Below, one piece after another: positions 1 through 64,000 of a stretch of DNA of 64,000 nt (its first letter is position 1; each line of letters starts with the position of its first letter). Location: assembly GCA_965116325.1 (NCBI GenBank), contig OZ220675.1, positions 316,235 through 380,234 of the forward strand, read 5' to 3'. A program made the translations under genes and the position numbers. Below the pieces are notes generated by a model that saw nothing but the letters and a program-made list of their open reading frames with translations, was not told where the DNA came from and ran no database searches. Source of the DNA: Dehalococcoidia bacterium (GTDB lineage Bacteria; Chloroflexota; Dehalococcoidia; Lucifugimonadales; JAGWBF01).

Positions 1-189
1 TTCGGGACCACCACCATGACCGGCAACTACGCCATGATTGCCGAGGGCCTCGGCGCCGTGGGAATCGTCGTGACCCAGCCTAGTGAGATCGCCCCGGCCC
101 TGAGGCGCGCTCAAGCCCTCAATGCCGAGGGTAAGGGCGTACTCATAGACGTGCACTCCAATCTGGAAGGGCGACGTTCCAGCTTCTAA
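1..189 (+). CDS. ThDP-dependent enzyme, C-terminal fragment (truncated by window edge)
   Basis: Frame 1 reads ...GNYAMIAEGLGAVGIVVTQPSEIAPALRRAQALNAEGKGVLIDVHSN...*, a typical TPP_enzyme_C tail. Confidence 0.75.
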   Translation, partial: FGTTTMTGNYAMIAEGLGAVGIVVTQPSEIAPALRRAQALNAEGKGVLIDVHSNLEGRRSSF

Positions 190-237
190 AAGCCCGGTAT
201 TCGCTAACGCAAAATACTCTAGCCAGGAGAAGAAAAG

Positions 238-1653
238 ATGACCTCACAAGCCCAGGGAAACGCCGATCTGGTAATCCACAACGCCGATTTCGTGATCACC
301 GTTGATAAGGACCGCCGGATCATTCAAAACGGCTCCGTGGTGATAAAGGGGAACAGCATCAGCCGGGTGGTCAAGGCAAACGACGTCACCCAGGAAGAGC
401 TGGCCGGAAGGGTGATCGACGCCAGTGGCAAGATCGTCACTCCGGGCTTCATCGACACCCACATCCACACCACCAAGCAGTTCAACCGGGGCTTGGCCGA
501 TGATGTGGAGCTGAGGGACCATCTCCTGGCGAGGAACTTCCCCTTCGAAGCCGCTCTGGACGAGGAGGATGCCTACTGGAGCTCCATCGCCTGCACCACC
601 GAGATGATCCGATCGGGTACCACCTGTTTCATCGACGCCGGAAACCAGTTCCCCGACTGCTCAGCTAGGGCTATCGAGGAGACGGGCATCCGGGGAATCA
701 TCGCCCGCACGGCCTCGGACCTGGGAGGCAGCGTCCAGGGCCACCTGCCCGCTCAGCTGGTCACCGACTCCACTGAGGAGATGCTGACCTTGTCCACCCA
801 GACCGTCGAACGCTGGAACGGCAAGGCCGACGGTCGCATCCGCGCCTGGTTCCAGGTGCGCATCACCTACCTGGGCTCCGACACCCTCTGCCAGGAGATG
901 AAGCGCCTGGCCGACCAGCACAAGACTGGTATGGAGTCCCACTGCAGCTCATCCCTGGAGAACCGCAGCACAGCTTACCGGACCTTCGGAATGACCGAGC
1001 TGCGGCGCCTGGACAAGCTGGGCGTCCTGGGTCCCAACTTCATGGGGATTCACATGGGTTGGGTCGAAGAAGGGGATATGTACCTGCTGCCCAAATACGA
1101 TGTGAAGATCGCCCACTGCCCCGCCTCCAGCATGCACGCCGCCATGGGGTGCGACCTCAACGGCAAGATTCCCATGATGATGTCCATGGGTGTGACAGTC
1201 GGGCTGGGTTCCGACGCGGCACCGTCCAACAACTCCCTGGACATGATCCGCAACATGTACTGCGCGGGCATCCACAAGGAGATTCACCAGGACGCCCGCC
1301 TCATACCGGCGGAGAAGGCCCTGGAGATGGGCACCATTGACGGCGCCAGGGTTGCCCAGTGGGATGACGAGATCGGCTCCCTGGAAGCGGGCAAGAAGGC
1401 CGACCTGGTGCTGGTCAACGCCAACCAGGTGGAGATGCAGCCCATGTACAATCCCGTCTCCAACCTGATCTATAGCTGCCACGCCGGGCACGTGGACACC
1501 ACGATCGTGGATGGCAAGGTGCTCATGGAAGGCCGGCGGGTGCTGACCGTCAATGAGGACAAGCTGCTGGAGGAAACCCGCAGGCGCGGCGACCAGATCA
1601 CCACGCGTGCAGGCTTGGACCATGTCCGCCACTCCAGCTGGCCGCTGATCTAG
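238..1653 (+). CDS. Metal-dependent amidohydrolase, Atz/Trz/MtaD-like deaminase family
   Basis: PGFIDTHIH, HCPASS, GLGSD and GSLEAGKKAD motifs; AGGAG RBS. Confidence 0.9.
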   Translation: MTSQAQGNADLVIHNADFVITVDKDRRIIQNGSVVIKGNSISRVVKANDVTQEELAGRVIDASGKIVTPGFIDTHIHTTKQFNRGLADDVELRDHLLARNFPFEAALDEEDAYWSSIACTTEMIRSGTTCFIDAGNQFPDCSARAIEETGIRGIIARTASDLGGSVQGHLPAQLVTDSTEEMLTLSTQTVERWNGKADGRIRAWFQVRITYLGSDTLCQEMKRLADQHKTGMESHCSSSLENRSTAYRTFGMTELRRLDKLGVLGPNFMGIHMGWVEEGDMYLLPKYDVKIAHCPASSMHAAMGCDLNGKIPMMMSMGVTVGLGSDAAPSNNSLDMIRNMYCAGIHKEIHQDARLIPAEKALEMGTIDGARVAQWDDEIGSLEAGKKADLVLVNANQVEMQPMYNPVSNLIYSCHAGHVDTTIVDGKVLMEGRRVLTVNEDKLLEETRRRGDQITTRAGLDHVRHSSWPLI

Positions 1654-1696
1654 AGGAGCATAAATTCATTAGCCCGGATGCCCGGGAGTTACAGCA

Positions 1697-3303
1697 ATGC
1701 CTTATTCGCGTTTTGTGTCAGGCCTCGCCTCGGAACAAGTACAGGCTCTTCGAGAAAAGCTACATAGTATCCAGTCTGGGAATTGCTACATATGCCGAAG
1801 ACCCATTGATCTCCAGCTACACGAAGGGTCCTTGGATCTTGACCACATCGAGCCTCTGGCAGTGGGAGGCCGGGACACAGAAAATAATCTTGCAATCACC
1901 CATTCCAACTGTAACAGAAGCAAAGGGGCATCTGACCTTAGGGTGGCAAGATGCCTAGCAGAGCTTCTGTCTCTAGAGGAAGCGGCCAAAGAACGAGGAG
2001 ACCGAGGAGCCAACCTTGGCGATGTCCTCAGCAAGTATGGCGGTGCCCAAGCTCCGCTTCCGCTAAAACTGGAAGATTCCTTCGTGGAGTTCTCTTTTCC
2101 TCGCGCTGGGGACAATGGTATCCATACGTCACCACTCTACAATGACAAGCTGAGCGGTCTAGACTATTTTTTGCCCTAGTTCCTTTGCAATACGTCCATC
2201 ATGATGACGTGATTAACCCTCGATCCATAGGAACAAATGTGAGGGGCCTCATTGAAGAATTTCTTAAGGAACGCCCTCAGCTGCATGTCGGTCTCGCTTG
2301 GTGGACTCCAGACGATGAAAATGAGGAGGGTGGAATCCTTAAGCTGTTTGATGGGCAACACAAAGCCGCTGCCCAAATTCTTCTCGGAGCAACAGAACTC
2401 CCTGTGAGGGTGTTTGTAAGTCCGTCCGTTAATGTGTTGATTCAGGCAAATACAAACGCGGGCAGCACCCTGAGACAAGTCGCGTTCGACAAAGCAGTTA
2501 TGCGCCACTTAGGTAGTACGTTATATGGCGATAGGCTAAGACGATACCAAGGCATGCATGAGCTGTTGGACGATGACTTCTCCTTTAGCGAGCAGGATCT
2601 TGTCCTTCACTTCAAGGGTGAACGGCGCCAGATGCAGAGGTTCATTATTGATGCTCAGAGAAACGCGATCGTAAGGGATGGCGAAAACCGCCTGCTTGAG
2701 TTCATCGAGTGGTCTGGAAAGGGAACTGATCGTCCGATGGCTTACTCGACCGTTGATTCAGCATTCTTCCAATTGTTATGCCAACATCCCTTGAATTCAC
2801 CAATAGACCAGGGCACCGAGCGAGGGCTCGAACGACAACAAATGACCCGACTGATGAATGCGTTTGCCGATACCTTCTTTGTGGGGAAGTGGGACTTTGA
2901 TATCGGCGGCAGACGGCTCGAAAACAAAATCCAAAACGGAGATTTGTTCCCGCCTGAACATCTGCGTGCGTGGAGAATCTCACGAGAGGAAGTAGCAGTA
3001 ATCGTTCTTCGTTGGGTAAAGAGGGTGATTGACAACTACTATGCGGTAACCGGGAAGCTAGTTGAACCAGAGCGATTGTTGCTTGAAGAGTTTCCAGACT
3101 TGCTTTGGGACAACATTGAGCGGTTCTTGAGAAGGCTATCCGAACTTCCGTGCTGGACCAATCCTGAACTGAGCTCATCGGTGTTCGGGCCTAAACAGAA
3201 CCAGGACTACTGGAGGTCCGTCTTCGGGACAGGAAAGTCCCCTAGCGGAACCGTCATTCTCCCACGCGGGATTGATCTACACGAAATGATTTCGCCCGTT
3301 TAG
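1697..3303 (+). pseudogene. HNH endonuclease fused to a DGQH(R/K) ParB/DndB-like domain; split by a -1 frameshift at the T6 run 2167-2172
   Basis: 5' ORF has CYIC...DLDHIEPLAVGGRD...NL...HSNCNRSK; 3' ORF has LKLFDGQHKAAA; adding one T gives continuous ...LDYFFALVPLQYVHHD... (~535 aa). Confidence 0.7.
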
Positions 3304-3414
3304 ATTCCAAGCAAGTGTAAACGTCTTGGCGTCTGGCCGATATACGTGAGCAAGTAGTTCACTAACTTCAAGTTCGTAATTCCAGCGATACTCCTACGCC
3401 TCCCATTCCCCTGC

Positions 3415-4179
3415 CTACGTCAACGGGGCTACGCTGAAGACGACGCTGAAGGGCCAGCAGTAGATGATGACGCTGTTGTATTCGGCTGGGTCCACGTCGG
3501 CTGGGATGGGATAGTTCTGGTTCCCGCGGTTGCCTTTTAGCTTGTCCAGCAATATGTACCCGTCATCCCTGGCCTCGTGCCGGTCCATGGGGTCGGGATG
3601 GCGTGAGAGAAGCACCCGCAGGTCCGGACCGTTGGTGACGCTGAAGTCTTCCAGCCTGAGCAGGTGGGAGCCCTCGGGCCCTCGATAGATGGTGGCTGTG
3701 CCGCTTCCCCGGTGGAAGGCGTCGGCATCCCTGAAATTGCCCGACTTGAGAGCCGTCGCTTGCGAGTCTGCGTCGTCGCCGGACATCATCGCCGGCATGG
3801 CCTCTTCCGCCTCGGAAACGATCTCAGCCATGCCCGACATTACCATCTCCACATCTTCCATGCTCATGCCGGCAGGCACCTCTGCCGCAAAGGCAAAGGG
3901 GAACTCTTCCTCGACCGTCTTGTTTATGAAGAGAGGCGAGCCAAGGTCATAGCTTATGAAGCCGAATAGGACCAGCAGGGGGACACCGATGATCGTTACG
4001 GCCACCCGGTGGCGCATCACAAAGGCCCGCAGCACCAAGTGCCATCCCTTCTTGTAGGCGAAGGCGCCCGCGCCTGCCAGCACAACGACGATGCCCGCGA
4101 TTATGGGCCACCTGTAGGGAAATAGGTCCGCCGCCAGTCTTTCTATGTCCCCAAAGAACTCAGCCATTTGAGCCTCCAT
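3415..4179 (-). CDS. Membrane-anchored DM13 domain protein
   Basis: Two N-terminal hydrophobic segments; HRGSGTA...LRLEDF...NGPDL...LKGNRGNQNY...IYC DM13 pattern. Confidence 0.85.
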   Translation of the reverse strand: MEAQMAEFFGDIERLAADLFPYRWPIIAGIVVVLAGAGAFAYKKGWHLVLRAFVMRHRVAVTIIGVPLLVLFGFISYDLGSPLFINKTVEEEFPFAFAAEVPAGMSMEDVEMVMSGMAEIVSEAEEAMPAMMSGDDADSQATALKSGNFRDADAFHRGSGTATIYRGPEGSHLLRLEDFSVTNGPDLRVLLSRHPDPMDRHEARDDGYILLDKLKGNRGNQNYPIPADVDPAEYNSVIIYCWPFSVVFSVAPLT

Positions 4180-4374
4180 TTATGTCAAGACGACAGGATT
4201 CTTGTCTCACAGTTCCATCGCCAAGTGAATGATAACCCAACGGGCTGGAGTGGTCGATAATTGGGACCAATCGTCTACCATCTCCATTTGCGCAAAGCCT
4301 AGCGAGGGCTTATTATTGGGCAGGAATATAAACTCTACCCCACTTGCGGATGCCTTAACCAGGAGGAATCTCGG

Positions 4375-5913
4375 ATGTTCAAGCCCGTTCAGTTCCCGGA
4401 GCCCGTGGAGTCGATGGTCCGCTTTGTCGAGGAGACCGATCCTTCGGAGATCATAGAAGCTACCTTGGAGAAGCTCCGGGGTGGGACGCCGGCTATCGAC
4501 CTATTGCGAGCGGCCGGCTTGGCGGTGGTGCGCTCCACCGACCTGCCCCCCAACCACCACGGCGGGCCTGTGCATCCGGTTAGCGGCATCGTTGGTACCT
4601 ATAACATCTATCGCCGCCTCGACGGCGAGAGCGCTTACGTGCCGATTGTCCAGCACGTCACCCTTTGCAACAATCACGTGCACTCAGCCCAGATGGGTCC
4701 CTACATCATGCCCGAGATGGAGCCGCTGGAGAGTCACGGAGAGAAGATCGGCTCATATCACATGGGCGAGTCTGCGGAGCTGGGCTTCCGCAGCACAGCC
4801 CGGGAAGGCGATGCTATTGGCCTGACCGAGGAGGCCTTCCACAAGAGCCTGGAGGCCAGGTCGCCCTCCATTGCCCAGCAGTACTACGTGTGGCTCCTGA
4901 ACAACGTATCCCACGGGCAGGCGCTGGACATCCTCTTGCCCTCGGCTATCTCCCGCAACGCCATGGATGACCACTACTTCGTGTACCCGGTGTTCACCTT
5001 CCGCACCCTCGACCTAGTCGGCTGGGAGTGGGCACCCTACTTCTTGAGGCCTGTGGTGCGCTTCCTGGCCCGCCATCCCTACAGCATCGAAGTGGAGAGA
5101 CCTCTGCCCTTCAGCGCCATGGAAGAGATGGTGGACAAGTACGGACTGGATGACCGGGCGCTGCCCGTGGTCACCTCCTCCCGGGAGACGGAGATGATTG
5201 GCGCTCTGGCAGACCAGATAGGGCGCTCCAACAACTACTACGACACGCCAGGGATGATCGCCCAAGCCCTGGCCGACGGCATGTCCCTGGAGGGGGCTGG
5301 GGAAGCGCTGGCCTTCGGGGGCTCCAAGGCGTTCCTCCGGACCATCTACGGGAACCCCATGGATGCCCACATCCACACCGGCTCGACCAACAGGCGCTAC
5401 CTGCTGGGCCAGGAGGATGTGAGCCAGAGAAACAAGGTGCTGGCCTTGATGTCCGGCATAACCGGACCTGAGTGCGTGCTCGGAGTGAAGCTGGTGGACG
5501 AAGAGGTGGAGAACGCCTCCGACCGCATTCCCAACCCCACTCAGGAAAGCCTGCTTGAGGCCGTAGCTGAAAGCATAGAATCCCTCCCGGCCTCGGACTG
5601 GTCCAACCCCAATTTCAACAGCATGACCGCTCCCAGGGAGATCACCCGCACCATAGGTCTCGCCCGCCAGTACGCTGAGAAGCGGTACGACCCCCTTGCC
5701 TTCTTCAACCGTATGGCTGAACTGGTGTGCCGGGACGACTTCACCGAGCTCCACAGCATCAAGCACAACCAAGCCCTGTTCGAGGAGTTCTACGCGACCC
5801 GCGAGCCCTACCGGTGGGAGCACCTGGTGGCGGCCGCCAAGTCGGCAGCCATCATATATACGGGCAGGGAACAGAGCATCTACGATCGGACCAAGGTGCT
5901 GCTGAACGTGTAG
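4375..5913 (+). CDS. Conserved hypothetical helical protein with several His motifs
   Basis: 512-aa ORF, AGGAGG RBS, genome-like codon usage; family not recognised. Confidence 0.75.
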   Translation: MFKPVQFPEPVESMVRFVEETDPSEIIEATLEKLRGGTPAIDLLRAAGLAVVRSTDLPPNHHGGPVHPVSGIVGTYNIYRRLDGESAYVPIVQHVTLCNNHVHSAQMGPYIMPEMEPLESHGEKIGSYHMGESAELGFRSTAREGDAIGLTEEAFHKSLEARSPSIAQQYYVWLLNNVSHGQALDILLPSAISRNAMDDHYFVYPVFTFRTLDLVGWEWAPYFLRPVVRFLARHPYSIEVERPLPFSAMEEMVDKYGLDDRALPVVTSSRETEMIGALADQIGRSNNYYDTPGMIAQALADGMSLEGAGEALAFGGSKAFLRTIYGNPMDAHIHTGSTNRRYLLGQEDVSQRNKVLALMSGITGPECVLGVKLVDEEVENASDRIPNPTQESLLEAVAESIESLPASDWSNPNFNSMTAPREITRTIGLARQYAEKRYDPLAFFNRMAELVCRDDFTELHSIKHNQALFEEFYATREPYRWEHLVAAAKSAAIIYTGREQSIYDRTKVLLNV

Positions 5914-5924
5914 CCGAAGGTCGG

Positions 5925-6917
5925 CTAGCTGGGATCGATATCCCTGTGCGCCCATGTCTTCAGCAGGTGGTGGGCGATGGCTATGGGGCCCGGCACGGTA
6001 AGCTCGGTGCTCCGACCCTCCAAAGCCAGGAGCACCTCTTCGCGGGAGAACCAACGCACGTCGGCCATCTCCTCATCGTCCATGGCGATCTCCTGGCTAG
6101 CAGCCTCAGCATGGCACCCGATCATCAGGGATGATGGGAAGGGCCACGGCTGGGACGAGTGGTAACGGACGTTTCTGACCCGGATACCGGACTCTTCCAT
6201 GACCTCCCTGGCCACCGCTTCCTCTACGGACTCGCCCTGGTCCATGAATCCCGCCAACGCCGAGAAGCGGTTCCCCCGGAAAGCGGCCCTGTTCCGGGAC
6301 TGGCCGAGCAGGCACCGCTCCCCATCATGGACCACCACGATAACCACCGGGTCAGTGCGGGGGAAATGCTCGGAGCCACAGGCCGGGCAACGCCTGACGC
6401 CTCCTCCCCGACCCACCTCGGTCTTCTCGCCGCACACAGAGCAGAAGCCGTGACGGCTGTGCCACGCCACCTGGGACCTGGCTTGGGCAACCATGCCCGC
6501 TTCCAAGGCGCTGAGGTTCTCTCCGGCAGTCCGGGCATCTTGGAACTTCCACCCGCCGCTGTCGCATAGCTGGCTGGTCACAGCTTCCAGGCCGGAGACA
6601 TCCACCACGAAATGGGACCTTTCGGCATAGGTGCCCAGAAAGAAGATATTGTCTTGAATTCCCAGCCGGGTCTTCTCGTCGGAGGTGAGCCACCTCAGCT
6701 CGGGGCTCTCCCCATCGGACACGAGAATGTTCAGGTCGGAAACGGGTAGGAAGCGGCTTGCCGGGTGCTCCTCCTGCTCCTTGACCCACTGCTCATCCCT
6801 GCGTTCCCGCTCGCCCCTGTCCAGGGGGTTGCCTGCAAACCTGTGGGTCATCCTTCCGAGCATATCCTCCGCAGTCCCATCAGCCGACCATTCCAAATTG
6901 CCTACCTCCTGCGTCAC
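5925..6917 (-). CDS. nudC: NAD(+) diphosphatase (Nudix)
   Basis: Zn ribbon FCSVCG...CPACG, FPRTDP, Nudix box GESVEEAVAREVMEESG, SQPWPFPSS signature. Confidence 0.93.
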   Translation of the reverse strand: MTQEVGNLEWSADGTAEDMLGRMTHRFAGNPLDRGERERRDEQWVKEQEEHPASRFLPVSDLNILVSDGESPELRWLTSDEKTRLGIQDNIFFLGTYAERSHFVVDVSGLEAVTSQLCDSGGWKFQDARTAGENLSALEAGMVAQARSQVAWHSRHGFCSVCGEKTEVGRGGGVRRCPACGSEHFPRTDPVVIVVVHDGERCLLGQSRNRAAFRGNRFSALAGFMDQGESVEEAVAREVMEESGIRVRNVRYHSSQPWPFPSSLMIGCHAEAASQEIAMDDEEMADVRWFSREEVLLALEGRSTELTVPGPIAIAHHLLKTWAHRDIDPS

Positions 6918-7042
6918 CGTGGCTGTGAACCCAAGGGTACCCCCTGGGCCCAGTCCATGTTGTAGTAGCTCCCGGCCCGTGTTAGCCTGTTAGCCGGACC
7001 CTTCGTGCCTCAAGGATACCAGACCACCATACATCGGGGCAG

Positions 7043-8080
7043 TTGATGGAATCTTATACCCTGGGAATCGTCGATCAGTCACCTGTCCGCCAGGGAGGGA
7101 CGGTGCAACAGGCTCTACAGGAGTCGGTGGAGCTTGCCAAGATCGCGGAGAAACTGGGCTACAAGCGCTACTGGGTCGCTGAGCACCACAACGCCGGTCG
7201 ATTCGCCGGCACGGCACCGGAAATCCTCATCGGCCAGATCGCAGCCAACACCCAGACCATAAAGGTCGGCAGCGGCGGGGTGATGCTCCCCCACTACGCA
7301 GCTTTCAAGGTCGCTGAGACCTTCAGCATCCTCAACTCCTTCTTCCCAGACCGCATTGAGCTGGGTCTGGGTCGGGCCCCGGGCAGCGACCAGTCCACGG
7401 CGGTGGCCCTGGCCTACCCCAGGATGCCCATAGACCCCCAACACTTTCCCAGGCAGGTGTCCGATGTGCTGGGATTCTTAACCGGCACCCTGCCTGAGAA
7501 CCACCCATTTGCCAATGTTCAGAGCCAGCCCGGGCCGGCCCCAGAGTCCATCCCGGATGTCTGGCTCTTGGGTTCCAGCGACTACAGCGCCCAGCTAGCG
7601 GGAGTCATGGGCCTGCCCTTCTCCTTCGCCGAGTTCTTCGGCTTTACCGGAGGCCACGGTCCGCAGGTTGCCGACCTGTACCGGGAGCGCTTCCGCCCCT
7701 CCGAGTACCTGGAGCAACCCAAGGTGAATGTATCTGTCCAGGTCATATGCGCTGAAAACAAGGAGCGGGCTGAGTTTATAGCTACCAGCAGGAACCTATC
7801 CCGTTTGGACTCCCTTCAGGGAGACCGTAAGCCGTTGCCCCCTCCCGAGGAGGCTTCCCAGGTGAAGCTCCATCGCGTGGAGATAGAGCACCTCGCCAAA
7901 TACACCCAGCACGTCATCCAGGGCAACCCCGAAGAGGTGAAGCTGGGCATTGTCGATGCGGCCAAGCGGTACTCCACCACCGACATCAACATCGTTACCA
8001 ACTGCTATTACTTCGAGGACCGCGTCAGGTCCTACGAGCTGATCGCCGAGGCCTTCGACCTAGTCAACTCCAGCAACTAA
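7043..8080 (+). CDS. LLM-class flavin-dependent oxidoreductase (YhbW-like)
   Basis: RYWVAEHH, VGSGGVMLPHY, LGLGRAPG, WLLGSS. Confidence 0.92.
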   Translation: MMESYTLGIVDQSPVRQGGTVQQALQESVELAKIAEKLGYKRYWVAEHHNAGRFAGTAPEILIGQIAANTQTIKVGSGGVMLPHYAAFKVAETFSILNSFFPDRIELGLGRAPGSDQSTAVALAYPRMPIDPQHFPRQVSDVLGFLTGTLPENHPFANVQSQPGPAPESIPDVWLLGSSDYSAQLAGVMGLPFSFAEFFGFTGGHGPQVADLYRERFRPSEYLEQPKVNVSVQVICAENKERAEFIATSRNLSRLDSLQGDRKPLPPPEEASQVKLHRVEIEHLAKYTQHVIQGNPEEVKLGIVDAAKRYSTTDINIVTNCYYFEDRVRSYELIAEAFDLVNSSN

Positions 8081-8102
8081 ACAGTAAGAATTGGGAGGGT
8101 AC

Positions 8103-8534
8103 GTGGCTACAGGCAACACTAGTAGGTTGCAGATACGCACCAAGGACCTGGTTTTCATCGCGGAATGGGAAAGCGCGAGGGCTCCCAAATCGTGCGCAGC
8201 TGTAAAGGAGCTGCTACCCATCCGCCACTTCATCCAGCAGGCGCGCTGGAGCGGGGAGGCCGGATGGATACCCATCGACCACCTTGACCTGGACATCCAG
8301 TTCGAAAACCACACCATCTATCCATCCCGGGGAGACCTGCTGGTCTACCCGGGGTTCATCAACGTCAAGGAGATCCTGGTCCCCTACGGCCCCACGGCAT
8401 TCGGCAGCAAGATGGGCCTCTTGCCCGGCAACCACTTCGCTACCATCATCGAGGGACGAGACCAGTTGGAGGAGCTGGGCAGGCGGGTCTCCATGGAGGG
8501 CGCCCAGGATATAGAGCTGTCGGAAGCAAGCTAG
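8103..8534 (+). CDS. DUF3830 family (cyclophilin-like fold) protein
   Basis: RWSGEAGWIP, ENHT..PSRGD, EILVPYG, GNHFATI; GTG start after GGAGG. Confidence 0.8.
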   Translation: MATGNTSRLQIRTKDLVFIAEWESARAPKSCAAVKELLPIRHFIQQARWSGEAGWIPIDHLDLDIQFENHTIYPSRGDLLVYPGFINVKEILVPYGPTAFGSKMGLLPGNHFATIIEGRDQLEELGRRVSMEGAQDIELSEAS

Positions 8535-8555
8535 CGCTATCGCAGGAGGTACGCG

Positions 8556-9374
8556 ATGGACTTGGGACTGGCAAACAGGCACGCAGTAGTGGCCGGCGCC
8601 AGCAAGGGCATCGGCAAGGCCATAGCCATCCAGCTAGCCCAGGAGGGGGCTGACGTGGTGGTGGCATCCCGCACTATGGATGAGCTGGAGAAGACTGCCC
8701 AGGAGATCCAGGCCGAGACCGGCAGGAGGATTATCCCCTTAGCCTTCGACGCTACCAGTCGAGAGCAGGTGGATTCCATGATGGCCAAGGCGGCCGATGC
8801 CCTGGGAGGTATTCACATCTTGGTCAACAGCGCTTCTTACCCCGGCGGTTCCACCAATGCCACGGGACCCATCGACACCGTGGAAGATGAAGCCCTGCTG
8901 GCCGACTTCGACGTCAAGTACGTGGGCGCTCTCAGATGTTCCAGGGCGGCCATCCCGTTCATGAAGGAGCAGGGCTGGGGACGGATTGTCAACATCAGCG
9001 GGAACAACGCCCGAATCGCCGGCAACCTCAGCGGTGGGGCACGGAACGTCTCCCTGGTACATATGACCAAGACCCTCTCCACCCAGCTTGGCAGGTTCGG
9101 CATTACCGTGAACTGCATTCATCCGGGTACCACGCGCACCGAGCGCACCCCCGAAGCGCTGGCTGAGGAGGCCGCCAAGGCTGGAATCACGGCGGAAGAG
9201 GTGGAAGCACGGGACTATGCCCCCGGCGCGCCCCGGGGCAATTCTATCTGCCGGATGGTGGACGCATCGGAGGTTGCCTTCCTGGCCGCCTTCCTGGCAT
9301 CGGACAAGTCCTGGGCCATCACTGGGGAGGTAATCTCCGCCGGCGGCGGCACCGGCAACGCTGTGTTCTACTAA
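8556..9374 (+). CDS. Short-chain dehydrogenase/reductase
   Basis: GASKGIG Rossmann motif, WGRIVNIS, NCIHPG; canonical YxxxK not evident. Confidence 0.88.
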   Translation: MDLGLANRHAVVAGASKGIGKAIAIQLAQEGADVVVASRTMDELEKTAQEIQAETGRRIIPLAFDATSREQVDSMMAKAADALGGIHILVNSASYPGGSTNATGPIDTVEDEALLADFDVKYVGALRCSRAAIPFMKEQGWGRIVNISGNNARIAGNLSGGARNVSLVHMTKTLSTQLGRFGITVNCIHPGTTRTERTPEALAEEAAKAGITAEEVEARDYAPGAPRGNSICRMVDASEVAFLAAFLASDKSWAITGEVISAGGGTGNAVFY

Positions 9375-9434
9375 GGCATATAGGCGGCCCAGCCTGCATC
9401 CATCGAGCGAAATGAAATATCTGAAAGGAGCACC

Positions 9435-10286
9435 ATGACCGACACCGCTGCGCCCCAGGTAGTACCTACTCCGGCGGTCCAAGAATATGCCAAGACCTGC
9501 CTCGAGGGTGCCCAGGCTGCCCGGGAGAGCTTAAGGGTGGAGTTGGACATCGCCTTCGGCAGCGATGAGCGCCAGAAGCTGGACATTTACATGCCCGTGG
9601 AAGACGCGGCCAGCCCAATGCCCGTACTCATATTCCTGCATGGAGGCGGCTGGAGGCAGGGCAGCAAGGACTGGATGGGCTTCATGGCCCCTTCGGTGAC
9701 ATGTCTGCCGGCCATCTTCGTGTCGGTGGGTTACCGGCTGGCCCCCCAGACCAAGTACCCCGGCGCCGAGGATGACTGCAGGGCGGGTTTGGCGTGGGTG
9801 TACAACAACATCTCCCGTTACGGGGGCGACCCCGACCGAATATTTGTGGGCGGCCATTCGGCCGGCGGACACCTGGCAGCCATGCTGGCCCTGTGTCCCG
9901 ACAGGCTGGAGAGCTTCGGACTGCCATCCGATACGGTGAAGGGCTGCTTCGCCATGGCCGGCGTGTTCGACCTGGGAACGTCCAGGCCGGACTATGTGGA
10001 GAACTTCCTCCAGAACGTGGATGCTGAGACCATCGAGAAGGCCAGTCCCCTGAGGCAGGTGGCCGGCAACAAGGTTCCCTTCCACATATCCATCGGCGAG
10101 CATGATAATCCGCACCTCATCCCCCATGCCAGCCAGCTTACCGATGCCCTGCGAGCCGAAGGCAGCCCGGTGGAGTTTATGCGTTTCGATGGCTGCGACC
10201 ATCTGGCGATGAATCTGAAGGCGGGCGAAGTGGACGGCCAATGGGCAACGACCATCCGCCAATGGATGCAGTCTCCCCCGGTGTAG
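9435..10286 (+). CDS. Alpha/beta hydrolase (HSL / kynurenine formamidase-like)
   Basis: HGGGW oxyanion motif, GHSAGG nucleophile elbow, C-terminal DH. Confidence 0.9.
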   Translation: MTDTAAPQVVPTPAVQEYAKTCLEGAQAARESLRVELDIAFGSDERQKLDIYMPVEDAASPMPVLIFLHGGGWRQGSKDWMGFMAPSVTCLPAIFVSVGYRLAPQTKYPGAEDDCRAGLAWVYNNISRYGGDPDRIFVGGHSAGGHLAAMLALCPDRLESFGLPSDTVKGCFAMAGVFDLGTSRPDYVENFLQNVDAETIEKASPLRQVAGNKVPFHISIGEHDNPHLIPHASQLTDALRAEGSPVEFMRFDGCDHLAMNLKAGEVDGQWATTIRQWMQSPPV

Positions 10287-10490
10287 CCTGTCCTCGCCGG
10301 GAAGGCCCATAATCTTAAGAAGCTACCGGTCTACCCCTTATTGTTCAGTGGGATGCCACAATGCGACGTACTCCAGGGGATGACTACCAGACTCCGTTGG
10401 GCCAAGATGTGGCGGGGGTAGTGGTGTTCGTACTGATCATCAGGATACCGGCCTTCGCCCGATACTGCGGGCCGGTATGGTAGGACGGTA

Positions 10491-11021
10491 GTGATGAACC
10501 GACTATGGACAGCGATGGCGCTGGCCTCCACGGTCTTGGCTCTAGCATGTGGCCAGGCTAGCACACCAACCCCTGAGCCGCTGGAGCCGACTCAGAAGAT
10601 TGCTCAAACGATCCCACCTACCATGACGCCGTTCCCGGGCACTTTGGACCCAGACAACCGGGCAGCAGATCTTGAGGATTTGCGGACTCTCCACGCCGAG
10701 ATCCCCCCGGTTCTTGGAGAACTTCTTTCCCTAGCCCAAACGTGCCCGCCAGAGTGGGCCGAAGACTTTCCATCTCTTGACCCGAGAGGCACAACAGGCA
10801 CCGAGATCGCAGAGTGGGTGGCGCGGGCTGGCAGGGTTCTTGAGGATGACCCGGACGCGGTAGACGCAACGGAACTATTAGTGCTGGTGGTGGAGGGCGG
10901 GACAATTACGAGCATCCTGCAGAATCTTAAGTCCATCCTGCAGAACTGCGACCGGGAAACCGAGGATGTGCCGACACTACCGCTTCCGGAATTCGCACAA
11001 AACTCGCTCCCCAAGGGCTAG
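10491..11021 (+). CDS. Hypothetical lipoprotein
   Basis: Lipobox LALAC followed by a PT-rich linker. Confidence 0.6.
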   Translation: MMNRLWTAMALASTVLALACGQASTPTPEPLEPTQKIAQTIPPTMTPFPGTLDPDNRAADLEDLRTLHAEIPPVLGELLSLAQTCPPEWAEDFPSLDPRGTTGTEIAEWVARAGRVLEDDPDAVDATELLVLVVEGGTITSILQNLKSILQNCDRETEDVPTLPLPEFAQNSLPKG

Positions 11022-11383
11022 CCCCGCCGGCACAGACCATGAGATAAGCAAGGCGGGCCCGTCCCTCAATTCAGTGCCACTGGCTTCCTTTTACGTCCTC
11101 GGGCCCCTTACTAGCCTGGGTGTGTACCTTGCTGGCCGGGAAGGTACACTCCGCGTCAACTTGTATGGGAATCACCCCTGTAGCTGACGAAGACTAATGG
11201 ATTTGTGACTCTTCACAACAGGCTTCTGGGGGACCATTCTGACGCGGGTAGTCCCTCTCGATTTGTGTTCAGGGTTGCCAAGCGTGGTGGATTATCGGCG
11301 CCGGGTCAACGGTTCCGTTTGGTTATAGTGTCTGGCGTATCCAGGTTCAGGTGTGGAAAATCCCAAAGGCAAACGGCATCAGT

Positions 11384-11908
11384 CTATCCCCGTTTGTTCA
11401 GTTCGTAGGCCAGGCTCACGATTCCCGACTTCTCGTGGACCGTTTGCCCCGTTAGAGTTAACTCTACCGGTGTAGACAGCTCGGCAACGAGGGGGATGCC
11501 TCTGCCGAGCAGGACCGAAACAATTGAGACCTCCACCATGTCGACGAACCCCTCTGCGCAGAAAGTGTGGAAGAGGGACCCGCCGCCGAACAACCAGATG
11601 TCCTTGCCCGGCTCCTCCCGGAGCGACTGAACAACCGCCTTCCAGTTCTCACCAACGATGGTGACGTCGGGGTAGTCCTCTGGTCTCAGTGTTCGCGAGA
11701 ATACAAAGGTCCGCTGTCCGGTGTATATCGTTGAATCGTACCCAACAGTCGCCTCAAATGTTCGCCGACCCATCAAATATGTGTCGAACTGCTTAGCCAG
11801 CTCATCGAAGTCAAAGTCTGGGTCTACTGGGATCCAGTCGAATTCGTCATTGGGACCGGCGATGTATCCGTCCAAACTAGCTGCGCAGTTGTAGCGGATC
11901 CTTCTCAA
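11384..11908 (-). CDS. Dihydrofolate reductase-like (RibD C-terminal) family protein
   Basis: AASLDGYIA, MGRRT, GKDIWLFGGG; probable TTG start at 11908. Confidence 0.88.
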   Translation of the reverse strand: MRRIRYNCAASLDGYIAGPNDEFDWIPVDPDFDFDELAKQFDTYLMGRRTFEATVGYDSTIYTGQRTFVFSRTLRPEDYPDVTIVGENWKAVVQSLREEPGKDIWLFGGGSLFHTFCAEGFVDMVEVSIVSVLLGRGIPLVAELSTPVELTLTGQTVHEKSGIVSLAYELNKRG

Positions 11909-11925
11909 GGGTTTCTCTTTTCCAA

Positions 11926-12960
11926 CTATATTGTTTCTATCTTGTAGACCCTTGCCGCCACATCGTGGAACATCGACGCCCGCTCCGAGGCTGAGTAACC
12001 CTTGGTCAGGCGCTTGAAGGCGTTGTACATCACGTTGTACGAGTAGGAGACCTTGTCCACCGGGAAGTTGCTCTCGAACATGCACCGGTCGGGCCCGAAC
12101 TGCTCGATGCAGTGCTCCATGAAGGGGGCCATCCCCGCCTCCAGCTCCTCGGAGCCTATAGGCTTGGCGCGGGTGTGCCAGTCGAAACCTGTCCGGGGCA
12201 TGCCGATTCCCCCAAGCTTAACGTAGATGTTCGGGCACTGGGCAACGGCCGCGATGCCGCTGCGCCACTTGGGCAGCACTTCATCGTCCTTGCCTGCGTA
12301 GGGCCCGTCCCGCACGATGCCCCCGACATGGTTCAGGATGATTGTCAGGTTGGGGATTGCCCGTGCAAAGTCGGCCAGCTCGGGGAGCTGGTGGAAGAAC
12401 ATCCAGCCCTCCAGAGACAGGCCCATGTCGCCGAGGACTCGTGCGCCTTTCCTGAACTCGTCGCTGGCAAGCTGGCCCGGCATCTTGTGGGCGGCCGTGT
12501 TTTCCACCTCAGGGTTGGGGTCCCAAGTAACCGAATGGCGGATGCCTCGGAACCGGTTCGGGCTGGCTGCCACCAGGGCCTCCAGTACCGGCCTTACTCC
12601 TTCACCAAGGTTGAGATTTGCATGGCCCATGATGGCCGCGGCGGCCCTGGCCGAGCCGTAAAGGCCGCTGGCGCTGGCAGCCGCTATCCCCTGCACGAAC
12701 TCCACCTCGCCTACGGGGCGCATCTCCTCCGGCCCTTCGGCACGGTACATCGACCTGGCTTCCACAAACACGGTGGAGCGCACGTTATGTCCACTGGTGA
12801 TATCCTCGACCAGCTCGTGAAGAAGATAACGCTGGTAGGGGATGCGGGCGGTGCGATAGTCCCAGAAGTGATGATGGGGGTCGCATATGGGGAGGTCAGG
12901 CTCCAGGGTCGGCTCCGTAGTCAATGCCAGCCAGTCGTTCCCTCCAAAGGGCATGATCAC
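11926..12960 (-). CDS. Amidohydrolase family 2 (lactonase-like)
   Basis: ICDPHHH, ILNHVGG, VKLGG, MFESNFPVD. Confidence 0.88.
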   Translation of the reverse strand: MIMPFGGNDWLALTTEPTLEPDLPICDPHHHFWDYRTARIPYQRYLLHELVEDITSGHNVRSTVFVEARSMYRAEGPEEMRPVGEVEFVQGIAAASASGLYGSARAAAAIMGHANLNLGEGVRPVLEALVAASPNRFRGIRHSVTWDPNPEVENTAAHKMPGQLASDEFRKGARVLGDMGLSLEGWMFFHQLPELADFARAIPNLTIILNHVGGIVRDGPYAGKDDEVLPKWRSGIAAVAQCPNIYVKLGGIGMPRTGFDWHTRAKPIGSEELEAGMAPFMEHCIEQFGPDRCMFESNFPVDKVSYSYNVMYNAFKRLTKGYSASERASMFHDVAARVYKIETI

Positions 12961-13074
12961 ACCTCCATCGCAGGGCTCTTAGCTAAGCCTATTCCCTCCG
13001 GATGAATGCGGCAATGCCTGCTGTATAATGGCCCCAGTCAAACTTGGAATGGAACCTGAATCAGGGGGAAGATC

Positions 13075-13953
13075 ATGTTGGTTGACCTGGTAGATGTAAC
13101 CACCAAGGACGGGGTGCGGTTGGACGGCACCTTGCGCGACCCCAATAATGGCCGAGGGTCCGGCGGTCCCGACCTTTGCATCCTGCACCACGGGCTAGCG
13201 GGCAACTTCTATGCCCCGGGTCTCCTGGGGGATTTCACCGACTCCCTCCTGGGGGCAGGAATTCCGGTGCTTCGCGTGAACGCCCGTGGCCATGACCCGG
13301 TGAGCCGGGATGCCATTTCCCGAAAGCCATATGGTGGCGCCTACGAGTGTCTCAGCGACTGTGTTTACGACTGGGAAGCCTGGCTGGATGTCGCCGAAGC
13401 CCGCGGCTATAAGAACATCCTGGTGTGGGGACATAGCCTTGGCGGCATGAAGACCATATACTACCTGGCCCACGCCAAGGACCCCAGGGTGCGTTTCGCT
13501 GTGGCTACTTCGCCTCCCAGGTTCTCTTACTCGGACTATCAGATATCCGAGGGCTGGGAGCGTTTCCACGATGAGGAGAAGAGGGCGCTGGCGCATATCG
13601 AGGAAGGCCGCCCAGAGGCCCTAATGGAGGTCACCTACCCCAATGGGCTGCTTATCACCGCCGAGGGGTTCATCGACAAGTATGGCCCTGAGGACAAATA
13701 CAACATCCTGAAGCTGCTGCCCAACGTATCCCACCCCATCCTGGTCACCGTGGGAGCGCTGGAAGGGGTGGTCATCAACGACGTCAACTCTCTGATGGCA
13801 TTCAGAGGCCTGGCCCACCAGCTGGAAAAGCTGTCCGGGGAGGTCGAGAACATGACCTTCCTGCCCATCCCCGGGGGCGATCACCAGTTCAACAACGTAA
13901 GACAGGAAGGCTGGGATATCATCCACGGATGGCTGTCCCAGCAGGCGAGCTAG
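13075..13953 (+). CDS. Alpha/beta fold hydrolase (DUF1749-like)
   Basis: HGLAGNFY, GHSLGG, GGDH. Confidence 0.8.
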   Translation: MLVDLVDVTTKDGVRLDGTLRDPNNGRGSGGPDLCILHHGLAGNFYAPGLLGDFTDSLLGAGIPVLRVNARGHDPVSRDAISRKPYGGAYECLSDCVYDWEAWLDVAEARGYKNILVWGHSLGGMKTIYYLAHAKDPRVRFAVATSPPRFSYSDYQISEGWERFHDEEKRALAHIEEGRPEALMEVTYPNGLLITAEGFIDKYGPEDKYNILKLLPNVSHPILVTVGALEGVVINDVNSLMAFRGLAHQLEKLSGEVENMTFLPIPGGDHQFNNVRQEGWDIIHGWLSQQAS

Positions 13954-15020
13954 AGTATTCTTTCTCCCGGCATGTTGATCCAAGAGCTCATCTCGTGGGG
14001 CATGGTCACCGCCTCGGCTTGGCAGACGTAGTCTGACGTGATCTGGTCTATGGAAGTAACCCCCAGCAGACCCATGCCGCAGAGCATCTCCTCTTCCAGT
14101 ATCTCCAGCACCTGCACGAGGCCGGATATCCCGTCTGCCGCCAAGCCCCAGCCCTGAAGCCTGCCAATGGCCACGGCCTTGGCCCCCAGCGCAATGGCCT
14201 TCATGACATCGGTGCCCCGCTGGACACCGCCGTCCATGATCACATCCGCCCTGCCGTCAACGGCCTCGACGATGCTGGGGAGGACGTCCAGGGAGCCCAG
14301 CCCATGGTCCAGCTGGCGTCCGCCATGGTTGGAAACCCATATCACGTCGACGCCGTGCTCCACGGCAATTATGGCGTCTTCTGGGGTGGCGATACCCTTG
14401 ACCATGAATGGCATATCTGCCAGCTCCTTGATCCGGTCCATGGTCTCCCATGTCACAGCCGCCTGGAAGCTCCTGTCCACTCCTCCCCGCCTAGCTGGAG
14501 GCACCCAGCGGTGCACCAGCGGGCGCTCCCGCCTGCTGTAGTGAGCTGTGTCGACTGTGATACAGAAGGCATCGTAGCCTGCATTCTTCACCCGCCCAAC
14601 GATGCCCTTGATCCAGTCCATATCGCCGCGCACATACAGTTGGAACACCTTGGGGTTGTCAGCGCTTGCTGCCGTTTCCTCCAGGGTGGGATCGGTAACG
14701 GAGCTTAGAACGTGCATGGTCCCGAACTGGGCGGCGGCCTTGGATGAGGCGGCGCCTCCCAGCGGGTCGAAGGTCTGCAGGGAGCCAATGGGGGCCAGCA
14801 TGACGGGGATGCGCATGTGATGTCCCAGGAATGTCGTGGACGGATCAACGTTGCTGACGTCCACCAGCACCCGGGGCCTGAAGGCAATCTTGTCGAAGGC
14901 CCGCCGGTTCCTCCTCAGGGTCGTCTCCGAGTCTGCGCCTCCCACTAGGTAGTCCCATGCCCCCTGTATCAGGTTCTTCCGGGCTTGTTGGACTATCTCC
15001 TCATTGCTAACGAATTCCAA
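13950..15020 (-). CDS. FMN-dependent alpha-hydroxy acid oxidase/dehydrogenase
   Basis: FRPRVLVDVS, SNHGGRQLD, DGGVQRGTD. Confidence 0.93.
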   Translation of the reverse strand: MEFVSNEEIVQQARKNLIQGAWDYLVGGADSETTLRRNRRAFDKIAFRPRVLVDVSNVDPSTTFLGHHMRIPVMLAPIGSLQTFDPLGGAASSKAAAQFGTMHVLSSVTDPTLEETAASADNPKVFQLYVRGDMDWIKGIVGRVKNAGYDAFCITVDTAHYSRRERPLVHRWVPPARRGGVDRSFQAAVTWETMDRIKELADMPFMVKGIATPEDAIIAVEHGVDVIWVSNHGGRQLDHGLGSLDVLPSIVEAVDGRADVIMDGGVQRGTDVMKAIALGAKAVAIGRLQGWGLAADGISGLVQVLEILEEEMLCGMGLLGVTSIDQITSDYVCQAEAVTMPHEMSSWINMPGERIL

Positions 15021-15180
15021 AGTAAGGCGCCCCCTTCCTCTAAGTCCTTCACGCGTCCACGTTGGTTCAGCTTCAGCATTTTAACCCTTTGGGACAGCCC
15101 ACGTACACTTGGAAATCCCCTTCGTTGCCGTGCCCAAGGGAATCGGGTATCATGCAAAAGCCAACTCCCTCGGAGGCGCT

Positions 15181-15570
15181 ATGAGCATCGAAGAGTACAG
15201 GGAAAGACTCACCCCGGAGCAGTTCGAGGTTACTCAGAACAAGGCCACCGAGAGGCCCTTCACCGGGAAGTACTGGGACTGCAAGGAAGATGGCACCTAC
15301 AAGTGCATCTGCTGCGGCGCCCCCTTGTTTTCGTCGGAAACCAAGTATGATTCGGGGTGCGGTTGGCCCAGCTTCTGGGACCCTATCGACCGAGAACAAA
15401 TCAAGGAAGAGTGGGACCTGTCCCATGGTATGAGGCGCGTCGAGGTGATGTGCCAGTCCTGCGGCGCCCACCTGGGGCATGTGTTCAACGACGGGCCCGC
15501 TCCCACCCACCAGAGATACTGCATCAACTCTGCCTCCCTGGACCTGGAGACGCAAGGGGAGCAGCAGTAG
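15181..15570 (+). CDS. msrB: Peptide-methionine (R)-S-oxide reductase
   Basis: TERPF, GCGWPSF, HLGHVF, RYCINS and two CxxC; ATG after GGAGG. Confidence 0.96.
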
Positions 15571-15602
15571 GGGACATTATTTGCATCCCCGTGAGCCCCT
15601 GA

Positions 15603-15896
15603 ATGCCGCCGATGGTCACCGTTACAGACAGCGCCAAGGAAGAGTTCGTGCGCATCCTGTCCACCAAGGAGTTGGACTCCGGGAAATACTTTAGGTTGGC
15701 CATTCCGCCTGTCTGGACGGGGGCAGGGGACTTCGGAATCGTCATCGATTCCGAACAGGAAGATGACCTGACCATAGAACACGCAGGGCAGAAGATACTC
15801 CTGTTGGACCACGATCTGGCCCATCGCCTCGAAAACTCGGTGCTCGATTTCAAGGAGTCCCCAGAGGGGCCAAGGTTCACCCTCGATGTGTTCTGA
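15603..15896 (+). CDS. HesB/IscA-like fold protein lacking Fe-S cysteines
   Basis: MVTVTDSAKEE...FRL...DD...LDF pattern; no Cys in the protein. Confidence 0.55.
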   Translation: MPPMVTVTDSAKEEFVRILSTKELDSGKYFRLAIPPVWTGAGDFGIVIDSEQEDDLTIEHAGQKILLLDHDLAHRLENSVLDFKESPEGPRFTLDVF

Positions 15897-15941
15897 CGCC
15901 GGCAAAGGCCCGGCAACCCTGTCCTGAGGAGGTAGCCCACC

Positions 15942-16823
15942 ATGGTTAGCGTTGGTTCGGGCGAGTACACCTACGACGTGCATGAGGACTGGGCCAGCCT
16001 GCCCGAGAGCATGACCTTCGGCATGGTCAGCGCCGTCGCGACCGATTCCCAAGACCGGGTCTATGCCTTCCAGCGCAAGGATCCACCTGTCTTGGTCTTT
16101 GACCTGGACGGGAACCTGCTCAACTCCTGGGGCAACGGCGCTTTCCTCTTTGCCCACGGCATTCACATCGCCGACGACATTGTTTACCTTACCGACCGGG
16201 ACAGCTCCGTCTGCCTGCTGTACACCCTGGATGGCAAGCCAATTCAGATGCTGGGACGGCACGGAGTCCATTCAGATACCGGCTGCGAGGTGCCCGGCGA
16301 GCTGGTTCCCAGGGCGGCCGGGCCCTTCAACTACCCCAGCGAGATAGTCCCCAGCCCCTCGGGCGACCTGTATGTGTCCGACGGCTACCGCAACGCCCGC
16401 GTGCACCGCTTCGACAACGATGGCATCCTCCAGGCATCCTGGGGTCAGCCGGGGAAGAGCTTGCCGGGGGAGTTTCATCTTCCCCACAGCCTGCTGGTTT
16501 CCGGGGACAAGGTGTACGTCTGCGACCGGGAGAACCACCGCATCCAGGTGTTCGACATGTCGGGAGAATACCTGGAGATGTGGACGGACATTCAGAGGCC
16601 CATGGACATCTCTGCCGACCCCGACGGGGTGTTGTACGTGAGCGAGGGTAGAGTAAACGACGGGCCGGCCAGAGTGAGCGTCCTGGACACGACGGGCAAG
16701 GTGCTGGCTCGCTTCAACTGCCGCGGGCCGGGTCACGGAAGCTGGGTGGATTCCCAGGGCAACATCTACGTGGGCTTGGGCGACGTTGGCGGCATCGACA
16801 AGTTCGCCAGGCGCCGGTCTTAA
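15942..16823 (+). CDS. NHL-repeat protein, peptidyl-alpha-hydroxyglycine amidating lyase-like
   Basis: SDGYRNARVHRF, GEFHLPH, DRENHRIQVF; no signal peptide. Confidence 0.88.
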   Translation: MVSVGSGEYTYDVHEDWASLPESMTFGMVSAVATDSQDRVYAFQRKDPPVLVFDLDGNLLNSWGNGAFLFAHGIHIADDIVYLTDRDSSVCLLYTLDGKPIQMLGRHGVHSDTGCEVPGELVPRAAGPFNYPSEIVPSPSGDLYVSDGYRNARVHRFDNDGILQASWGQPGKSLPGEFHLPHSLLVSGDKVYVCDRENHRIQVFDMSGEYLEMWTDIQRPMDISADPDGVLYVSEGRVNDGPARVSVLDTTGKVLARFNCRGPGHGSWVDSQGNIYVGLGDVGGIDKFARRRS

Positions 16824-16834
16824 GAGGAGATATC

Positions 16835-17668
16835 ATGATGCAGCAATCGCAGGTTGGAGTAGGCTTGATCGGCTGTGGGGCCATAGGCAGAGACATGGCT
16901 ACGACCATCCAGTCGGGCGACGTTCCCGGCGCCAGGGTGGTTGCCCTGTTCGACGTGGAGGAGAGCCAGGGCAACTCGCTGGCAGCGACCTTAGGCGATC
17001 CGGGCCTCTTCCATGGCGACCTGGATAAGTTCCTAGATGTCTCCGGTCTGGACCTGGTCGTGGAGTGCGCTTCGGGCGCGGCTGTGAGGGCCTCTGCTGA
17101 GAGGGTCCTGGAGAAGGGCAAGGACTTGATGGTGATGAGCACAGGCGCCCTGCTGGACCAAGCCTTAATGGACCGCTTAAGCGAGCTGGCCGCCGCAAAG
17201 GGCAGGAAACTCCTGGCCCCTTCCGGCGCCATCGGGGGAATCGACGCTATCCGGGCCGGCGGTGGGCTCCTGGAAGAGGTGGCCATCATCACCACCAAGC
17301 CTCCTGAGGGCCTTAAAGGGTCTCCGGGCTTCGCCGACTGGGAAGGCAAGGAGATAACAGGTCCCCAGGTGATCTACGAAGGCCCCGCAGTGGACGGCGT
17401 CAAGCTGTTTCCAGCCAACACCAATGTGGCTGCAACCCTGAGCTTGGCCGGGCTGGGGCCCGACAAGACCAAGATGAAGGTCATTGCTGACCCGAAGGCC
17501 CCGGGCAACGTTCACGAGATTCAGGCCAAGGGGAGCTTCGGAGTCATGCGCCTGAGCTTCGAGAACCGGCCGCACCCCAACAACCCCAAGACCAGCTACC
17601 TGGCTATTCTTTCGGCCATCGCGCTGCTGCGCAAAGCCTGCGCCCCCGGCCCCCAAATCGGGACGTAG
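16835..17668 (+). CDS. nadX: L-aspartate dehydrogenase
   Basis: GCGAIG, VVECAS, PSGAIGGID, FPANTNVA, NVHEI, NPKTSYLA. Confidence 0.92.
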   Translation: MMQQSQVGVGLIGCGAIGRDMATTIQSGDVPGARVVALFDVEESQGNSLAATLGDPGLFHGDLDKFLDVSGLDLVVECASGAAVRASAERVLEKGKDLMVMSTGALLDQALMDRLSELAAAKGRKLLAPSGAIGGIDAIRAGGGLLEEVAIITTKPPEGLKGSPGFADWEGKEITGPQVIYEGPAVDGVKLFPANTNVAATLSLAGLGPDKTKMKVIADPKAPGNVHEIQAKGSFGVMRLSFENRPHPNNPKTSYLAILSAIALLRKACAPGPQIGT

Positions 17669-17716
17669 TGGCAAACCGCTAGAAGGATCGTCGGGGACTT
17701 GAGATCAATCCCTGCG

Positions 17717-18484
17717 TCAGCTTGCTGAGACGGTCTTCACGGCGGCTGCAGCGGCTGCGTTAAGCATGTTCATGTCGCTGCCAAGCTGGCACATCATGAA
17801 CCCCTGGGCGTAGAGCTTGACCGCCTCCTCGGCGTTGGAGCCGTGATGGCAGGGCACCAGACCCGTGTCTTTGGCTACGTCCAGCACCCGCTGGCATGCC
17901 CTCGCGTGGCGGGGGTCTGCAACTGCGGCAGGTCCGGGAGCCAGCCCCAGGGATACCGCCAGGTCGCCGGGGCCAATGTAGAAGCCGTCGATGCCCGGGA
18001 CCTTGGCTATCTCCTCCAGGTTATCCACAGCCTCCAGGGTCTCGATCATCACCAGGACGATGATCTCGTCGTTGGCGTGCTGCAGGTAGTCCGGGCCGCC
18101 GTAGAAGCGGGCCCGGTTTGGGCCCATGCTGCGGTATCCCAAAGGCGGGTACCGGGAGGCGCCCGCTGCCCGCACCGCGTCGTCGTAGTTGTTCACCAGG
18201 GGAACGATGACCCCGTATGCTCCGGCGTCCAGGACGAACTGGGCCTCCTTGGGGTCATTCCATGCCAGCCGTACCAGGGGCACCGTCTCGGTGGTGGAGA
18301 TAGCCTGCAGGCATGCAATAGCCACATCAGGGGTCACGCCCATGCCGTGCTGCATGTCGATTATGAGGGCATCGTAGCCCGCATTGGCCATGGCTTCGGC
18401 GACGTAGGGACTCCCGGAGGAGATCCAGCCTGCGGTGACTGATTTCCCCTGTCTCCACATCTCTTTGATCCTGTTAGGCCTCAC
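17717..18484 (-). CDS. HpcH/HpaI aldolase family protein
   Basis: IDMQHG, LDAGAYG, MIET, IGPGDL. Confidence 0.9.
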   Translation of the reverse strand: MRPNRIKEMWRQGKSVTAGWISSGSPYVAEAMANAGYDALIIDMQHGMGVTPDVAIACLQAISTTETVPLVRLAWNDPKEAQFVLDAGAYGVIVPLVNNYDDAVRAAGASRYPPLGYRSMGPNRARFYGGPDYLQHANDEIIVLVMIETLEAVDNLEEIAKVPGIDGFYIGPGDLAVSLGLAPGPAAVADPRHARACQRVLDVAKDTGLVPCHHGSNAEEAVKLYAQGFMMCQLGSDMNMLNAAAAAAVKTVSAS

Positions 18485-18523
18485 CGTTTCCTCCTTGTTG
18501 GCGCCTCTTGGCTACATAGTGCA

Positions 18524-19696
18524 CTAGTACAGGCCCTCGGGTTCCAGGCCCATGTAGAACTGGCCCGCGGTCTCATAGTGGGCCATGCGCCCCTGGATCT
18601 GCTGAGTAATCACGTGGATGTCCTGGAAGCGTCGCTGGATAGGGTTAGATTCGAATATGGCATCAGCCCCGCAGATGCTGTAGGCGATATCCACCACATC
18701 GGCTGACATGCGGATGGCGTTGGTGGCGGCCAGCCTGAGCCTGATGCGCTGTTCCACCGTCAAGCTGCCGTCCCTGCATGCGCTCTCCCACACCGAGCCG
18801 GCTGCCTCCAGGAGGAACGCCCTGGCCGAAGACCAGGTGGCCTCGGCTTGGCCCACCTGGCGCTGGACGGCCGAGCTCTTGCTCAGCACAGACTGGTCTC
18901 CCCTGGCAGTCTTGCGGCTTGCCAGCTCGAGGGCGATGTTCAAGCTCGCCCTTGCAACCCCCAGGGCGACACAGGCAAATCCCGACGCGAACTTCAGGCT
19001 GGTGGGAAGGATGTACAGGGGGCCGTCGTTCCAGGGCGGGTCCGTAGGGCCGAAGGTCCTGGACTCTGGAATAAACAGCCCGTTTACCTCAAAGCTGAAG
19101 CTGCCGGTGCCTCGGAGGCCGTTTACATCCCAGACATCGATCATGGTGGCTTCTTCTTTCTTGAACACCATGAGCTTCATGTCCTCAGGCTTCTCTCGGA
19201 TTCCGTCACCCTCACCAATGGGGGTTAGAGACGCCAGCCAAGCCGCGTGGCGGCAACCGCTGCTAAAGTTCCACCGGCCGGTGAGCAGGTAGCCTCCATC
19301 GCATGGCATAGCGCAGGCGGGAGAAGGCGGGCCGTTGGCCACCACTGCCCGCTGCGCCTGCCAGATCTCCTGGGCGGTCTCCTTGGGCATGATGGCGGAA
19401 TGGGTGGCAAAGACGTTGTTCTGGTTTATGCACCAGCCGGTGCTTCCGTCTGCTTCCCCAAAGACCTGCACGATGGCCAGGTACTGGAGTAAATCCAGCT
19501 CGGCGCCCCCCAATACGCGGGGCACCAGCAGGCGGAACAGTCCGTGGTCGGCGAGGGTGTTGGCTAGCTGGACGGGCAGCTCGCGGGTGCGGTTTATCTC
19601 TTCGGAGGCGGCCTGGACCTGGGGGACCATTTCACGGGCTAACTCCAGGTAAGCATCGCCCGTCAGGGGCGATGAAGTCACTGCGCCGTCGGCCAT
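18524..19696 (-). CDS. Acyl-CoA dehydrogenase-fold flavin monooxygenase (HsaA/HpaB-like oxygenase component)
   Basis: GRWNFSSGC, WDVNGLRGTGS, QRRFQDIH; ATG overlaps the upstream stop (TGATG). Confidence 0.88.
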   Translation of the reverse strand: MADGAVTSSPLTGDAYLELAREMVPQVQAASEEINRTRELPVQLANTLADHGLFRLLVPRVLGGAELDLLQYLAIVQVFGEADGSTGWCINQNNVFATHSAIMPKETAQEIWQAQRAVVANGPPSPACAMPCDGGYLLTGRWNFSSGCRHAAWLASLTPIGEGDGIREKPEDMKLMVFKKEEATMIDVWDVNGLRGTGSFSFEVNGLFIPESRTFGPTDPPWNDGPLYILPTSLKFASGFACVALGVARASLNIALELASRKTARGDQSVLSKSSAVQRQVGQAEATWSSARAFLLEAAGSVWESACRDGSLTVEQRIRLRLAATNAIRMSADVVDIAYSICGADAIFESNPIQRRFQDIHVITQQIQGRMAHYETAGQFYMGLEPEGLY

Positions 19697-20133
19697 CAGG
19701 ACTGGACGATCTCTTCGAAGGAGGGTTCCGGCATTCCCTTCTGCCAGGAGACGTCCCGCAGCTCCAGGCGGTTCCCGCTGGGGTCCAAAAAGTAGAGCTC
19801 TCTGCCCGGGAAGTGTCCGCCTTCCCGGTAGTGGAGCTCCACCACGGGCACCTTTTCCTGGTCGAACAGCTTGCATGCCTCGTAGAGGTTTTCGGGGCTG
19901 ACGTTGAAGGAGTAGTGCACTCCATCGTCTCTATCGGCGATGTCATCAACGGGCGTCTTTCGCTCGCACAGGAGGATGTTGGTGTCGCCAAATCCGAAGC
20001 AGGTCATGTTGGACCTGCCCAGTTGGCCGCGGTTCTCCAGGCCCAGAATGTCGCCGTAGAACTTCACCGACTCTTCCATGTCATTGACGGGTATGGCCCA
20101 GTGGGTGATCCCTTCGATAGCTACCTTGCCCAT
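19696..20133 (-). CDS. VOC (glyoxalase/dioxygenase) family protein
   Basis: GITHWAIPV, HYSF, LYFLDPSGNRLEL. Confidence 0.9.
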   Translation of the reverse strand: MGKVAIEGITHWAIPVNDMEESVKFYGDILGLENRGQLGRSNMTCFGFGDTNILLCERKTPVDDIADRDDGVHYSFNVSPENLYEACKLFDQEKVPVVELHYREGGHFPGRELYFLDPSGNRLELRDVSWQKGMPEPSFEEIVQS

Positions 20134-20334
20134 AGCCTACCTCCTGGCCCTTCCTCTTCTAGTCAGATTACCCGCATTCTACCATGCAGGCGGCAGCTGC
20201 GGGAGCACGCTTGCCGCGCCCTAGCCCTTGAGTAAACCTGGGATGCCAACTAGAATCCTACCGGAGCTTTCCGGCCCGTCGCTCTGAGGTTTGCCTCGAG
20301 GGATGCTCCAGTACCGTCAGGAAGGTCAACAAGC

Positions 20335-21258
20335 ATGCAGTACGGCGTGAATATTCCCCAGTTGTTTTCCACCGACCGGTTCGACGCAGATATGCTCAGG
20401 CGCTATCTCGCCATGGTCGAGGACAAGGGTTTCCACAGCGCATGGGTGATGGAGCGCGTGGTGGGCACTCCCCCAGCCCTCGACCCGCTGGTGCTGCTGT
20501 CCTACGCGGCAGCCAACTCATCGAAGATCACCCTGGGCTCCAACATCATCATTTCGGTGCTCAGGAATCCGGTGATACTGGCCAAGAGCCTCTCCAGCAT
20601 CGACCATTTGTCTGATGGCAGACTGATCGTTGGCTTGGCCTTCGGGGGATTCACCCAGGAGCCTTACTATCCCGCCTTCGGAGTAACTGCCGGATCGGCC
20701 GGCAGCCGCTTCGAAGAGGGTGTTCAGATCATGAAGAAACTGTGGACCGAGGAGCGGACTACCTTCCAGGGCCGGTTCTGGCAACTGGACGACATGGAGG
20801 TAACCCCAAAGCCTCTGCAGAAGCCCCACCCGCCCATCTGGTTCGGCGCCCACTCGCCCTCCGCCCTTAGGAGAGCAGTCCGCATGGGAGACGGCTGGAC
20901 GGGCTCATCGATCCTGTCCACCAGCCGGTTTGCCGAGGAGCTGGAGCTGCTGAAGGGATACCTGGATAGCGATGGACGGGACCCCGCCGGATTCAAGATC
21001 TCCAAGCGCGTGTACATGGCCGTTGACAACGACAAGGACAAGGCGGGGGGCCATCTGCGGGACTACTTCGGCAAGATGTATGGCAACCCGGACCTGGGCC
21101 TGGAGGCGGGGACCTACGGCAGTCCTGGAGAGTGCGTCGAGGACTTGGCGGAGCTGGCGCACATGGGGTTGGACGAGATCATCCTGGATGTCGTCTACGA
21201 CGAGATGGAACAGGCCCAGAGGCTGGCTGAAGAGGTAGTGCCTAACCTACCAGCTTAG
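20335..21258 (+). CDS. LLM-class (possibly F420-dependent) oxidoreductase
   Basis: DHLSDGRL, PKPLQKPHPPIWFG, GDGW. Confidence 0.9.
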   Translation: MQYGVNIPQLFSTDRFDADMLRRYLAMVEDKGFHSAWVMERVVGTPPALDPLVLLSYAAANSSKITLGSNIIISVLRNPVILAKSLSSIDHLSDGRLIVGLAFGGFTQEPYYPAFGVTAGSAGSRFEEGVQIMKKLWTEERTTFQGRFWQLDDMEVTPKPLQKPHPPIWFGAHSPSALRRAVRMGDGWTGSSILSTSRFAEELELLKGYLDSDGRDPAGFKISKRVYMAVDNDKDKAGGHLRDYFGKMYGNPDLGLEAGTYGSPGECVEDLAELAHMGLDEIILDVVYDEMEQAQRLAEEVVPNLPA

Positions 21259-21327
21259 CGAAGAACAAACCTGCATGGCGGGCGCCCCCACGAACGACAA
21301 TGACAACGCTAGTCATTTCACTCGCTT

Positions 21328-21762
21328 CTAGAGTGAAATGCCCTCCCAGCCCGATTCGGACATGTCTATGATGACGCCGTCAGGCCCGCGGAACTTCACC
21401 TCGGCATAGTTGGGACCCGACCCCGTGGCAGTATTGTGGCCGAAGAGGCCGCCGGTCCCGGGCTCGGCGATGCGGGTGAGCCTCTCACCCCCGGCCTCCT
21501 CCACCCGCTCGGCGTAACCCGCCATGTCTTCAACATAGAAGCCGAAGTGATGAATTCCGCTGAAGTTGGGGCCGTGAGCGCCTACGTCGGGGTCGTCGTC
21601 GGTCTTAAAGTTGAGGATGGCCATGTTGATGACCCCATCGCTGAGGAAGACCTGGCCCTTGGAGTCCCGTTTCAGCTCTTCCATACCAAAGACAGCCTTG
21701 TAGAAGTCGGCAACTTTTCCGGGATTCTCGGTTGTCAGCGCAATGTGTCGCAGCTTGCCCAT
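21328..21762 (-). CDS. VOC family protein
   Basis: KLRHIA, GIHHFGF, EVKFRGPDG; ATG after GGAGG. Confidence 0.85.
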   Translation of the reverse strand: MGKLRHIALTTENPGKVADFYKAVFGMEELKRDSKGQVFLSDGVINMAILNFKTDDDPDVGAHGPNFSGIHHFGFYVEDMAGYAERVEEAGGERLTRIAEPGTGGLFGHNTATGSGPNYAEVKFRGPDGVIIDMSESGWEGISL

Positions 21763-21852
21763 CTCATTCCTCCACGCAGTGATGGTCCTTTTAGCCAACG
21801 GTAAGACCTGCCGGAACACTCTGTCAAGGTGTGGCGGATCGGTAGGAACAAG

Positions 21853-22419
21853 CTAACGGTCAGAGGCCTTCAACAGCCCCGCGTGCTTCTCGCGGAGCTT
21901 CTTGACCTTGGGGTCGATGACGAAGCGGCAGTACATCTGGTCGGGATTGCTCCGGTAGAAGGACTGGTGGTACCCCTCGGCATCGTAGAAGGTCCCCAGA
22001 GGAGCTATCTCCGTAACGATGGGGCTGGCCCACACCCTTTCATCGTCCAGCCGCTGAACAGTCTGCCTGGCTATGCGCTCCTGCTCTTCGTCATGGTAGT
22101 AGATGGCTGAACGGTACTGCGTGCCGGTGTCCGCTCCCTGGCGGTTTAGGGTCGTAGGGTCATGGTAGGCAAAGAACAGCTCCAGGACGGTCTCGTAAGA
22201 CAGCACCGTCGGGTTGTAGTGCACCTGCACCGCCTCGGCGTGGCCGGTCATCCCTGTACAGACCGCGCGGTAATCTGGGTTTTCGGTCCGCCCGCCGGTG
22301 TAGCCGGAAACGACCTTATGCACCCCTTCTACCATGTCGAAGACCGCCTCCACACACCAGAAGCAGCCTCCGGCAAGGGTAGCGGTCTGTAGGTTGGAAT
22401 TCACTTCGTTCACCCCCAC
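21853..22419 (-). CDS. msrA: Peptide-methionine (S)-S-oxide reductase
   Basis: GGCFWC, TGHAE, HDPT, GTQYRS, AEGYHQ. Confidence 0.96.
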   Translation of the reverse strand: MGVNEVNSNLQTATLAGGCFWCVEAVFDMVEGVHKVVSGYTGGRTENPDYRAVCTGMTGHAEAVQVHYNPTVLSYETVLELFFAYHDPTTLNRQGADTGTQYRSAIYYHDEEQERIARQTVQRLDDERVWASPIVTEIAPLGTFYDAEGYHQSFYRSNPDQMYCRFVIDPKVKKLREKHAGLLKASDR

Positions 22420-22444
22420 GGTGATATTCGAGGAAGAGCCCTTT

Positions 22445-23203
22445 CTATCCCCGCCCGATAAAAGGCATCTTGGTCGCCATTACAGTCAGGAATTGCACGT
22501 TGGCATCCAGGGGCAGGCTGGCCATGTACAGAATGGCATTGGCTACATGATCCGGGTCCATGGTCGGTTCCACCTCTATGGAGCCGTTAGGCTGGAGGAT
22601 GCCTCTCTTCATATTGGCCGCAATTGCCGTGTCCGCGTTCCCTATGTCGATCTGGCCGCAGGCGATGTCGTACTTACGGCCGTCCAAGGATGTGGACTTG
22701 GTGAGGCCGGTGATGGCGTGCTTGGTGGCGGTGTAGGGCGCCGAGTTGGGCCTCGGGGTGTGGGCGGCTATGGACCCGTTGTTGATTATGCGCCCGCCCA
22801 TGGGCGTCTGGGACTTCATGATCTTGAAGGCTTCCTGGGTGCAGAGAAAGGACCCGGTCAAGTTGATATTGACCACATTGGTCCATTGTTCGTAGGTCAT
22901 ATCTTCCAGCAGGGTTGGCGGTGGACCAACTCCGGCGTTGTTGAACAGCAGGTCAAGTCTTCCGAAGCTGGCCATCACTGCTTCGAACAGGTCCCTAACC
23001 GATGCCAGGTCACCTACGTCGGTGGGCACTACGAGAGCTTTGGAACGGTGAGGCCCAGCTTCCACTGCGGTAGCTTCGAGGAGTTCGGTCCGCCGTCCGG
23101 CAAGGGCAACGCAGTAACCATCACGAAGCAATGCCTGGGAAGCAGACTTGCCGATGCCGGTCCCCGCTCCCGTAACGATGGCTACTCTTGGCGGACTTTC
23201 CAT
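22445..23203 (-). CDS. Short-chain dehydrogenase/reductase
   Basis: [17 protein letters not shown]. Confidence 0.92.
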
Positions 23204-23215
23204 CGAGGCTGCCCC

Positions 23216-24046
23216 CTAACTCCCAGGGGTCCCGTATTGCTGTTGGGAGAGGGTGCTATACGTCACCGGCGACAGGGAAAGCAGCCCGCCATCCACCGGC
23301 AGCACCACGCCAGATACCCAGCGGGCATCGTCGCTGGCCAGGTACAGCGCTCCTGCGGCGATATCCCAGGCCGTTCCCTCGGTGCCCAGGGGAGATGCCG
23401 AGCGGCGTATTTCTCGCAACTCATCATCCATCCTAGGGGCCACCATCGGGGTATAGACCAAGCCCGGGGCGATGCAGTTGACCCGGATGTTGTCCTTTCC
23501 ATGGTCTGCCGCCATGGACATAGTTAGTCCGATCACAGCGGCCTTTGAGGTGGTGTAGGGTGTGCTGCTATGGGCCCTGAGACCGGCAATGGAGGAGATG
23601 TTGATGATGGAGCCTCCACCGCTCTCGATCATGCGCGGAATAGCGTAGCGGCTGGTCAGGACTATGCTCTTGACGTTCACCGTCATGACATGGTCCCAGT
23701 CCCCTTCGCTGACCTCCACCACGCTCCCGCGCCGGGAGATCCCCACGTTGTTGTCCAGGACATCCAGGCGTCCGTACCGCTGCACGGCAGCTTCGACCAT
23801 GCGATGGCAGTCCTCGGCGTGGGTGACATCAGCTTCGAAGACCGATGCTTCGCCGCCCTCCCCTCGGATCATGGTCAGTGTTTCTTCGGCACGTTCCCTG
23901 ACCTGGTCAACGACCAGCACCTTGGCTCCCTCGCGGGCAAACAGGACGGAGGCAGCTTTGCCATTGCCGATACCCGGCCCGCTGGAGCCGGCGCCCGTAA
24001 CAATGGCGACCTTGCCCGCCAGCCTGCCTTCATTCGCATTTACCAA
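23216..24046 (-). CDS. Short-chain dehydrogenase/reductase
   Basis: TGAGSSGPGIGNG, NNVG, YTTSK. Confidence 0.92.
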   Translation of the reverse strand: MVNANEGRLAGKVAIVTGAGSSGPGIGNGKAASVLFAREGAKVLVVDQVRERAEETLTMIRGEGGEASVFEADVTHAEDCHRMVEAAVQRYGRLDVLDNNVGISRRGSVVEVSEGDWDHVMTVNVKSIVLTSRYAIPRMIESGGGSIINISSIAGLRAHSSTPYTTSKAAVIGLTMSMAADHGKDNIRVNCIAPGLVYTPMVAPRMDDELREIRRSASPLGTEGTAWDIAAGALYLASDDARWVSGVVLPVDGGLLSLSPVTYSTLSQQQYGTPGS

Positions 24047-24104
24047 CGTGTTCCCCTGGTCATCGAGATGTGTGGAACTTCAGGTGTTCTACCGGGGCGT
24101 CTGT

Positions 24105-24689
24105 TTAAGAACCGAATTCGCTCATCAGGTCTGAAACTGCCTCGTTGAGGCTGCGCCCAGCACCGCTGCGGGTGGCGATGCGCTCCTCCGCTAGCCGGAT
24201 GTTGGGAACGGTCTTGATACTGACCAGCACAGGCCCGGGCTGCTCGAATATTTGTGCCGCCTGGGTGGAGAACTCTTCCAGGTCGTCGAACTCATAGCTG
24301 CTGGCGTATCCTGCTTCCTTAGCCAAGCCGGCGTAGCTGGTCACACCATTGCCGGGCACCGGCTGCCCGCCCGTGGTGCCGTAGATGCCGTTGTCCATCA
24401 CGAAGTGGTACATGTTCTTCGGGGCCTTGTTGGCGATGGTGACCAAGGTCCCCATGTTCATGATGAGGCTGCCGTCGCCATCGAATACGATGACCTTGGT
24501 GTCGGGCTGGCTCAGGCACACGCCAAGGGCAAAGGAAGAGGTCTTCCCCATAGCGCCGCTTATGGCGATATCCCGCTTGATATTGTTGGACACTTCCTTC
24601 CAGCCGACCGTGGCCCTCATGGTGGGCACGATTACGGCATCACCCCGGAATTTCTCTATGACGCCCATCAGATCGACCTGATTGATCAT
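24105..24689 (-). CDS. ThDP-dependent decarboxylase beta subunit (ComE / phosphonopyruvate decarboxylase-like)
   Basis: GAMG, DGDGSLIMN, DNGIYGTTGGQ; ATG after AGGAGG. Confidence 0.85.
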   Translation of the reverse strand: MINQVDLMGVIEKFRGDAVIVPTMRATVGWKEVSNNIKRDIAISGAMGKTSSFALGVCLSQPDTKVIVFDGDGSLIMNMGTLVTIANKAPKNMYHFVMDNGIYGTTGGQPVPGNGVTSYAGLAKEAGYASSYEFDDLEEFSTQAAQIFEQPGPVLVSIKTVPNIRLAEERIATRSGAGRSLNEAVSDLMSEFGS

Positions 24690-24817
24690 CTGCAACTTCC
24701 TCCTGTGTGACCTGGGTTTGAACGCCCCTACTTTACCACAGGAAGGCCCGCATGGGTTGAAGCTGTTATGTCGCGGGGCCGAAATAGTGATATTATCTGA
24801 CGGCGTAGGAGGCATAC

Positions 24818-25648
24818 GTGCGACTGCAAGATCGGGTAGCCATCATCACGGGCGCTGGGCGCGGCATCGGCAGGGCTATCGCCTTGGCCTATGCCCATGA
24901 AGGGGCCAGGCTGACCCTCGCCGCCCGGAGCCTCGACGAGCTGGCGGAGACGGAGCGTCAGGTCAGGGATCTGGGCGCTGACACACTGGTTATAGCCACG
25001 GACATCTCCGATGCGTCCCAGGTGGAATCGATGGTCAAGGGTACCTTGGAACGATACGGAGCCGTGGATATCTTGGTGAACAACGCCGGCGTCCTGGGCC
25101 CCATTGGCCCGCTCCATGAGTGCGAGATTTCAGACTGGGTCCAGCCCATCCATGTGAACCTGATCGGCACCTACCTGTGCTGCAGGGCCGTCCTGCCGAC
25201 GATGCTAAGCCAGGACCGGGGTAGCATCGTCAGCCTGTCTGGAGGGGGAGTGGGCACCTTTGGCACAGCCCACATGTCTGCCTACCAGGCGTCCAAATCG
25301 GCCCTGGTCACCCTGACGGAAACCCTGGCGATGGAACTGGAAGGCACAAAGGTCAGAGTCAACGTTATGTCGCCCGGCGGGGTGCACACCAAAATGATGG
25401 AGGCGATCCAGGAGTCAACCCTGAGCGTGGGCAACACCTGGTGGTACGAACGCTCCAAGGCTGTAAACGAGGGCGGCGGCACTCCCATCGAACGGGTGGG
25501 AGAGCTGGCAGTGTTCCTAGCCAGCGATGAGTCCGACAGCTTGAACGGCCGGTTCCTGGCCGCTAGGGACGATTTCTGGAACCTGTCGCCCCGGATTCCT
25601 GAGATAATGGCCTCCGATGCTTACAAGCTGAGGCGTATAGAACTGTAG
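24818..25648 (+). CDS. Short-chain dehydrogenase/reductase
   Basis: TGAGRGIG, NNAG, YQASK. Confidence 0.92.
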   Translation: MRLQDRVAIITGAGRGIGRAIALAYAHEGARLTLAARSLDELAETERQVRDLGADTLVIATDISDASQVESMVKGTLERYGAVDILVNNAGVLGPIGPLHECEISDWVQPIHVNLIGTYLCCRAVLPTMLSQDRGSIVSLSGGGVGTFGTAHMSAYQASKSALVTLTETLAMELEGTKVRVNVMSPGGVHTKMMEAIQESTLSVGNTWWYERSKAVNEGGGTPIERVGELAVFLASDESDSLNGRFLAARDDFWNLSPRIPEIMASDAYKLRRIEL

Positions 25649-25694
25649 CTGCTCGGGGCGCCAGCCCCAAACAACATCGACGAATGGAAATGCA

Positions 25695-27365
25695 ATGCCT
25701 GAAATGATGACCGGAAAGAGAGCTATCCTGGAGATGCTCAAGGCCGAGGGTGTCGACTACATATTCGGCAACCCCGGCACCAGCGAAGGCCCCCTGATCG
25801 ATATGCTGGGGGACTATCCCGAATTCAAGTACATCCTGACCCTTCAGGAAGCCGTCGCAATGGGCATGGGTGAGGCATATGCTCGGGCCAAGGGAAGGGC
25901 ATCCTTTGTGAGCCTCCACGTGGACAACGGCCTCGCCAACGGAATCACCCTCATCCTGGACGCTTACCGCACAGGGACCCCCATGGTCGTATCGTCGTGC
26001 AACTACGATGCGCGCAAGGTGGCAGAGGGGCTGACCGACCTGGCCGCCATGGTGCGTCCCGTGACCAAGTGGGCTGTCGAGCTGTCCCTGACGGAGCAGA
26101 TACCCAGCGTCATGCGCAGGGCCTTCAACGAGGCCAACAGCCATCCGAAGGGCCCGGTTTACGTGGGCTTCACGTCGAACGCTCTGGAAGCCTCCGCCGA
26201 TATGAACATCATTCCTTCAGGCAAGGTCCACGATGCCTACGGCCCCAATCTAGACGGCATCGAAGAAGCTGCATCCCTCCTACTGGAAGCACGCAACCCG
26301 CTGATGATCGTCGGCGACCGGGTCTCCGACGATGGAGCTAACAACTACGCGGTGGAGCTTGCAGAGCTGTTGGGCCTGCCGGTACGCCAGTCCCGGGGCG
26401 CGGAAGTTTCCTTCCCCACCAAGCATCCCCAGTACATGGGCAGCCACTCCCTCCGGGTCGCCGCCCACCGGGAGCTCCTGGAGGATGTGGACCTTGTCCT
26501 CACAGTAGGCATGGACACCTTCGAGGAGCTGTTCTACTGGGGGGATGTGGTGCTTCAGCCCACAACCAAGCTCATCCATATCGATCCCGTACCCGGCAGC
26601 GTAGGCAGGTCCGAGCCCACCGACGTGGGAATATTATCCCACTGCGTTCTCGGCCTGCAGGAGCTGATCCGGTCGCTCAAAGGGCGAATGAACTCCCAGC
26701 ACGAGGAGACCATCCGAGCCAGAAAGGCGGCGGTGGTCCAGGAAGCTGCTGCGAACCGGCGCGCCTTCGAGGATTCAGTCGCTGGCAAGTGGAACAGCAC
26801 CCCCATGAACCCGGCCCGCATGATGTACGAGGTTGCCAACGCCCTCCCGACCAATGCCATGGTGGTGGACGATTCCATCAGCCACAGGGCTGCCATGAGG
26901 CACTACTTCCAGGGGGCCGGAAGAGGAGACATCCTGGGTGTCAGGGGCGGCTCCATCGGCGGAGGCATCGGCGCCACCATGGGCCTACAGTGCGCCAACC
27001 CCGACCGTCCTGTGTTCGGGGTTATCGGCGACGGCAGCGCCATGATGGCCATCCAGGGGCTCTGGACAGCGGCCAACGACAACATTCCCTGCGTGTTCGT
27101 CATCTGCAACAACGGGATGTACCGCATCCTGAAGACCAACTACAACGTGTACCAGAAGGACATCCTGAACGAGGACGAACCCGCGGGCAGCAACCTGCTG
27201 TACTCGGAGTTTCCCACACCCTTCGACCTGGCCGCCACGGCCAGGAGCATGGGAGTCCACGGAGAGCGGATAACCCACCCCGGTGAGATAGCGCCTGCCG
27301 TAAGGCGCGCTGTAGCGTCAGGCAAGCCGGCACTGCTGGACATCGTCATCGACGGGTCCATGTAG
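25695..27365 (+). CDS. ThDP-dependent enzyme, benzoylformate decarboxylase-like
   Basis: FGNPGTSE, LQEAVA, GDGSAM...NNG. Confidence 0.88.
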   Translation: MPEMMTGKRAILEMLKAEGVDYIFGNPGTSEGPLIDMLGDYPEFKYILTLQEAVAMGMGEAYARAKGRASFVSLHVDNGLANGITLILDAYRTGTPMVVSSCNYDARKVAEGLTDLAAMVRPVTKWAVELSLTEQIPSVMRRAFNEANSHPKGPVYVGFTSNALEASADMNIIPSGKVHDAYGPNLDGIEEAASLLLEARNPLMIVGDRVSDDGANNYAVELAELLGLPVRQSRGAEVSFPTKHPQYMGSHSLRVAAHRELLEDVDLVLTVGMDTFEELFYWGDVVLQPTTKLIHIDPVPGSVGRSEPTDVGILSHCVLGLQELIRSLKGRMNSQHEETIRARKAAVVQEAAANRRAFEDSVAGKWNSTPMNPARMMYEVANALPTNAMVVDDSISHRAAMRHYFQGAGRGDILGVRGGSIGGGIGATMGLQCANPDRPVFGVIGDGSAMMAIQGLWTAANDNIPCVFVICNNGMYRILKTNYNVYQKDILNEDEPAGSNLLYSEFPTPFDLAATARSMGVHGERITHPGEIAPAVRRAVASGKPALLDIVIDGSM

Positions 27366-27485
27366 CGTCAGGTTCCCGGGATTTCCATCGCCGTTCCATA
27401 CTACCCGGCCCTAGAACACCAAATTCTAGGGGCTGGACGTTTCTCCACCTGAACGTACCTGGATGTCAACCTATGTAGGACTGAT

Positions 27486-28202
27486 CTAGGCTAGCGGTTG
27501 GCGCACACGGACGAGGTAGATGAGAGCCAGTTTTAGAGGGAATAGCAACAGCAATACAATGCTATGCAGCAGAAACAATGGGAAAGTCAGCAGAGGCAGG
27601 TACAACAGCCCTCCCAGTACCACTACCACAGCGACGGCAAACCCGCGAAAATAGAGGCCACGCACGTCGAAGTTTGCCAGCAACCAAGCCGCAAGAAGGC
27701 TTCCGGCCAGTCGCCAGAGCCATTCGAAGTAGAAGGGCAGGGATTCCGCAACATCAGGGAGGGTCACTCCTCCTACAATGAACACGAGAAAGTAGGCATG
27801 CATAAGGCTGGCCCTGGAAGCTTGGCGAGCGAACCAGAGCAGCGGCGGCAACGACAGCAAGGCACCGAGGGTAAACACGTCGAAGAGTTGCGAAAGGGAG
27901 TCGCCATAGCCCGCGAAGGCAGCGCTTAAATACAACAAGGCCGATATACCCGTGAGCACGAGGGTAAAGCTCCAGACAAGGCGTAGTAGAGAAGATTCCG
28001 TATTTCGCAGACGCGGGTAGAGAACGGCCAACACGACGGCCGCTGTCAAGCTCCCTGCTCCGTTGGCAAAGAGAGACAGCTCATGTGTGTCTGGGTTGCC
28101 GTAAGTAGACAGGTCGTAGGCGTATATAGCTAGACGGTAGCCTATCTGCGCGACAAACGGAATGCCCACGAACAGCACCAAGGGCCAACGGTACTTCCGC
28201 AA
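27486..28202 (-). CDS. Hypothetical multi-pass membrane protein
   Basis: Several hydrophobic segments; family not recognised. Confidence 0.6.
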   Translation of the reverse strand: MRKYRWPLVLFVGIPFVAQIGYRLAIYAYDLSTYGNPDTHELSLFANGAGSLTAAVVLAVLYPRLRNTESSLLRLVWSFTLVLTGISALLYLSAAFAGYGDSLSQLFDVFTLGALLSLPPLLWFARQASRASLMHAYFLVFIVGGVTLPDVAESLPFYFEWLWRLAGSLLAAWLLANFDVRGLYFRGFAVAVVVVLGGLLYLPLLTFPLFLLHSIVLLLLFPLKLALIYLVRVRQPLA

Positions 28203-28340
28203 GTGGTCACACCTCTAAGTAGTCCAGGCTATTGATGAACGCCCGAGGGAATGCAACCAGTCAACCGGTTGTCAGAGAGCGACATCACCTGCACACACCC
28301 GTTGCAAACTTAACCTTCACCGTTCTTGCTAGGCTCATTC

Positions 28341-29533
28341 TCACCCGCAGTAGGGCAGCTCTAGACGGTCCAGCTCGTGGTTGGGAACATCCCTCAGCGC
28401 CGACGGAATACAGCCGGTATGGCTATTCCCCGACAGCTTGAGGGACTGCAGGTTGGGTAGCAAGCCCAGCTCCCCCGGTATTTCTCCGGTCAGTTGGTTT
28501 TGGTGGAGCCATAGGGTCTCCAGTTTGTTCAGATTCCACAGCGAGACAGGTACCTTGCCGGTGAGTTGATTGTCCGCGAGCCGCAGTTCCATCAAGGCTC
28601 TTAGCCGGCTTAGCTCGGCTGGGATGGTCCCCGTAAGCCTACGGTTGGTCAGGTCCAGGATCGTGACCCGCTTCCCCAGCGAGCTATCGGGCGTCCGAAT
28701 GGCCTCGATGGTCACCCCGTCCCAGCGAGTCATGGGCGTGTGGAGGCTCCAGTTTAGATCCCCGGTGCCCTGCAAGCTGTCCTTCAGTTCCAAAGGTTTA
28801 GGCAGTCTTGCATGAGTTCGGTGTTGTCGGTATGCTCGGGCCCCGCAGGGTCGCACGGCGCGGTGATTATGTTGGGTTCACCATAGCCTGAGTAGGTGAA
28901 CTCCATTACAGCGGTGTCAGTATGGGTTACTCCGTCGTATTCAGGAGGGAAGAAAGTCCTGCGCTCCCGCACAGGGCGTCCTGCGGAATCAGCCCAGTAC
29001 TCGCCCCGCATGGCTCCTTCTTCTTCCGACAAGAAGATCTCTCTTGTAAGGTGAGGCTCATCGGAAGAGCTAGAGGCGCTCTCGTCGAATCTGCTCGGGT
29101 CCAGGCATGGGGGCGGCGGGGAACGCGGAACGTTCGTTTGTGTAATTCTCCAGTTACCATAAACGTCCGGGTTGTCTTTCGTACTTTCGCGATAGTATCT
29201 CGTCCGGTCCTTTATGATCACTTCGCTCTTGCCTATGAGGACGCCATCCATATCAAAGTAAGTCGACAGAATGTGCTGATCGCTGCCTGAGTGTCGAATT
29301 TCAGCTCGCTCCTCTCCGACCTCAGCCGCCGTTGCAATCACCAGGACATCATAGGGAGTTTCCATGAGATTACAGGTCTCCGAGGTGCTGAGCAGAGCGG
29401 GCGCAGGGATAGAGGCCGGCGGGGATGTTGAAGTAGCCACCGAGGATGGCGTGAGGGAAGGCTGTTCCCCGCCGCAAGCCGCAATGGCAGCAATAAGCAG
29501 CGGTATAACCAAGATACGTGGAATATCCACCAT
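28341..29533 (-). pseudogene. Lipoprotein with C-terminal leucine-rich repeats, split by a frameshift near 28792
   Basis: Lipobox IAAC; LRRs LTGTIPAEL/LTGKVP/LTGEIPGEL; adding one T (minus strand) joins DCLNL to LELKDSLQGTGDLNWS. Confidence 0.7.
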
Positions 29534-29734
29534 CGTTCTCAACACGCCTCGCAGTTTGCTATTCAAGAGGATATCTGGACACCATTATGAACTTCCCGAT
29601 TATATGTCGAGCAGGGAAAGCTAGAGACTGGGTGTTCCTCCACATTCCCCATCCAGCGCCCGAATGTGCGGCCGAACCCATGAACATCACCGGGCTATGT
29701 AGCTGATAACCGCTAAGCTTGCAAGCGGGCAGGT

Positions 29735-30292
29735 TTATGTAAACTGTTCGCGGAGGGCCTTGATCTGGGGGGCGACGGGGACGCCGGGGAACCTGGTGGG
29801 GCCGTCCTCCCGCTCAATCTCTATCTCGATGAGTACAGGCCCCTCGGAGTCCATAATCTCGGGCAGCGCCTCGAGGAACTCACCTTTGCTGGACACCTTC
29901 CAGGCCTTCTTGTACCCGGAAGCCAGCGCCACTTTGCAGAAGTCCGTGATGCCGTGGCCGGGAATGGTCTGGTTGCCGGAGCTCTGGTAGAGGCCGTTGT
30001 AGAAGATGAAGTGGTAGTAGTTGGACGGCGCCAAGGATGCGACGGTGACCAGCGACCCCAGCTGCATGAGGAGGCTTCCATCACCATCCAGCACCATCAC
30101 CTTCCGGTCAGGCGCGCCCATGGCCAAGCCCAGCCCCAGAGAGGCGGCGCTGCCCATGCAGTCGGAAGCATCCACGTGGTCCTGCCCAGACTGGCCGGCG
30201 TCTTTCCATGGGGAGGCGGCCTGCATGGTGGCTACGCTTAGGCAGTCCCCCCTGTACTCGCATAGAGCGTCGATTGCTTCTTGTCGTTCCAT
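29735..30292 (-). CDS. ThDP-dependent decarboxylase beta subunit (ComE-like)
   Basis: CMGSA, DGDGSLLMQLG, YNGLYQSSGNQ. Confidence 0.85.
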   Translation of the reverse strand: MERQEAIDALCEYRGDCLSVATMQAASPWKDAGQSGQDHVDASDCMGSAASLGLGLAMGAPDRKVMVLDGDGSLLMQLGSLVTVASLAPSNYYHFIFYNGLYQSSGNQTIPGHGITDFCKVALASGYKKAWKVSSKGEFLEALPEIMDSEGPVLIEIEIEREDGPTRFPGVPVAPQIKALREQFT

Positions 30293-30315
30293 CCTGCGAC
30301 CGCCCTCCTCGGGTT

Positions 30316-30861
30316 TTACTGACTCGTCGGGGCCCCGATGATGACCGCTACGGGGCCCTCAACCTCCTGGCACTTCCGGTACGCCTCTTCGACCACACCG
30401 ATGTCCTCCGGGTTTTCCAGCCTGTAATAAGGCACACCCCAAGTCTGCATCGTCGGCTCCAGCATGCGCACTCCTCGACGCCGATTGTCGTTGGAGTCCT
30501 TGGTGAGGTCCCTGCCGAACTGCCCTACGAACATGAAGGTGGGCACCTGTGCATCGAAGGCCAGGGCCTTCAGTGTGTTTACCGAGGCGTAGAAGCCGTT
30601 GTTCTGGATGACCATCATCGGCCTGTGACCCGTGGCGTAGAGGCCGGCGTTGATCCCCATGGCCTCATCCTCGGTACACACGGTCAGTATCTTGACCTTG
30701 TCCTGCTGCTCCATGTACGCAAGAAATGTCTTTTGGACCGTGTCGGGGACTGTGATGATGTGGGTGATTCCCAAGTCCACGATGCACTCGGCCAGGGCCT
30801 TGGCGCTTACCGAGGTGGCGACGGGGGCTGGGGTCTCACCCTGGGCATTGGTTGTGGTCAT
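30316..30861 (-). CDS. ThDP-dependent decarboxylase alpha subunit (ComD-like)
   Basis: TVPD, TEDEAMGINAG, IQNNG; directly upstream of the beta subunit. Confidence 0.85.
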   Translation of the reverse strand: MTTTNAQGETPAPVATSVSAKALAECIVDLGITHIITVPDTVQKTFLAYMEQQDKVKILTVCTEDEAMGINAGLYATGHRPMMVIQNNGFYASVNTLKALAFDAQVPTFMFVGQFGRDLTKDSNDNRRRGVRMLEPTMQTWGVPYYRLENPEDIGVVEEAYRKCQEVEGPVAVIIGAPTSQ

Positions 30862-30967
30862 CGGAACACCTTCCTATCGGGCAGGACATTGCTCGCCACG
30901 GATTCTCACCATACGGGGCAGCAGTATATCACCGGGCCTTTAAGGGCGAAACGTGCGACCATGGCTG

Positions 30968-32623
30968 CTACCGCGACACCCACCGGCCGTAGATCGGGTA
31001 CTGGCTGCACACGAACTCAATATAGGACGGCTGGCCCTCCTCGTTGGCTGCGAAAGCCCGCTGGAAGGCGGGGGTTATCTCTGACGGCTCGGTTACCCGC
31101 TCGGTGTGGTAACCGAGCCCACCGATGACCCTGGACATGTCGATCTCGTCGTACCCCATCACCTTGTGAGTAAAGGGGTCATGGCCATCGCCCCAGAACC
31201 CAGGCCCGTACCCGGCGAAGCCGCCGTTACTTATGTGAGCCACGGTGATGCCCAGCTTCTGGCGCAGGGGGACCTCCAGGTTGCCGAACATGTACCCCAG
31301 CCCAGCCTCGCCGGTTACCGCCACGCACTGGCGTTCGGGGAAGCTGATCTTGGCCGCAATGGTGGCCGGCAGACTGAAGCCCAGAGAGGACACGTTGCCC
31401 CAGCCAAGAAATCCCCGGGACCTGGTGGCGCGATACACGGTGCTGATCTGGTCGCGGGTGTTTCCCGATTCGTGGGTCAGGAAGGACCTGTTGGGGTCCA
31501 GCACCTCCATGAGACCGGCATAGACCCGGTAGGGGTTGATGGGCTTATCCTCCGAAGCCATGGCCTCAACGTACTGGGCCATCCCCGAATCCCTGGCGGC
31601 CTTCACCTCAGCCTCCGCCTGAGAGCGGGTCGTTATGCCCGACAGGTCCCTGCCTCCGAGCTCTCGATTAAGGGACTGGAGGGACAGGCGGGCATCGCCT
31701 ATCAGGGCTTGGGCGGTGGAATAGACCTTGTTTATGTGGATTTCGTCCACGTTGCAGTGAATGATGGTCTTGCTGCCTGCGTTGGGAATGCCGTGGCTGA
31801 ACCGGCCCGGCGACAAGCTGGAGCCGACGGCAAAGAGCAAGTCGCATTTGGCGAGGTACTCCTCCACCTGGCCTCCCCGGACACCTACATATAGGGGATG
31901 GTCCTCGGGGAAGGCTCCCTTGGCCTTCAGGGTGCTCACCACGGGCAGGTTTAACTTCTCAACCAGGGACTTAAGCTCTTCCTCTGCGCCCGCGTAGATA
32001 ACCCCTTCTCCGGCATACACCAGGGGATTCTCGGCTTTCAATAACAGGTCTGCGACAGCGGACACATCGGCTGGATCAGGGACCGATTTCCAGCCCTTTA
32101 CGGGAACGTACGGGTCTGCCGTCTCGTCGTAGGTCCCATCGGCATCGGGAACAGCAAGGACAACCGGGCCGGGCCGCCCCGTACGCAGCATGGTGAAGGC
32201 ACGGCGCATGAACTCGGGGACACGATGAGGAGCGTCCAGGAACCCGTACCATTTGGACACGGACTTCAAGCTGGAGGTGACGTCGAATTGGCTGTTCTCG
32301 CTCGCGCCGATGGGGACACCATCGGTGATGCAGAGTACGGGAGACCCGTCCTCAAAGGCTTGGGCAATGCCTGCGTAGGCAACCTGAAGCCCGGCCGCGT
32401 TGACTCCGCCCTGGAAGGTAGCCACCCCGATGCGCCGTCCGGCGTTTATTCTGGAAAAAGCGTCGGCGAGGGCAACGGCATACCTGTCATCCCGCATCAT
32501 GATCATCGGAACACCTTCCCTGCCCAGGGCGTTGTTCACCCGGCAGACGGGGAAGGTCGAGACCCAGTCCACGCCCTCTTGCTTCAGGATTCGAGCGATA
32601 CCCGTTGCAACATCGATGGTCAT
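30968..32623 (-). CDS. ThDP-requiring enzyme, acetolactate synthase-like fold
   Basis: RRAFTMLRTGRPGPV, AFPEDHPL, GEAG...SNGG; ATG after GGAGG. Confidence 0.85.
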   Translation of the reverse strand: MTIDVATGIARILKQEGVDWVSTFPVCRVNNALGREGVPMIMMRDDRYAVALADAFSRINAGRRIGVATFQGGVNAAGLQVAYAGIAQAFEDGSPVLCITDGVPIGASENSQFDVTSSLKSVSKWYGFLDAPHRVPEFMRRAFTMLRTGRPGPVVLAVPDADGTYDETADPYVPVKGWKSVPDPADVSAVADLLLKAENPLVYAGEGVIYAGAEEELKSLVEKLNLPVVSTLKAKGAFPEDHPLYVGVRGGQVEEYLAKCDLLFAVGSSLSPGRFSHGIPNAGSKTIIHCNVDEIHINKVYSTAQALIGDARLSLQSLNRELGGRDLSGITTRSQAEAEVKAARDSGMAQYVEAMASEDKPINPYRVYAGLMEVLDPNRSFLTHESGNTRDQISTVYRATRSRGFLGWGNVSSLGFSLPATIAAKISFPERQCVAVTGEAGLGYMFGNLEVPLRQKLGITVAHISNGGFAGYGPGFWGDGHDPFTHKVMGYDEIDMSRVIGGLGYHTERVTEPSEITPAFQRAFAANEEGQPSYIEFVCSQYPIYGRWVSR

Positions 32624-32855
32624 GGAAGCTACCTCCGTACCTTGGGAGCTTGGACTTTGGGTCCGGTGAGAGACGTTTCTGATGCAGGGTTCAAAACTAC
32701 CACAAAGCTGGCGCTGTATAAAGATGGCTAGGCGTTGTACCCAATTGGGCTGGAAGGTTCTGGATCCGATGGAACGATTTGCGCACAACGCGCATATTAT
32801 CGGGTAGGCCGGCCTTCCAACCAGCGGAGCCAAGTCGTGGGAAAGGGGGCGAACG

Positions 32856-33413
32856 GTGGGCGAAGACGAAGCAGTCCTTCGATGCCAGCAGGGCGACCGT
32901 GAAGCCTTCCAGCACCTGGTGGAGCAGTACAAGGACATTCTGTACGGCACAGCCATGCTGATGTCCAGCAACCGGGCGCTGGCCGAGGAGCATGTCCAGG
33001 AAGCGTTCCTAGCTGCATGGCGAGGCATCCGGGGCTTTCGAAGGGGCTACCCCTTCAAGCCCTGGTTGGTCCGCATCCTGGTCAACGAGGTGCTGTCCCA
33101 CCGGAGACGTTCTTCTATTCCTACTTACCCCTTGGAGGATTCAACACATGCCGGCAACGATTGCGACCCCCACGACATGGCGGAGGTGCTGGCAGGCAGC
33201 GAGACCATAAGGCGAGCGATGGCCGGGCTGAATATGGAACACCGGGAGGTTGTCGTTCTCCGCTATTTTGCAGACCTGACCATACCTGAAGTGGCCCGCT
33301 CCCTGAATCTTAGGCAAGGCACCGTGAAGTCGCGGCTTCACAGGGCCCTGGAACAGCTCAGGTCCCAGCTTTCAGAACGGGATGCCGGAGAGGAGCAAGA
33401 AAATGGCGCCTAA
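32856..33413 (+). CDS. ECF sigma-70 factor
   Basis: AEEHVQEAF, FKPWLVRI, GTVKSRLHRA. Confidence 0.93.
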   Translation: MGEDEAVLRCQQGDREAFQHLVEQYKDILYGTAMLMSSNRALAEEHVQEAFLAAWRGIRGFRRGYPFKPWLVRILVNEVLSHRRRSSIPTYPLEDSTHAGNDCDPHDMAEVLAGSETIRRAMAGLNMEHREVVVLRYFADLTIPEVARSLNLRQGTVKSRLHRALEQLRSQLSERDAGEEQENGA

Positions 33414-35454
33414 TGATGAACAAGATCCAGCAATGGAACGAGACCTGCGGGGGTACTACAGAGACCTGAAGGAGGACCTTCTCGCCCCCGTAGACCTGTG
33501 GCACAAAATGGAAGATCGGCTTGGGAAGCAGAAGAACGCCCCACTATTCCCAGGCATGGGCTGGAGCATCTTCGGGGGACATGGTATCCAACGGGTCCCT
33601 GCCCTTGCCGTCGGGGGATTCGTTGTTGCGATGCTGGTTACCGGCATATGGTATGTGGCGGCTGACAACATGACGAGCACCGCGATTCCGTATTACGCAG
33701 ATGACGGGACAAATGAACAAATTGACGCATTGAGGATGAGACTGGGAGATGGATCGGGCCCTCGGCGGGTGGAGGTTACTCGAATAGTAAGGGAGAGCGC
33801 AGAGGAAAGGGTGGTTGAAGTCACCCGGGTAGTGGAAGCTGAAAGCATGATCGTGGCACCTGAAGGTTCAGTGCAGGGGAACCCAGACGTCTATGCATAC
33901 ACAGTGTCCCCAACGAGTGTGCCTCAACCTGCTGGGGTTCAAGGCCCACAAGGGTCGCAAGGTCAGTGGTCTTCGACACGAGGCACAAGCGAGGTGCAAC
34001 CCAATGTTCCCCCTCCGAACACTTCCTTTGCCGACCACGGACGCCAGTCCTTCGTCAGCGCCCGGGAGGACAACGTCTCCACCTTCAGCCTGGATACCGA
34101 CCGCACATCCTACCAGCTTGCCCTGAACTGGGCCCGCAATGGGTATGAGATAGACCCTACATCGGTCAGGGCCGAGGAGTGGGTGAACGCCTTCAACTAC
34201 GATTACGAGCTACCCAGGAACGACTGGGAGTTCGCCGTGACGTCGGAGGTGATCCAGCATCCCCTGGACGCAGACTTGCACCTGGCCCGGGTATCTTTCC
34301 AGGCCCCCGTCGTGCCCGACGATACGCCTCTGAACGTCACACTAGTACTGGATGCCTCGGGGTCCATGGCCCAGGGCAACCGGGTAGATATAACCCGGGA
34401 AGCGGCCCACTCCATACGGGAAAGCCTTGGGCCCAAGGACCGCATAGCCGTGGTCCACTTCACAAATGACGTAATCCATAATCTTACGGTCCCGCACAGC
34501 GATCCCGACACCGGACCTGTAGGCTGGTCCATTGACCGGCTGGAACCCCAGGGCAGCACCAACGTGCAGGCGGGACTCGACCTGGGAGTGCGACTGGCTG
34601 ACCAAGCCCGCCGGGACCGCCCCGATGCCCACAATTACATCATCCTCATGTCCGACGGCGTGGCCAACGTCGATGCTACCGATCCCTTTGCCATCCTCGA
34701 GTCGGCATACGACCGGGACAGCAGGAATCCGTTGCGCATCATCGCCATCGGCGTGGGCATAGAGAACTACAACGACGACCTTCTTGAGAAGCTCGCCCAG
34801 CACGGCAACGGCTGGTACCGCTACCTACAGGACACGGACCAGGCCAGAAGCACCTTCAACAGAGAGAACTGGCTGGCCATTTCCACCCCCTTCGCCGACC
34901 AGACCCGCGCCCAGGTTACCTGGGACACCGAGGTGGTGGATTCATGGCGCATCGTCGGCTACGAGAACCGGGTGACGCCCGATCACACCTTCACCCAGGA
35001 CCGCAAGGAGTTCGCTGAGCTGCCCTCGGGAACGGCGACCACCGTCTTCTACGAGCTGGACCTGCGCCGGGACGTGAACCCGGACCGGTGGCATGACCTG
35101 GGGTCCGTGGATCTCAGGTGGGTGGAGCCCGGCTCGGGTGAGTCCCGCAGCCAGCACGCCAACGTGTCAGGAAGGCCGGGAGTCTCCTTCGAGGCTGTGC
35201 ACGACCCACTGCTCCGGCTGGGAGCGGTGGTGGCCTTGGCGGCAGACCGGTACAGCAGCCTGGACGAGGGTTACTCCAATCCTGCTTGGGTGGCCTCGGA
35301 CATGCTGACCCTGAACGATCTGATGGCCAGCCTGAGGAGGGAGCTTGGCAGTCTGCAAGCATACGAAGATGTCAGGTTCTTGATGGAACACATGCTTGTC
35401 GGCATCGACCACTTCATTCCCAGTCCTACTCCGCCCACAGGTTACAGCCGGTAG
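33403..35454 (+). CDS. Single-pass membrane protein with vWA/YfbK-type domain (putative anti-sigma factor)
   Basis: Overlaps the sigma gene; one TM; STFSLDTD, MIDAS DASGSM, GSTN, SDG, VGYENR. Confidence 0.85.
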   Translation: MAPNDEQDPAMERDLRGYYRDLKEDLLAPVDLWHKMEDRLGKQKNAPLFPGMGWSIFGGHGIQRVPALAVGGFVVAMLVTGIWYVAADNMTSTAIPYYADDGTNEQIDALRMRLGDGSGPRRVEVTRIVRESAEERVVEVTRVVEAESMIVAPEGSVQGNPDVYAYTVSPTSVPQPAGVQGPQGSQGQWSSTRGTSEVQPNVPPPNTSFADHGRQSFVSAREDNVSTFSLDTDRTSYQLALNWARNGYEIDPTSVRAEEWVNAFNYDYELPRNDWEFAVTSEVIQHPLDADLHLARVSFQAPVVPDDTPLNVTLVLDASGSMAQGNRVDITREAAHSIRESLGPKDRIAVVHFTNDVIHNLTVPHSDPDTGPVGWSIDRLEPQGSTNVQAGLDLGVRLADQARRDRPDAHNYIILMSDGVANVDATDPFAILESAYDRDSRNPLRIIAIGVGIENYNDDLLEKLAQHGNGWYRYLQDTDQARSTFNRENWLAISTPFADQTRAQVTWDTEVVDSWRIVGYENRVTPDHTFTQDRKEFAELPSGTATTVFYELDLRRDVNPDRWHDLGSVDLRWVEPGSGESRSQHANVSGRPGVSFEAVHDPLLRLGAVVALAADRYSSLDEGYSNPAWVASDMLTLNDLMASLRRELGSLQAYEDVRFLMEHMLVGIDHFIPSPTPPTGYSR

Positions 35455-35482
35455 CCATCTTCTCCCTCATCCCCCAAAGGAG

Positions 35483-35518
35483 AGGCTGGGGTGAATCGCC
35501 TCCCTTTCACCCCAGCCT
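35483..35518 (+). terminator. 13-bp stem-loop after the vWA gene
   Basis: aggctggggtgaa / ttcaccccagcct; no clear U-tract. Confidence 0.45.
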
Positions 35519-35605
35519 TCTCCAAGGGACTCCGGGGTTGGGCCGATGACACCCATTGGTCCAACCCTGTATTATGGAATGAAAACCATCCAGAGGTAAC
35601 CAGAG

Positions 35606-37078
35606 TTGGTTATTCCCCGGGTCATGAGCACCCAGCACCCCGACAACGCCACCCCGGCGCCTTTTGCTGATGGCGCGGGCGTCCTAAAGGGAGACGGCGA
35701 GGTTAATGAAGCCGTCGATGTGTTCGCCCTGGGCTGCGACGAGCAGATGTGGGACTCGGAAGGCAAGGAGACCGACAACCAGGTCGTCCGCAAGCTCTTA
35801 ACCGGGTTTCCCGTCTTCTTTCGAGGGAATGCCCGGCTGGGCCAGGATGTGGTCCTGACCCTGCGCGTTCCCAACCCTCGAATTGAACGGGACATGCGCA
35901 AGTCCATGGTCGAAGCCCTGCAGAGCATTCCTTCAGCCTGGGATGTGGCCCAGGGGTTCTACGGCCAGGGTGACTCTGCCCCAATCCAGGAAGTCATTCT
36001 CCCATTCACCACATCCTCGGAAGAGCTGGCCTTCGTGGAGGCCTATTACCGCAAGGTGATCGTGGGCCAGGAAAACCAGGTGCTGTTCGAGGGGCATGAG
36101 GTGAAGGACTGGGTAGGAGAGTTCTACCCCAAGGACATCGGCGTAGTCCCCCTTATTGAAGACATGGAAAACATGCTCAACTGCGACGGGATCGTGGAGG
36201 GGTACCTGCGTCAAAGGCAGGTCCCGCATCAGCGGGTCTTTCTTGCTCGCAGTGACCCCGCCTTGAACTACGGCATCGTGGCCGCCGAGCTGGTGCTGCG
36301 GATAGCCTTCGCCAAGCTGCACGCGCTGGAGGGACGGCTGGGAGTGCCCCTCTATCCCATAATCGGCGCGGGATCGGTACCCTTCCGGGGTCACCTGACT
36401 CCCGTCAACATCGACCGGGCTATAACCGAGTATCCCAGCGTCCAGACCTTCACGGTCCAGTCCGCCTTCAAGTACGACTACGACAAAGAAGCCGTGCGGC
36501 AGGGTATAGCCCAGCTGCACAGCCACAAGCGAGGGGAGCCTGTGCCCGTCGATGAAGACCGGGCCAGGGAGATCGTGGACAAGACCACCGTCGAGTACCA
36601 GGAGCACGTCAGGAAGCTGGTGGACACTATCGGCGCTGTTTCGGCCTACATTCCCAGGCGCCGTGAGCGCAAGATGCACGTGGGCCTCTTCGGCTACGGG
36701 CGCACCCTGGACGGCGTGGGCGAGGTAACCCTGCCAAGGGCCATCGGTTTCACCGCCTCCATGTACTCCATCGGCATCCCACCGGAGCTGCTTTGCCTCG
36801 CCTCCATGACGCCCGACGACCTGGCTTACGTGCGAGAGGTGTACCCCAGCATTGACGGCGACCTGAGGGCATCCCTGCGCTACGCCAACGAGCGACATGT
36901 GAAGGAGATGCTGGGCGATAAGTACCTGCGCTTGGTGGAAGCGTTCACCGATGACCTGGACCGGGTGCACGAAGGACTCACCAGCGCGATATGGGCCAGC
37001 ATCAGCCGTGAGAAGTCAACGATGAACATCTCCCACTACGTCCAGGAGGCCGCCCACATCCGAAGATTTCTCGGCTAG
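35606..37078 (+). CDS. ppcA: Archaeal-type phosphoenolpyruvate carboxylase
   Basis: ~490 aa; MSTQHPDN, RVFLARSDPALNYG, GSVPFRG, LPRAIGF. Confidence 0.92.
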   Translation: MVIPRVMSTQHPDNATPAPFADGAGVLKGDGEVNEAVDVFALGCDEQMWDSEGKETDNQVVRKLLTGFPVFFRGNARLGQDVVLTLRVPNPRIERDMRKSMVEALQSIPSAWDVAQGFYGQGDSAPIQEVILPFTTSSEELAFVEAYYRKVIVGQENQVLFEGHEVKDWVGEFYPKDIGVVPLIEDMENMLNCDGIVEGYLRQRQVPHQRVFLARSDPALNYGIVAAELVLRIAFAKLHALEGRLGVPLYPIIGAGSVPFRGHLTPVNIDRAITEYPSVQTFTVQSAFKYDYDKEAVRQGIAQLHSHKRGEPVPVDEDRAREIVDKTTVEYQEHVRKLVDTIGAVSAYIPRRRERKMHVGLFGYGRTLDGVGEVTLPRAIGFTASMYSIGIPPELLCLASMTPDDLAYVREVYPSIDGDLRASLRYANERHVKEMLGDKYLRLVEAFTDDLDRVHEGLTSAIWASISREKSTMNISHYVQEAAHIRRFLG

Positions 37079-37100
37079 TCCGGCTCCAAAGCTGCGGTCT

Positions 37101-38720
37101 CTAAAGGCCCAAGATATTCCCCTGGGCATCCACATCCAGGCGACGCGGTGAGCCGGGCAGGCCTGGCATGGTGACGATGTTGCCGGCAATGGGATAGAGG
37201 AACCCGGCCCCTATGGATGCCCTGATGTCGGAGATCTCGAAAGTGTAGCCTGACGGCCTGCCCTTCAGCGACGACAGGTGGGAAATGGAAAGCGGAGTCT
37301 TGGCCATGCAAACGGGCAAGCGTCCCCAACCAAGCTCTTCGAATTGAGTCAACCTCCTGCGCGCCGCAGGTTCCCATCGAACGTCCTCTGCGTTGTAGAC
37401 GGTCCGCGCAACAGCTCGCATCTTGTCCTCAATGGAAGCATCTTCGTCATAAAGGTACGACACTGCTCCACCCTGGGCGCTGGCAGCAATAACGGCCTCG
37501 GCCAGCTCGATGCTGCCTTCACCACCATCGGCAAAGGCGGTAGTCTTCGCCGCAGCGAAGGCACCCGCATCCACGGCGCCCTTGCGCACCAGTTCCAGCT
37601 CCCCCACGGAGTCCGAAGAGAAGGCGTTGACTGCGACTACAACGGGAAGCCCGAAGGCCCTGACTATCCCGATGTGGTGTTCCAGGTTGGGCATCCCGCG
37701 CATTACCGCGTCTTCGTCAGGTGTATTTAAGTTTTGGAGGGAAACCCCACCATGGTACTTGATCGCCCGGACCGAAGCGACAAGCACCGCCGCCCTGGGC
37801 GGAACACCCCCCGCCCGGGTCTTGATATGCATAAACTTCTCGAAACCCAGGTCCGAACCGAACCCAGCCTCTGTGAGAACGTAGTCCGAATAGCCTATCG
37901 CCAGCTGGTCGGCCAGAATGGAGCTGCAGCCGTGGGCGATGTTGCCAAAAGGCCCGGTGTGCACAAGAACCGGCTGCCCCTCACTGGTCTGCACCAGGTT
38001 GGGCTGCAATGCATGCCTGAGCAGGGACATCATGGAGCCGACGGCGCCTACAGCCTGGGCTGTAACCGGCTTCCTATCCCCGTTGAACCCTACCACCATC
38101 CGACTAAGCCTTTGCCTCAGGTCGTCCAAGCCCGCGGACAGGGCCAGGACAGCCATAATCTCCGATGCCGTCACGATGTCGAAGCCGGTCTGTCGCACGG
38201 GTGAATTACCGCTGCCTCCCAACCCGGTCACGATATCCCTGAGGGCCCGGTCTTCGACATCGGTCACCCTGCGCCAAGTCGCCATAGTAGGGCTGAAGTC
38301 CGGCACCTGGCCCCGCTGGGCGGCATTGTCGGTCAGGGCAGCCAGCAGGTTGTGCGCTGAAGCGACGGCGTGGGCATCGCCGGTGAAGTGGACGTTAACC
38401 TCATCTTGGGGCTCCACCATGCACGCGCCTCCGCCGGTACCCCCTCCCTTTATGCCGAAAATGGGCCCGAGGGAAGGCTCTCTAAGGCAAGCAACCACCT
38501 GCTTTCCCAGCTTCCCCAAGCCCTGGGCCAGACCTACCGTCATGGTGGTCTTCCCCTCTCCAAGAGGTGTGGGCGTGATCCCTGTGACCACTACCAGGTT
38601 GCCCTGGGGACCCCCCGCCTTAATGCCGTCCAGGGAAATCTTGGCCTTGTATTTTCCGTAGGGAACAACCAGATCGGGGTCGATGCCCATGATCTCGGCA
38701 ATCTCGGATACAGGCCTCAT
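37101..38720 (-). CDS. fhs: Formate--tetrahydrofolate ligase
   Basis: TPTPLGEGKTT, LREPSLGP, GIKGG, HTGPFGNIAHG, TEAGFG, MPGLP; start may be 38774. Confidence 0.96.
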   Translation of the reverse strand: MRPVSEIAEIMGIDPDLVVPYGKYKAKISLDGIKAGGPQGNLVVVTGITPTPLGEGKTTMTVGLAQGLGKLGKQVVACLREPSLGPIFGIKGGGTGGGACMVEPQDEVNVHFTGDAHAVASAHNLLAALTDNAAQRGQVPDFSPTMATWRRVTDVEDRALRDIVTGLGGSGNSPVRQTGFDIVTASEIMAVLALSAGLDDLRQRLSRMVVGFNGDRKPVTAQAVGAVGSMMSLLRHALQPNLVQTSEGQPVLVHTGPFGNIAHGCSSILADQLAIGYSDYVLTEAGFGSDLGFEKFMHIKTRAGGVPPRAAVLVASVRAIKYHGGVSLQNLNTPDEDAVMRGMPNLEHHIGIVRAFGLPVVVAVNAFSSDSVGELELVRKGAVDAGAFAAAKTTAFADGGEGSIELAEAVIAASAQGGAVSYLYDEDASIEDKMRAVARTVYNAEDVRWEPAARRRLTQFEELGWGRLPVCMAKTPLSISHLSSLKGRPSGYTFEISDIRASIGAGFLYPIAGNIVTMPGLPGSPRRLDVDAQGNILGL

Positions 38721-39005
38721 TTGCCCTCCCAACTCCTGCCTGTTACGGCGCCATGTATGAGGTTTCTCCGCCAAGCATCATAACGCCTAACCACAGTACA
38801 AAAAAGTAACGCCTGCAGTAGCTCAGCCGTCCGGCCGTGAATTGACCAGGATGCTTTGGGGCATCGTAATCCGCAGGCTGCTCACCTTGCCATATCGCAA
38901 GTGGGTTTCTTACTGGCAGTCCCACGGAAGCTGCCTTAGCAAGCCCTTCGCATGGCCCTTGTCTGTGCGTTCTCAGACCGGAGGCCCGGCTATCTGCGGT
39001 CTGAC

Positions 39006-39743
39006 TTATTCCGCGCCTTTCGTCCCGACAAAGACCCGGTTGCCCCAAGGGTCCGTCTGCGGGATGGCCTGGAACCTGGCTTCCTTCAGGATATTCAGCC
39101 ACACAGATTCGGGAAAGACTCCCAGCAGGTGCCGGTCATGCTCCAGGCGCAGGCTTCCATCTGACCCCCGGAGCATGTATGCGAAGTCAGCGATGTACGT
39201 CGTGTCCAGCGGGTCCGGATCGATGCTCCACATCAGGTAGCGAATGCCCCGGCCATCGGGGTCGTCATAGCCACCCCAGTCCGTGTAGGGGGGCGAGAAG
39301 TTCTCAAGCACATGGTCCGGGGCTACGAGTATGCTCCCGCCGGGGCGGCAGTGCAGGGACGCGGTCTCAGTCATGGCGCGGACTTCGTCCTCAGACGTGA
39401 GGTAGGACACCGCATCGTGGACGAACACGGCGTCGAACTGCCTCCCTGGCATCCTCAGGGAGCACATATCCCCCAGGATGTGCTCTAAATCGGGGTTGAT
39501 GCTGCGGCTGACCGCCAGCATCTCCGGTGACAAATCCGACAGGACCATGGTGAACCGCTGTTTCATGTAGGAAGCGTTGTTGCCGCCGCCGGAACCCAGT
39601 TCCAGCACGTCGCCTACGGGAATGGAAGCGGCCTCGATCAAGCGGTCGCCGTAGTAGGCCGCCTCCTCCCGATATTCGTGGGGAGGAGTCAGCAGGTGGA
39701 ACCAATCTGCCAGGTCCGCGTATAGGCGCGGGCGTTCCTTCAT
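39006..39743 (-). CDS. Class I SAM-dependent methyltransferase
   Basis: VLELGSGGG, DLSPEML, GDM, FDAV. Confidence 0.9.
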   Translation of the reverse strand: MKERPRLYADLADWFHLLTPPHEYREEAAYYGDRLIEAASIPVGDVLELGSGGGNNASYMKQRFTMVLSDLSPEMLAVSRSINPDLEHILGDMCSLRMPGRQFDAVFVHDAVSYLTSEDEVRAMTETASLHCRPGGSILVAPDHVLENFSPPYTDWGGYDDPDGRGIRYLMWSIDPDPLDTTYIADFAYMLRGSDGSLRLEHDRHLLGVFPESVWLNILKEARFQAIPQTDPWGNRVFVGTKGAE

Positions 39744-39816
39744 AGCCTTGTCACGTGTCAGACCTTCCGTGCCTGTGAATTATGCACCAGACCACAGAAG
39801 GTCGAATCCGCCTGTT

Positions 39817-40377
39817 CTATGAAGGCAAGAGAGGCTCGGTGATGTTCTCAGGAAGGTCCACCTCGAAGGCGTTGGTGCACATCGCCATCAGCCGGAAGTA
39901 GCCCATGTAGGTGGTGAACTCGGCCAGCCCTCGAACACCCAGCACTCCCTTGGCAGTATCGAAGGTCTCCTGGCTCACATGGTTGGTGCTCGTCAGCTCC
40001 AGGGCGTAGTTGACTATGGCGGCTTCGTCGGCGGGCATTTCCGGCAAGGCTGTCTTTTCCCGCAAGGCATCGACGAGGGCGTCGCTGATGCCAATACGCC
40101 GGCATGCGGCCGCTTGGGCGACCCAGATGTATTGGCAGTCCATGGACCGCGCCCCGATCAGTGCCGCCAGCCTCTTCTGCTCCTCTGTGAGGACACTGTG
40201 GGTGCGTATGTGCTCCGACAGCCGGTTGCCCAGGACAGCCATCTCCGGGCTGTAAATGAGCACGGAGGACGGCCCGACCACCGGCGCCTGTCCCCGTATC
40301 TGTGTGACTTCGTCGTAGGCTGCTTTGTGCTCCTCAGGTACGTCGTCTCGGGTAACTGCCGGTGCGCGTCTTGGCAT
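39817..40377 (-). CDS. Carboxymuconolactone decarboxylase / AhpD-like protein
   Basis: SPE, LAALIGARSMDCQYIW, helical pattern. Confidence 0.75.
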   Translation of the reverse strand: MPRRAPAVTRDDVPEEHKAAYDEVTQIRGQAPVVGPSSVLIYSPEMAVLGNRLSEHIRTHSVLTEEQKRLAALIGARSMDCQYIWVAQAAACRRIGISDALVDALREKTALPEMPADEAAIVNYALELTSTNHVSQETFDTAKGVLGVRGLAEFTTYMGYFRLMAMCTNAFEVDLPENITEPLLPS

Positions 40378-40618
40378 AGGATGTCCGTCCTCTCCTCCAG
40401 ATAGGCACATGGCCTGTCAGGATGCTCGATTCCCGAACTATAAGGCGGCCCCATGAGCAGGTCAACAGCCTTCGGCCCCTGGGCAAAAGGGGGCCTTTGT
40501 TCGGCCCCCGGATGGCCAGTCAGTCTAAGTCCGATCGTCACTCTGGCTTTGCCAGAGTGGTTTCCTAGGCTACAATTGTCTGCGAAAGACAATGGAAAGT
40601 TGATGAGGAGGAACTGCA

Positions 40619-41377
40619 ATGCCCTATTACACCAGGGGAGATGTGACTATCCACTACGAGGAGGTTGGTTCGGGTTTCCCCCTATTAGTTACCCCCGGTG
40701 GTGGCCTAAACTCCGCTGTGGCCCTGTGGCCAAGACAGGTGTTCAACGCCATGGAGGTTTTCAAGGACGACTTTCGCTGCATCACCATGGACCAGCGCAA
40801 CGCCAACGGCGGCGAGTCCACAGGGCCCGTCCAGGTAGACGATCCCTGGGGAGCATTCGCCGACGACCAGCTTGGCCTGATGGACCACCTGGGCATACGC
40901 GAGTTCTTCTTCATGGGCTACTGTATCGGCGGACCCTTCGCCCTGAAGCTCATAGAGCGAGCGCCTGAACGCATACCGGCCGCCGTTCTCTGTCAGCCCG
41001 TCGGACATTCAAACAAAACGCCCGACGCCATGTATAACATGGGAATTGAGGTATGGGCGCCCGACCTCCTGGCGCGACGCCCGGATGTGTCGATGGCGAT
41101 GGTGGAGCAGTACCTGCACAACCTGTACCGTATCCAGCCGGACTTCATGTACAGCGTGTCCCGGGACTTCGCCCGCTCATGCCAGACGCCTTTGCTGGTG
41201 ATGCCCGACGATACCCCGGCCCACTCCTACGAAGCCGCCGTGGACCTGGTGGCCCTGGCCCCCAAGGCCGAGGTTACCGAGTACCCATGGAAGGAGTCGC
41301 CGGACATCTTCGAGAAGACCATCACCCAGGTGAGGGACTTCCTCCTGTCACATCAACCCGCGGGAGCAACCCGCTAG
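40619..41377 (+). CDS. Alpha/beta hydrolase with Cys at the nucleophile elbow
   Basis: PGGGLNS, MDQRNA, GYCIGG. Confidence 0.8.
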   Translation: MPYYTRGDVTIHYEEVGSGFPLLVTPGGGLNSAVALWPRQVFNAMEVFKDDFRCITMDQRNANGGESTGPVQVDDPWGAFADDQLGLMDHLGIREFFFMGYCIGGPFALKLIERAPERIPAAVLCQPVGHSNKTPDAMYNMGIEVWAPDLLARRPDVSMAMVEQYLHNLYRIQPDFMYSVSRDFARSCQTPLLVMPDDTPAHSYEAAVDLVALAPKAEVTEYPWKESPDIFEKTITQVRDFLLSHQPAGATR

Positions 41378-41496
41378 CAGGGTACCCTGGCCTCAATCTA
41401 ACCTGATATGGGGTGTACTCCTTGCTGACGTCAAGGGGTAATGGGAGGTTTAGCGAATCGCTATGCAGGTCAAACTGATGATTGAATAGCAGCTAT

Positions 41497-42885
41497 ATGG
41501 CTAGCAGAAGAAAAGACACCGACTTGAAGAAAATAGCGATTGTCGGTGGTGGAATCTCCGGCCTGGGGGTCGCATGGGCATTGAGCAACCACCCGGACCG
41601 GTTCGACTTCCGACTATTCGAGGCCCAGTCCCAAGTCGGAGGAAACGCGTTCACAGCCGATATGCCCCAGGATGACGGCACTTCCATCCCCTTCGATATT
41701 TCTGTCACGGCATGTATTCCCTCGGTGTATCACCACATCCTGCTCCTGATGCAGGGGTTCGGCATCCCCCTGCTAGACACCAGGTTCAGCTACAGCGTGA
41801 AGTACCAAGGGCAAATCTACGCCCATGATCTCGACTCCGAGATCAGGCAGCAACTCGCGCCCGAGATCGCCAAGTTTCAGCGACTTCTAAGGCGAATGCA
41901 TCAGTTTGGAAGATTGAGCCGGGCTCAGTCAAGATTATTGAATGCCCTGAATCCCTTCAACTATGTCAGCATGGGAACCGTGCTAAATCTGCAAGGTTTT
42001 TCTGCGGACTTTAAGTACAAGATACTTAAGCCCATGTTTGTCAATTTCCTTATGGCGACTAACGTCTTCGACATGCCCGCCTCGCTCTTCAGCAGGTATC
42101 TGGAGTTCTTTGACATAGAATCCGCCACAACCATGCACACCTGGGATCAAGGGACACGCCGCATCTACGACAACCTGTCGGCAGGTTTCCAGGAGAAGAT
42201 TTACCTGGACCGACCTGTCAGGAAGGTGTACCGGCACAAGTCCGGTATCGTTGTTGAAGACCATAGAGGCGTCCAGGAGTCCTTCGACCGATTGGTCTTC
42301 GCCTGCAACGCCAACCAGACGCTCATGCTCCTGGACAGGCCCTCGATGATGGAGCGGTTCATCCTCTCATCGATCCGATACGAAAGCGAGCTGCATAACC
42401 ACGCCATCATCCATTCAGACTCGTCGGTCCTCCCCGACAATGAAGCGAAGCCTCTGACCACGCGAAGCAACCACATAGAGCAGTACGGAAGCAGGCCGGA
42501 CAACTACGAGATCACCTACATCATGCACAACCAGCAGCCGTGGGCGCACCGCTCCGACAAGCCCTGCCCAGTCACATACAACCCCATCAGCCAGATTGAT
42601 TCTCAAAAGGTCATAGAGAGGCGCTGGTTCCAGCACATCGTGCATGATGTGCGCCACGTTGCCCTGCTGATACATCTGTTTCGCTTCATCCAGGGGAGGA
42701 GGCGGACTTGGCACTGCGGGGCCCATACCTTGGTCAATAGCCAGGAGACCTGCTTCGTCAGCGGGCTGGCCACTGCGCGCCAGCTTGGGGCCGATTATCC
42801 CTTTCACGACCCCCAAGCTAGGAGAATGTTCAACTACTACGGGGGCATCATGTACGGCTGGCGATTCAAGAAGGCCAAGAAGTGA
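41497..42885 (+). CDS. FAD-dependent oxidoreductase (COG2907-like)
   Basis: GGGISGL, FEA..VGG, HSDSSVLP, TWHCGA. Confidence 0.8.
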   Translation: MASRRKDTDLKKIAIVGGGISGLGVAWALSNHPDRFDFRLFEAQSQVGGNAFTADMPQDDGTSIPFDISVTACIPSVYHHILLLMQGFGIPLLDTRFSYSVKYQGQIYAHDLDSEIRQQLAPEIAKFQRLLRRMHQFGRLSRAQSRLLNALNPFNYVSMGTVLNLQGFSADFKYKILKPMFVNFLMATNVFDMPASLFSRYLEFFDIESATTMHTWDQGTRRIYDNLSAGFQEKIYLDRPVRKVYRHKSGIVVEDHRGVQESFDRLVFACNANQTLMLLDRPSMMERFILSSIRYESELHNHAIIHSDSSVLPDNEAKPLTTRSNHIEQYGSRPDNYEITYIMHNQQPWAHRSDKPCPVTYNPISQIDSQKVIERRWFQHIVHDVRHVALLIHLFRFIQGRRRTWHCGAHTLVNSQETCFVSGLATARQLGADYPFHDPQARRMFNYYGGIMYGWRFKKAKK

Positions 42886-42899
42886 TGGCCGACGCTGTC

Positions 42900-44057
42900 C
42901 TATTGGGCCTCAAAGGTCACGGTCGTGTCCGAGTTCACGCGGACCATATACTCCTGGCCCGGCTGGAAGTCCGACCCCAGCGGGATATTGGTCTCCACGA
43001 TGGGGAAATCGGCCGTGCAGGGGACTAGCGGGTCAGCGACCTCATGGTGTGTCACCACAACCTCGATTTCGTTGGCCATCTTCCGCTCGATATCATAGCC
43101 ATTAGCCTGGGAACATGCGCTTCCCCTCGGCAGACCGGAGACGACGTTCAGCTGGTACCGGGGCGGATCAATCTCCAGCACTCCGATCTCCGCCCTTTCG
43201 ATAGGCGACTCGGCAATGAAGGTGTGGCCAAGGGCCGGTCTCGGCAGGCTGAAAGTGCTGGTCAGCACATCGTTCACCATTACCTGATAAGTCTGGCCTG
43301 GCTCGAGGGGCTCATCTATGGGCTCCACGGCGTCCAGCTCCACCAATGAAGCATCGCAGTCGATTGCCCATGCCGTCGCGGGAGGCTGCATGAGCGTTAA
43401 CGTAGCGATTATCCGAGTTTCCTCCACCTTGAGGGCTTGGCTGCCACGCCGAGCACAGCCTTCAATCGTGGACTGAAAGAAGTCGATGCGGAGGAAATGG
43501 TCCCGCTCGTTGGGGATGAGGTTGGCCCGGATCACACGAGCAGGGACTTCAATCCACTGCCTCCAGTCCGTGCCATCCTGGATCTGGTCGGGTGGGGGCT
43601 CCACCAGAACCAGCAGCATGTCCACCCTTGTGGGGTTGCCGCCGGTGATCACATCGTAGGCGGTGTCGTTGGTGAATGCGAGGCTTCCATCAGACTCGAT
43701 GATGCTGGCACTAATCCCGTAAACGTTGCGGTCATCGATGTCCTCCCGGTTGTATTCCAGCCTGAAGCTGATGGGAACCTGTCCGGGACTGGAGATGGTC
43801 TGCCGGGCGATAAGAGGGGCGTCGGCATCGGCGTAGGACACATCCCGGAGCTCAACCACCAATTTTGCTTCCGGGGAGAGAGCTAGTCTCTCCCGATAGG
43901 TGACGGTGCCGCTCACCGATGCGTCAGGACTTTGGCCTGACGTTACCTCCTGGGTAGAATTGACCGGCTTCAGACCGTTTCCGCAAGCGGCCAGCGCCAG
44001 CAGGAGCACCGATGCGCCAATCGCTGCTAAGAAAACTTTCTCTATTCTGTACTTCAT
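42900..44057 (-). CDS. YbaY-family lipoprotein with two C-terminal repeat domains
   Basis: Lipobox LAAC; SGTVTYRERLAL, DVSYADA, GQVPISF. Confidence 0.8.
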   Translation of the reverse strand: MKYRIEKVFLAAIGASVLLLALAACGNGLKPVNSTQEVTSGQSPDASVSGTVTYRERLALSPEAKLVVELRDVSYADADAPLIARQTISSPGQVPISFRLEYNREDIDDRNVYGISASIIESDGSLAFTNDTAYDVITGGNPTRVDMLLVLVEPPPDQIQDGTDWRQWIEVPARVIRANLIPNERDHFLRIDFFQSTIEGCARRGSQALKVEETRIIATLTLMQPPATAWAIDCDASLVELDAVEPIDEPLEPGQTYQVMVNDVLTSTFSLPRPALGHTFIAESPIERAEIGVLEIDPPRYQLNVVSGLPRGSACSQANGYDIERKMANEIEVVVTHHEVADPLVPCTADFPIVETNIPLGSDFQPGQEYMVRVNSDTTVTFEAQ

Positions 44058-44222
44058 TTGGCCACCTCCGCGATAGTCCAAACCTGGGGCAATTACCCTA
44101 TAGACGAACCTGGGGCCAAATTGGTTCCGATCCGGTCATTCGCAGAGGGTTGAATTCCTATTCCAGACAGGTAAGCGGGCGGGGAAAGATGCAATTGGAA
44201 ATGCCTTTAGCGGACCTTCCCT

Positions 44223-44915
44223 TTAGGCTTGAGAACAGGTCGGCGGACACGTACGCAAGCCGTAGAAACACAGGCGGCAGAGGCACACGTGGAGCAAATT
44301 CTCTTCCCCCTCTTCTTCGTGACCTAAAAGGTTCTCAAAGCCTTCCTTGACGAAGAAGGGCACCAACAGAAGGACAGAGACGGGATCAGCCCACCACCAT
44401 GCGAACAATGCGTTCAGCCCCAAGCCCACCAGAATGGTCAGGTCCTGCAGGTCGCAGAAGAGGCTCTCCAGAGCCTCGGCTCTCAGCGACCTGGACTGCA
44501 TCCGAGTGGCGATGCGCATCTTGGCGACATAGAGCACAGCCATCACCAAAGCGCTCGAGGCCACAATGGCCACACCTATGAGGCTAGGTTCAGCCTCGGG
44601 CAGCCATCCCAGCAGGTTGGACCCGGCATGCAGGACGACGTAAGCGGCCAGCAAGAAGAAGCTTATCCCCACCAACCTCTGGGCCCGTCGTTCGGCGGCC
44701 TCAGACTCAGCCTCGTCTTGACCTAGCCTCAAGCGCCATACGAGGACGCCCCCGGCGAAGAGCTCGACGATGCTGTCCAGTCCAAAGGCCAGCATGGCCA
44801 CGCTGCCGGCTTCCGCCCCAGCCCATAGGGAAACTCCGGCCTCGACCATGTTCCAGAACAGACCGATAAGCACCAATACCAGGGCCGCTCTGCGAAGAGC
44901 ATTCAAGTCAGGCAA
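44223..44915 (-). CDS. Cation diffusion facilitator-type transporter (short form)
   Basis: WNMVEA, AFGLDS, WWWADP; Cys/His-rich tail. Confidence 0.85.
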   Translation of the reverse strand: MPDLNALRRAALVLVLIGLFWNMVEAGVSLWAGAEAGSVAMLAFGLDSIVELFAGGVLVWRLRLGQDEAESEAAERRAQRLVGISFFLLAAYVVLHAGSNLLGWLPEAEPSLIGVAIVASSALVMAVLYVAKMRIATRMQSRSLRAEALESLFCDLQDLTILVGLGLNALFAWWWADPVSVLLLVPFFVKEGFENLLGHEEEGEENLLHVCLCRLCFYGLRTCPPTCSQA

Positions 44916-45118
44916 CAGGAGTTGGGTCTCCTTCTACCATCATATGACCTGGAAACGTAGATCATCAGGATTACGGGGGCGGCACCTCGTTTGCACTGCT
45001 GTTTCAATCGGCAAATCTGCTCGTAGCCACCCTGAAGCACTGCCTACATTTTACTATAGCCAAGCTATGAGCCTAGGTGGAAACCTTGTCTGAAACAGGT
45101 TTGTCTTGAGACTAGCGG

Positions 45119-47065
45119 TCAGGCATGGCATGCGCCGTTGTGGTGCGCGCTGGGAGGGACGTCCAGGACCGGGTTGGTGTCGAAGAAGCCCACGGGCTTC
45201 AAGCTGAACCCGCAGTAGGCTACAGGCGCGATGGGCCAGTCCTCGGGCCGGGGCACATGATGGTAGCCCAGGGTGTACCAAAGGACAACGTCGGTGTTCT
45301 CGACGCTGCGGTCTCCCTTCGTGTACTTGGGCAGACCATCCCCGCCAGGATGCTGATTTGGGTACGGACCCGTGGCTGACACCTCATCGGGGGCATATGG
45401 AGTCACCCAAAGGTGCTTGGTCATGAACCCGGCTCTTTGCATGATGCTTGCGCTGAGGTCGGCGAAGGGCAGGATGTTCTCTCCCGGCATCAGCTTGTAA
45501 CCAACAGGAGAACCTAGAGCGTTGACCACCGAGGGGTTGGACACCTTCCAGTAGCGTCCCTTCAGAGGATCAATGATTCTCTGGGCTTCCTGCTCGGTCT
45601 TCAGGGGTGTGGATTCGACATAGAAGGCGTTGCCGTGGGGATTGTTTGGTCCCGGAGCTTCCGCCACCGTATTCACCTCGTGGACGGAGTTGGCCTCGCC
45701 ATCCACGCTCATATCCAGGCGGAAGTTGAAGAAGTGCTGGTGAACGTGGGCATTTAGCTGGGGCGCCACGAGGGTGCCGTAACGGGGTGTTTCACCTTCA
45801 GGTATTCCGGCGGTATTGATGATGCCCGTTAGCTTGATCTCAAGCTGGATGGTGCCGTCCTGGTAGAAGTACCAGAAAAAGCCGTACTCGTAGTTCCCCA
45901 CGGTCGCTATGCTGGAGACGACCAAACGGCGGGAGCGCCTTACTTCTGCCCTACCAGTGCGCCAGTCGGTGTGCTTCCAGAGAATGCCGTAGTCCTCCTC
46001 ATGTATGCAGACGGCATTTGGTATGGAAAAGGCCTGTCCTCGGGCATCGTTCAGGGTAGCGTCGAAGTAGTGGATCTCCCCCAGGCAATCGCAGCCCAGG
46101 GTCAGGGAGTTGGTCAAAGAGCCGATGCCATACTCCCCGGCATCGAAGGCGTTCTTGCGATAGTGGTCTTTGCTGGGGTCGCCGTAGGGCACCACCATGT
46201 CGGACAAGGCCGCCCTGTACAGTATGGGACGTATCCTACCCTGGTCTTCATAGCCAACGGTGTAGATGACCAGTCCCTCCCGGGGAGTGAAACCGACACG
46301 CAGGTGCCACTTCTGCCATTTGACACTATTGCCGTCCACCGTGAAGCTGGGTCCCTCCGGCTGGGTGATGTCCAGGGGTTTCAAGTCCTCTCGGAAGTGT
46401 CCTACGAATTCGCTCGCATAGTTTCCCGCCGTGGGCGCCAACGGGACAACGCCATAGTCATCGATGCGCATGACCTCCATACGATTGAGGTCGACCAGGA
46501 CACCTAGGCCCTCGATGGGCCGAGCGTAGCCGTTGTCGGTCGGGCTGGAGCGGAGAAAACACCGGGCCAGCGCCAGGCGCTTCCCTTCCTCTTCCGGGAA
46601 CCCGTAGTGGCCCGCCGACCAGGGATCGACCATGACCAGGTCCGGGTTGGTGATGCCTCGCTTCAGGAGGGCAGCCTGAAATCCCGGGTCTGCCTTGACA
46701 GCAGCTTCGCACTCGGAAAACTCGTCGAACATTATTCGGGGCTGGACGCCGGGAATTCGCTCCCAGGAAGTGACTTGTCCTTCGTTTAAGGAGACGACAG
46801 CTTCGTAGGTGGCCCCATCCTCGTTGTCCAGGATTACCACGAAGGCTTCTCTACCGATGGGGTCGCCTGGCCGAAAATCGAGGACATCCTTCTTGTCGGG
46901 TTCCTTGAGGACGATGGTCTCGAATCGGACCCGCGGTCCCAACTGGCGTTGAGATTTCAGAATGGCAGAGGCCTGGACGATCTCTTCTGCACTGAGGGGG
47001 TCCAAGGGGTGGGAAACAGAAGTCTGGATTGCTGTGCCGGGTGTCGTCTCTGCGGGGATGGTCAT
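45119..47065 (-). CDS. Copper-containing primary amine oxidase (TPQ)
   Basis: HPLDPL, TVGNYEY TPQ consensus, HVHQH and HHVPR Cu ligands. Confidence 0.95.
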   Translation of the reverse strand: MTIPAETTPGTAIQTSVSHPLDPLSAEEIVQASAILKSQRQLGPRVRFETIVLKEPDKKDVLDFRPGDPIGREAFVVILDNEDGATYEAVVSLNEGQVTSWERIPGVQPRIMFDEFSECEAAVKADPGFQAALLKRGITNPDLVMVDPWSAGHYGFPEEEGKRLALARCFLRSSPTDNGYARPIEGLGVLVDLNRMEVMRIDDYGVVPLAPTAGNYASEFVGHFREDLKPLDITQPEGPSFTVDGNSVKWQKWHLRVGFTPREGLVIYTVGYEDQGRIRPILYRAALSDMVVPYGDPSKDHYRKNAFDAGEYGIGSLTNSLTLGCDCLGEIHYFDATLNDARGQAFSIPNAVCIHEEDYGILWKHTDWRTGRAEVRRSRRLVVSSIATVGNYEYGFFWYFYQDGTIQLEIKLTGIINTAGIPEGETPRYGTLVAPQLNAHVHQHFFNFRLDMSVDGEANSVHEVNTVAEAPGPNNPHGNAFYVESTPLKTEQEAQRIIDPLKGRYWKVSNPSVVNALGSPVGYKLMPGENILPFADLSASIMQRAGFMTKHLWVTPYAPDEVSATGPYPNQHPGGDGLPKYTKGDRSVENTDVVLWYTLGYHHVPRPEDWPIAPVAYCGFSLKPVGFFDTNPVLDVPPSAHHNGACHA

Positions 47066-47192
47066 GCTTGCCTCCTAAAGACGCTGTCAGCGCCGGATTT
47101 GGAGCAGCGGGGTGCTGTCTTCGACGTTAGCACCGGCCACATTCGAGGTCAAGGGAGGGCAGCCTGGACCCACGCCATTACCCTGCAGCCGC

Positions 47193-48599
47193 CTAGACTG
47201 GAGGCCGCCTACCCTCGGGGGAGTGCAGGCCCTCCAGGGCGTAGCCCACTCTAAGCACCGTGGCCTCGTCGAAGTGTCTCCCCACAATCTGGACTCCTAT
47301 GGGAAGCCCTTCGTCGCTCCAACCGAAGGGTACCGACATGGCTGGGGAGCCGGTCAGGTCGAAGGGGACGGTACAACCCAGGGCCTTGCGTCCTGGCACC
47401 CTCTGCCCGTTTATTTCCAACTCCACCGAGTCGTGGTGGTGGGCCGGAACCGGCCCTACAGGGCACAGAAGCACATCGTAGTCCGCGAAGAAGCGCTGCA
47501 GGTCCTGGCGCAGGAGCTCGCAGTTGGTCACCGCTTCCAGGTACTCGTCGAAGGTCGGCGCCGGTAGGGCCAGTCGGCGCTTCATGGCCGGAGCCAACTC
47601 GTCCTCCCGCCCACTGTAAATCGGGCGCAGATACTGGGTCCCCTCGGCGCTGAACAAAGCCCCTGAGATAGCCAGTCCGGACAACTCGTCCCAGGCAGGG
47701 AAAGATACCGGCTCCACCGAGCAGCCCAGCTCGGCCAAAGCCGTCGCCGATTTGGCAACGACCCTCTGTACTTCCGGCTCCACGGGCGCGAAAGGCCCTT
47801 CGTCGAACCAGGCGATGCGCAGTGCCTTAACACCTTCTTCTGCATCTGGCAGCGTCTGCAGCGGGATAGGTACCGCATAAGGATCAACCCCATCTGGGCC
47901 GGCCATCAGGGATAGCCCCAGGGCTACGTCGCGGACGCTCCTTGCCATCGGGCCGACGTGCATAAAGCGGAGCAGTACCTCGGGCCAGTGGCCGGTAAGG
48001 GGGATGCGTCCGTGGGTCGCCTTCAGGCCGACTATCCCGCAGTAGTTGGCTGGCTCCCGTATGGAGCCTCCCACATCGCTGCCGATGCCCAGGGGCGACA
48101 AGCCGGAGGCGATAGCCGCAGCTTCGCCACCGCTGGAACCGCCCGGTGTCCGGCCAGCCATCCAGGGGTTCTCGCTCCGCCCATACACCAGGTTGTCCGT
48201 CTCCCACCACAGCGCGAACTCGGGCATGTTGGTCTTTGCAATGAAGATACCGCCCGCGTCCTTGAGGCGCTTCACAACACTGGCGTCGGCATCGGGGACG
48301 TGATCGGCGAAGAATTTGGACCCCCTGGTCGTCGTTACTCCTTCGGTATCCACGCAGTCCTTGACGGTGAAGGGTACGCCATGGAGGGGTCCCCAGATCT
48401 CTCCTTTGGAGACCGCCTCCTCAGCTTGCCGGGCACGTTCCAGCGCTCCCGGAACCATCTGCACGATGGCGTTTATCTTCGGGTTGATGGCCTCGATGCG
48501 GTCCAGGTGGGCTTGTACCACCTCCACCGGGGATAAGCGCCCGGCTCGAATCTTCTCGGCAAGTTCGACGGCATCGGCGTAACAAATCTGTTCGTTCAT
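47193..48599 (-). CDS. Amidase signature family protein
   Basis: GVPFTVKD, GGSSGG, GSDVGGSIR. Confidence 0.93.
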   Translation of the reverse strand: MNEQICYADAVELAEKIRAGRLSPVEVVQAHLDRIEAINPKINAIVQMVPGALERARQAEEAVSKGEIWGPLHGVPFTVKDCVDTEGVTTTRGSKFFADHVPDADASVVKRLKDAGGIFIAKTNMPEFALWWETDNLVYGRSENPWMAGRTPGGSSGGEAAAIASGLSPLGIGSDVGGSIREPANYCGIVGLKATHGRIPLTGHWPEVLLRFMHVGPMARSVRDVALGLSLMAGPDGVDPYAVPIPLQTLPDAEEGVKALRIAWFDEGPFAPVEPEVQRVVAKSATALAELGCSVEPVSFPAWDELSGLAISGALFSAEGTQYLRPIYSGREDELAPAMKRRLALPAPTFDEYLEAVTNCELLRQDLQRFFADYDVLLCPVGPVPAHHHDSVELEINGQRVPGRKALGCTVPFDLTGSPAMSVPFGWSDEGLPIGVQIVGRHFDEATVLRVGYALEGLHSPEGRRPPV

Positions 48600-48736
48600 A
48601 GCATCTCCTAAACAGGCAGAGGGAACCATGGCGCCCATTCTAGTGAATCAGTCCCGATTTGACCACGCCAGCATCTTTCCGGGTCATTGCGTCCAGCAAC
48701 TCGAGAATGCACCTATGGTATAGTTCCCGGCAAGCT

Positions 48737-49909
48737 ATGCATATCCCCGTACTGGTACACCTAGTTCCTCCCCTGTTGCTGTTCATATTGCTGGTTGTCG
48801 GCGCGTCGGCGTGCTCCAGCGACGACGCCCAGCCAACAGAAACACCCACTCTCACAGCCACCGCACCTACTCCGACTCGCACCCCATCTCCGGCAATACC
48901 AACTGCTACCGTCCAACCATCTTCTGATCCAGGCACGGAAGCGATGGTGCAGCTGCCCGATGACGAGGGCGCCCACTCAAACGACCTGGAGTGGTGGTAC
49001 TTCAACGGTCACCTGGCGAGCGAAGACGGACAGGAATTCAGCTATCACTACGTGACCTTCCAGTCTGTGGTACCGCCCGGAATCACCACGCGGTTGGCCC
49101 AACTGAGCTTGGCTGACCACGCCAAAGGAGCGCATCTGACCTATGAAGAGGCAGCCCTGCCCATCGTACAGCCCCGGTCGAGAGAGTTCGATGTGCCGGT
49201 GGGCGATCTGGCCATGAGCGGAAACGGCGAGATGTACCACCTCAAGTTCGGTACCGGCGACTATAGCGTCGAGCTGGAGGCCGTATCTCAGAGGCCGGCG
49301 GTGCTCCATCACGGCACCGGGCTGGTGGACTTGGACATCGCCGGGAAGACCTACTACTACTCCAGGACCAGGCTAGAGACCTCGGGCAGGGTTTCGGTTG
49401 CCGGAGTACCCGTAGCCGTCACTGGCTTATCCTGGATGGACCACCAGTGGGGCGACTTCACCACCCAGAACATCGGTTGGGACTGGCTGAGTCTCAACCT
49501 GGACGATGGCTCAGACCTGACGGTGTCGGTGGTTTGGGACCGTGAGGGTCGTGAGCCCATCAGCAGCTATGGGACCTACGTTCCGGCCGACTCTCCGGCG
49601 ATTCATCTGCCCGGCGACGATATCTCTCTTAGTCCCACCGGCACCTGGACCAGTCCCGACAACGGAGCGGTGTACCCAATGAACTGGACCCTGAAGGTCG
49701 AGTCTTTGGGCTTGGAACTTACATTGACGCCTTCCTCGGAGGAGGCTGAATTTACCCTCACCGGCTTCGTCCCCATCATCTATTGGGAAGGCTCAGTTCG
49801 AGCAAAGGGGGCAAGGAACGATGCCCCGGTAGAGGGTCAGGGTTTCGTGGAAATGGTGGGTTACGCCCCCCTTGTGGAAGTCACGCCTGCACCATTGCCA
49901 CAACCCTGA
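48737..49909 (+). CDS. AttH/CrtC-like (lipocalin-like) lipoprotein
   Basis: Lipobox ASAC, PT linker, EWWYF, YYYS, WMDHQW, GWDW, YWEG. Confidence 0.85.
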   Translation: MHIPVLVHLVPPLLLFILLVVGASACSSDDAQPTETPTLTATAPTPTRTPSPAIPTATVQPSSDPGTEAMVQLPDDEGAHSNDLEWWYFNGHLASEDGQEFSYHYVTFQSVVPPGITTRLAQLSLADHAKGAHLTYEEAALPIVQPRSREFDVPVGDLAMSGNGEMYHLKFGTGDYSVELEAVSQRPAVLHHGTGLVDLDIAGKTYYYSRTRLETSGRVSVAGVPVAVTGLSWMDHQWGDFTTQNIGWDWLSLNLDDGSDLTVSVVWDREGREPISSYGTYVPADSPAIHLPGDDISLSPTGTWTSPDNGAVYPMNWTLKVESLGLELTLTPSSEEAEFTLTGFVPIIYWEGSVRAKGARNDAPVEGQGFVEMVGYAPLVEVTPAPLPQP

Positions 49910-50088
49910 CGGCCGGGACTGTCCATGGTACGAATGGCAGCAGCACGCAGTCCAGATTGACCACTACCCCAACCACAAATCACCATCTACAAAAGATTTG
50001 ATACATCTCGATTGAATCGCGACCAGTGTGCAAACCGGAGTTAATGCTCCTTTAGAGACTATGAAGACTGACTTTGTCTCAGTTGATG

Positions 50089-50097
50089 TGCTATACT
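50089..50097 (+). promoter_or_regulatory. Extended -10 promoter element (TGcTATACT)
   Basis: TGnTATACT ~160 nt upstream of the zinc-ribbon gene. Confidence 0.45.
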
Positions 50098-50255
50098 CTT
50101 GGTCGTGACAGTAACCCGAGTTCCTTCGGTCGCTCCTTGGTCCCCTAGTTCATCCTTCGGTACCTCGTCAGTCTCCATCGGACCTCCTGGGCCCCATCCG
50201 GCTTCTGACAAGACGCCCGGTCCCCCTGTCAACTATCCAAGGAAAGGAGATCCAG

Positions 50256-50582
50256 ATGGCGTACCAAGACAGGACCCTATCCTGCGTGGAGTGCGGCCAG
50301 TCATTCACCTTCAGTGCCGATGACCAGGCCTACCATGCCGAAAAGGGCTACTCCAATGACCCTAAGCGATGTCCCGCCTGTCGTCAGGCGAGACGCGCCC
50401 AGAACAACGGCGGCGACTTCGGTGGCGGATTTAACCGACGCTCGCAAGACATGTACCCAGTGGTATGTGCCGAATGTGGCAAGGACACCACAGTGCCCTT
50501 CCAGCCAAGAGGCGACCGCCCAGTGTACTGCAGCGACTGCTTCAGGCAGCAGGGCAGGCAAGTTAGCACATCCAGATACTAG
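50256..50582 (+). CDS. Zinc-ribbon / CxxC-x17-CxxC domain protein
   Basis: CVEC...CPAC and CAEC-x17-CSDC; AAGGAG RBS. Confidence 0.92.
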   Translation: MAYQDRTLSCVECGQSFTFSADDQAYHAEKGYSNDPKRCPACRQARRAQNNGGDFGGGFNRRSQDMYPVVCAECGKDTTVPFQPRGDRPVYCSDCFRQQGRQVSTSRY

Positions 50583-50589
50583 AACCCTA

Positions 50590-50630
50590 CATACGGAGGG
50601 GATGGCAGCAGTGCTCATCCCCTCCGTATG
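50590..50630. terminator. Perfect 15-bp hairpin between convergent genes
   Basis: catacggaggggatg / catcccctccgtatg. Confidence 0.7.
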
Positions 50631-50732
50631 CTATCTACATCAACCCCTAGGCCATCGGGAACCAACCTTGGCCCCGTGCAACCCCGCCTGACCAGAGAAT
50701 CACCGGTCCGGCTTGGAACATGGGCAGGAGCT

Positions 50733-52013
50733 TCATGCGCTGTCCATAGCAAGCGGGTCCCCACACTTGTGCTCTGGTATGTGTCCCGGCCTGTCCGACC
50801 GCTCGGCGACATCGTACCAACAATCGTAAGTCGTGACGGCTGCAGTGACCTCATCCCATAGCCTATCCACCTCCCTGTACTGGTGGTCCGGCAGAGTGCA
50901 GATTCGCCCGTCAGTAGCAGGGAAACCGCAATACTGAAGGTACAACGCTCGGTACTCATCCCGGACGGCCCTGTAGGCATCCCGGGCATTCAGGACAGCA
51001 AGCCTTAGTGAGGCATTCTCGGGCTTGGTGTTGGGAAAGAACTCCACGGCATAACTCTCTACGTTGCCGTGAGGTACCCAGCACCCATCGTCCTCCTCGT
51101 TACCGTCGCCCCTGGGCCAGAAATGGTAAACCCCGTCCTCAACCCTGATGTCGATAACCCGGTGCGCCGTGCGCCTGTCGTCCTTGTCGGCATGGGTTTC
51201 CCAACAGTTAGGGTTGAAGCTTATGAGGGTCCCTTCCACTATCACAGATGGGTCGAACTCATTTATCCATGTCACGCTGTCAAGACACCCAAGCGTAGGT
51301 TCCATGCTTCCAGTACAAAAGAACCCTCCGGCCTCCCTGCTGTCCCAGCTGAGGACTAGGGGCCGGAGGGTTTCTTCCAGCTCGATGATCTCTCCCCGCA
51401 CCTCATCTGCTGTGCTCTGCAGCTCCTCGACGGTCCCCACCGCATCTTGCAACGCCCGGTATTCCATACGAGCTGCATTTAGATCGCCGCTCAGCTCCAA
51501 ATTACTGGCCTGCAGGTTGTCGTTTTCCACCCGGGCGTCGGACAGGTCAGAGTGCAGCCCCGCATTGGTCGCCAACAGGTTCTCGTTGTTGGTCCGCGCA
51601 ACTGCGAGGTCAGTCGTCAAATGCTCTTTGTCCAGAAGCAGAGCGTCCCCTATTGCGATGGCATCGTCGCGTTCCTCGGTCAGCTCTGTATTGGCCGATT
51701 CCAGGCCCTGGACCGTCAGCTCAAGGGTGGCCTTCCCCACCTCCAGGAGAGATACGTTGTCTTCAAGGCCATCGATGTCGTCTTCGAGGCCCGCTATGTC
51801 CGATTCAAGGCCTGAGATCTGCCGCCTCAAGTCTTCGTTGGTGTCTCGAAGGCTCCCGTTAAGCCTCTCCTGCGCCGCCAGCGACTCCTTGGTAAGCTGC
51901 AGCTCTGTAGTGGTATCGTCCAATCTCACCCATGTGATCGCTACGGCCGCTGCCAGTACGCCTACCACAGCAACTATAGCTGACCCGAGTAATAGCTTAG
52001 TCCACGTATTCAA
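50733..52013 (-). CDS. Membrane-anchored coiled-coil protein with S26B (SipW-like) peptidase domain
   Basis: N-terminal TM, long heptad region, TGSMEPTL...HRV...RGDGN..DD. Confidence 0.7.
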   Translation of the reverse strand: MNTWTKLLLGSAIVAVVGVLAAAVAITWVRLDDTTTELQLTKESLAAQERLNGSLRDTNEDLRRQISGLESDIAGLEDDIDGLEDNVSLLEVGKATLELTVQGLESANTELTEERDDAIAIGDALLLDKEHLTTDLAVARTNNENLLATNAGLHSDLSDARVENDNLQASNLELSGDLNAARMEYRALQDAVGTVEELQSTADEVRGEIIELEETLRPLVLSWDSREAGGFFCTGSMEPTLGCLDSVTWINEFDPSVIVEGTLISFNPNCWETHADKDDRRTAHRVIDIRVEDGVYHFWPRGDGNEEDDGCWVPHGNVESYAVEFFPNTKPENASLRLAVLNARDAYRAVRDEYRALYLQYCGFPATDGRICTLPDHQYREVDRLWDEVTAAVTTYDCWYDVAERSDRPGHIPEHKCGDPLAMDSA

Positions 52014-52355
52014 GGCTTCTCCCTTCGACCCGGGGCTTGTCTGGTTAACCTGTTTTCGGAGTTTGTGACCTCATGATAATGGCTCGGGTCGTGAACTGGT
52101 GAGAGCTTCGGGAGTGTCATTGTCCTCGCTGAAAGCAATCAAGGGACTCTTCTCCCTGCACGCTCTTTAGTCTAGGCCGCCTCTGAACAAACACGTCATG
52201 AGCAGATAGAATATTTCACCGATGCAAGTGTCATAGGGTATCCTGTTTGCATAGAGGACCTAGTTGTCGCAGGCGGGTCGGATTTGGGGTAGGCCACGAC
52301 ACTGTCCAAATGACTCTAATTGAGAGCATAAGCAGAAAGTCTCGCAGGGAGGGTT

Positions 52356-53333
52356 GTGCCCATGAGCATGAATGACGGTAATAGCGAAGGTCAGGCCAAG
52401 GTACTGGGTCGGCCAATCTTGGTCCCTTTGGATGGGAGCGAAGTTGCGGCCGGCATCCTTCCATACGCTTCGCAGGTTGCCAAGAGCTGTAACGTTCCCT
52501 TGGTATTGCTTACGGTGGTTGATCCTGACGCCGTGGGCCGCCCAACTTCAGCATACACCCTACAGTCCCTGGCAAGGGATAAGGGGCCCAACTATTGGGA
52601 GGAGATCGAACGAACCCTGCAAGTCAGGGCCCTGGATTCTCTGAGAGGGGTAGCTTCCCGTTTAAGGGGGGAGGGCGTCGCTGTGGAGATTCAGGCCGCC
52701 CTTGGGCGTCCCGCTGATCAGATACTGCAAGTTTCGGAAGAAGAGGGGTGCGGGCTGATAGCGATGTCAACCCACGGCCGGAACCCCATCAGCCGCAGCA
52801 TACTGGGCAGCGTAACCGACAAGGTGATTCATACCTCAAAGGTACCAGTGCTGACGGTAACCCCGGAGCGAAATAAGAGCTACCAGGAGGAGGGTGAAAC
52901 TGTTACGACGGTTGTAGTGCCCCTGGATGGTTCTGAGCTTGCGGAAGGAGCGCTTCCATATGCCGAGGAGCTGGCCCGTACCTTGTCTCTCGAAATCTTG
53001 TTGGCCAGGGCTGTGAGGACCGATCTGCCCACCTACACTGCAACGGAGTTCAGTGCCTGGGAGCCGAATTTGACCGAAGGCATGTTAGAGGAGGCTACCG
53101 CATACCTGGCTGGTGTTGCAGAGTCCCTCACCAGCACAGGGTTAACGGTCCGGAGTCAGGTGGTGAGAGGAGCGCCGGCACAGGCCCTCTTGAATCTGGC
53201 CCAAGAGACAGAGAAGAACCTCATCGCGATGACCACCCGCGGCCGGTCGGGGCTGTCGCGATGGCTGATGGGCAGCGTAGCAGAGGCATTGGTCAGGAGT
53301 TCCGGCGATCCCGTTCTTGTGATTCCGTCTTAG
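52356..53333 (+). CDS. Universal stress protein (two USP domains)
   Basis: ILVPLDGS and VVVPLDGS; MSTHGR...LGSV; MTTRGR...MGSV. Confidence 0.93.
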   Translation: MPMSMNDGNSEGQAKVLGRPILVPLDGSEVAAGILPYASQVAKSCNVPLVLLTVVDPDAVGRPTSAYTLQSLARDKGPNYWEEIERTLQVRALDSLRGVASRLRGEGVAVEIQAALGRPADQILQVSEEEGCGLIAMSTHGRNPISRSILGSVTDKVIHTSKVPVLTVTPERNKSYQEEGETVTTVVVPLDGSELAEGALPYAEELARTLSLEILLARAVRTDLPTYTATEFSAWEPNLTEGMLEEATAYLAGVAESLTSTGLTVRSQVVRGAPAQALLNLAQETEKNLIAMTTRGRSGLSRWLMGSVAEALVRSSGDPVLVIPS

Positions 53334-53556
53334 GCTGTGGGAGGCAGAATACGGAGCACGAAACACAGGACAGAAGCTCCAAGTCCATGGGAATAGCGCT
53401 TGTTCGCCGGGCAGGATCTCAGCGATGATTCTAGGGACGGTTTGGCCCGACTATGCCCGCAGGTACCACAACTGGTGTCGCCATATCTAATGTTTACTTG
53501 GCCTTACGGGATCCCGCTAGGCCGCGCCAGCAAGAGCCAATGAACCCTCTGGACTT

Positions 53557-54096
53557 TCATTTCAATTGGGGCAACCCAGCACCGCTGGCACTGACCCTCA
53601 CTTGGGCAGTTAGGTACGGTGATGTGCTCATAGTAACCTTTAGCAACACTTCACAGTCGGGGGCGTCCGGATGAACGACAACGACCCCGTGCCTAACAGG
53701 GGGGTCGAATACAATGCGTCGATCCCAGGAGCGACGTGGAATGTAATGAGAGATGATGTGGTCATTGGAAACCACCTCTTCATATTCGAATTCGCCGATA
53801 GCCAAGAAGCGCTTCCGCCGCCAGTTTCGGCGAATAACAGCACTTGCGATCGTCCACTCCGGCCGCCCTGGTACCCACTCAACCTCAAATTCAATTTGGC
53901 GATGAACACCGCCCTTTGGCCTTCTCGCAGCAAGAGTCCCTGTAGAAACCCGTGGCAAGAGTTGTGCAACTGCTATTCGATTAGCCTTGAAGCTCGTCCA
54001 TGCGCTCATGATGAGCGCCACCGCAGCGATGATCGTAGCAGCAATTGAGATGACAAGAGCAACCAACTCAACAGACCCCCAGTACGAACTTGGCAA
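53557..54096 (-). CDS. Hypothetical protein with N-terminal TM helix
   Basis: 179-aa ORF with hydrophobic N-terminus; start uncertain. Confidence 0.45.
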   Translation of the reverse strand: MPSSYWGSVELVALVISIAATIIAAVALIMSAWTSFKANRIAVAQLLPRVSTGTLAARRPKGGVHRQIEFEVEWVPGRPEWTIASAVIRRNWRRKRFLAIGEFEYEEVVSNDHIISHYIPRRSWDRRIVFDPPVRHGVVVVHPDAPDCEVLLKVTMSTSPYLTAQVRVSASGAGLPQLK

Positions 54097-54626
54097 GGTG
54101 TAGGTAGCTTACTAAGCCTGGAAAATTCCTTGGCAGAAAATTCCTTCAATCGAATAGCGAGATCACAAGGTGGCGCTCAAGGCTATACTCCCGACGTTGT
54201 CCGAGAGAATACCCCCGACTAACCAAGCTACCACTTGGCAAGGCACCGTTGTTCTCGTACATCAATTCTGTCACGATTTCATTAACCGAATAACTTATGT
54301 TTCTTCCTGCTACAGCAACCTCAATCCCCCGCAACTTCTTGTTCTATCGCATGCGTAAGGGTTTGTTATCTAGACTAGCTGACATTCTTTCCTGCCCTTA
54401 GCAGTTCTCTGCTTCATTTCGGATATCTCCGCCTGACTTCGCCTCGGTGACTGTCAACCCAGACAATCTTCGTCAGCGCCGATTTGTAACTCCACTGGCG
54501 TTTCCTTTTGGTCAGCTAGCTGCGCCGCTCATTTATTTGACTTATTGTACGCCTTTGATTGCGAAGAATCCGGGAAGCTCTGTGGACTGATAGAGGATCG
54601 TGCATATACTAACTGTCGGAGGGTAC

Positions 54627-54944
54627 ATGAGACCTGAGTTGCGGAAAGAGATGCTTCGACTATTGCAGGAGCTGTCTAATTCAGAAAGTAGCGGGGTATT
54701 GCCTCTAACTTTCGGCACCTCCGCTCTGACCCTGGAGGCCGTCCGGTTGCTGGAAGACATTGGCGCTGTGTCGAGAATGTCGGGAGGTATCTCCATCACC
54801 TCCCACGGCTATACCTATCTCCAGAAATCCAAATTCCGTCCCGCCCTCTGGATCAGGGACCACATGATTCCCTTAGTCGTCTCACTGCTCTTGGCCATTG
54901 CAGCCGCGGTTGCAGCCAGCTTGACCCTGAGATTGCTGGGGTGA
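54627..54944 (+). CDS. Small hypothetical protein (possible winged-helix-like N-terminus, C-terminal TM)
   Basis: ATG after GGAGGG; ITSHGYTYL wing-like motif; hydrophobic C-terminus. Confidence 0.45.
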   Translation: MRPELRKEMLRLLQELSNSESSGVLPLTFGTSALTLEAVRLLEDIGAVSRMSGGISITSHGYTYLQKSKFRPALWIRDHMIPLVVSLLLAIAAAVAASLTLRLLG

Positions 54945-55029
54945 ACTGACGAACCTCGTTTCTCACTGACAACGAAGAGAGGGTTCAGCAATTCCTCGCC
55001 ATGATTCATGGCGAAGATATGGAGCAACA

Positions 55030-55374
55030 ATGACAACAAACGGCTCGGGAAAGTTAAATATGGGCGGAGTCTCAGCCATAAAGGAAATTGCCAATATCCC
55101 TCCAGATCAACGAACACCCAATCAGGTCAAGTACCTATCTGCCTGTCTGACGGCACTAGCCCACCAGCCAGTCCGTTGGTATTCATATCAGGATTGGGGG
55201 CAGGGAGGACCTGTCGAGTTTCTTGCAAGAAGGGGAATCCAATTTACCCCTGTGCCGGACGTCCAACCCGTAGCGCGATCCTGGTATGAAGGGTGCGAAT
55301 GCAAAAAGCCTCACTGGCGAGAAATGAAGCCTTGCCCGCAATGTCAAGGGGTGGGATTCATTCCATACGTCTGA
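55030..55374 (+). CDS. Hypothetical protein with C-terminal Cys cluster
   Basis: GGAG RBS; CEC...CPQCQGVG. Confidence 0.45.
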   Translation: MTTNGSGKLNMGGVSAIKEIANIPPDQRTPNQVKYLSACLTALAHQPVRWYSYQDWGQGGPVEFLARRGIQFTPVPDVQPVARSWYEGCECKKPHWREMKPCPQCQGVGFIPYV

Positions 55375-55480
55375 CGGAAGGCGCGGAAGATATCCGAGTA
55401 CTCCCCGCCTCCGTTAGCGAATAGTTCCGTCCGCCTTCAGCCCGCAGATTATTGACTGGTCCATAGTTCCCAGGTCGTCA

Positions 55481-56695
55481 TCACTGCGCTGGGGAAGGCG
55501 GGCTGAGCTGCTCCATCAGGTCGTCGTTCCACTCCCCTTCGGCCTCCAGTATCGCCTTGGCATCGAAGACAAATGCCTCGATGAGGTTGTGGGACAGGTA
55601 CACATAGGTCCCCGGCTGTCGAATGGTATGGATAGATGCTCCGGCCGAACCTGCCGCTATATCCCACGTCTCAAGGTCCACCCTGGGTGGATTATTGAAC
55701 CCGCCCCGCTCCCACACGTAGTCACCATGACCGCCGATCAGGTGCGGGTAGGACTGCCGGTTGGCCTGGGAGTGGACTATCAGCACGTTCTCTCCGACGT
55801 TGGCCCGCAGCGCGCCGTCGCCCTGGAGGGCGCCTGTCGTGCCGTTGAAGACGATGTGAGTGGGGATCAGGCCTTGCATCACGCTAACATCATCGGCTAG
55901 CGACGTTACGGGCGAGTCGTAGCGTTTGAAGTTGCCGTCCTCATCCTGGGGAATGTAGTAGTCTTGCTCTCCAATGTAGTAGGCCCGGTCGTACCGCAGC
56001 GGATTGCCCACCTGGTCCTTAAGGCCTCCCTTGGGCAGCACCATGATGGCGCCGTTCATGCCGTGGACCACGTGCCAGGGAACCATCGTTCCGCCGGGGG
56101 CACAGTGATAGACGAACGCGCCCGCTTTGACCGCCCGGAACCGCAGCACTACTTCCTCTCCTGGGGACACGGTGGTCAGCCCACCTCCTCCCAGGGCGCC
56201 CACGGCCGCGTGGAAGTCGATGTTGTGGGGCAGCTCGTTCGTGGACGGGTTGACCATGGTCAGTTCCACATAGTCCCCCTCGTGGACGACTATGATGGGT
56301 CCAGGAACCGATCCTTCGAAAGTGAAAGCCCAGACAAAGACGCCCGGGGCGATCTCAATCTCCTTCTCCTCGATGACCATCTCCACCTGCACCACCCGGG
56401 GTTCGCTGGGACTCACCTGCTCGTGTTGGGGCAGGCCCGGGGGCGGGACCAGCTCCTGGGTGACCCTCTGGAGGCCGGCGATGTTCTCCGGCTGCCACAC
56501 TGTTGGGGAGTCCACAACCGCTTCAACTACGGCGATCGGAGCTGGCAAGGTAGTGACCCTCTCCAGGTGAGCCACGCGGGTCTCCAATCGTTCCACCTTA
56601 GCAGCGTCACGCCCGCCCTCGCAGGCCACCATCGTTGCCAGGATCGTGAGTGCCAAAGAGATGATGAGCACCCTTCCTAACCGTGCTTTTGTCAC
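55481..56695 (-). CDS. nirK: Copper-containing nitrite reductase (predicted lipoprotein)
   Basis: [40 protein letters not shown]; lipobox MVAC. Confidence 0.95.
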
Positions 56696-57108
56696 CGGAA
56701 CCCCCTTTGTTTCTGTCCTCGGAAACCAAAGAATCATCCAACTAATGAGCAAACATTATAGCAACCCGCCCACCGGAGATGAAGGATGGCATTTCGGGCA
56801 GAGCTTGAACCAGCAAAGTTCATGCCGTCCGCAGCGGGCACTTTTTTGTGGTACAGAGGAGGCGTTCCATGTCTGGAACTCTCCACTAGGCCATTGTGAG
56901 TCTGCCAACTTGTCCACCTCACCGGTAAGGACCTATCTGTACGGTGCCGCGGAATGCCGAATTCCTCCACGGAGGGAGAAATGGCTGCGTGTAAACACAC
57001 GCCAGAGGAGATGATTACCAAGCAGCAGGTGGGGATCGACCATTTGGCGCCGATCTAAATCGGCAACGGTTCAACCAAGGCGACCGAAGTATTTCGGTTC
57101 AGAGGAGG

Positions 57109-57183
57109 TGGCTCCCCGGGCAGGATTCGAACCTGCGACCTAGCGGTTAACAGCCGCCCGCTCTACCGCTGAGCTACCGGGGA
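57109..57183 (-). tRNA. tRNA-Asn(GTT)
   Basis: TCCCCGGTAGCTCAGCGGTAGAGCGGGCGGCTGTTAACCGCTAGGTCGCAGGTTCGAATCCTGCCCGGGGAGCCA; intact cloverleaf with encoded CCA. Confidence 0.97.
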
Positions 57184-57219
57184 AAGAAGAGCCACGCCGG
57201 ATGGCATGGCAACCCCTAG

Positions 57220-57248
57220 ATTCTATCACCGCAACCCATCGCTCTCAA
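57220..57248 (-). promoter_or_regulatory. Sigma-70 promoter of tRNA-Asn
   Basis: TTGAGA-N17-TAGAAT with TG extension. Confidence 0.7.
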
Positions 57249-57303
57249 TCATCCGGGGTGCCGACCTGCGGGGCGCTCTAGGCGCGCCCTGGCGTACAGC
57301 CTG

Positions 57304-57630
57304 TCAGGCCCTACCGTCGAAGACCAAGAGTATCTCGCTTATCTTGCCGCTCCTAAACTGAAAGAGTTGTGCGATGGTCAGTACCCTGTCGCTCTTCTCA
57401 TAGCGATAGTAGATAGATACGCTGTCTTCGCCCTCCATGACGCTCAAGAGGCGATGGCTGCACCTCTCCGGCGGGTCTCTCTGCAAGCTGATCAGGTACT
57501 CTTCCCTCGACGTGAAGCTGTAGAAGGGGCCGCTGAATAGCAGGTCCTCCGCCAGAAGCGGCTTCAAGCCGTCAACATCAGCGGAGCAGAAGCACTTCAG
57601 GAACTCCAATGCGGTGTCGCGGTTGGACAT
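57304..57630 (-). CDS. SnoaL/NTF2-like protein
   Basis: FLKCF..AD...LLAEDL.F.GP...GKISEI pattern. Confidence 0.75.
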   Translation of the reverse strand: MSNRDTALEFLKCFCSADVDGLKPLLAEDLLFSGPFYSFTSREEYLISLQRDPPERCSHRLLSVMEGEDSVSIYYRYEKSDRVLTIAQLFQFRSGKISEILLVFDGRA

Positions 57631-57641
57631 GTGATGCAGCC

Positions 57642-57716
57642 TGACTCCCCGGGCAGGATTCGAACCTGCGACCTAGCGGTTAACAGACGCCCGCTCTACC
57701 GCTGAGCTATCGGGGG
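57642..57716 (-). pseudogene. Degenerate tRNA-Asn copy
   Basis: Four differences from 57109-57183: two acceptor-stem mismatches, one anticodon-stem mismatch, CCA changed to TCA. Confidence 0.85.
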
Positions 57717-57942
57717 AAAAAGAGCCACGCCGAATGGCATGGCCACCCTTAGATTCTATCACCCCAACCCATGCCTCCCAATAATCCGTAGCGTATTGGG
57801 GCACGGGACATGCCAATGTTACGAGTTGGCACATGAACGGAGGGTCGGTCCTACCTGGCACTCGGGCAGGCCGCCCTTGTTTTCACTCCCACCCCAACCT
57901 TCTCTCAAGGGAGAGGGGGAAGCAGTTAGGCCGACTGGGCTG

Positions 57943-58950
57943 CTACGACTTCAGGCGTGGGATGACGTCGCGGCCCATCGTCTCCAGCTGCCTCAGTACG
58001 CGGGCGTGTTCCATGCCCGGCCACTGCATGCGGAGCACCATGTGGCTCACGCCCAGGTGCTCTTCGTAGTGGCTCAGCTCCGACACTATGTCGTCGGGGG
58101 TGCCGATGATGAACCGGTCGCGGGCCAAGTCCTCGAAGGGCACGTGGAAGCTCTCGTTGCCCGGCAGGGCCTTGTCCTGGCCCCACTGGGCATAGGCACG
58201 GTACTTGGGCTCCAGGTAGGGCTGAGCCTCAGCCATCGCCTGCTCCCGTGTCGCTGCCACGAACGCCTCCCGCATCATCGGCACCTGGGTCCCGTCCGGG
58301 CCGCTGGTGCTTGAAGCTACCTCGCGATAACGGGCAAGCTGCTGGCTAACCATGGTTACAGTTGCGTGGGGGTTCACCAGCCATGGATAGCCCATCTCCG
58401 CTGCTCGCATCACCGCCTTGTCATGGTTGGCCGCCATCCATATAGGCGGGTGAGGCTTTTGGGTCGGAGGGAAGCTGGGGGTCACGGGCGGGACATGATA
58501 GAACCGGCCCTGGTACTCCATCCTGTCCTTGGTCCACAGGCCCTTCATAATCTCCAGGGACTCCAGCATGCGCGGAACCCGCTCTTCGCGCTTGATGCCG
58601 AAGGCGGTATATTCCTCTTCACGGTAGCCCAGACCTATGCCAAAAATGAACCTGCCGCCCGTCGCCGCATCCATGGTGGCAACGGACTCGGCCAAGTCAA
58701 CCGGGTTGTGCAGGGGGACCAGGATCACGGTAGCAGCCAGGTGCATATCCCCAGCTTCGGAAGCGAGGCGGGCCAGCAAGGGGAAGGTGGCCGGCATCTG
58801 GTAAGGGTCGGACAGATAATGTTGGCCGGCGCAGATCAGGTCGAAGCCCGCATCCCTGGCGGTGCGCACCTGCTCCAGGTTTTCCCGGATCCGGTCGGCC
58901 GCCGACTCGGACGCCAAGTATTGATTGCCGACAAAGTATCCCAGCTTCAA
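57943..58950 (-). CDS. LLM-class flavin-dependent oxidoreductase
   Basis: GQHY, PLHNPV, GIGLGYR, QKPHPPIW. Confidence 0.9.
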   Translation of the reverse strand: MKLGYFVGNQYLASESAADRIRENLEQVRTARDAGFDLICAGQHYLSDPYQMPATFPLLARLASEAGDMHLAATVILVPLHNPVDLAESVATMDAATGGRFIFGIGLGYREEEYTAFGIKREERVPRMLESLEIMKGLWTKDRMEYQGRFYHVPPVTPSFPPTQKPHPPIWMAANHDKAVMRAAEMGYPWLVNPHATVTMVSQQLARYREVASSTSGPDGTQVPMMREAFVAATREQAMAEAQPYLEPKYRAYAQWGQDKALPGNESFHVPFEDLARDRFIIGTPDDIVSELSHYEEHLGVSHMVLRMQWPGMEHARVLRQLETMGRDVIPRLKS

Positions 58951-58983
58951 CTTATTCTCCGTTTCCCGTCCAAGGACAGGACC

Positions 58984-60159
58984 TTATGTAACGTAGCGCA
59001 GGGCCGCCTCGGTCAGCACCTGGGCCGCAATGGGCAGCGAGTCCTCATCGATGTCGAAGTGCTGGCTGTGGTGGGATGCCGTGATACCCCGCGCCTCGTT
59101 GCCGCAGCCGACGAGGAAATAACAGCCCGGGGCTTCCCTGAGGAAGTAAGTAGCATCGTCCCCCACCTGAGGCGGCGTGATGGTAACCACGTTCTCCTCG
59201 CCGACAATGGGGGCGGCCACGTCCGCCACCAGCCTCGACACACGGGGGTCGTTGATAACCGCAGGTGCGCCCTGAACGTGCTCAAAGCGGGCTTCGCCCC
59301 TGAGGCCCTTGGCCACGTTCACGGAGATCTCTTCCGCACGCCTGAGAATGTGATGCCGGACCGAGTCGTCCAGGGTGCGTACGGTGCCGGTCAGCTGCAC
59401 CTCGTCGGATACGACGTTGAAGGCGGTGCCGCCGTGGATTGTGCCGAAGCCCAGGACGGCAGCCTGGGAGGGCTGCACCTCCCGGCTCAACACAGACTGC
59501 AGGGCGGTGACCACGTGGCAGCTAATGAGGATGGGGTCCACTGCCAGGTGCGGCATTCCACCATGTCCTCCCTTGCCCTGAACCGAAATCTTGATCTCGT
59601 CGGCGCTGGAGAAGATAGGTCCCGCTTGGGAGGTTACCTGGCCCACTGGCAGGCCGCTCCACAGATGGAAGCTGAGGACGTTGTCAACCGGCGGGTCTTT
59701 CATTACCCCCGCCTCGATCATGGGTAATGCTCCGCCCATGACCTCCTCGGCAGGTTGGAAGACAAGCTTAATGTTGCCCTTTATGGAGTCCCTGCGGGAG
59801 CTGAGCAACTCAGCGACCACCATTCCAACTGCGGTGTGCCCATCGTGGCCGCATGCATGCATTGCGCCATCCACCTGGGAGCTGTATTCCCGGTCCTTCG
59901 GTTCCTGGATGGGGAGCGCATCGATGTCCACCCGGAGGAGGATGGTAGGTCCCGGAGAGGCCCCTTTCAGTATGCCCAAGACCCCAGTGCCGGCGATGCC
60001 CCGGGTGACTTCCCAGCCCACTTTCTCAAGGTAGTTGGCTGCGATATCTGCGGTCCTGTGCTCCTGAAAAGATAGCTCCGGGTTCCTGTGGAAGTCCCGG
60101 CGGAGCTCGATCAGCTTGTCCTTGAGGAGAGCTACCTCATGCCCGATGTCGTCTGCCAC
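58984..60159 (-). CDS. M20D family amidohydrolase
   Basis: HRNPELSFQE, MHACGHDGH, FQPAEE, GKGGHG, HH. Confidence 0.93.
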   Translation of the reverse strand: MADDIGHEVALLKDKLIELRRDFHRNPELSFQEHRTADIAANYLEKVGWEVTRGIAGTGVLGILKGASPGPTILLRVDIDALPIQEPKDREYSSQVDGAMHACGHDGHTAVGMVVAELLSSRRDSIKGNIKLVFQPAEEVMGGALPMIEAGVMKDPPVDNVLSFHLWSGLPVGQVTSQAGPIFSSADEIKISVQGKGGHGGMPHLAVDPILISCHVVTALQSVLSREVQPSQAAVLGFGTIHGGTAFNVVSDEVQLTGTVRTLDDSVRHHILRRAEEISVNVAKGLRGEARFEHVQGAPAVINDPRVSRLVADVAAPIVGEENVVTITPPQVGDDATYFLREAPGCYFLVGCGNEARGITASHHSQHFDIDEDSLPIAAQVLTEAALRYVT

Positions 60160-60262
60160 CCTGGCCTCCGTTTGGCTACGAATTCGTCCCTGGCGGGTAT
60201 TCTATCATAGCTTTAACCTGCCCTTGTGCTGCTAGCGGCCCGCTACTATACTAGCTATCCGT

Positions 60263-60928
60263 ATGGAAGAGCAGCATCGAGAAGAAGAGCTTGCGGAGCT
60301 CAAGCTCTTTCCCCTGAACGTCGTCCTGTTTCCCGGAATGCCCATGCCCCTGCGCATCTTCGAAGAGCGATACAAGCTGATGATCAACGAGTGTATCGAC
60401 AACTCAGAGGCGTTCGGTATCCTCCTAATCCGCGAGGGCCCCGAGGTCGGAGGCGGCGCGGTCCCCCACGCCATCGGCACCACAGCACGGATCACAGAGG
60501 TGGAGCGGCTGGAGGATGGCAGGATGAACCTGTCCACCACCGGGGAGACCCGCTTCCAACTGGTCGAGCCTCTGTACAACGCGCCCTATCTCCGGGGCAA
60601 GGTAAAATACCTGTCCGAAGAGGTGGGAGAAACCCAGGAGGGAGTACAGGAGGAGGCCCGCCAGCTATTCCAAGAATTCATCCGAGGCCTCTCAGGTCTG
60701 CGCGGAGGCTGGATGAGGAGCGCCAACGCTCCCGGCGACCTCGGCGTGCTGTCCTACTCCATCGCCCACTACCTGGACCTGCCAGCCATCGCCAAGCAGC
60801 GCCTCCTGGAGGTGCCCCAAGCCGGCGAGCGCCTGCAGTACGAGATACCGCTGCTGCAGGGGGCCGTTCAGCGCCTCCGGGAAGAGACGGTCAAGCGCAA
60901 CCCCTACCAGGGCCCACGCCTGAACTAG
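60263..60928 (+). CDS. LON peptidase substrate-binding domain protein
   Basis: LFPLNVVLFPG, LRIFEERY, GETRF. Confidence 0.9.
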   Translation: MEEQHREEELAELKLFPLNVVLFPGMPMPLRIFEERYKLMINECIDNSEAFGILLIREGPEVGGGAVPHAIGTTARITEVERLEDGRMNLSTTGETRFQLVEPLYNAPYLRGKVKYLSEEVGETQEGVQEEARQLFQEFIRGLSGLRGGWMRSANAPGDLGVLSYSIAHYLDLPAIAKQRLLEVPQAGERLQYEIPLLQGAVQRLREETVKRNPYQGPRLN

Positions 60929-61006
60929 CGCGACTCTACGGGCATCTTCCCGCCCTCTGTGTCCCCCAATTTCAGGCTTGATCTAGCTCTTTGGCCTAGA
61001 CTCTGA

Positions 61007-61924
61007 CTATGTCCCTTGGTAACGCAGCACAGCCTCCGCTGGTGGCTCTCCTTCGAACAAGTCGGGATGGAGCACCTTGGCGAGAATCTCCACTCCGTCA
61101 ACCAACCGGGGGCCTGAGCGGGTGAAGTAGGAATTAGAGTTGACCACAAAGACCTGCCCGTTCCTCGCAGCCGATAAGGAGCTCCAGCCCGGCAGGTCCG
61201 TGAGCAGCGACACCTCTTCCATGCCTTTGCTCACATCGAAACCACAAGGCGCCACAAGAATCACATCGGGGTCCTGGGCCACCACTTTGTCCCAGCCGGT
61301 CTTTCGGGAGGGGCGCCCGGCCCTTCCCAGGCAATCGACTCCCCCGGCTGCCTCGATCATCTCCGGCACCCAGTGACCGGCGTACATCAGCGGCTGGAGC
61401 CACTCCAGGCAGGCCACTCGTTTCTCGTCGGCCTGCCCAATGACCGTCCTAACCTCATCGATCCGGGCCTTCATTTGCCTTACAAGTTCCACCGCCGCAT
61501 CTTCGCACGCGGCGGCGGCTCCAACACGCCCGACATCGTCGAACACATCCTGGAGGCTCGTCGGGTCCAGGGTGATTATCATGGGTTGCTTATCCAGCAC
61601 CTTGCACGCCTCGGCAACCTGCCGGGCAGTGATCGCTCACTCTTCGCACAGAGCCTGGGTCAGGATGATGTCCGGGTCGGCTTCCCTCAGCACATCCTGG
61701 TCTATCTCGTAGATGCCTTTGCCCTGGACCAGGCGCTCCCGGATCCACTGATCGATCTCGCCGCTGCCAGCCGTCTTGTTGTCCAGGGTGCTATAGACCA
61801 CCTTGGGAACATGCAACGCGGCAGGAGGATAGTCGCATTCGTGGCTCACTCCGTACAGGCTATCTCCCAGCCCAAGGGCGTACACAATCTCGGTGGCCCC
61901 GGGAATGAAGGAACAGATTCGCAT
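61007..61924 (-). CDS. BtuF-like (cobalamin-binding fold) protein, probably with selenocysteine at the in-frame TGA 61637-61639
   Basis: Two in-frame ORFs join as ...SHECDYP...TQALCEE(U)AITARQV...LEW..P...GHWVPE...PCGF...RSGPRL (305 aa). Confidence 0.8.
61605..61631 (-). promoter_or_regulatory. Candidate bacterial SECIS element
   Basis: CAC-U-GCC-CGGCA-GGU-UGCCG-A-GGC-GUG hairpin beginning at +6 after UGA, apical loop G at +18/+19. Confidence 0.65.
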
Positions 61925-62074
61925 GGCCGGCCCCTCTCAGCTTGGTTGGCGCTTTTGGTTGCATTATGCCAAGAAGGCTGTTTCCCGTACAGGCAGCCCC
62001 CCAGGCTGCGTTGTACCTGCAGTGCCCCCATGATATATTGACTCCACCCACACCAACCTCTCTCAGGAAGCGAC

Positions 62075-63286
62075 ATGGTGCAAGCCCAAGAAATAAAGAG
62101 CATGAAATTGGTCTCCCACCATGACCTCGACGGGTTCGGCAACGTGGGCGAGGGAATGGCTATCCAGCAGTATCCCGGCGGGCGGCGACTGCTATATCTG
62201 GCCCACGAAAGTTCCCCCAAGGATGTGACGGTGGTGGACGTCACCGACGTCGCCAACCCCAAGGTGGTGCTGCAGACCGAGCTCCCACACCGAGAGATGC
62301 GCTCCAACTCCCTGGCGGTGGTGGGCGACATCCTGTACGTCGCCTACCAGGTAGCAAGGCCGGGCATGACACCCGCCGGCATGGGCATATACGACATCAG
62401 CAAACCCGGCGAGCTCCGGCAGATCAGCTTCTTCGACACTTCGGGGCCAGGCTCCAGAGGTGTGCACTGCTTGTGGTGCGTGGACGGGCGCTACGCTTAC
62501 CTGAGCACAGGGAGCCGGGACCAGATGCCCCGAAATCCCAAGGACGACCAGTTCTACATGTGCGTGGATGTGAGCGACCCCTCGAAACCTGAGGAGGTCG
62601 GCCGATGGTGGCTGCCGGGCACCATGGACGGGGATGAGGAAGACCCGCCGGAGAGGCACCCCCAATTCGACACCGGCTTTCGCCTTCACAACGCCAACGT
62701 TTATCCCGAGAGGCCCGACCGGGCCTACCTGGGCTATATCGACGGTGGTTTCATCACCCTGGACATCTCGGACATGGCCAAGCCCAGGGTCGTGAACCAT
62801 GTGGACTACCATCCGCCCCTCATCGGCTTCACCCACACCGTCGTCCCCCTGTTCCAAAGGGAGCTGCTGGTGGTCAGCGAGGAGGCAATCACCCAGGATG
62901 GCTGCGCCGACTGGCCCAAGCTGGTGTGGATCGTGGATGTCAGCGTAGAGTCGAATCCGGTGATGCTCAGCACCTTGCCGATGCACAAGGACACCTACGG
63001 GGGCCTGCCGGGGCGCTACGGCGCCCACAACGTCCATGAGAACCAGCCGGTGCCAACCTCCCACATCGACGAGAACATCGTGTATGGCACCTACTTCAAC
63101 GGGGGCGTTCGCGTTCACGACATCTCCGATCCCTTCCGACCCGAAGAGATCGCCTACTTTGTCCCACAGGTGCCCGAGGGCGCTTCGGCCAACGGGGTCA
63201 ACGATGTGTACGTGGACGAAAACCGGCTTATCTATGCTGTGGACCGCATCGCCGGCGGGCTATATATCTTGGAGCCCGACTTCTAA
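62075..63286 (+). CDS. LVIVD-repeat beta-propeller protein
   Basis: Repeated VVDVTDVANP, IYDISKP, VDVSDPSKP, LDISDMAKP, HDISDPFRP; GVH, LHN, FTHT, GAHN His motifs. Confidence 0.88.
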   Translation: MVQAQEIKSMKLVSHHDLDGFGNVGEGMAIQQYPGGRRLLYLAHESSPKDVTVVDVTDVANPKVVLQTELPHREMRSNSLAVVGDILYVAYQVARPGMTPAGMGIYDISKPGELRQISFFDTSGPGSRGVHCLWCVDGRYAYLSTGSRDQMPRNPKDDQFYMCVDVSDPSKPEEVGRWWLPGTMDGDEEDPPERHPQFDTGFRLHNANVYPERPDRAYLGYIDGGFITLDISDMAKPRVVNHVDYHPPLIGFTHTVVPLFQRELLVVSEEAITQDGCADWPKLVWIVDVSVESNPVMLSTLPMHKDTYGGLPGRYGAHNVHENQPVPTSHIDENIVYGTYFNGGVRVHDISDPFRPEEIAYFVPQVPEGASANGVNDVYVDENRLIYAVDRIAGGLYILEPDF

Positions 63287-63363
63287 GACTCAAGACAGAA
63301 CATGAGTGGTCCGTTATGTAAAACGGCTCCGGCAAGAAATCTCACGGTTAACGGGAGGATGCC

Positions 63364-64000
63364 ATGGTAATGACCAAAGTAAGGGTTGCGGTGATGAACG
63401 CAATCCACGATTTGCCGGTTCTGGTGGCCAACGATGAGGGGTTCTTCCGGGATGAAGGCCTCGACCTAGAAGTAGTCACAACCCCGGGCATTGCCCAGGC
63501 ATCCGCCGACCATCGGGCTATGCGGGACCTGATTTTCGACCGCACCATGGAGGCCATGTACAACGACGGGGACGTCAACCAGTTCCGCATGTGCGAGTGG
63601 GGTGTGATGAAGCGAGTGGTGGAAGCAGAGGAGTGCGGTCAGCGCCCCCAGAAGATAGTGGCCCTGGGCGCCGCAATGACCACCTTCGCCATCTTCGTTG
63701 CTCCCGACTCGGGCCTCTACGAGCCTGAGCAGCTCAAGGACAGGCCCATAGCTGTGAGCCCGTGGAACGGCTCCAACTTCACCACCCTGAAGATGATGGA
63801 TGGCTTCCTGCGACGGGAGAACATCCGCATCACCAACGCGGGCACCATGCTGGAACGTCTCGACGCCCTGAAGCGGGGGGATATAGCAGCGGCCACCTTC
63901 ATGGAGCCATGGATCAGCATCGCCCAGAAGGAGGGCTTCCGGATTCTCATCGAGAGCCACTCCAGCCGGAGCGAGGGTGCCGCCGACGACCTGGATGGCC
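63364..64000 (+). CDS. NMT1/TauA-like type II periplasmic-binding-fold protein (3' truncated)
   Basis: Translated by hand: MVMTKVRVAVMNAIHDLPVLVANDEGFFRDEGLDLE...LKDRPIAV...MEPWIS; GGGAGG RBS. Confidence 0.8.
   Translation, partial: MVMTKVRVAVMNAIHDLPVLVANDEGFFRDEGLDLEVVTTPGIAQASADHRAMRDLIFDRTMEAMYNDGDVNQFRMCEWGVMKRVVEAEECGQRPQKIVALGAAMTTFAIFVAPDSGLYEPEQLKDRPIAVSPWNGSNFTTLKMMDGFLRRENIRITNAGTMLERLDALKRGDIAAATFMEPWISIAQKEGFRILIESHSSRSEGAADDLDG

Follow-up and report, generated by a model that had tools for sequence, protein, structure and literature searches.

On the minus strand between 61924 and 61007 of the window (the whole 64,000-nucleotide stretch of Dehalococcoidia DNA that was analysed), two open reading frames are parted by a single TGA. 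Is this the wreck of a gene, or an intact gene in which the TGA is read as selenocysteine (Sec), and what would the product of such a gene do? The region holds a single 305-codon frame with one TGA within it and a TAG at its end. The 95-aa frame (61924..61637, the final three bases being the TGA) and the 197-aa frame (61600..61007) both belong to it, and the sole in-frame TGA is codon 96 (61639..61637), lying in TQALCEE-TGA-AITARQ exactly as an earlier note on this DNA had read it. That note had allowed for reads with TGC or TGT at this site; a Logan contig of run X1 carries TGA there and shows 0 differences from the window over 60900-62100. Run X1 is probably the window's own source sample, so that the match confirms the letters but gives no independent support. 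The gene and its unusual codon are:

61007..61924, minus strand: complete gene of the predicted selenoprotein, 305 codons plus TAG; Peripla_BP_2 (BtuF-like) fold, signal-less (from frame, Pfam, AF2 and Foldseek)
61637..61639, minus strand: UGA codon 96, putatively read as Sec; second position of CxxU (C93-E-E-U96), from the homologue alignment

An in-frame UGA at a conserved cysteine position

The Pfam match to PF01497 (E 1.1e-21) covers residues 8-262 and runs across codon 96. A Cys occupies the TGA column in 17/17 full-length homologues, within the motif TQxLCxxCA, which agrees with the TQxxCxxCA motif that the earlier note gave for this family, with the TGA at its second Cys. A protein alignment of 109 rows comprises 39 Sec-type (TGA) and 70 Cys-type sequences, and Cys stands at the codon-96 column in all 70 of the latter. 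A survey of 61 genomes of the same order yielded 44 matches, 27 of them, whose identity ranges from 100% to 51%, with a single in-frame TGA, and the column of the TGA is identical in 27/27; in the 26 Sec-type genomes other than this one, the matches span residues 1-305 at 51-88% identity. Loci from named records, taken as the best 80 of more than 590 relatives, include 13 with a TGA, all at this column, whose labels read Dehalococcoidia, Chloroflexi or ‘uncultured bacterium’. The alignment of homologues thus bears out the pairing that the earlier note had looked for at this position, with TGA in 27/27 and 13/13 Sec-type relatives and Cys in all Cys forms. From this column on, the Sec forms have a common peptide, UA[IV][TS].RQVA, where the Cys forms begin CAV.

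The machinery for Sec insertion, which the note had listed as selA, selB, selC and selD, is present in the same genome: selA (546 bits), selB (314 bits), selD (373 bits) and tRNA-Sec (70 bits) all score above their curated cut-offs, and ARAGORN reports a tRNA-SeC with anticodon tca. The selD gene itself contains an in-frame TGA. Among genomes carrying a Sec form of the present gene, selA was found in 26/27. TGA is also the terminator of orthologues of this gene in 9/30 loci of relatives, indicating that it works as a stop codon in their genomes.

In a quick IQ-TREE tree, the 39 Sec rows all fall on one side of a single branch (SH-aLRT 100); as judged from the aligned sequences, a single switch from Cys to Sec, within Dehalococcoidia, gave rise to the Sec form.

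A conserved hairpin follows the UGA

Two nested elements were delimited 3' of the UGA:

61608..61627, minus strand: conserved core of the SECIS-like hairpin, 7-8 pairs, bulged A61611, loop A-GGU-U (GGU at 61619..61617), from covariation and RNAalifold
61605..61631, minus strand: extended hairpin, three further pairs (61631-61629 with 61607-61605) under a bulged U61628, from the centroid fold

The centroid fold of the 43 nt from the UGA contains 11 pairs (61631-61629/61607-61605 and 61627-61620/61616-61608), bulged U61628 and A61611, and an apical C-A-GGU-U, so that the 11-bp bulged hairpin previously noticed directly 3' of the TGA is recovered. The hairpin encodes the peptide common to the Sec forms; its core begins 9 nt past the UGA, and 16 nt separate the UGA from the loop. 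The folding energy is not distinctive, with z = -0.59 over 43 nt and -2.14 over 71 nt, and the minimum-energy fold of the 71-nt sequence has another lower stem and draws the UGA into a different small stem. Because energy is uninformative in a G+C-rich gene, covariation was relied on instead. In the hairpin alignment of relatives, 95.7% of cells are paired, three pairs show changes on both sides, and CAGGU is invariant; the covariation score was reached in 0/500 shuffles, and slid controls were 18-71% paired. The compensatory cases comprise third positions of Ala codons that co-vary with a Glu/Asp change, and CGA/GUC in place of CGG/GCC. RNAalifold independently predicted the same helix. It is this comparison of relatives that marks the hairpin as more than chance. 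Of 26 distinct relatives, only 6-8 keep the three lower pairs, suggesting that these are specific to this genus.

The SECIS element of E. coli fdhF contains the sequence GCAGGU. We take the present hairpin to be like it in lying directly 3' of the UGA within the coding region, in carrying a bulged base in its stem and in exposing a G and a U at its apex, some 20 nt past the UGA. It presumably differs in its shorter stem, of 7-8 conserved pairs, and in its bulged base, an A on the 3' side; we assume it to be a putative target of SelB. UGA codon 96 would be recoded to Sec by SelB and tRNA-Sec, directed by the 3' hairpin.

The stretch 61924..61007 is very probably one intact gene for a predicted 305-residue selenoprotein with Sec at UGA codon 96. 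The lone nonsense mutation that the earlier note had set against this reading is not borne out, since relatives share both the TGA and the hairpin. It is scarcely credible that a simple nonsense mutation or a fault of assembly produced the TGA, so that what is left would be a pseudogene or a pair of small genes: public gene callers do list just the 197-aa C-terminal piece for this gene and five close relatives (P0002-P0005, P0021, P0029), but all 39 Sec-type rows, from a clade whose members have diverged to roughly 50% identity, have the TGA at a single column and conserve the sequence on either side, the hairpin is kept with compensatory changes, the genome has the Sec machinery, and the Logan contig, probably from the same sample, is identical. 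With the gene intact, as is very probable, the callers have cut it in two and left its tail alone on record, here and in close relatives, and the selenoproteomes of these Dehalococcoidia are undercounted. A look for transcripts listed no RNA data set that contains the stretch.

A binding-protein fold with four invariant cysteines

The AF2 model has a pLDDT of 92.8, falling to 74 in the CxxU loop. Its best Foldseek matches are heme- and B12-binding proteins (TM 0.7-0.8), among them 5y8b, 5ysc and 1n4a (TM 0.68-0.81, E 1e-17), and the protein is predicted to have the two-lobed class III binding-protein fold seen in BtuF and in heme-binding proteins. A search of the ESM Atlas with a natural Cys-type homologue (P0006) returned only Peripla_BP_2 or ‘cobalamin-binding’ clusters, and relatives are annotated in source records as ‘iron complex transport system substrate-binding protein’ or ‘cobalamin-binding protein’. 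No dedicated selenoprotein model of NCBIfam was matched, and TIGR04281, TIGR03868 and the BtuF equivalog NF002894 were far below their cut-offs, the last at 34.2 bits against 234.

Four positions, C30, C93, C/U96 and C227, are occupied by Cys or Sec in 109/109 sequences, and Q90, W175, H184, W185 and R273 are likewise invariant. The codons of the three cysteines are:

61835..61837, minus strand: Cys30, invariant (109/109 C); HECDYP loop after strand 2, N-lobe (DSSP of the model)
61646..61648, minus strand: Cys93, invariant (109/109 C); first position of CxxU
61244..61246, minus strand: Cys227, invariant (109/109 C); PCGFD loop, C-lobe

DSSP of the model places the invariant residues on loops at the C-terminal ends of β-strands, with C30, C93 and U96 coming from N-lobe loops and C227 from a C-lobe loop. 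Since such strand-end loops make up the ligand cleft of this fold, the four residues should form one Cys3Sec site, the meeting of their side chains being read from the topology of the model.

A predicted cytoplasmic protein apart from any transporter

The N-terminus, MRICSF, lies at the first strand of the fold, the Pfam match begins at residue 8, which corresponds to profile position 6, and a listing of ATG, GTG and TTG frames gives no in-frame start upstream after the preceding stop. None of the 109 sequences has a leader, every one beginning at the first strand; the canonical BtuF genes of B12 operons, by comparison, encode hydrophobic leaders of 25-60 residues ahead of the matching KRI.SL.P stretch. 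The neighbouring genes encode an LVIVD-repeat protein (divergent), a Lon N-terminal-domain protein (convergent), an M20 peptidase, a luciferase-like oxidoreductase and an NMT1-like protein, and no ABC permease or ATPase was found adjacent to the gene or in the 10 kb past the end of the window. Elsewhere in the genome, two FecCD genes above cut-off lie at 686 kb and 1103 kb, each adjoining its own Peripla_BP_2 gene; the selenoprotein gene, at 377 kb, is a third and isolated one. The absence of a signal peptide and of an adjacent permease or ATPase, both pointed out beforehand, therefore stands, and the suggestion drawn from them, that this is not a transporter subunit, fits the signal-less start, the orphan position and the two permeases already provided with binding proteins.

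The protein is thus predicted to be cytoplasmic and to serve no ABC importer as its binding subunit. An everyday exported binding protein for a BtuCD- or Fhu-type importer, its gene having drifted from the operon, would account for the Peripla_BP_2 match, the annotation of relatives and the fold matches to BtuF, RhuT and ShuT, but is highly improbable given 0/109 sequences with a leader, operons in which a family member stands alongside a canonical BtuF with one, the FecCD permeases of this genome with binding proteins of their own, and an NCBIfam BtuF score so far under its cut-off.

A possible link to corrinoids in distant relatives

The family extends from Nitrosopumilus and haloarchaea to Nitrospira, Acidobacteriota and Dehalococcoidia, and Rubrobacter taiwanensis and Haloarcula rubra are among its cultivated carriers. 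Clustering of gene neighbourhoods (20 same-order loci, and the best 80 of more than 590 loci across many phyla) revealed no partner common across phyla. A Lon N-domain neighbour occurs in 12/20 same-order loci and in 13 of the best 80 of more than 590; being convergent and confined to Dehalococcoidia, it is read as lineage-wide synteny. Genes for a HAD hydrolase, a squalene/phytoene synthase and an amine oxidase form a context specific to Nitrospira, and some Sec-type loci have an OsmC-like and a RidA-like gene (PF01042, Ribonuc_L-PSP) upstream.

A cobalamin riboswitch (RF00174) was found within about 8 kb at 6/34 Cys-type loci scanned, against a chance rate of roughly 1-2% per 17-kb locus, as estimated from the present genome, whose 2.37 Mb contain two riboswitches. 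At four loci from four phyla (L095, L105, L102 and L120), the riboswitch and a gene for a TonB-dependent receptor come first and the family member follows them, all in one orientation; at L095 and L105, genes for a canonical BtuF, an ABC ATPase and a FecCD permease come next. Five of the six riboswitch loci belong to a 17-row sister group at 42-46% identity; the larger clade has a riboswitch at 1/21 Cys-type loci scanned, on the opposite strand (L104). Near Sec forms none was detected (0/18 loci), nor was one present in the window. The two riboswitches of the present genome precede a FecCD gene and an ABC ATPase with CobT; by its gene content, this genome imports and remodels corrinoids.

The occurrence of distant Cys-type relatives in riboswitch-controlled B12 uptake operons, beside a canonical BtuF, favours a cytoplasmic corrinoid-handling role, which we put forward tentatively: the protein may bind a corrinoid after uptake, its thiol/selenol site ligating cobalt or processing the cofactor. 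An imported corrinoid would be bound in the cytoplasm by the BtuF-fold selenoprotein, whose site would ligate the cobalt, or remove the upper ligand or reduce Co(III), and the corrinoid would then be passed to enzymes that use or remodel the cofactor. As a nucleophile or reductant, the selenol would surpass the thiol of the ancestral form. Against this role, the B12 link comes almost wholly from a distant clade, and in Dehalococcoidia the gene is without an informative partner. The aromatic residues with which E. coli BtuF holds B12 are presumably not kept, Q90 probably standing in place of Trp85.

Other uses of the four-residue site

The four invariant Cys/Sec might instead hold an Fe-S cluster, or one metal ion (Fe, Zn, Co, Ni or Cu), between the two lobes, the protein being a cytoplasmic carrier or sensor with no direct role in corrinoid handling. 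Exactly four such residues are invariant, three from one lobe and one from the other, an arrangement that suits a cluster or a metal ion equally well; the lowered pLDDT of the CxxU loop is as expected for a site modelled without its cofactor; and 28/34 Cys-type and 19/19 Sec-type loci have no B12 context. Chelatases and nitrogenase-type cluster-binding domains are also members of the superfamily to which the BtuF-type fold is assigned. We nevertheless consider this unlikely, as Sec is rare as an Fe-S cluster ligand among known selenoproteins and riboswitch-controlled B12 uptake operons contain the gene in four phyla, where chance would place a riboswitch at about 1-2% of loci.

Alternatively, C93-x-x-U96 could work as a thiol/selenol redox pair on disulfides of proteins or small molecules, in which case the fold would supply only substrate recognition and the protein would be a general oxidoreductase unrelated to B12. 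CxxU is a redox motif in many catalogued selenoproteins, according to the tables of PMC9312934 and PMC13188914, and the OsmC-like and RidA-like genes upstream of some Sec forms would suit such a function. The fold, however, is not thioredoxin-like: no thioredoxin-like Pfam match was obtained, and the listed fold matches are periplasmic or ABC-type binding proteins. Moreover, C30 and C227 are as invariant as the CxxC pair, pointing to a four-ligand site, and the B12 operon context likewise speaks against such a pair, making this quite an improbable account.

To return to corrinoid handling, a bolder form of it, which we regard as rather unlikely in full, is that the signal-less four-Cys BtuF-fold family constitutes the missing prokaryotic cytoplasmic chaperone for B12 processing, which would take corrinoid from BtuCD, ligate cobalt through Cys3(Cys/Sec) and strip or reduce the upper ligand. 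A periplasmic binding protein would here have moved into the cytoplasm as a functional analogue of human CblC/CblD. Were this so, the reactive residue would have been upgraded to Sec in Dehalococcoidia, tying selenium supply to B12 use. Should the family process corrinoids after import, a missing step of B12 trafficking in prokaryotes would be supplied, and the Sec form would mark the residue that does the chemistry. The interest lies in the family as a whole, a widespread and presumably cytoplasmic B12/heme binding-protein fold with a four-Cys site, found in B12 uptake operons of several phyla.

Comparison with known systems

[quoted passage not shown] As described in those tables, that family has the same BtuF-like/Peripla_BP_2 domain, CxxU motif and single Sec as the present protein; the selenoprotein family is already catalogued, and the selenoprotein call adds nothing new to the catalogues. 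Both tables credit it to Peng et al. 2016 (PMC5029168), whose main text contains neither ‘BtuF’ nor ‘cobalamin’, so that the original description must be in the supplements. The passages on BtuF or cobalamin in PMC9312934 and PMC13188914 give no function, SECIS analysis or phylogeny for the family, and, among the titles and abstract openings listed by a literature search, none describes a function for the Cys-type signal-less BtuF-like family.

A characterized relative in structure is BtuF, the periplasmic vitamin B12-binding protein of the BtuCDF importer (PDB 1N4A from E. coli, 5YSC from Vibrio cholerae), with which the present protein shares the two-lobed class III fold (TM 0.66-0.83), the N-terminal RI.SL.P..TE and C-terminal R.GPR motifs and, in some relatives, co-location with B12 uptake genes. 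Unlike BtuF, it has no signal peptide and has four invariant Cys/Sec; its gene is isolated from btuCD in the genome and scores 34 versus 234 bits on the NCBIfam BtuF model. Linkage to a FecCD permease and an ABC ATPase is seen only in some distant Cys-type relatives, whose loci also carry a canonical BtuF.

SaoB and SaoX are Sec-containing substrate-binding proteins of ABC transporters thought to bind a metal or organometallic ligand, and, as presented by Haft and Gwadz (bioRxiv 10.1101/2022.07.06.499078), they likewise combine a binding-protein fold with a Cys/Sec cluster in the presumed ligand pocket. In that description they differ from the present protein in their signal or lipoprotein leaders, their CU or UxP motifs, their place in an ABC operon of anaerobes and their membership of other binding-protein classes. 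The protein studied here, unlike SaoB and SaoX, is of the BtuF class and predicted to be cytoplasmic.

In human cells, MMACHC (CblC) and MMADHC (CblD) are cytoplasmic acceptors of newly imported cobalamin that perform thiolate chemistry on cobalt (dealkylation or decyanation, and Co-S coordination). We suppose that the present protein may work in a like manner, by analogy only and with no known relationship of sequence or fold.

A very probable selenocysteine codon in a conserved reading frame

The BtuF-like gene is a single 305-codon frame on the minus strand (61924..61007), and its sole interruption is a TGA at codon 96 (61639..61637), within the peptide TQALCEE-U-AITARQ. The two same-frame ORFs from which the earlier note had pieced it together, of 95 aa (61637..61924) and 197 aa (61007..61600), are both present in the mechanical ORF list, and the Peripla_BP_2 Pfam match (residues 8-262) spans the TGA. 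The TQxxCxxCA motif that the earlier note gave for this family proved to hold: in 17 of 17 full-length homologues (46-55% identity), a Cys occupies the TGA column within an invariant TQxLCxxCA. Six-frame searches across 61 genomes from the same order yielded 44 matches: 17 have no in-frame TGA, and 27, which are 51-100% identical to the query, contain exactly one, at the identical column in 27 of 27. Among the best 80 loci of named public genomes, 13, labelled Dehalococcoidia, Chloroflexi or 'uncultured bacterium', have TGA at the column and 67 have TGC or TGT, one of the latter (locus L123) being assigned Cys by eye. TGA is also the terminal stop of 9 of 30 orthologues, and therefore serves as a stop codon in these genomes. 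One public sequencing run, probably the source sample, holds the stretch, and its contig is identical over 60900-62100. The gene very probably encodes a selenoprotein, with Sec inserted at codon 96 in what would be a SelB-dependent manner; a pseudogene is extremely improbable, as relatives share the codon.

The window's own genome, a single contig of 2.37 Mb, was searched for the Sec machinery that this reading presumes: selA (546 bits), selB (314 bits, a 650-aa frame), selD (373 bits) and tRNA-Sec (70 bits) are present, and ARAGORN reports a tRNA-SeC with anticodon tca. The selD gene (G000:C1:1013107-1014030, locus L012) contains one in-frame TGA, suggesting that selenophosphate synthetase is itself a selenoprotein here. 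selA was detected in 55 of the 61 genomes, including 26 of the 27 with the Sec form (the lone miss is rated 91% complete) and all six with Cys forms alone; the Sec trait is thus common across the order, and having it cannot alone tell the two forms apart.

The SECIS hairpin

The hairpin proposed earlier is the centroid fold of the 43 nt from the UGA, with 11 pairs, a bulged U, a bulged A and the tip C-A-GGU-U. Its folding energy is ordinary for its composition (z -0.59 for 43 nt; z -2.14 in a fold with a different lower stem), so that the single sequence does not show a hairpin beyond chance. A gapless alignment of 60-nt stretches around the TGA from 27 genomes revealed a conserved helix of eight pairs (columns 19-26 with 30-38), with one bulged A and the loop GGU. 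In this helix 95.7% of cells are paired, both sides have changed at three pairs, and the covariation score was matched by none of 500 column shuffles, while sliding the 3' partners as a control gave pairing of just 18-71%. An independent RNAalifold run predicted seven of the eight pairs. The core of the 11-bp hairpin is conserved; its three extra basal pairs occur in just 6-8 of 26 distinct sequences. In one compensatory change an Ala codon varies at its third base in concert with a Glu/Asp replacement; in another, CGA (Arg) occurs together with GUC (Val replacing Ala). These compensations run across the coding constraint. CAGGU is invariant in the 27 genomes, and the apical loop starts 16 nt past the UGA, a spacing at the lower edge of the range for bacterial SECIS models. 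In the second Sec subgroup (TQAICEVU), CGGCAGGU.GCCG is retained and the lower stem differs slightly. The hairpin-encoded peptide RQVA is absent from Cys forms.

Fold and invariant residues

An AlphaFold2 model built from an 18-row alignment (pLDDT 92.8, dipping to 74 in the CxxU loop; pTM 0.90) was compared with known structures by Foldseek. The best matches are periplasmic heme- and B12-binding proteins, RhuT (5y8b), V. cholerae BtuF (5ysc), ShuT (2r7a) and E. coli BtuF (1n4a), with E about 1e-17 to 1e-13 and target-normalised TM 0.79-0.82, and a profile search of PDB sequences agrees. As had been claimed, there is no signal peptide: the protein starts at the first beta-strand, an upstream in-frame start is absent, and the N-terminus MRI(C/V)S(F/L)LP is common to all relatives. 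The protein is presumably cytoplasmic. Across 109 bacterial and archaeal sequences C30, C93, C/U96, C227, Q90, W175, H184, W185 and R273 never vary, unlike C4 (84/109) and C172 (86/109). By the model's secondary structure the invariant residues lie on post-strand loops of both lobes, which is the site of the binding cleft in this fold, and the side chains of C30, C93, U96 and C227 may meet there as one Cys3Sec site.

B12 context and possible function

Loci of relatives were scanned for Rfam families. A cobalamin riboswitch was found in 6 of 34 Cys-type loci and in none of 19 Sec-type loci, the window included; from two riboswitches in the 2.37 Mb of the own genome, we estimate the chance per 17-kb locus at about 1-2%. 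In L095 (bacterium HR37), L105 (Ignavibacteriales), L102 ('Deltaproteobacteria') and L120 (Pyrinomonadaceae), a same-strand riboswitch is followed by a TonB-dependent receptor and then by the family gene; three of these loci have a protein of about 495 aa between receptor and family gene. Its Pfam matches in L095 and L105 are weak and of beta-propeller type alone (DUF5074, Lactonase); that of L102 has no Pfam match. Past the family gene, L095 and L105 encode a canonical Peripla_BP_2 protein whose leader is hydrophobic, together with an ABC ATPase and a FecCD permease. The riboswitches of L137 and L104 lie on the opposite strand.

Proteins of about 495 aa and own-genome riboswitches
L095 6438-7928: protein of about 495 aa
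L105 3884-5389: protein of about 495 aa
L102 2124-3602: protein of about 495 aa
G000:C1:685673-685855 (L155): cobalamin riboswitch, first of pair
G000:C1:2236692-2236873 (L156): cobalamin riboswitch, second of pair

One of the own-genome pair precedes a FecCD permease adjoining a Peripla_BP_2 gene, and the other an ABC ATPase and a CobT-type (DBI_PRT) phosphoribosyltransferase gene, which points to import of corrinoids and remodelling of their lower ligand.

We tentatively favour a putative cytoplasmic corrinoid acceptor or processor, in which the thiolate/selenolate of the site would act on cobalt. In this it would parallel human CblC/CblD, the likeness being one of analogy. The family's B12 link is limited: five of the six riboswitch-positive loci fall in a 17-row sister clade (42-46% identity), and the clade with the Sec forms has a riboswitch in 1 of 21 Cys-type loci and in no Sec-type locus. 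An Fe-S or metal site at the same invariant residues is an unlikely rival to the corrinoid reading, and a general thiol/selenol oxidoreductase, for which the CxxU motif would speak, is less likely still.

Gene neighbourhood

The earlier note saw no adjacent ABC permease or ATPase, and the gene indeed stands alone within the window.

Neighbouring genes in the window
One flank: LVIVD-repeat gene, divergent
60263-60928, plus strand, other flank: free-standing Lon N-terminal substrate-binding-domain protein (PF02190, E 2e-34), convergent
57112-57183, minus strand: tRNA (Rfam 71.9 bits), downstream of the luciferase-like gene
57645-57716, minus strand: tRNA (Rfam 56.1 bits), likewise downstream

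Beyond the flanking genes lie an M20 peptidase, a luciferase-like oxidoreductase, the two tRNAs and an NMT1-like protein, and the 10 kb past the window end hold amidohydrolase, dehydrogenase, amidase, cyclophilin, hydrolase and Peripla_BP_6 genes. The matching place holds a tRNA in three relatives' loci (L055-L057). Two FecCD permease genes of the own genome, located at 686 kb and 1103 kb, pass the family cut-off, and both adjoin a Peripla_BP_2 gene of their own; the selenoprotein gene, which lies at 377 kb, is an isolated third member of the Peripla_BP_2 family. An exported transporter subunit, which the periplasmic structural matches would suggest, is very improbable for a leaderless and isolated gene.

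A Lon-domain gene also adjoins the family gene at 12 of 20 loci within the order and at 13 of the best 80 loci from many phyla, every one of them from Dehalococcoidia; we therefore read the pairing as inherited gene order, though the two genes may be linked in function. In Nitrospira-type genomes (L125 7293-11130 and 12 other Nitrospirota loci) the Cys-type gene is flanked by a HAD hydrolase gene on one side and by genes for a squalene/phytoene synthase and an amine-oxidase-type flavoprotein on the other, all on one strand, a context that looks like hopanoid/carotenoid synthesis, not B12.

Origin of the Sec form

In a quick maximum-likelihood tree (109 rows, 108 distinct; midpoint root), the 39 Sec rows are split from all others by a single branch (SH-aLRT 100). 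This would fit one Cys-to-Sec change within Dehalococcoidia, kept through deep divergence. Ten Sec-form relatives carry a Cys-type second copy (G050 a third too), 37-42% identical to the query; the own genome has the Sec form alone. The functions of the two forms may be split.

Second Cys-type copies, examples (eight more rows besides)
G010:C7:1061053-1061955
G017:C7:540214-541119
G012:C1:116126-117028

Relation to known selenoproteins

The earlier note's statement that Sec forms occur in computational surveys is borne out by the relevant passages of two reviews (PMC9312934, 2022; PMC13188914, 2026), which credit Peng et al. 2016 (PMC5029168). Neither 'BtuF' nor 'cobalamin' occurs in the main text of that paper, so the entry must be in its supplementary tables. 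Our literature search found no functional study of a BtuF selenoprotein and, among titles and abstract beginnings, nothing relevant on the function of the Cys-type family. The window gene is a further member of a selenoprotein family already catalogued, its function uncharacterised. Beyond this, the analysis supports the SECIS by covariation, gives evidence that points to one origin of the Sec form within Dehalococcoidia, and describes an invariant site of four residues, the gene's isolation as an orphan in its own genome and the B12 operons in which distant Cys-type relatives occur. SaoB and SaoX, in the parts of Haft and Gwadz's account that concern them, are also Sec-containing binding proteins, but they differ from the BtuF-like selenoprotein in being exported and in belonging to other binding-protein classes.
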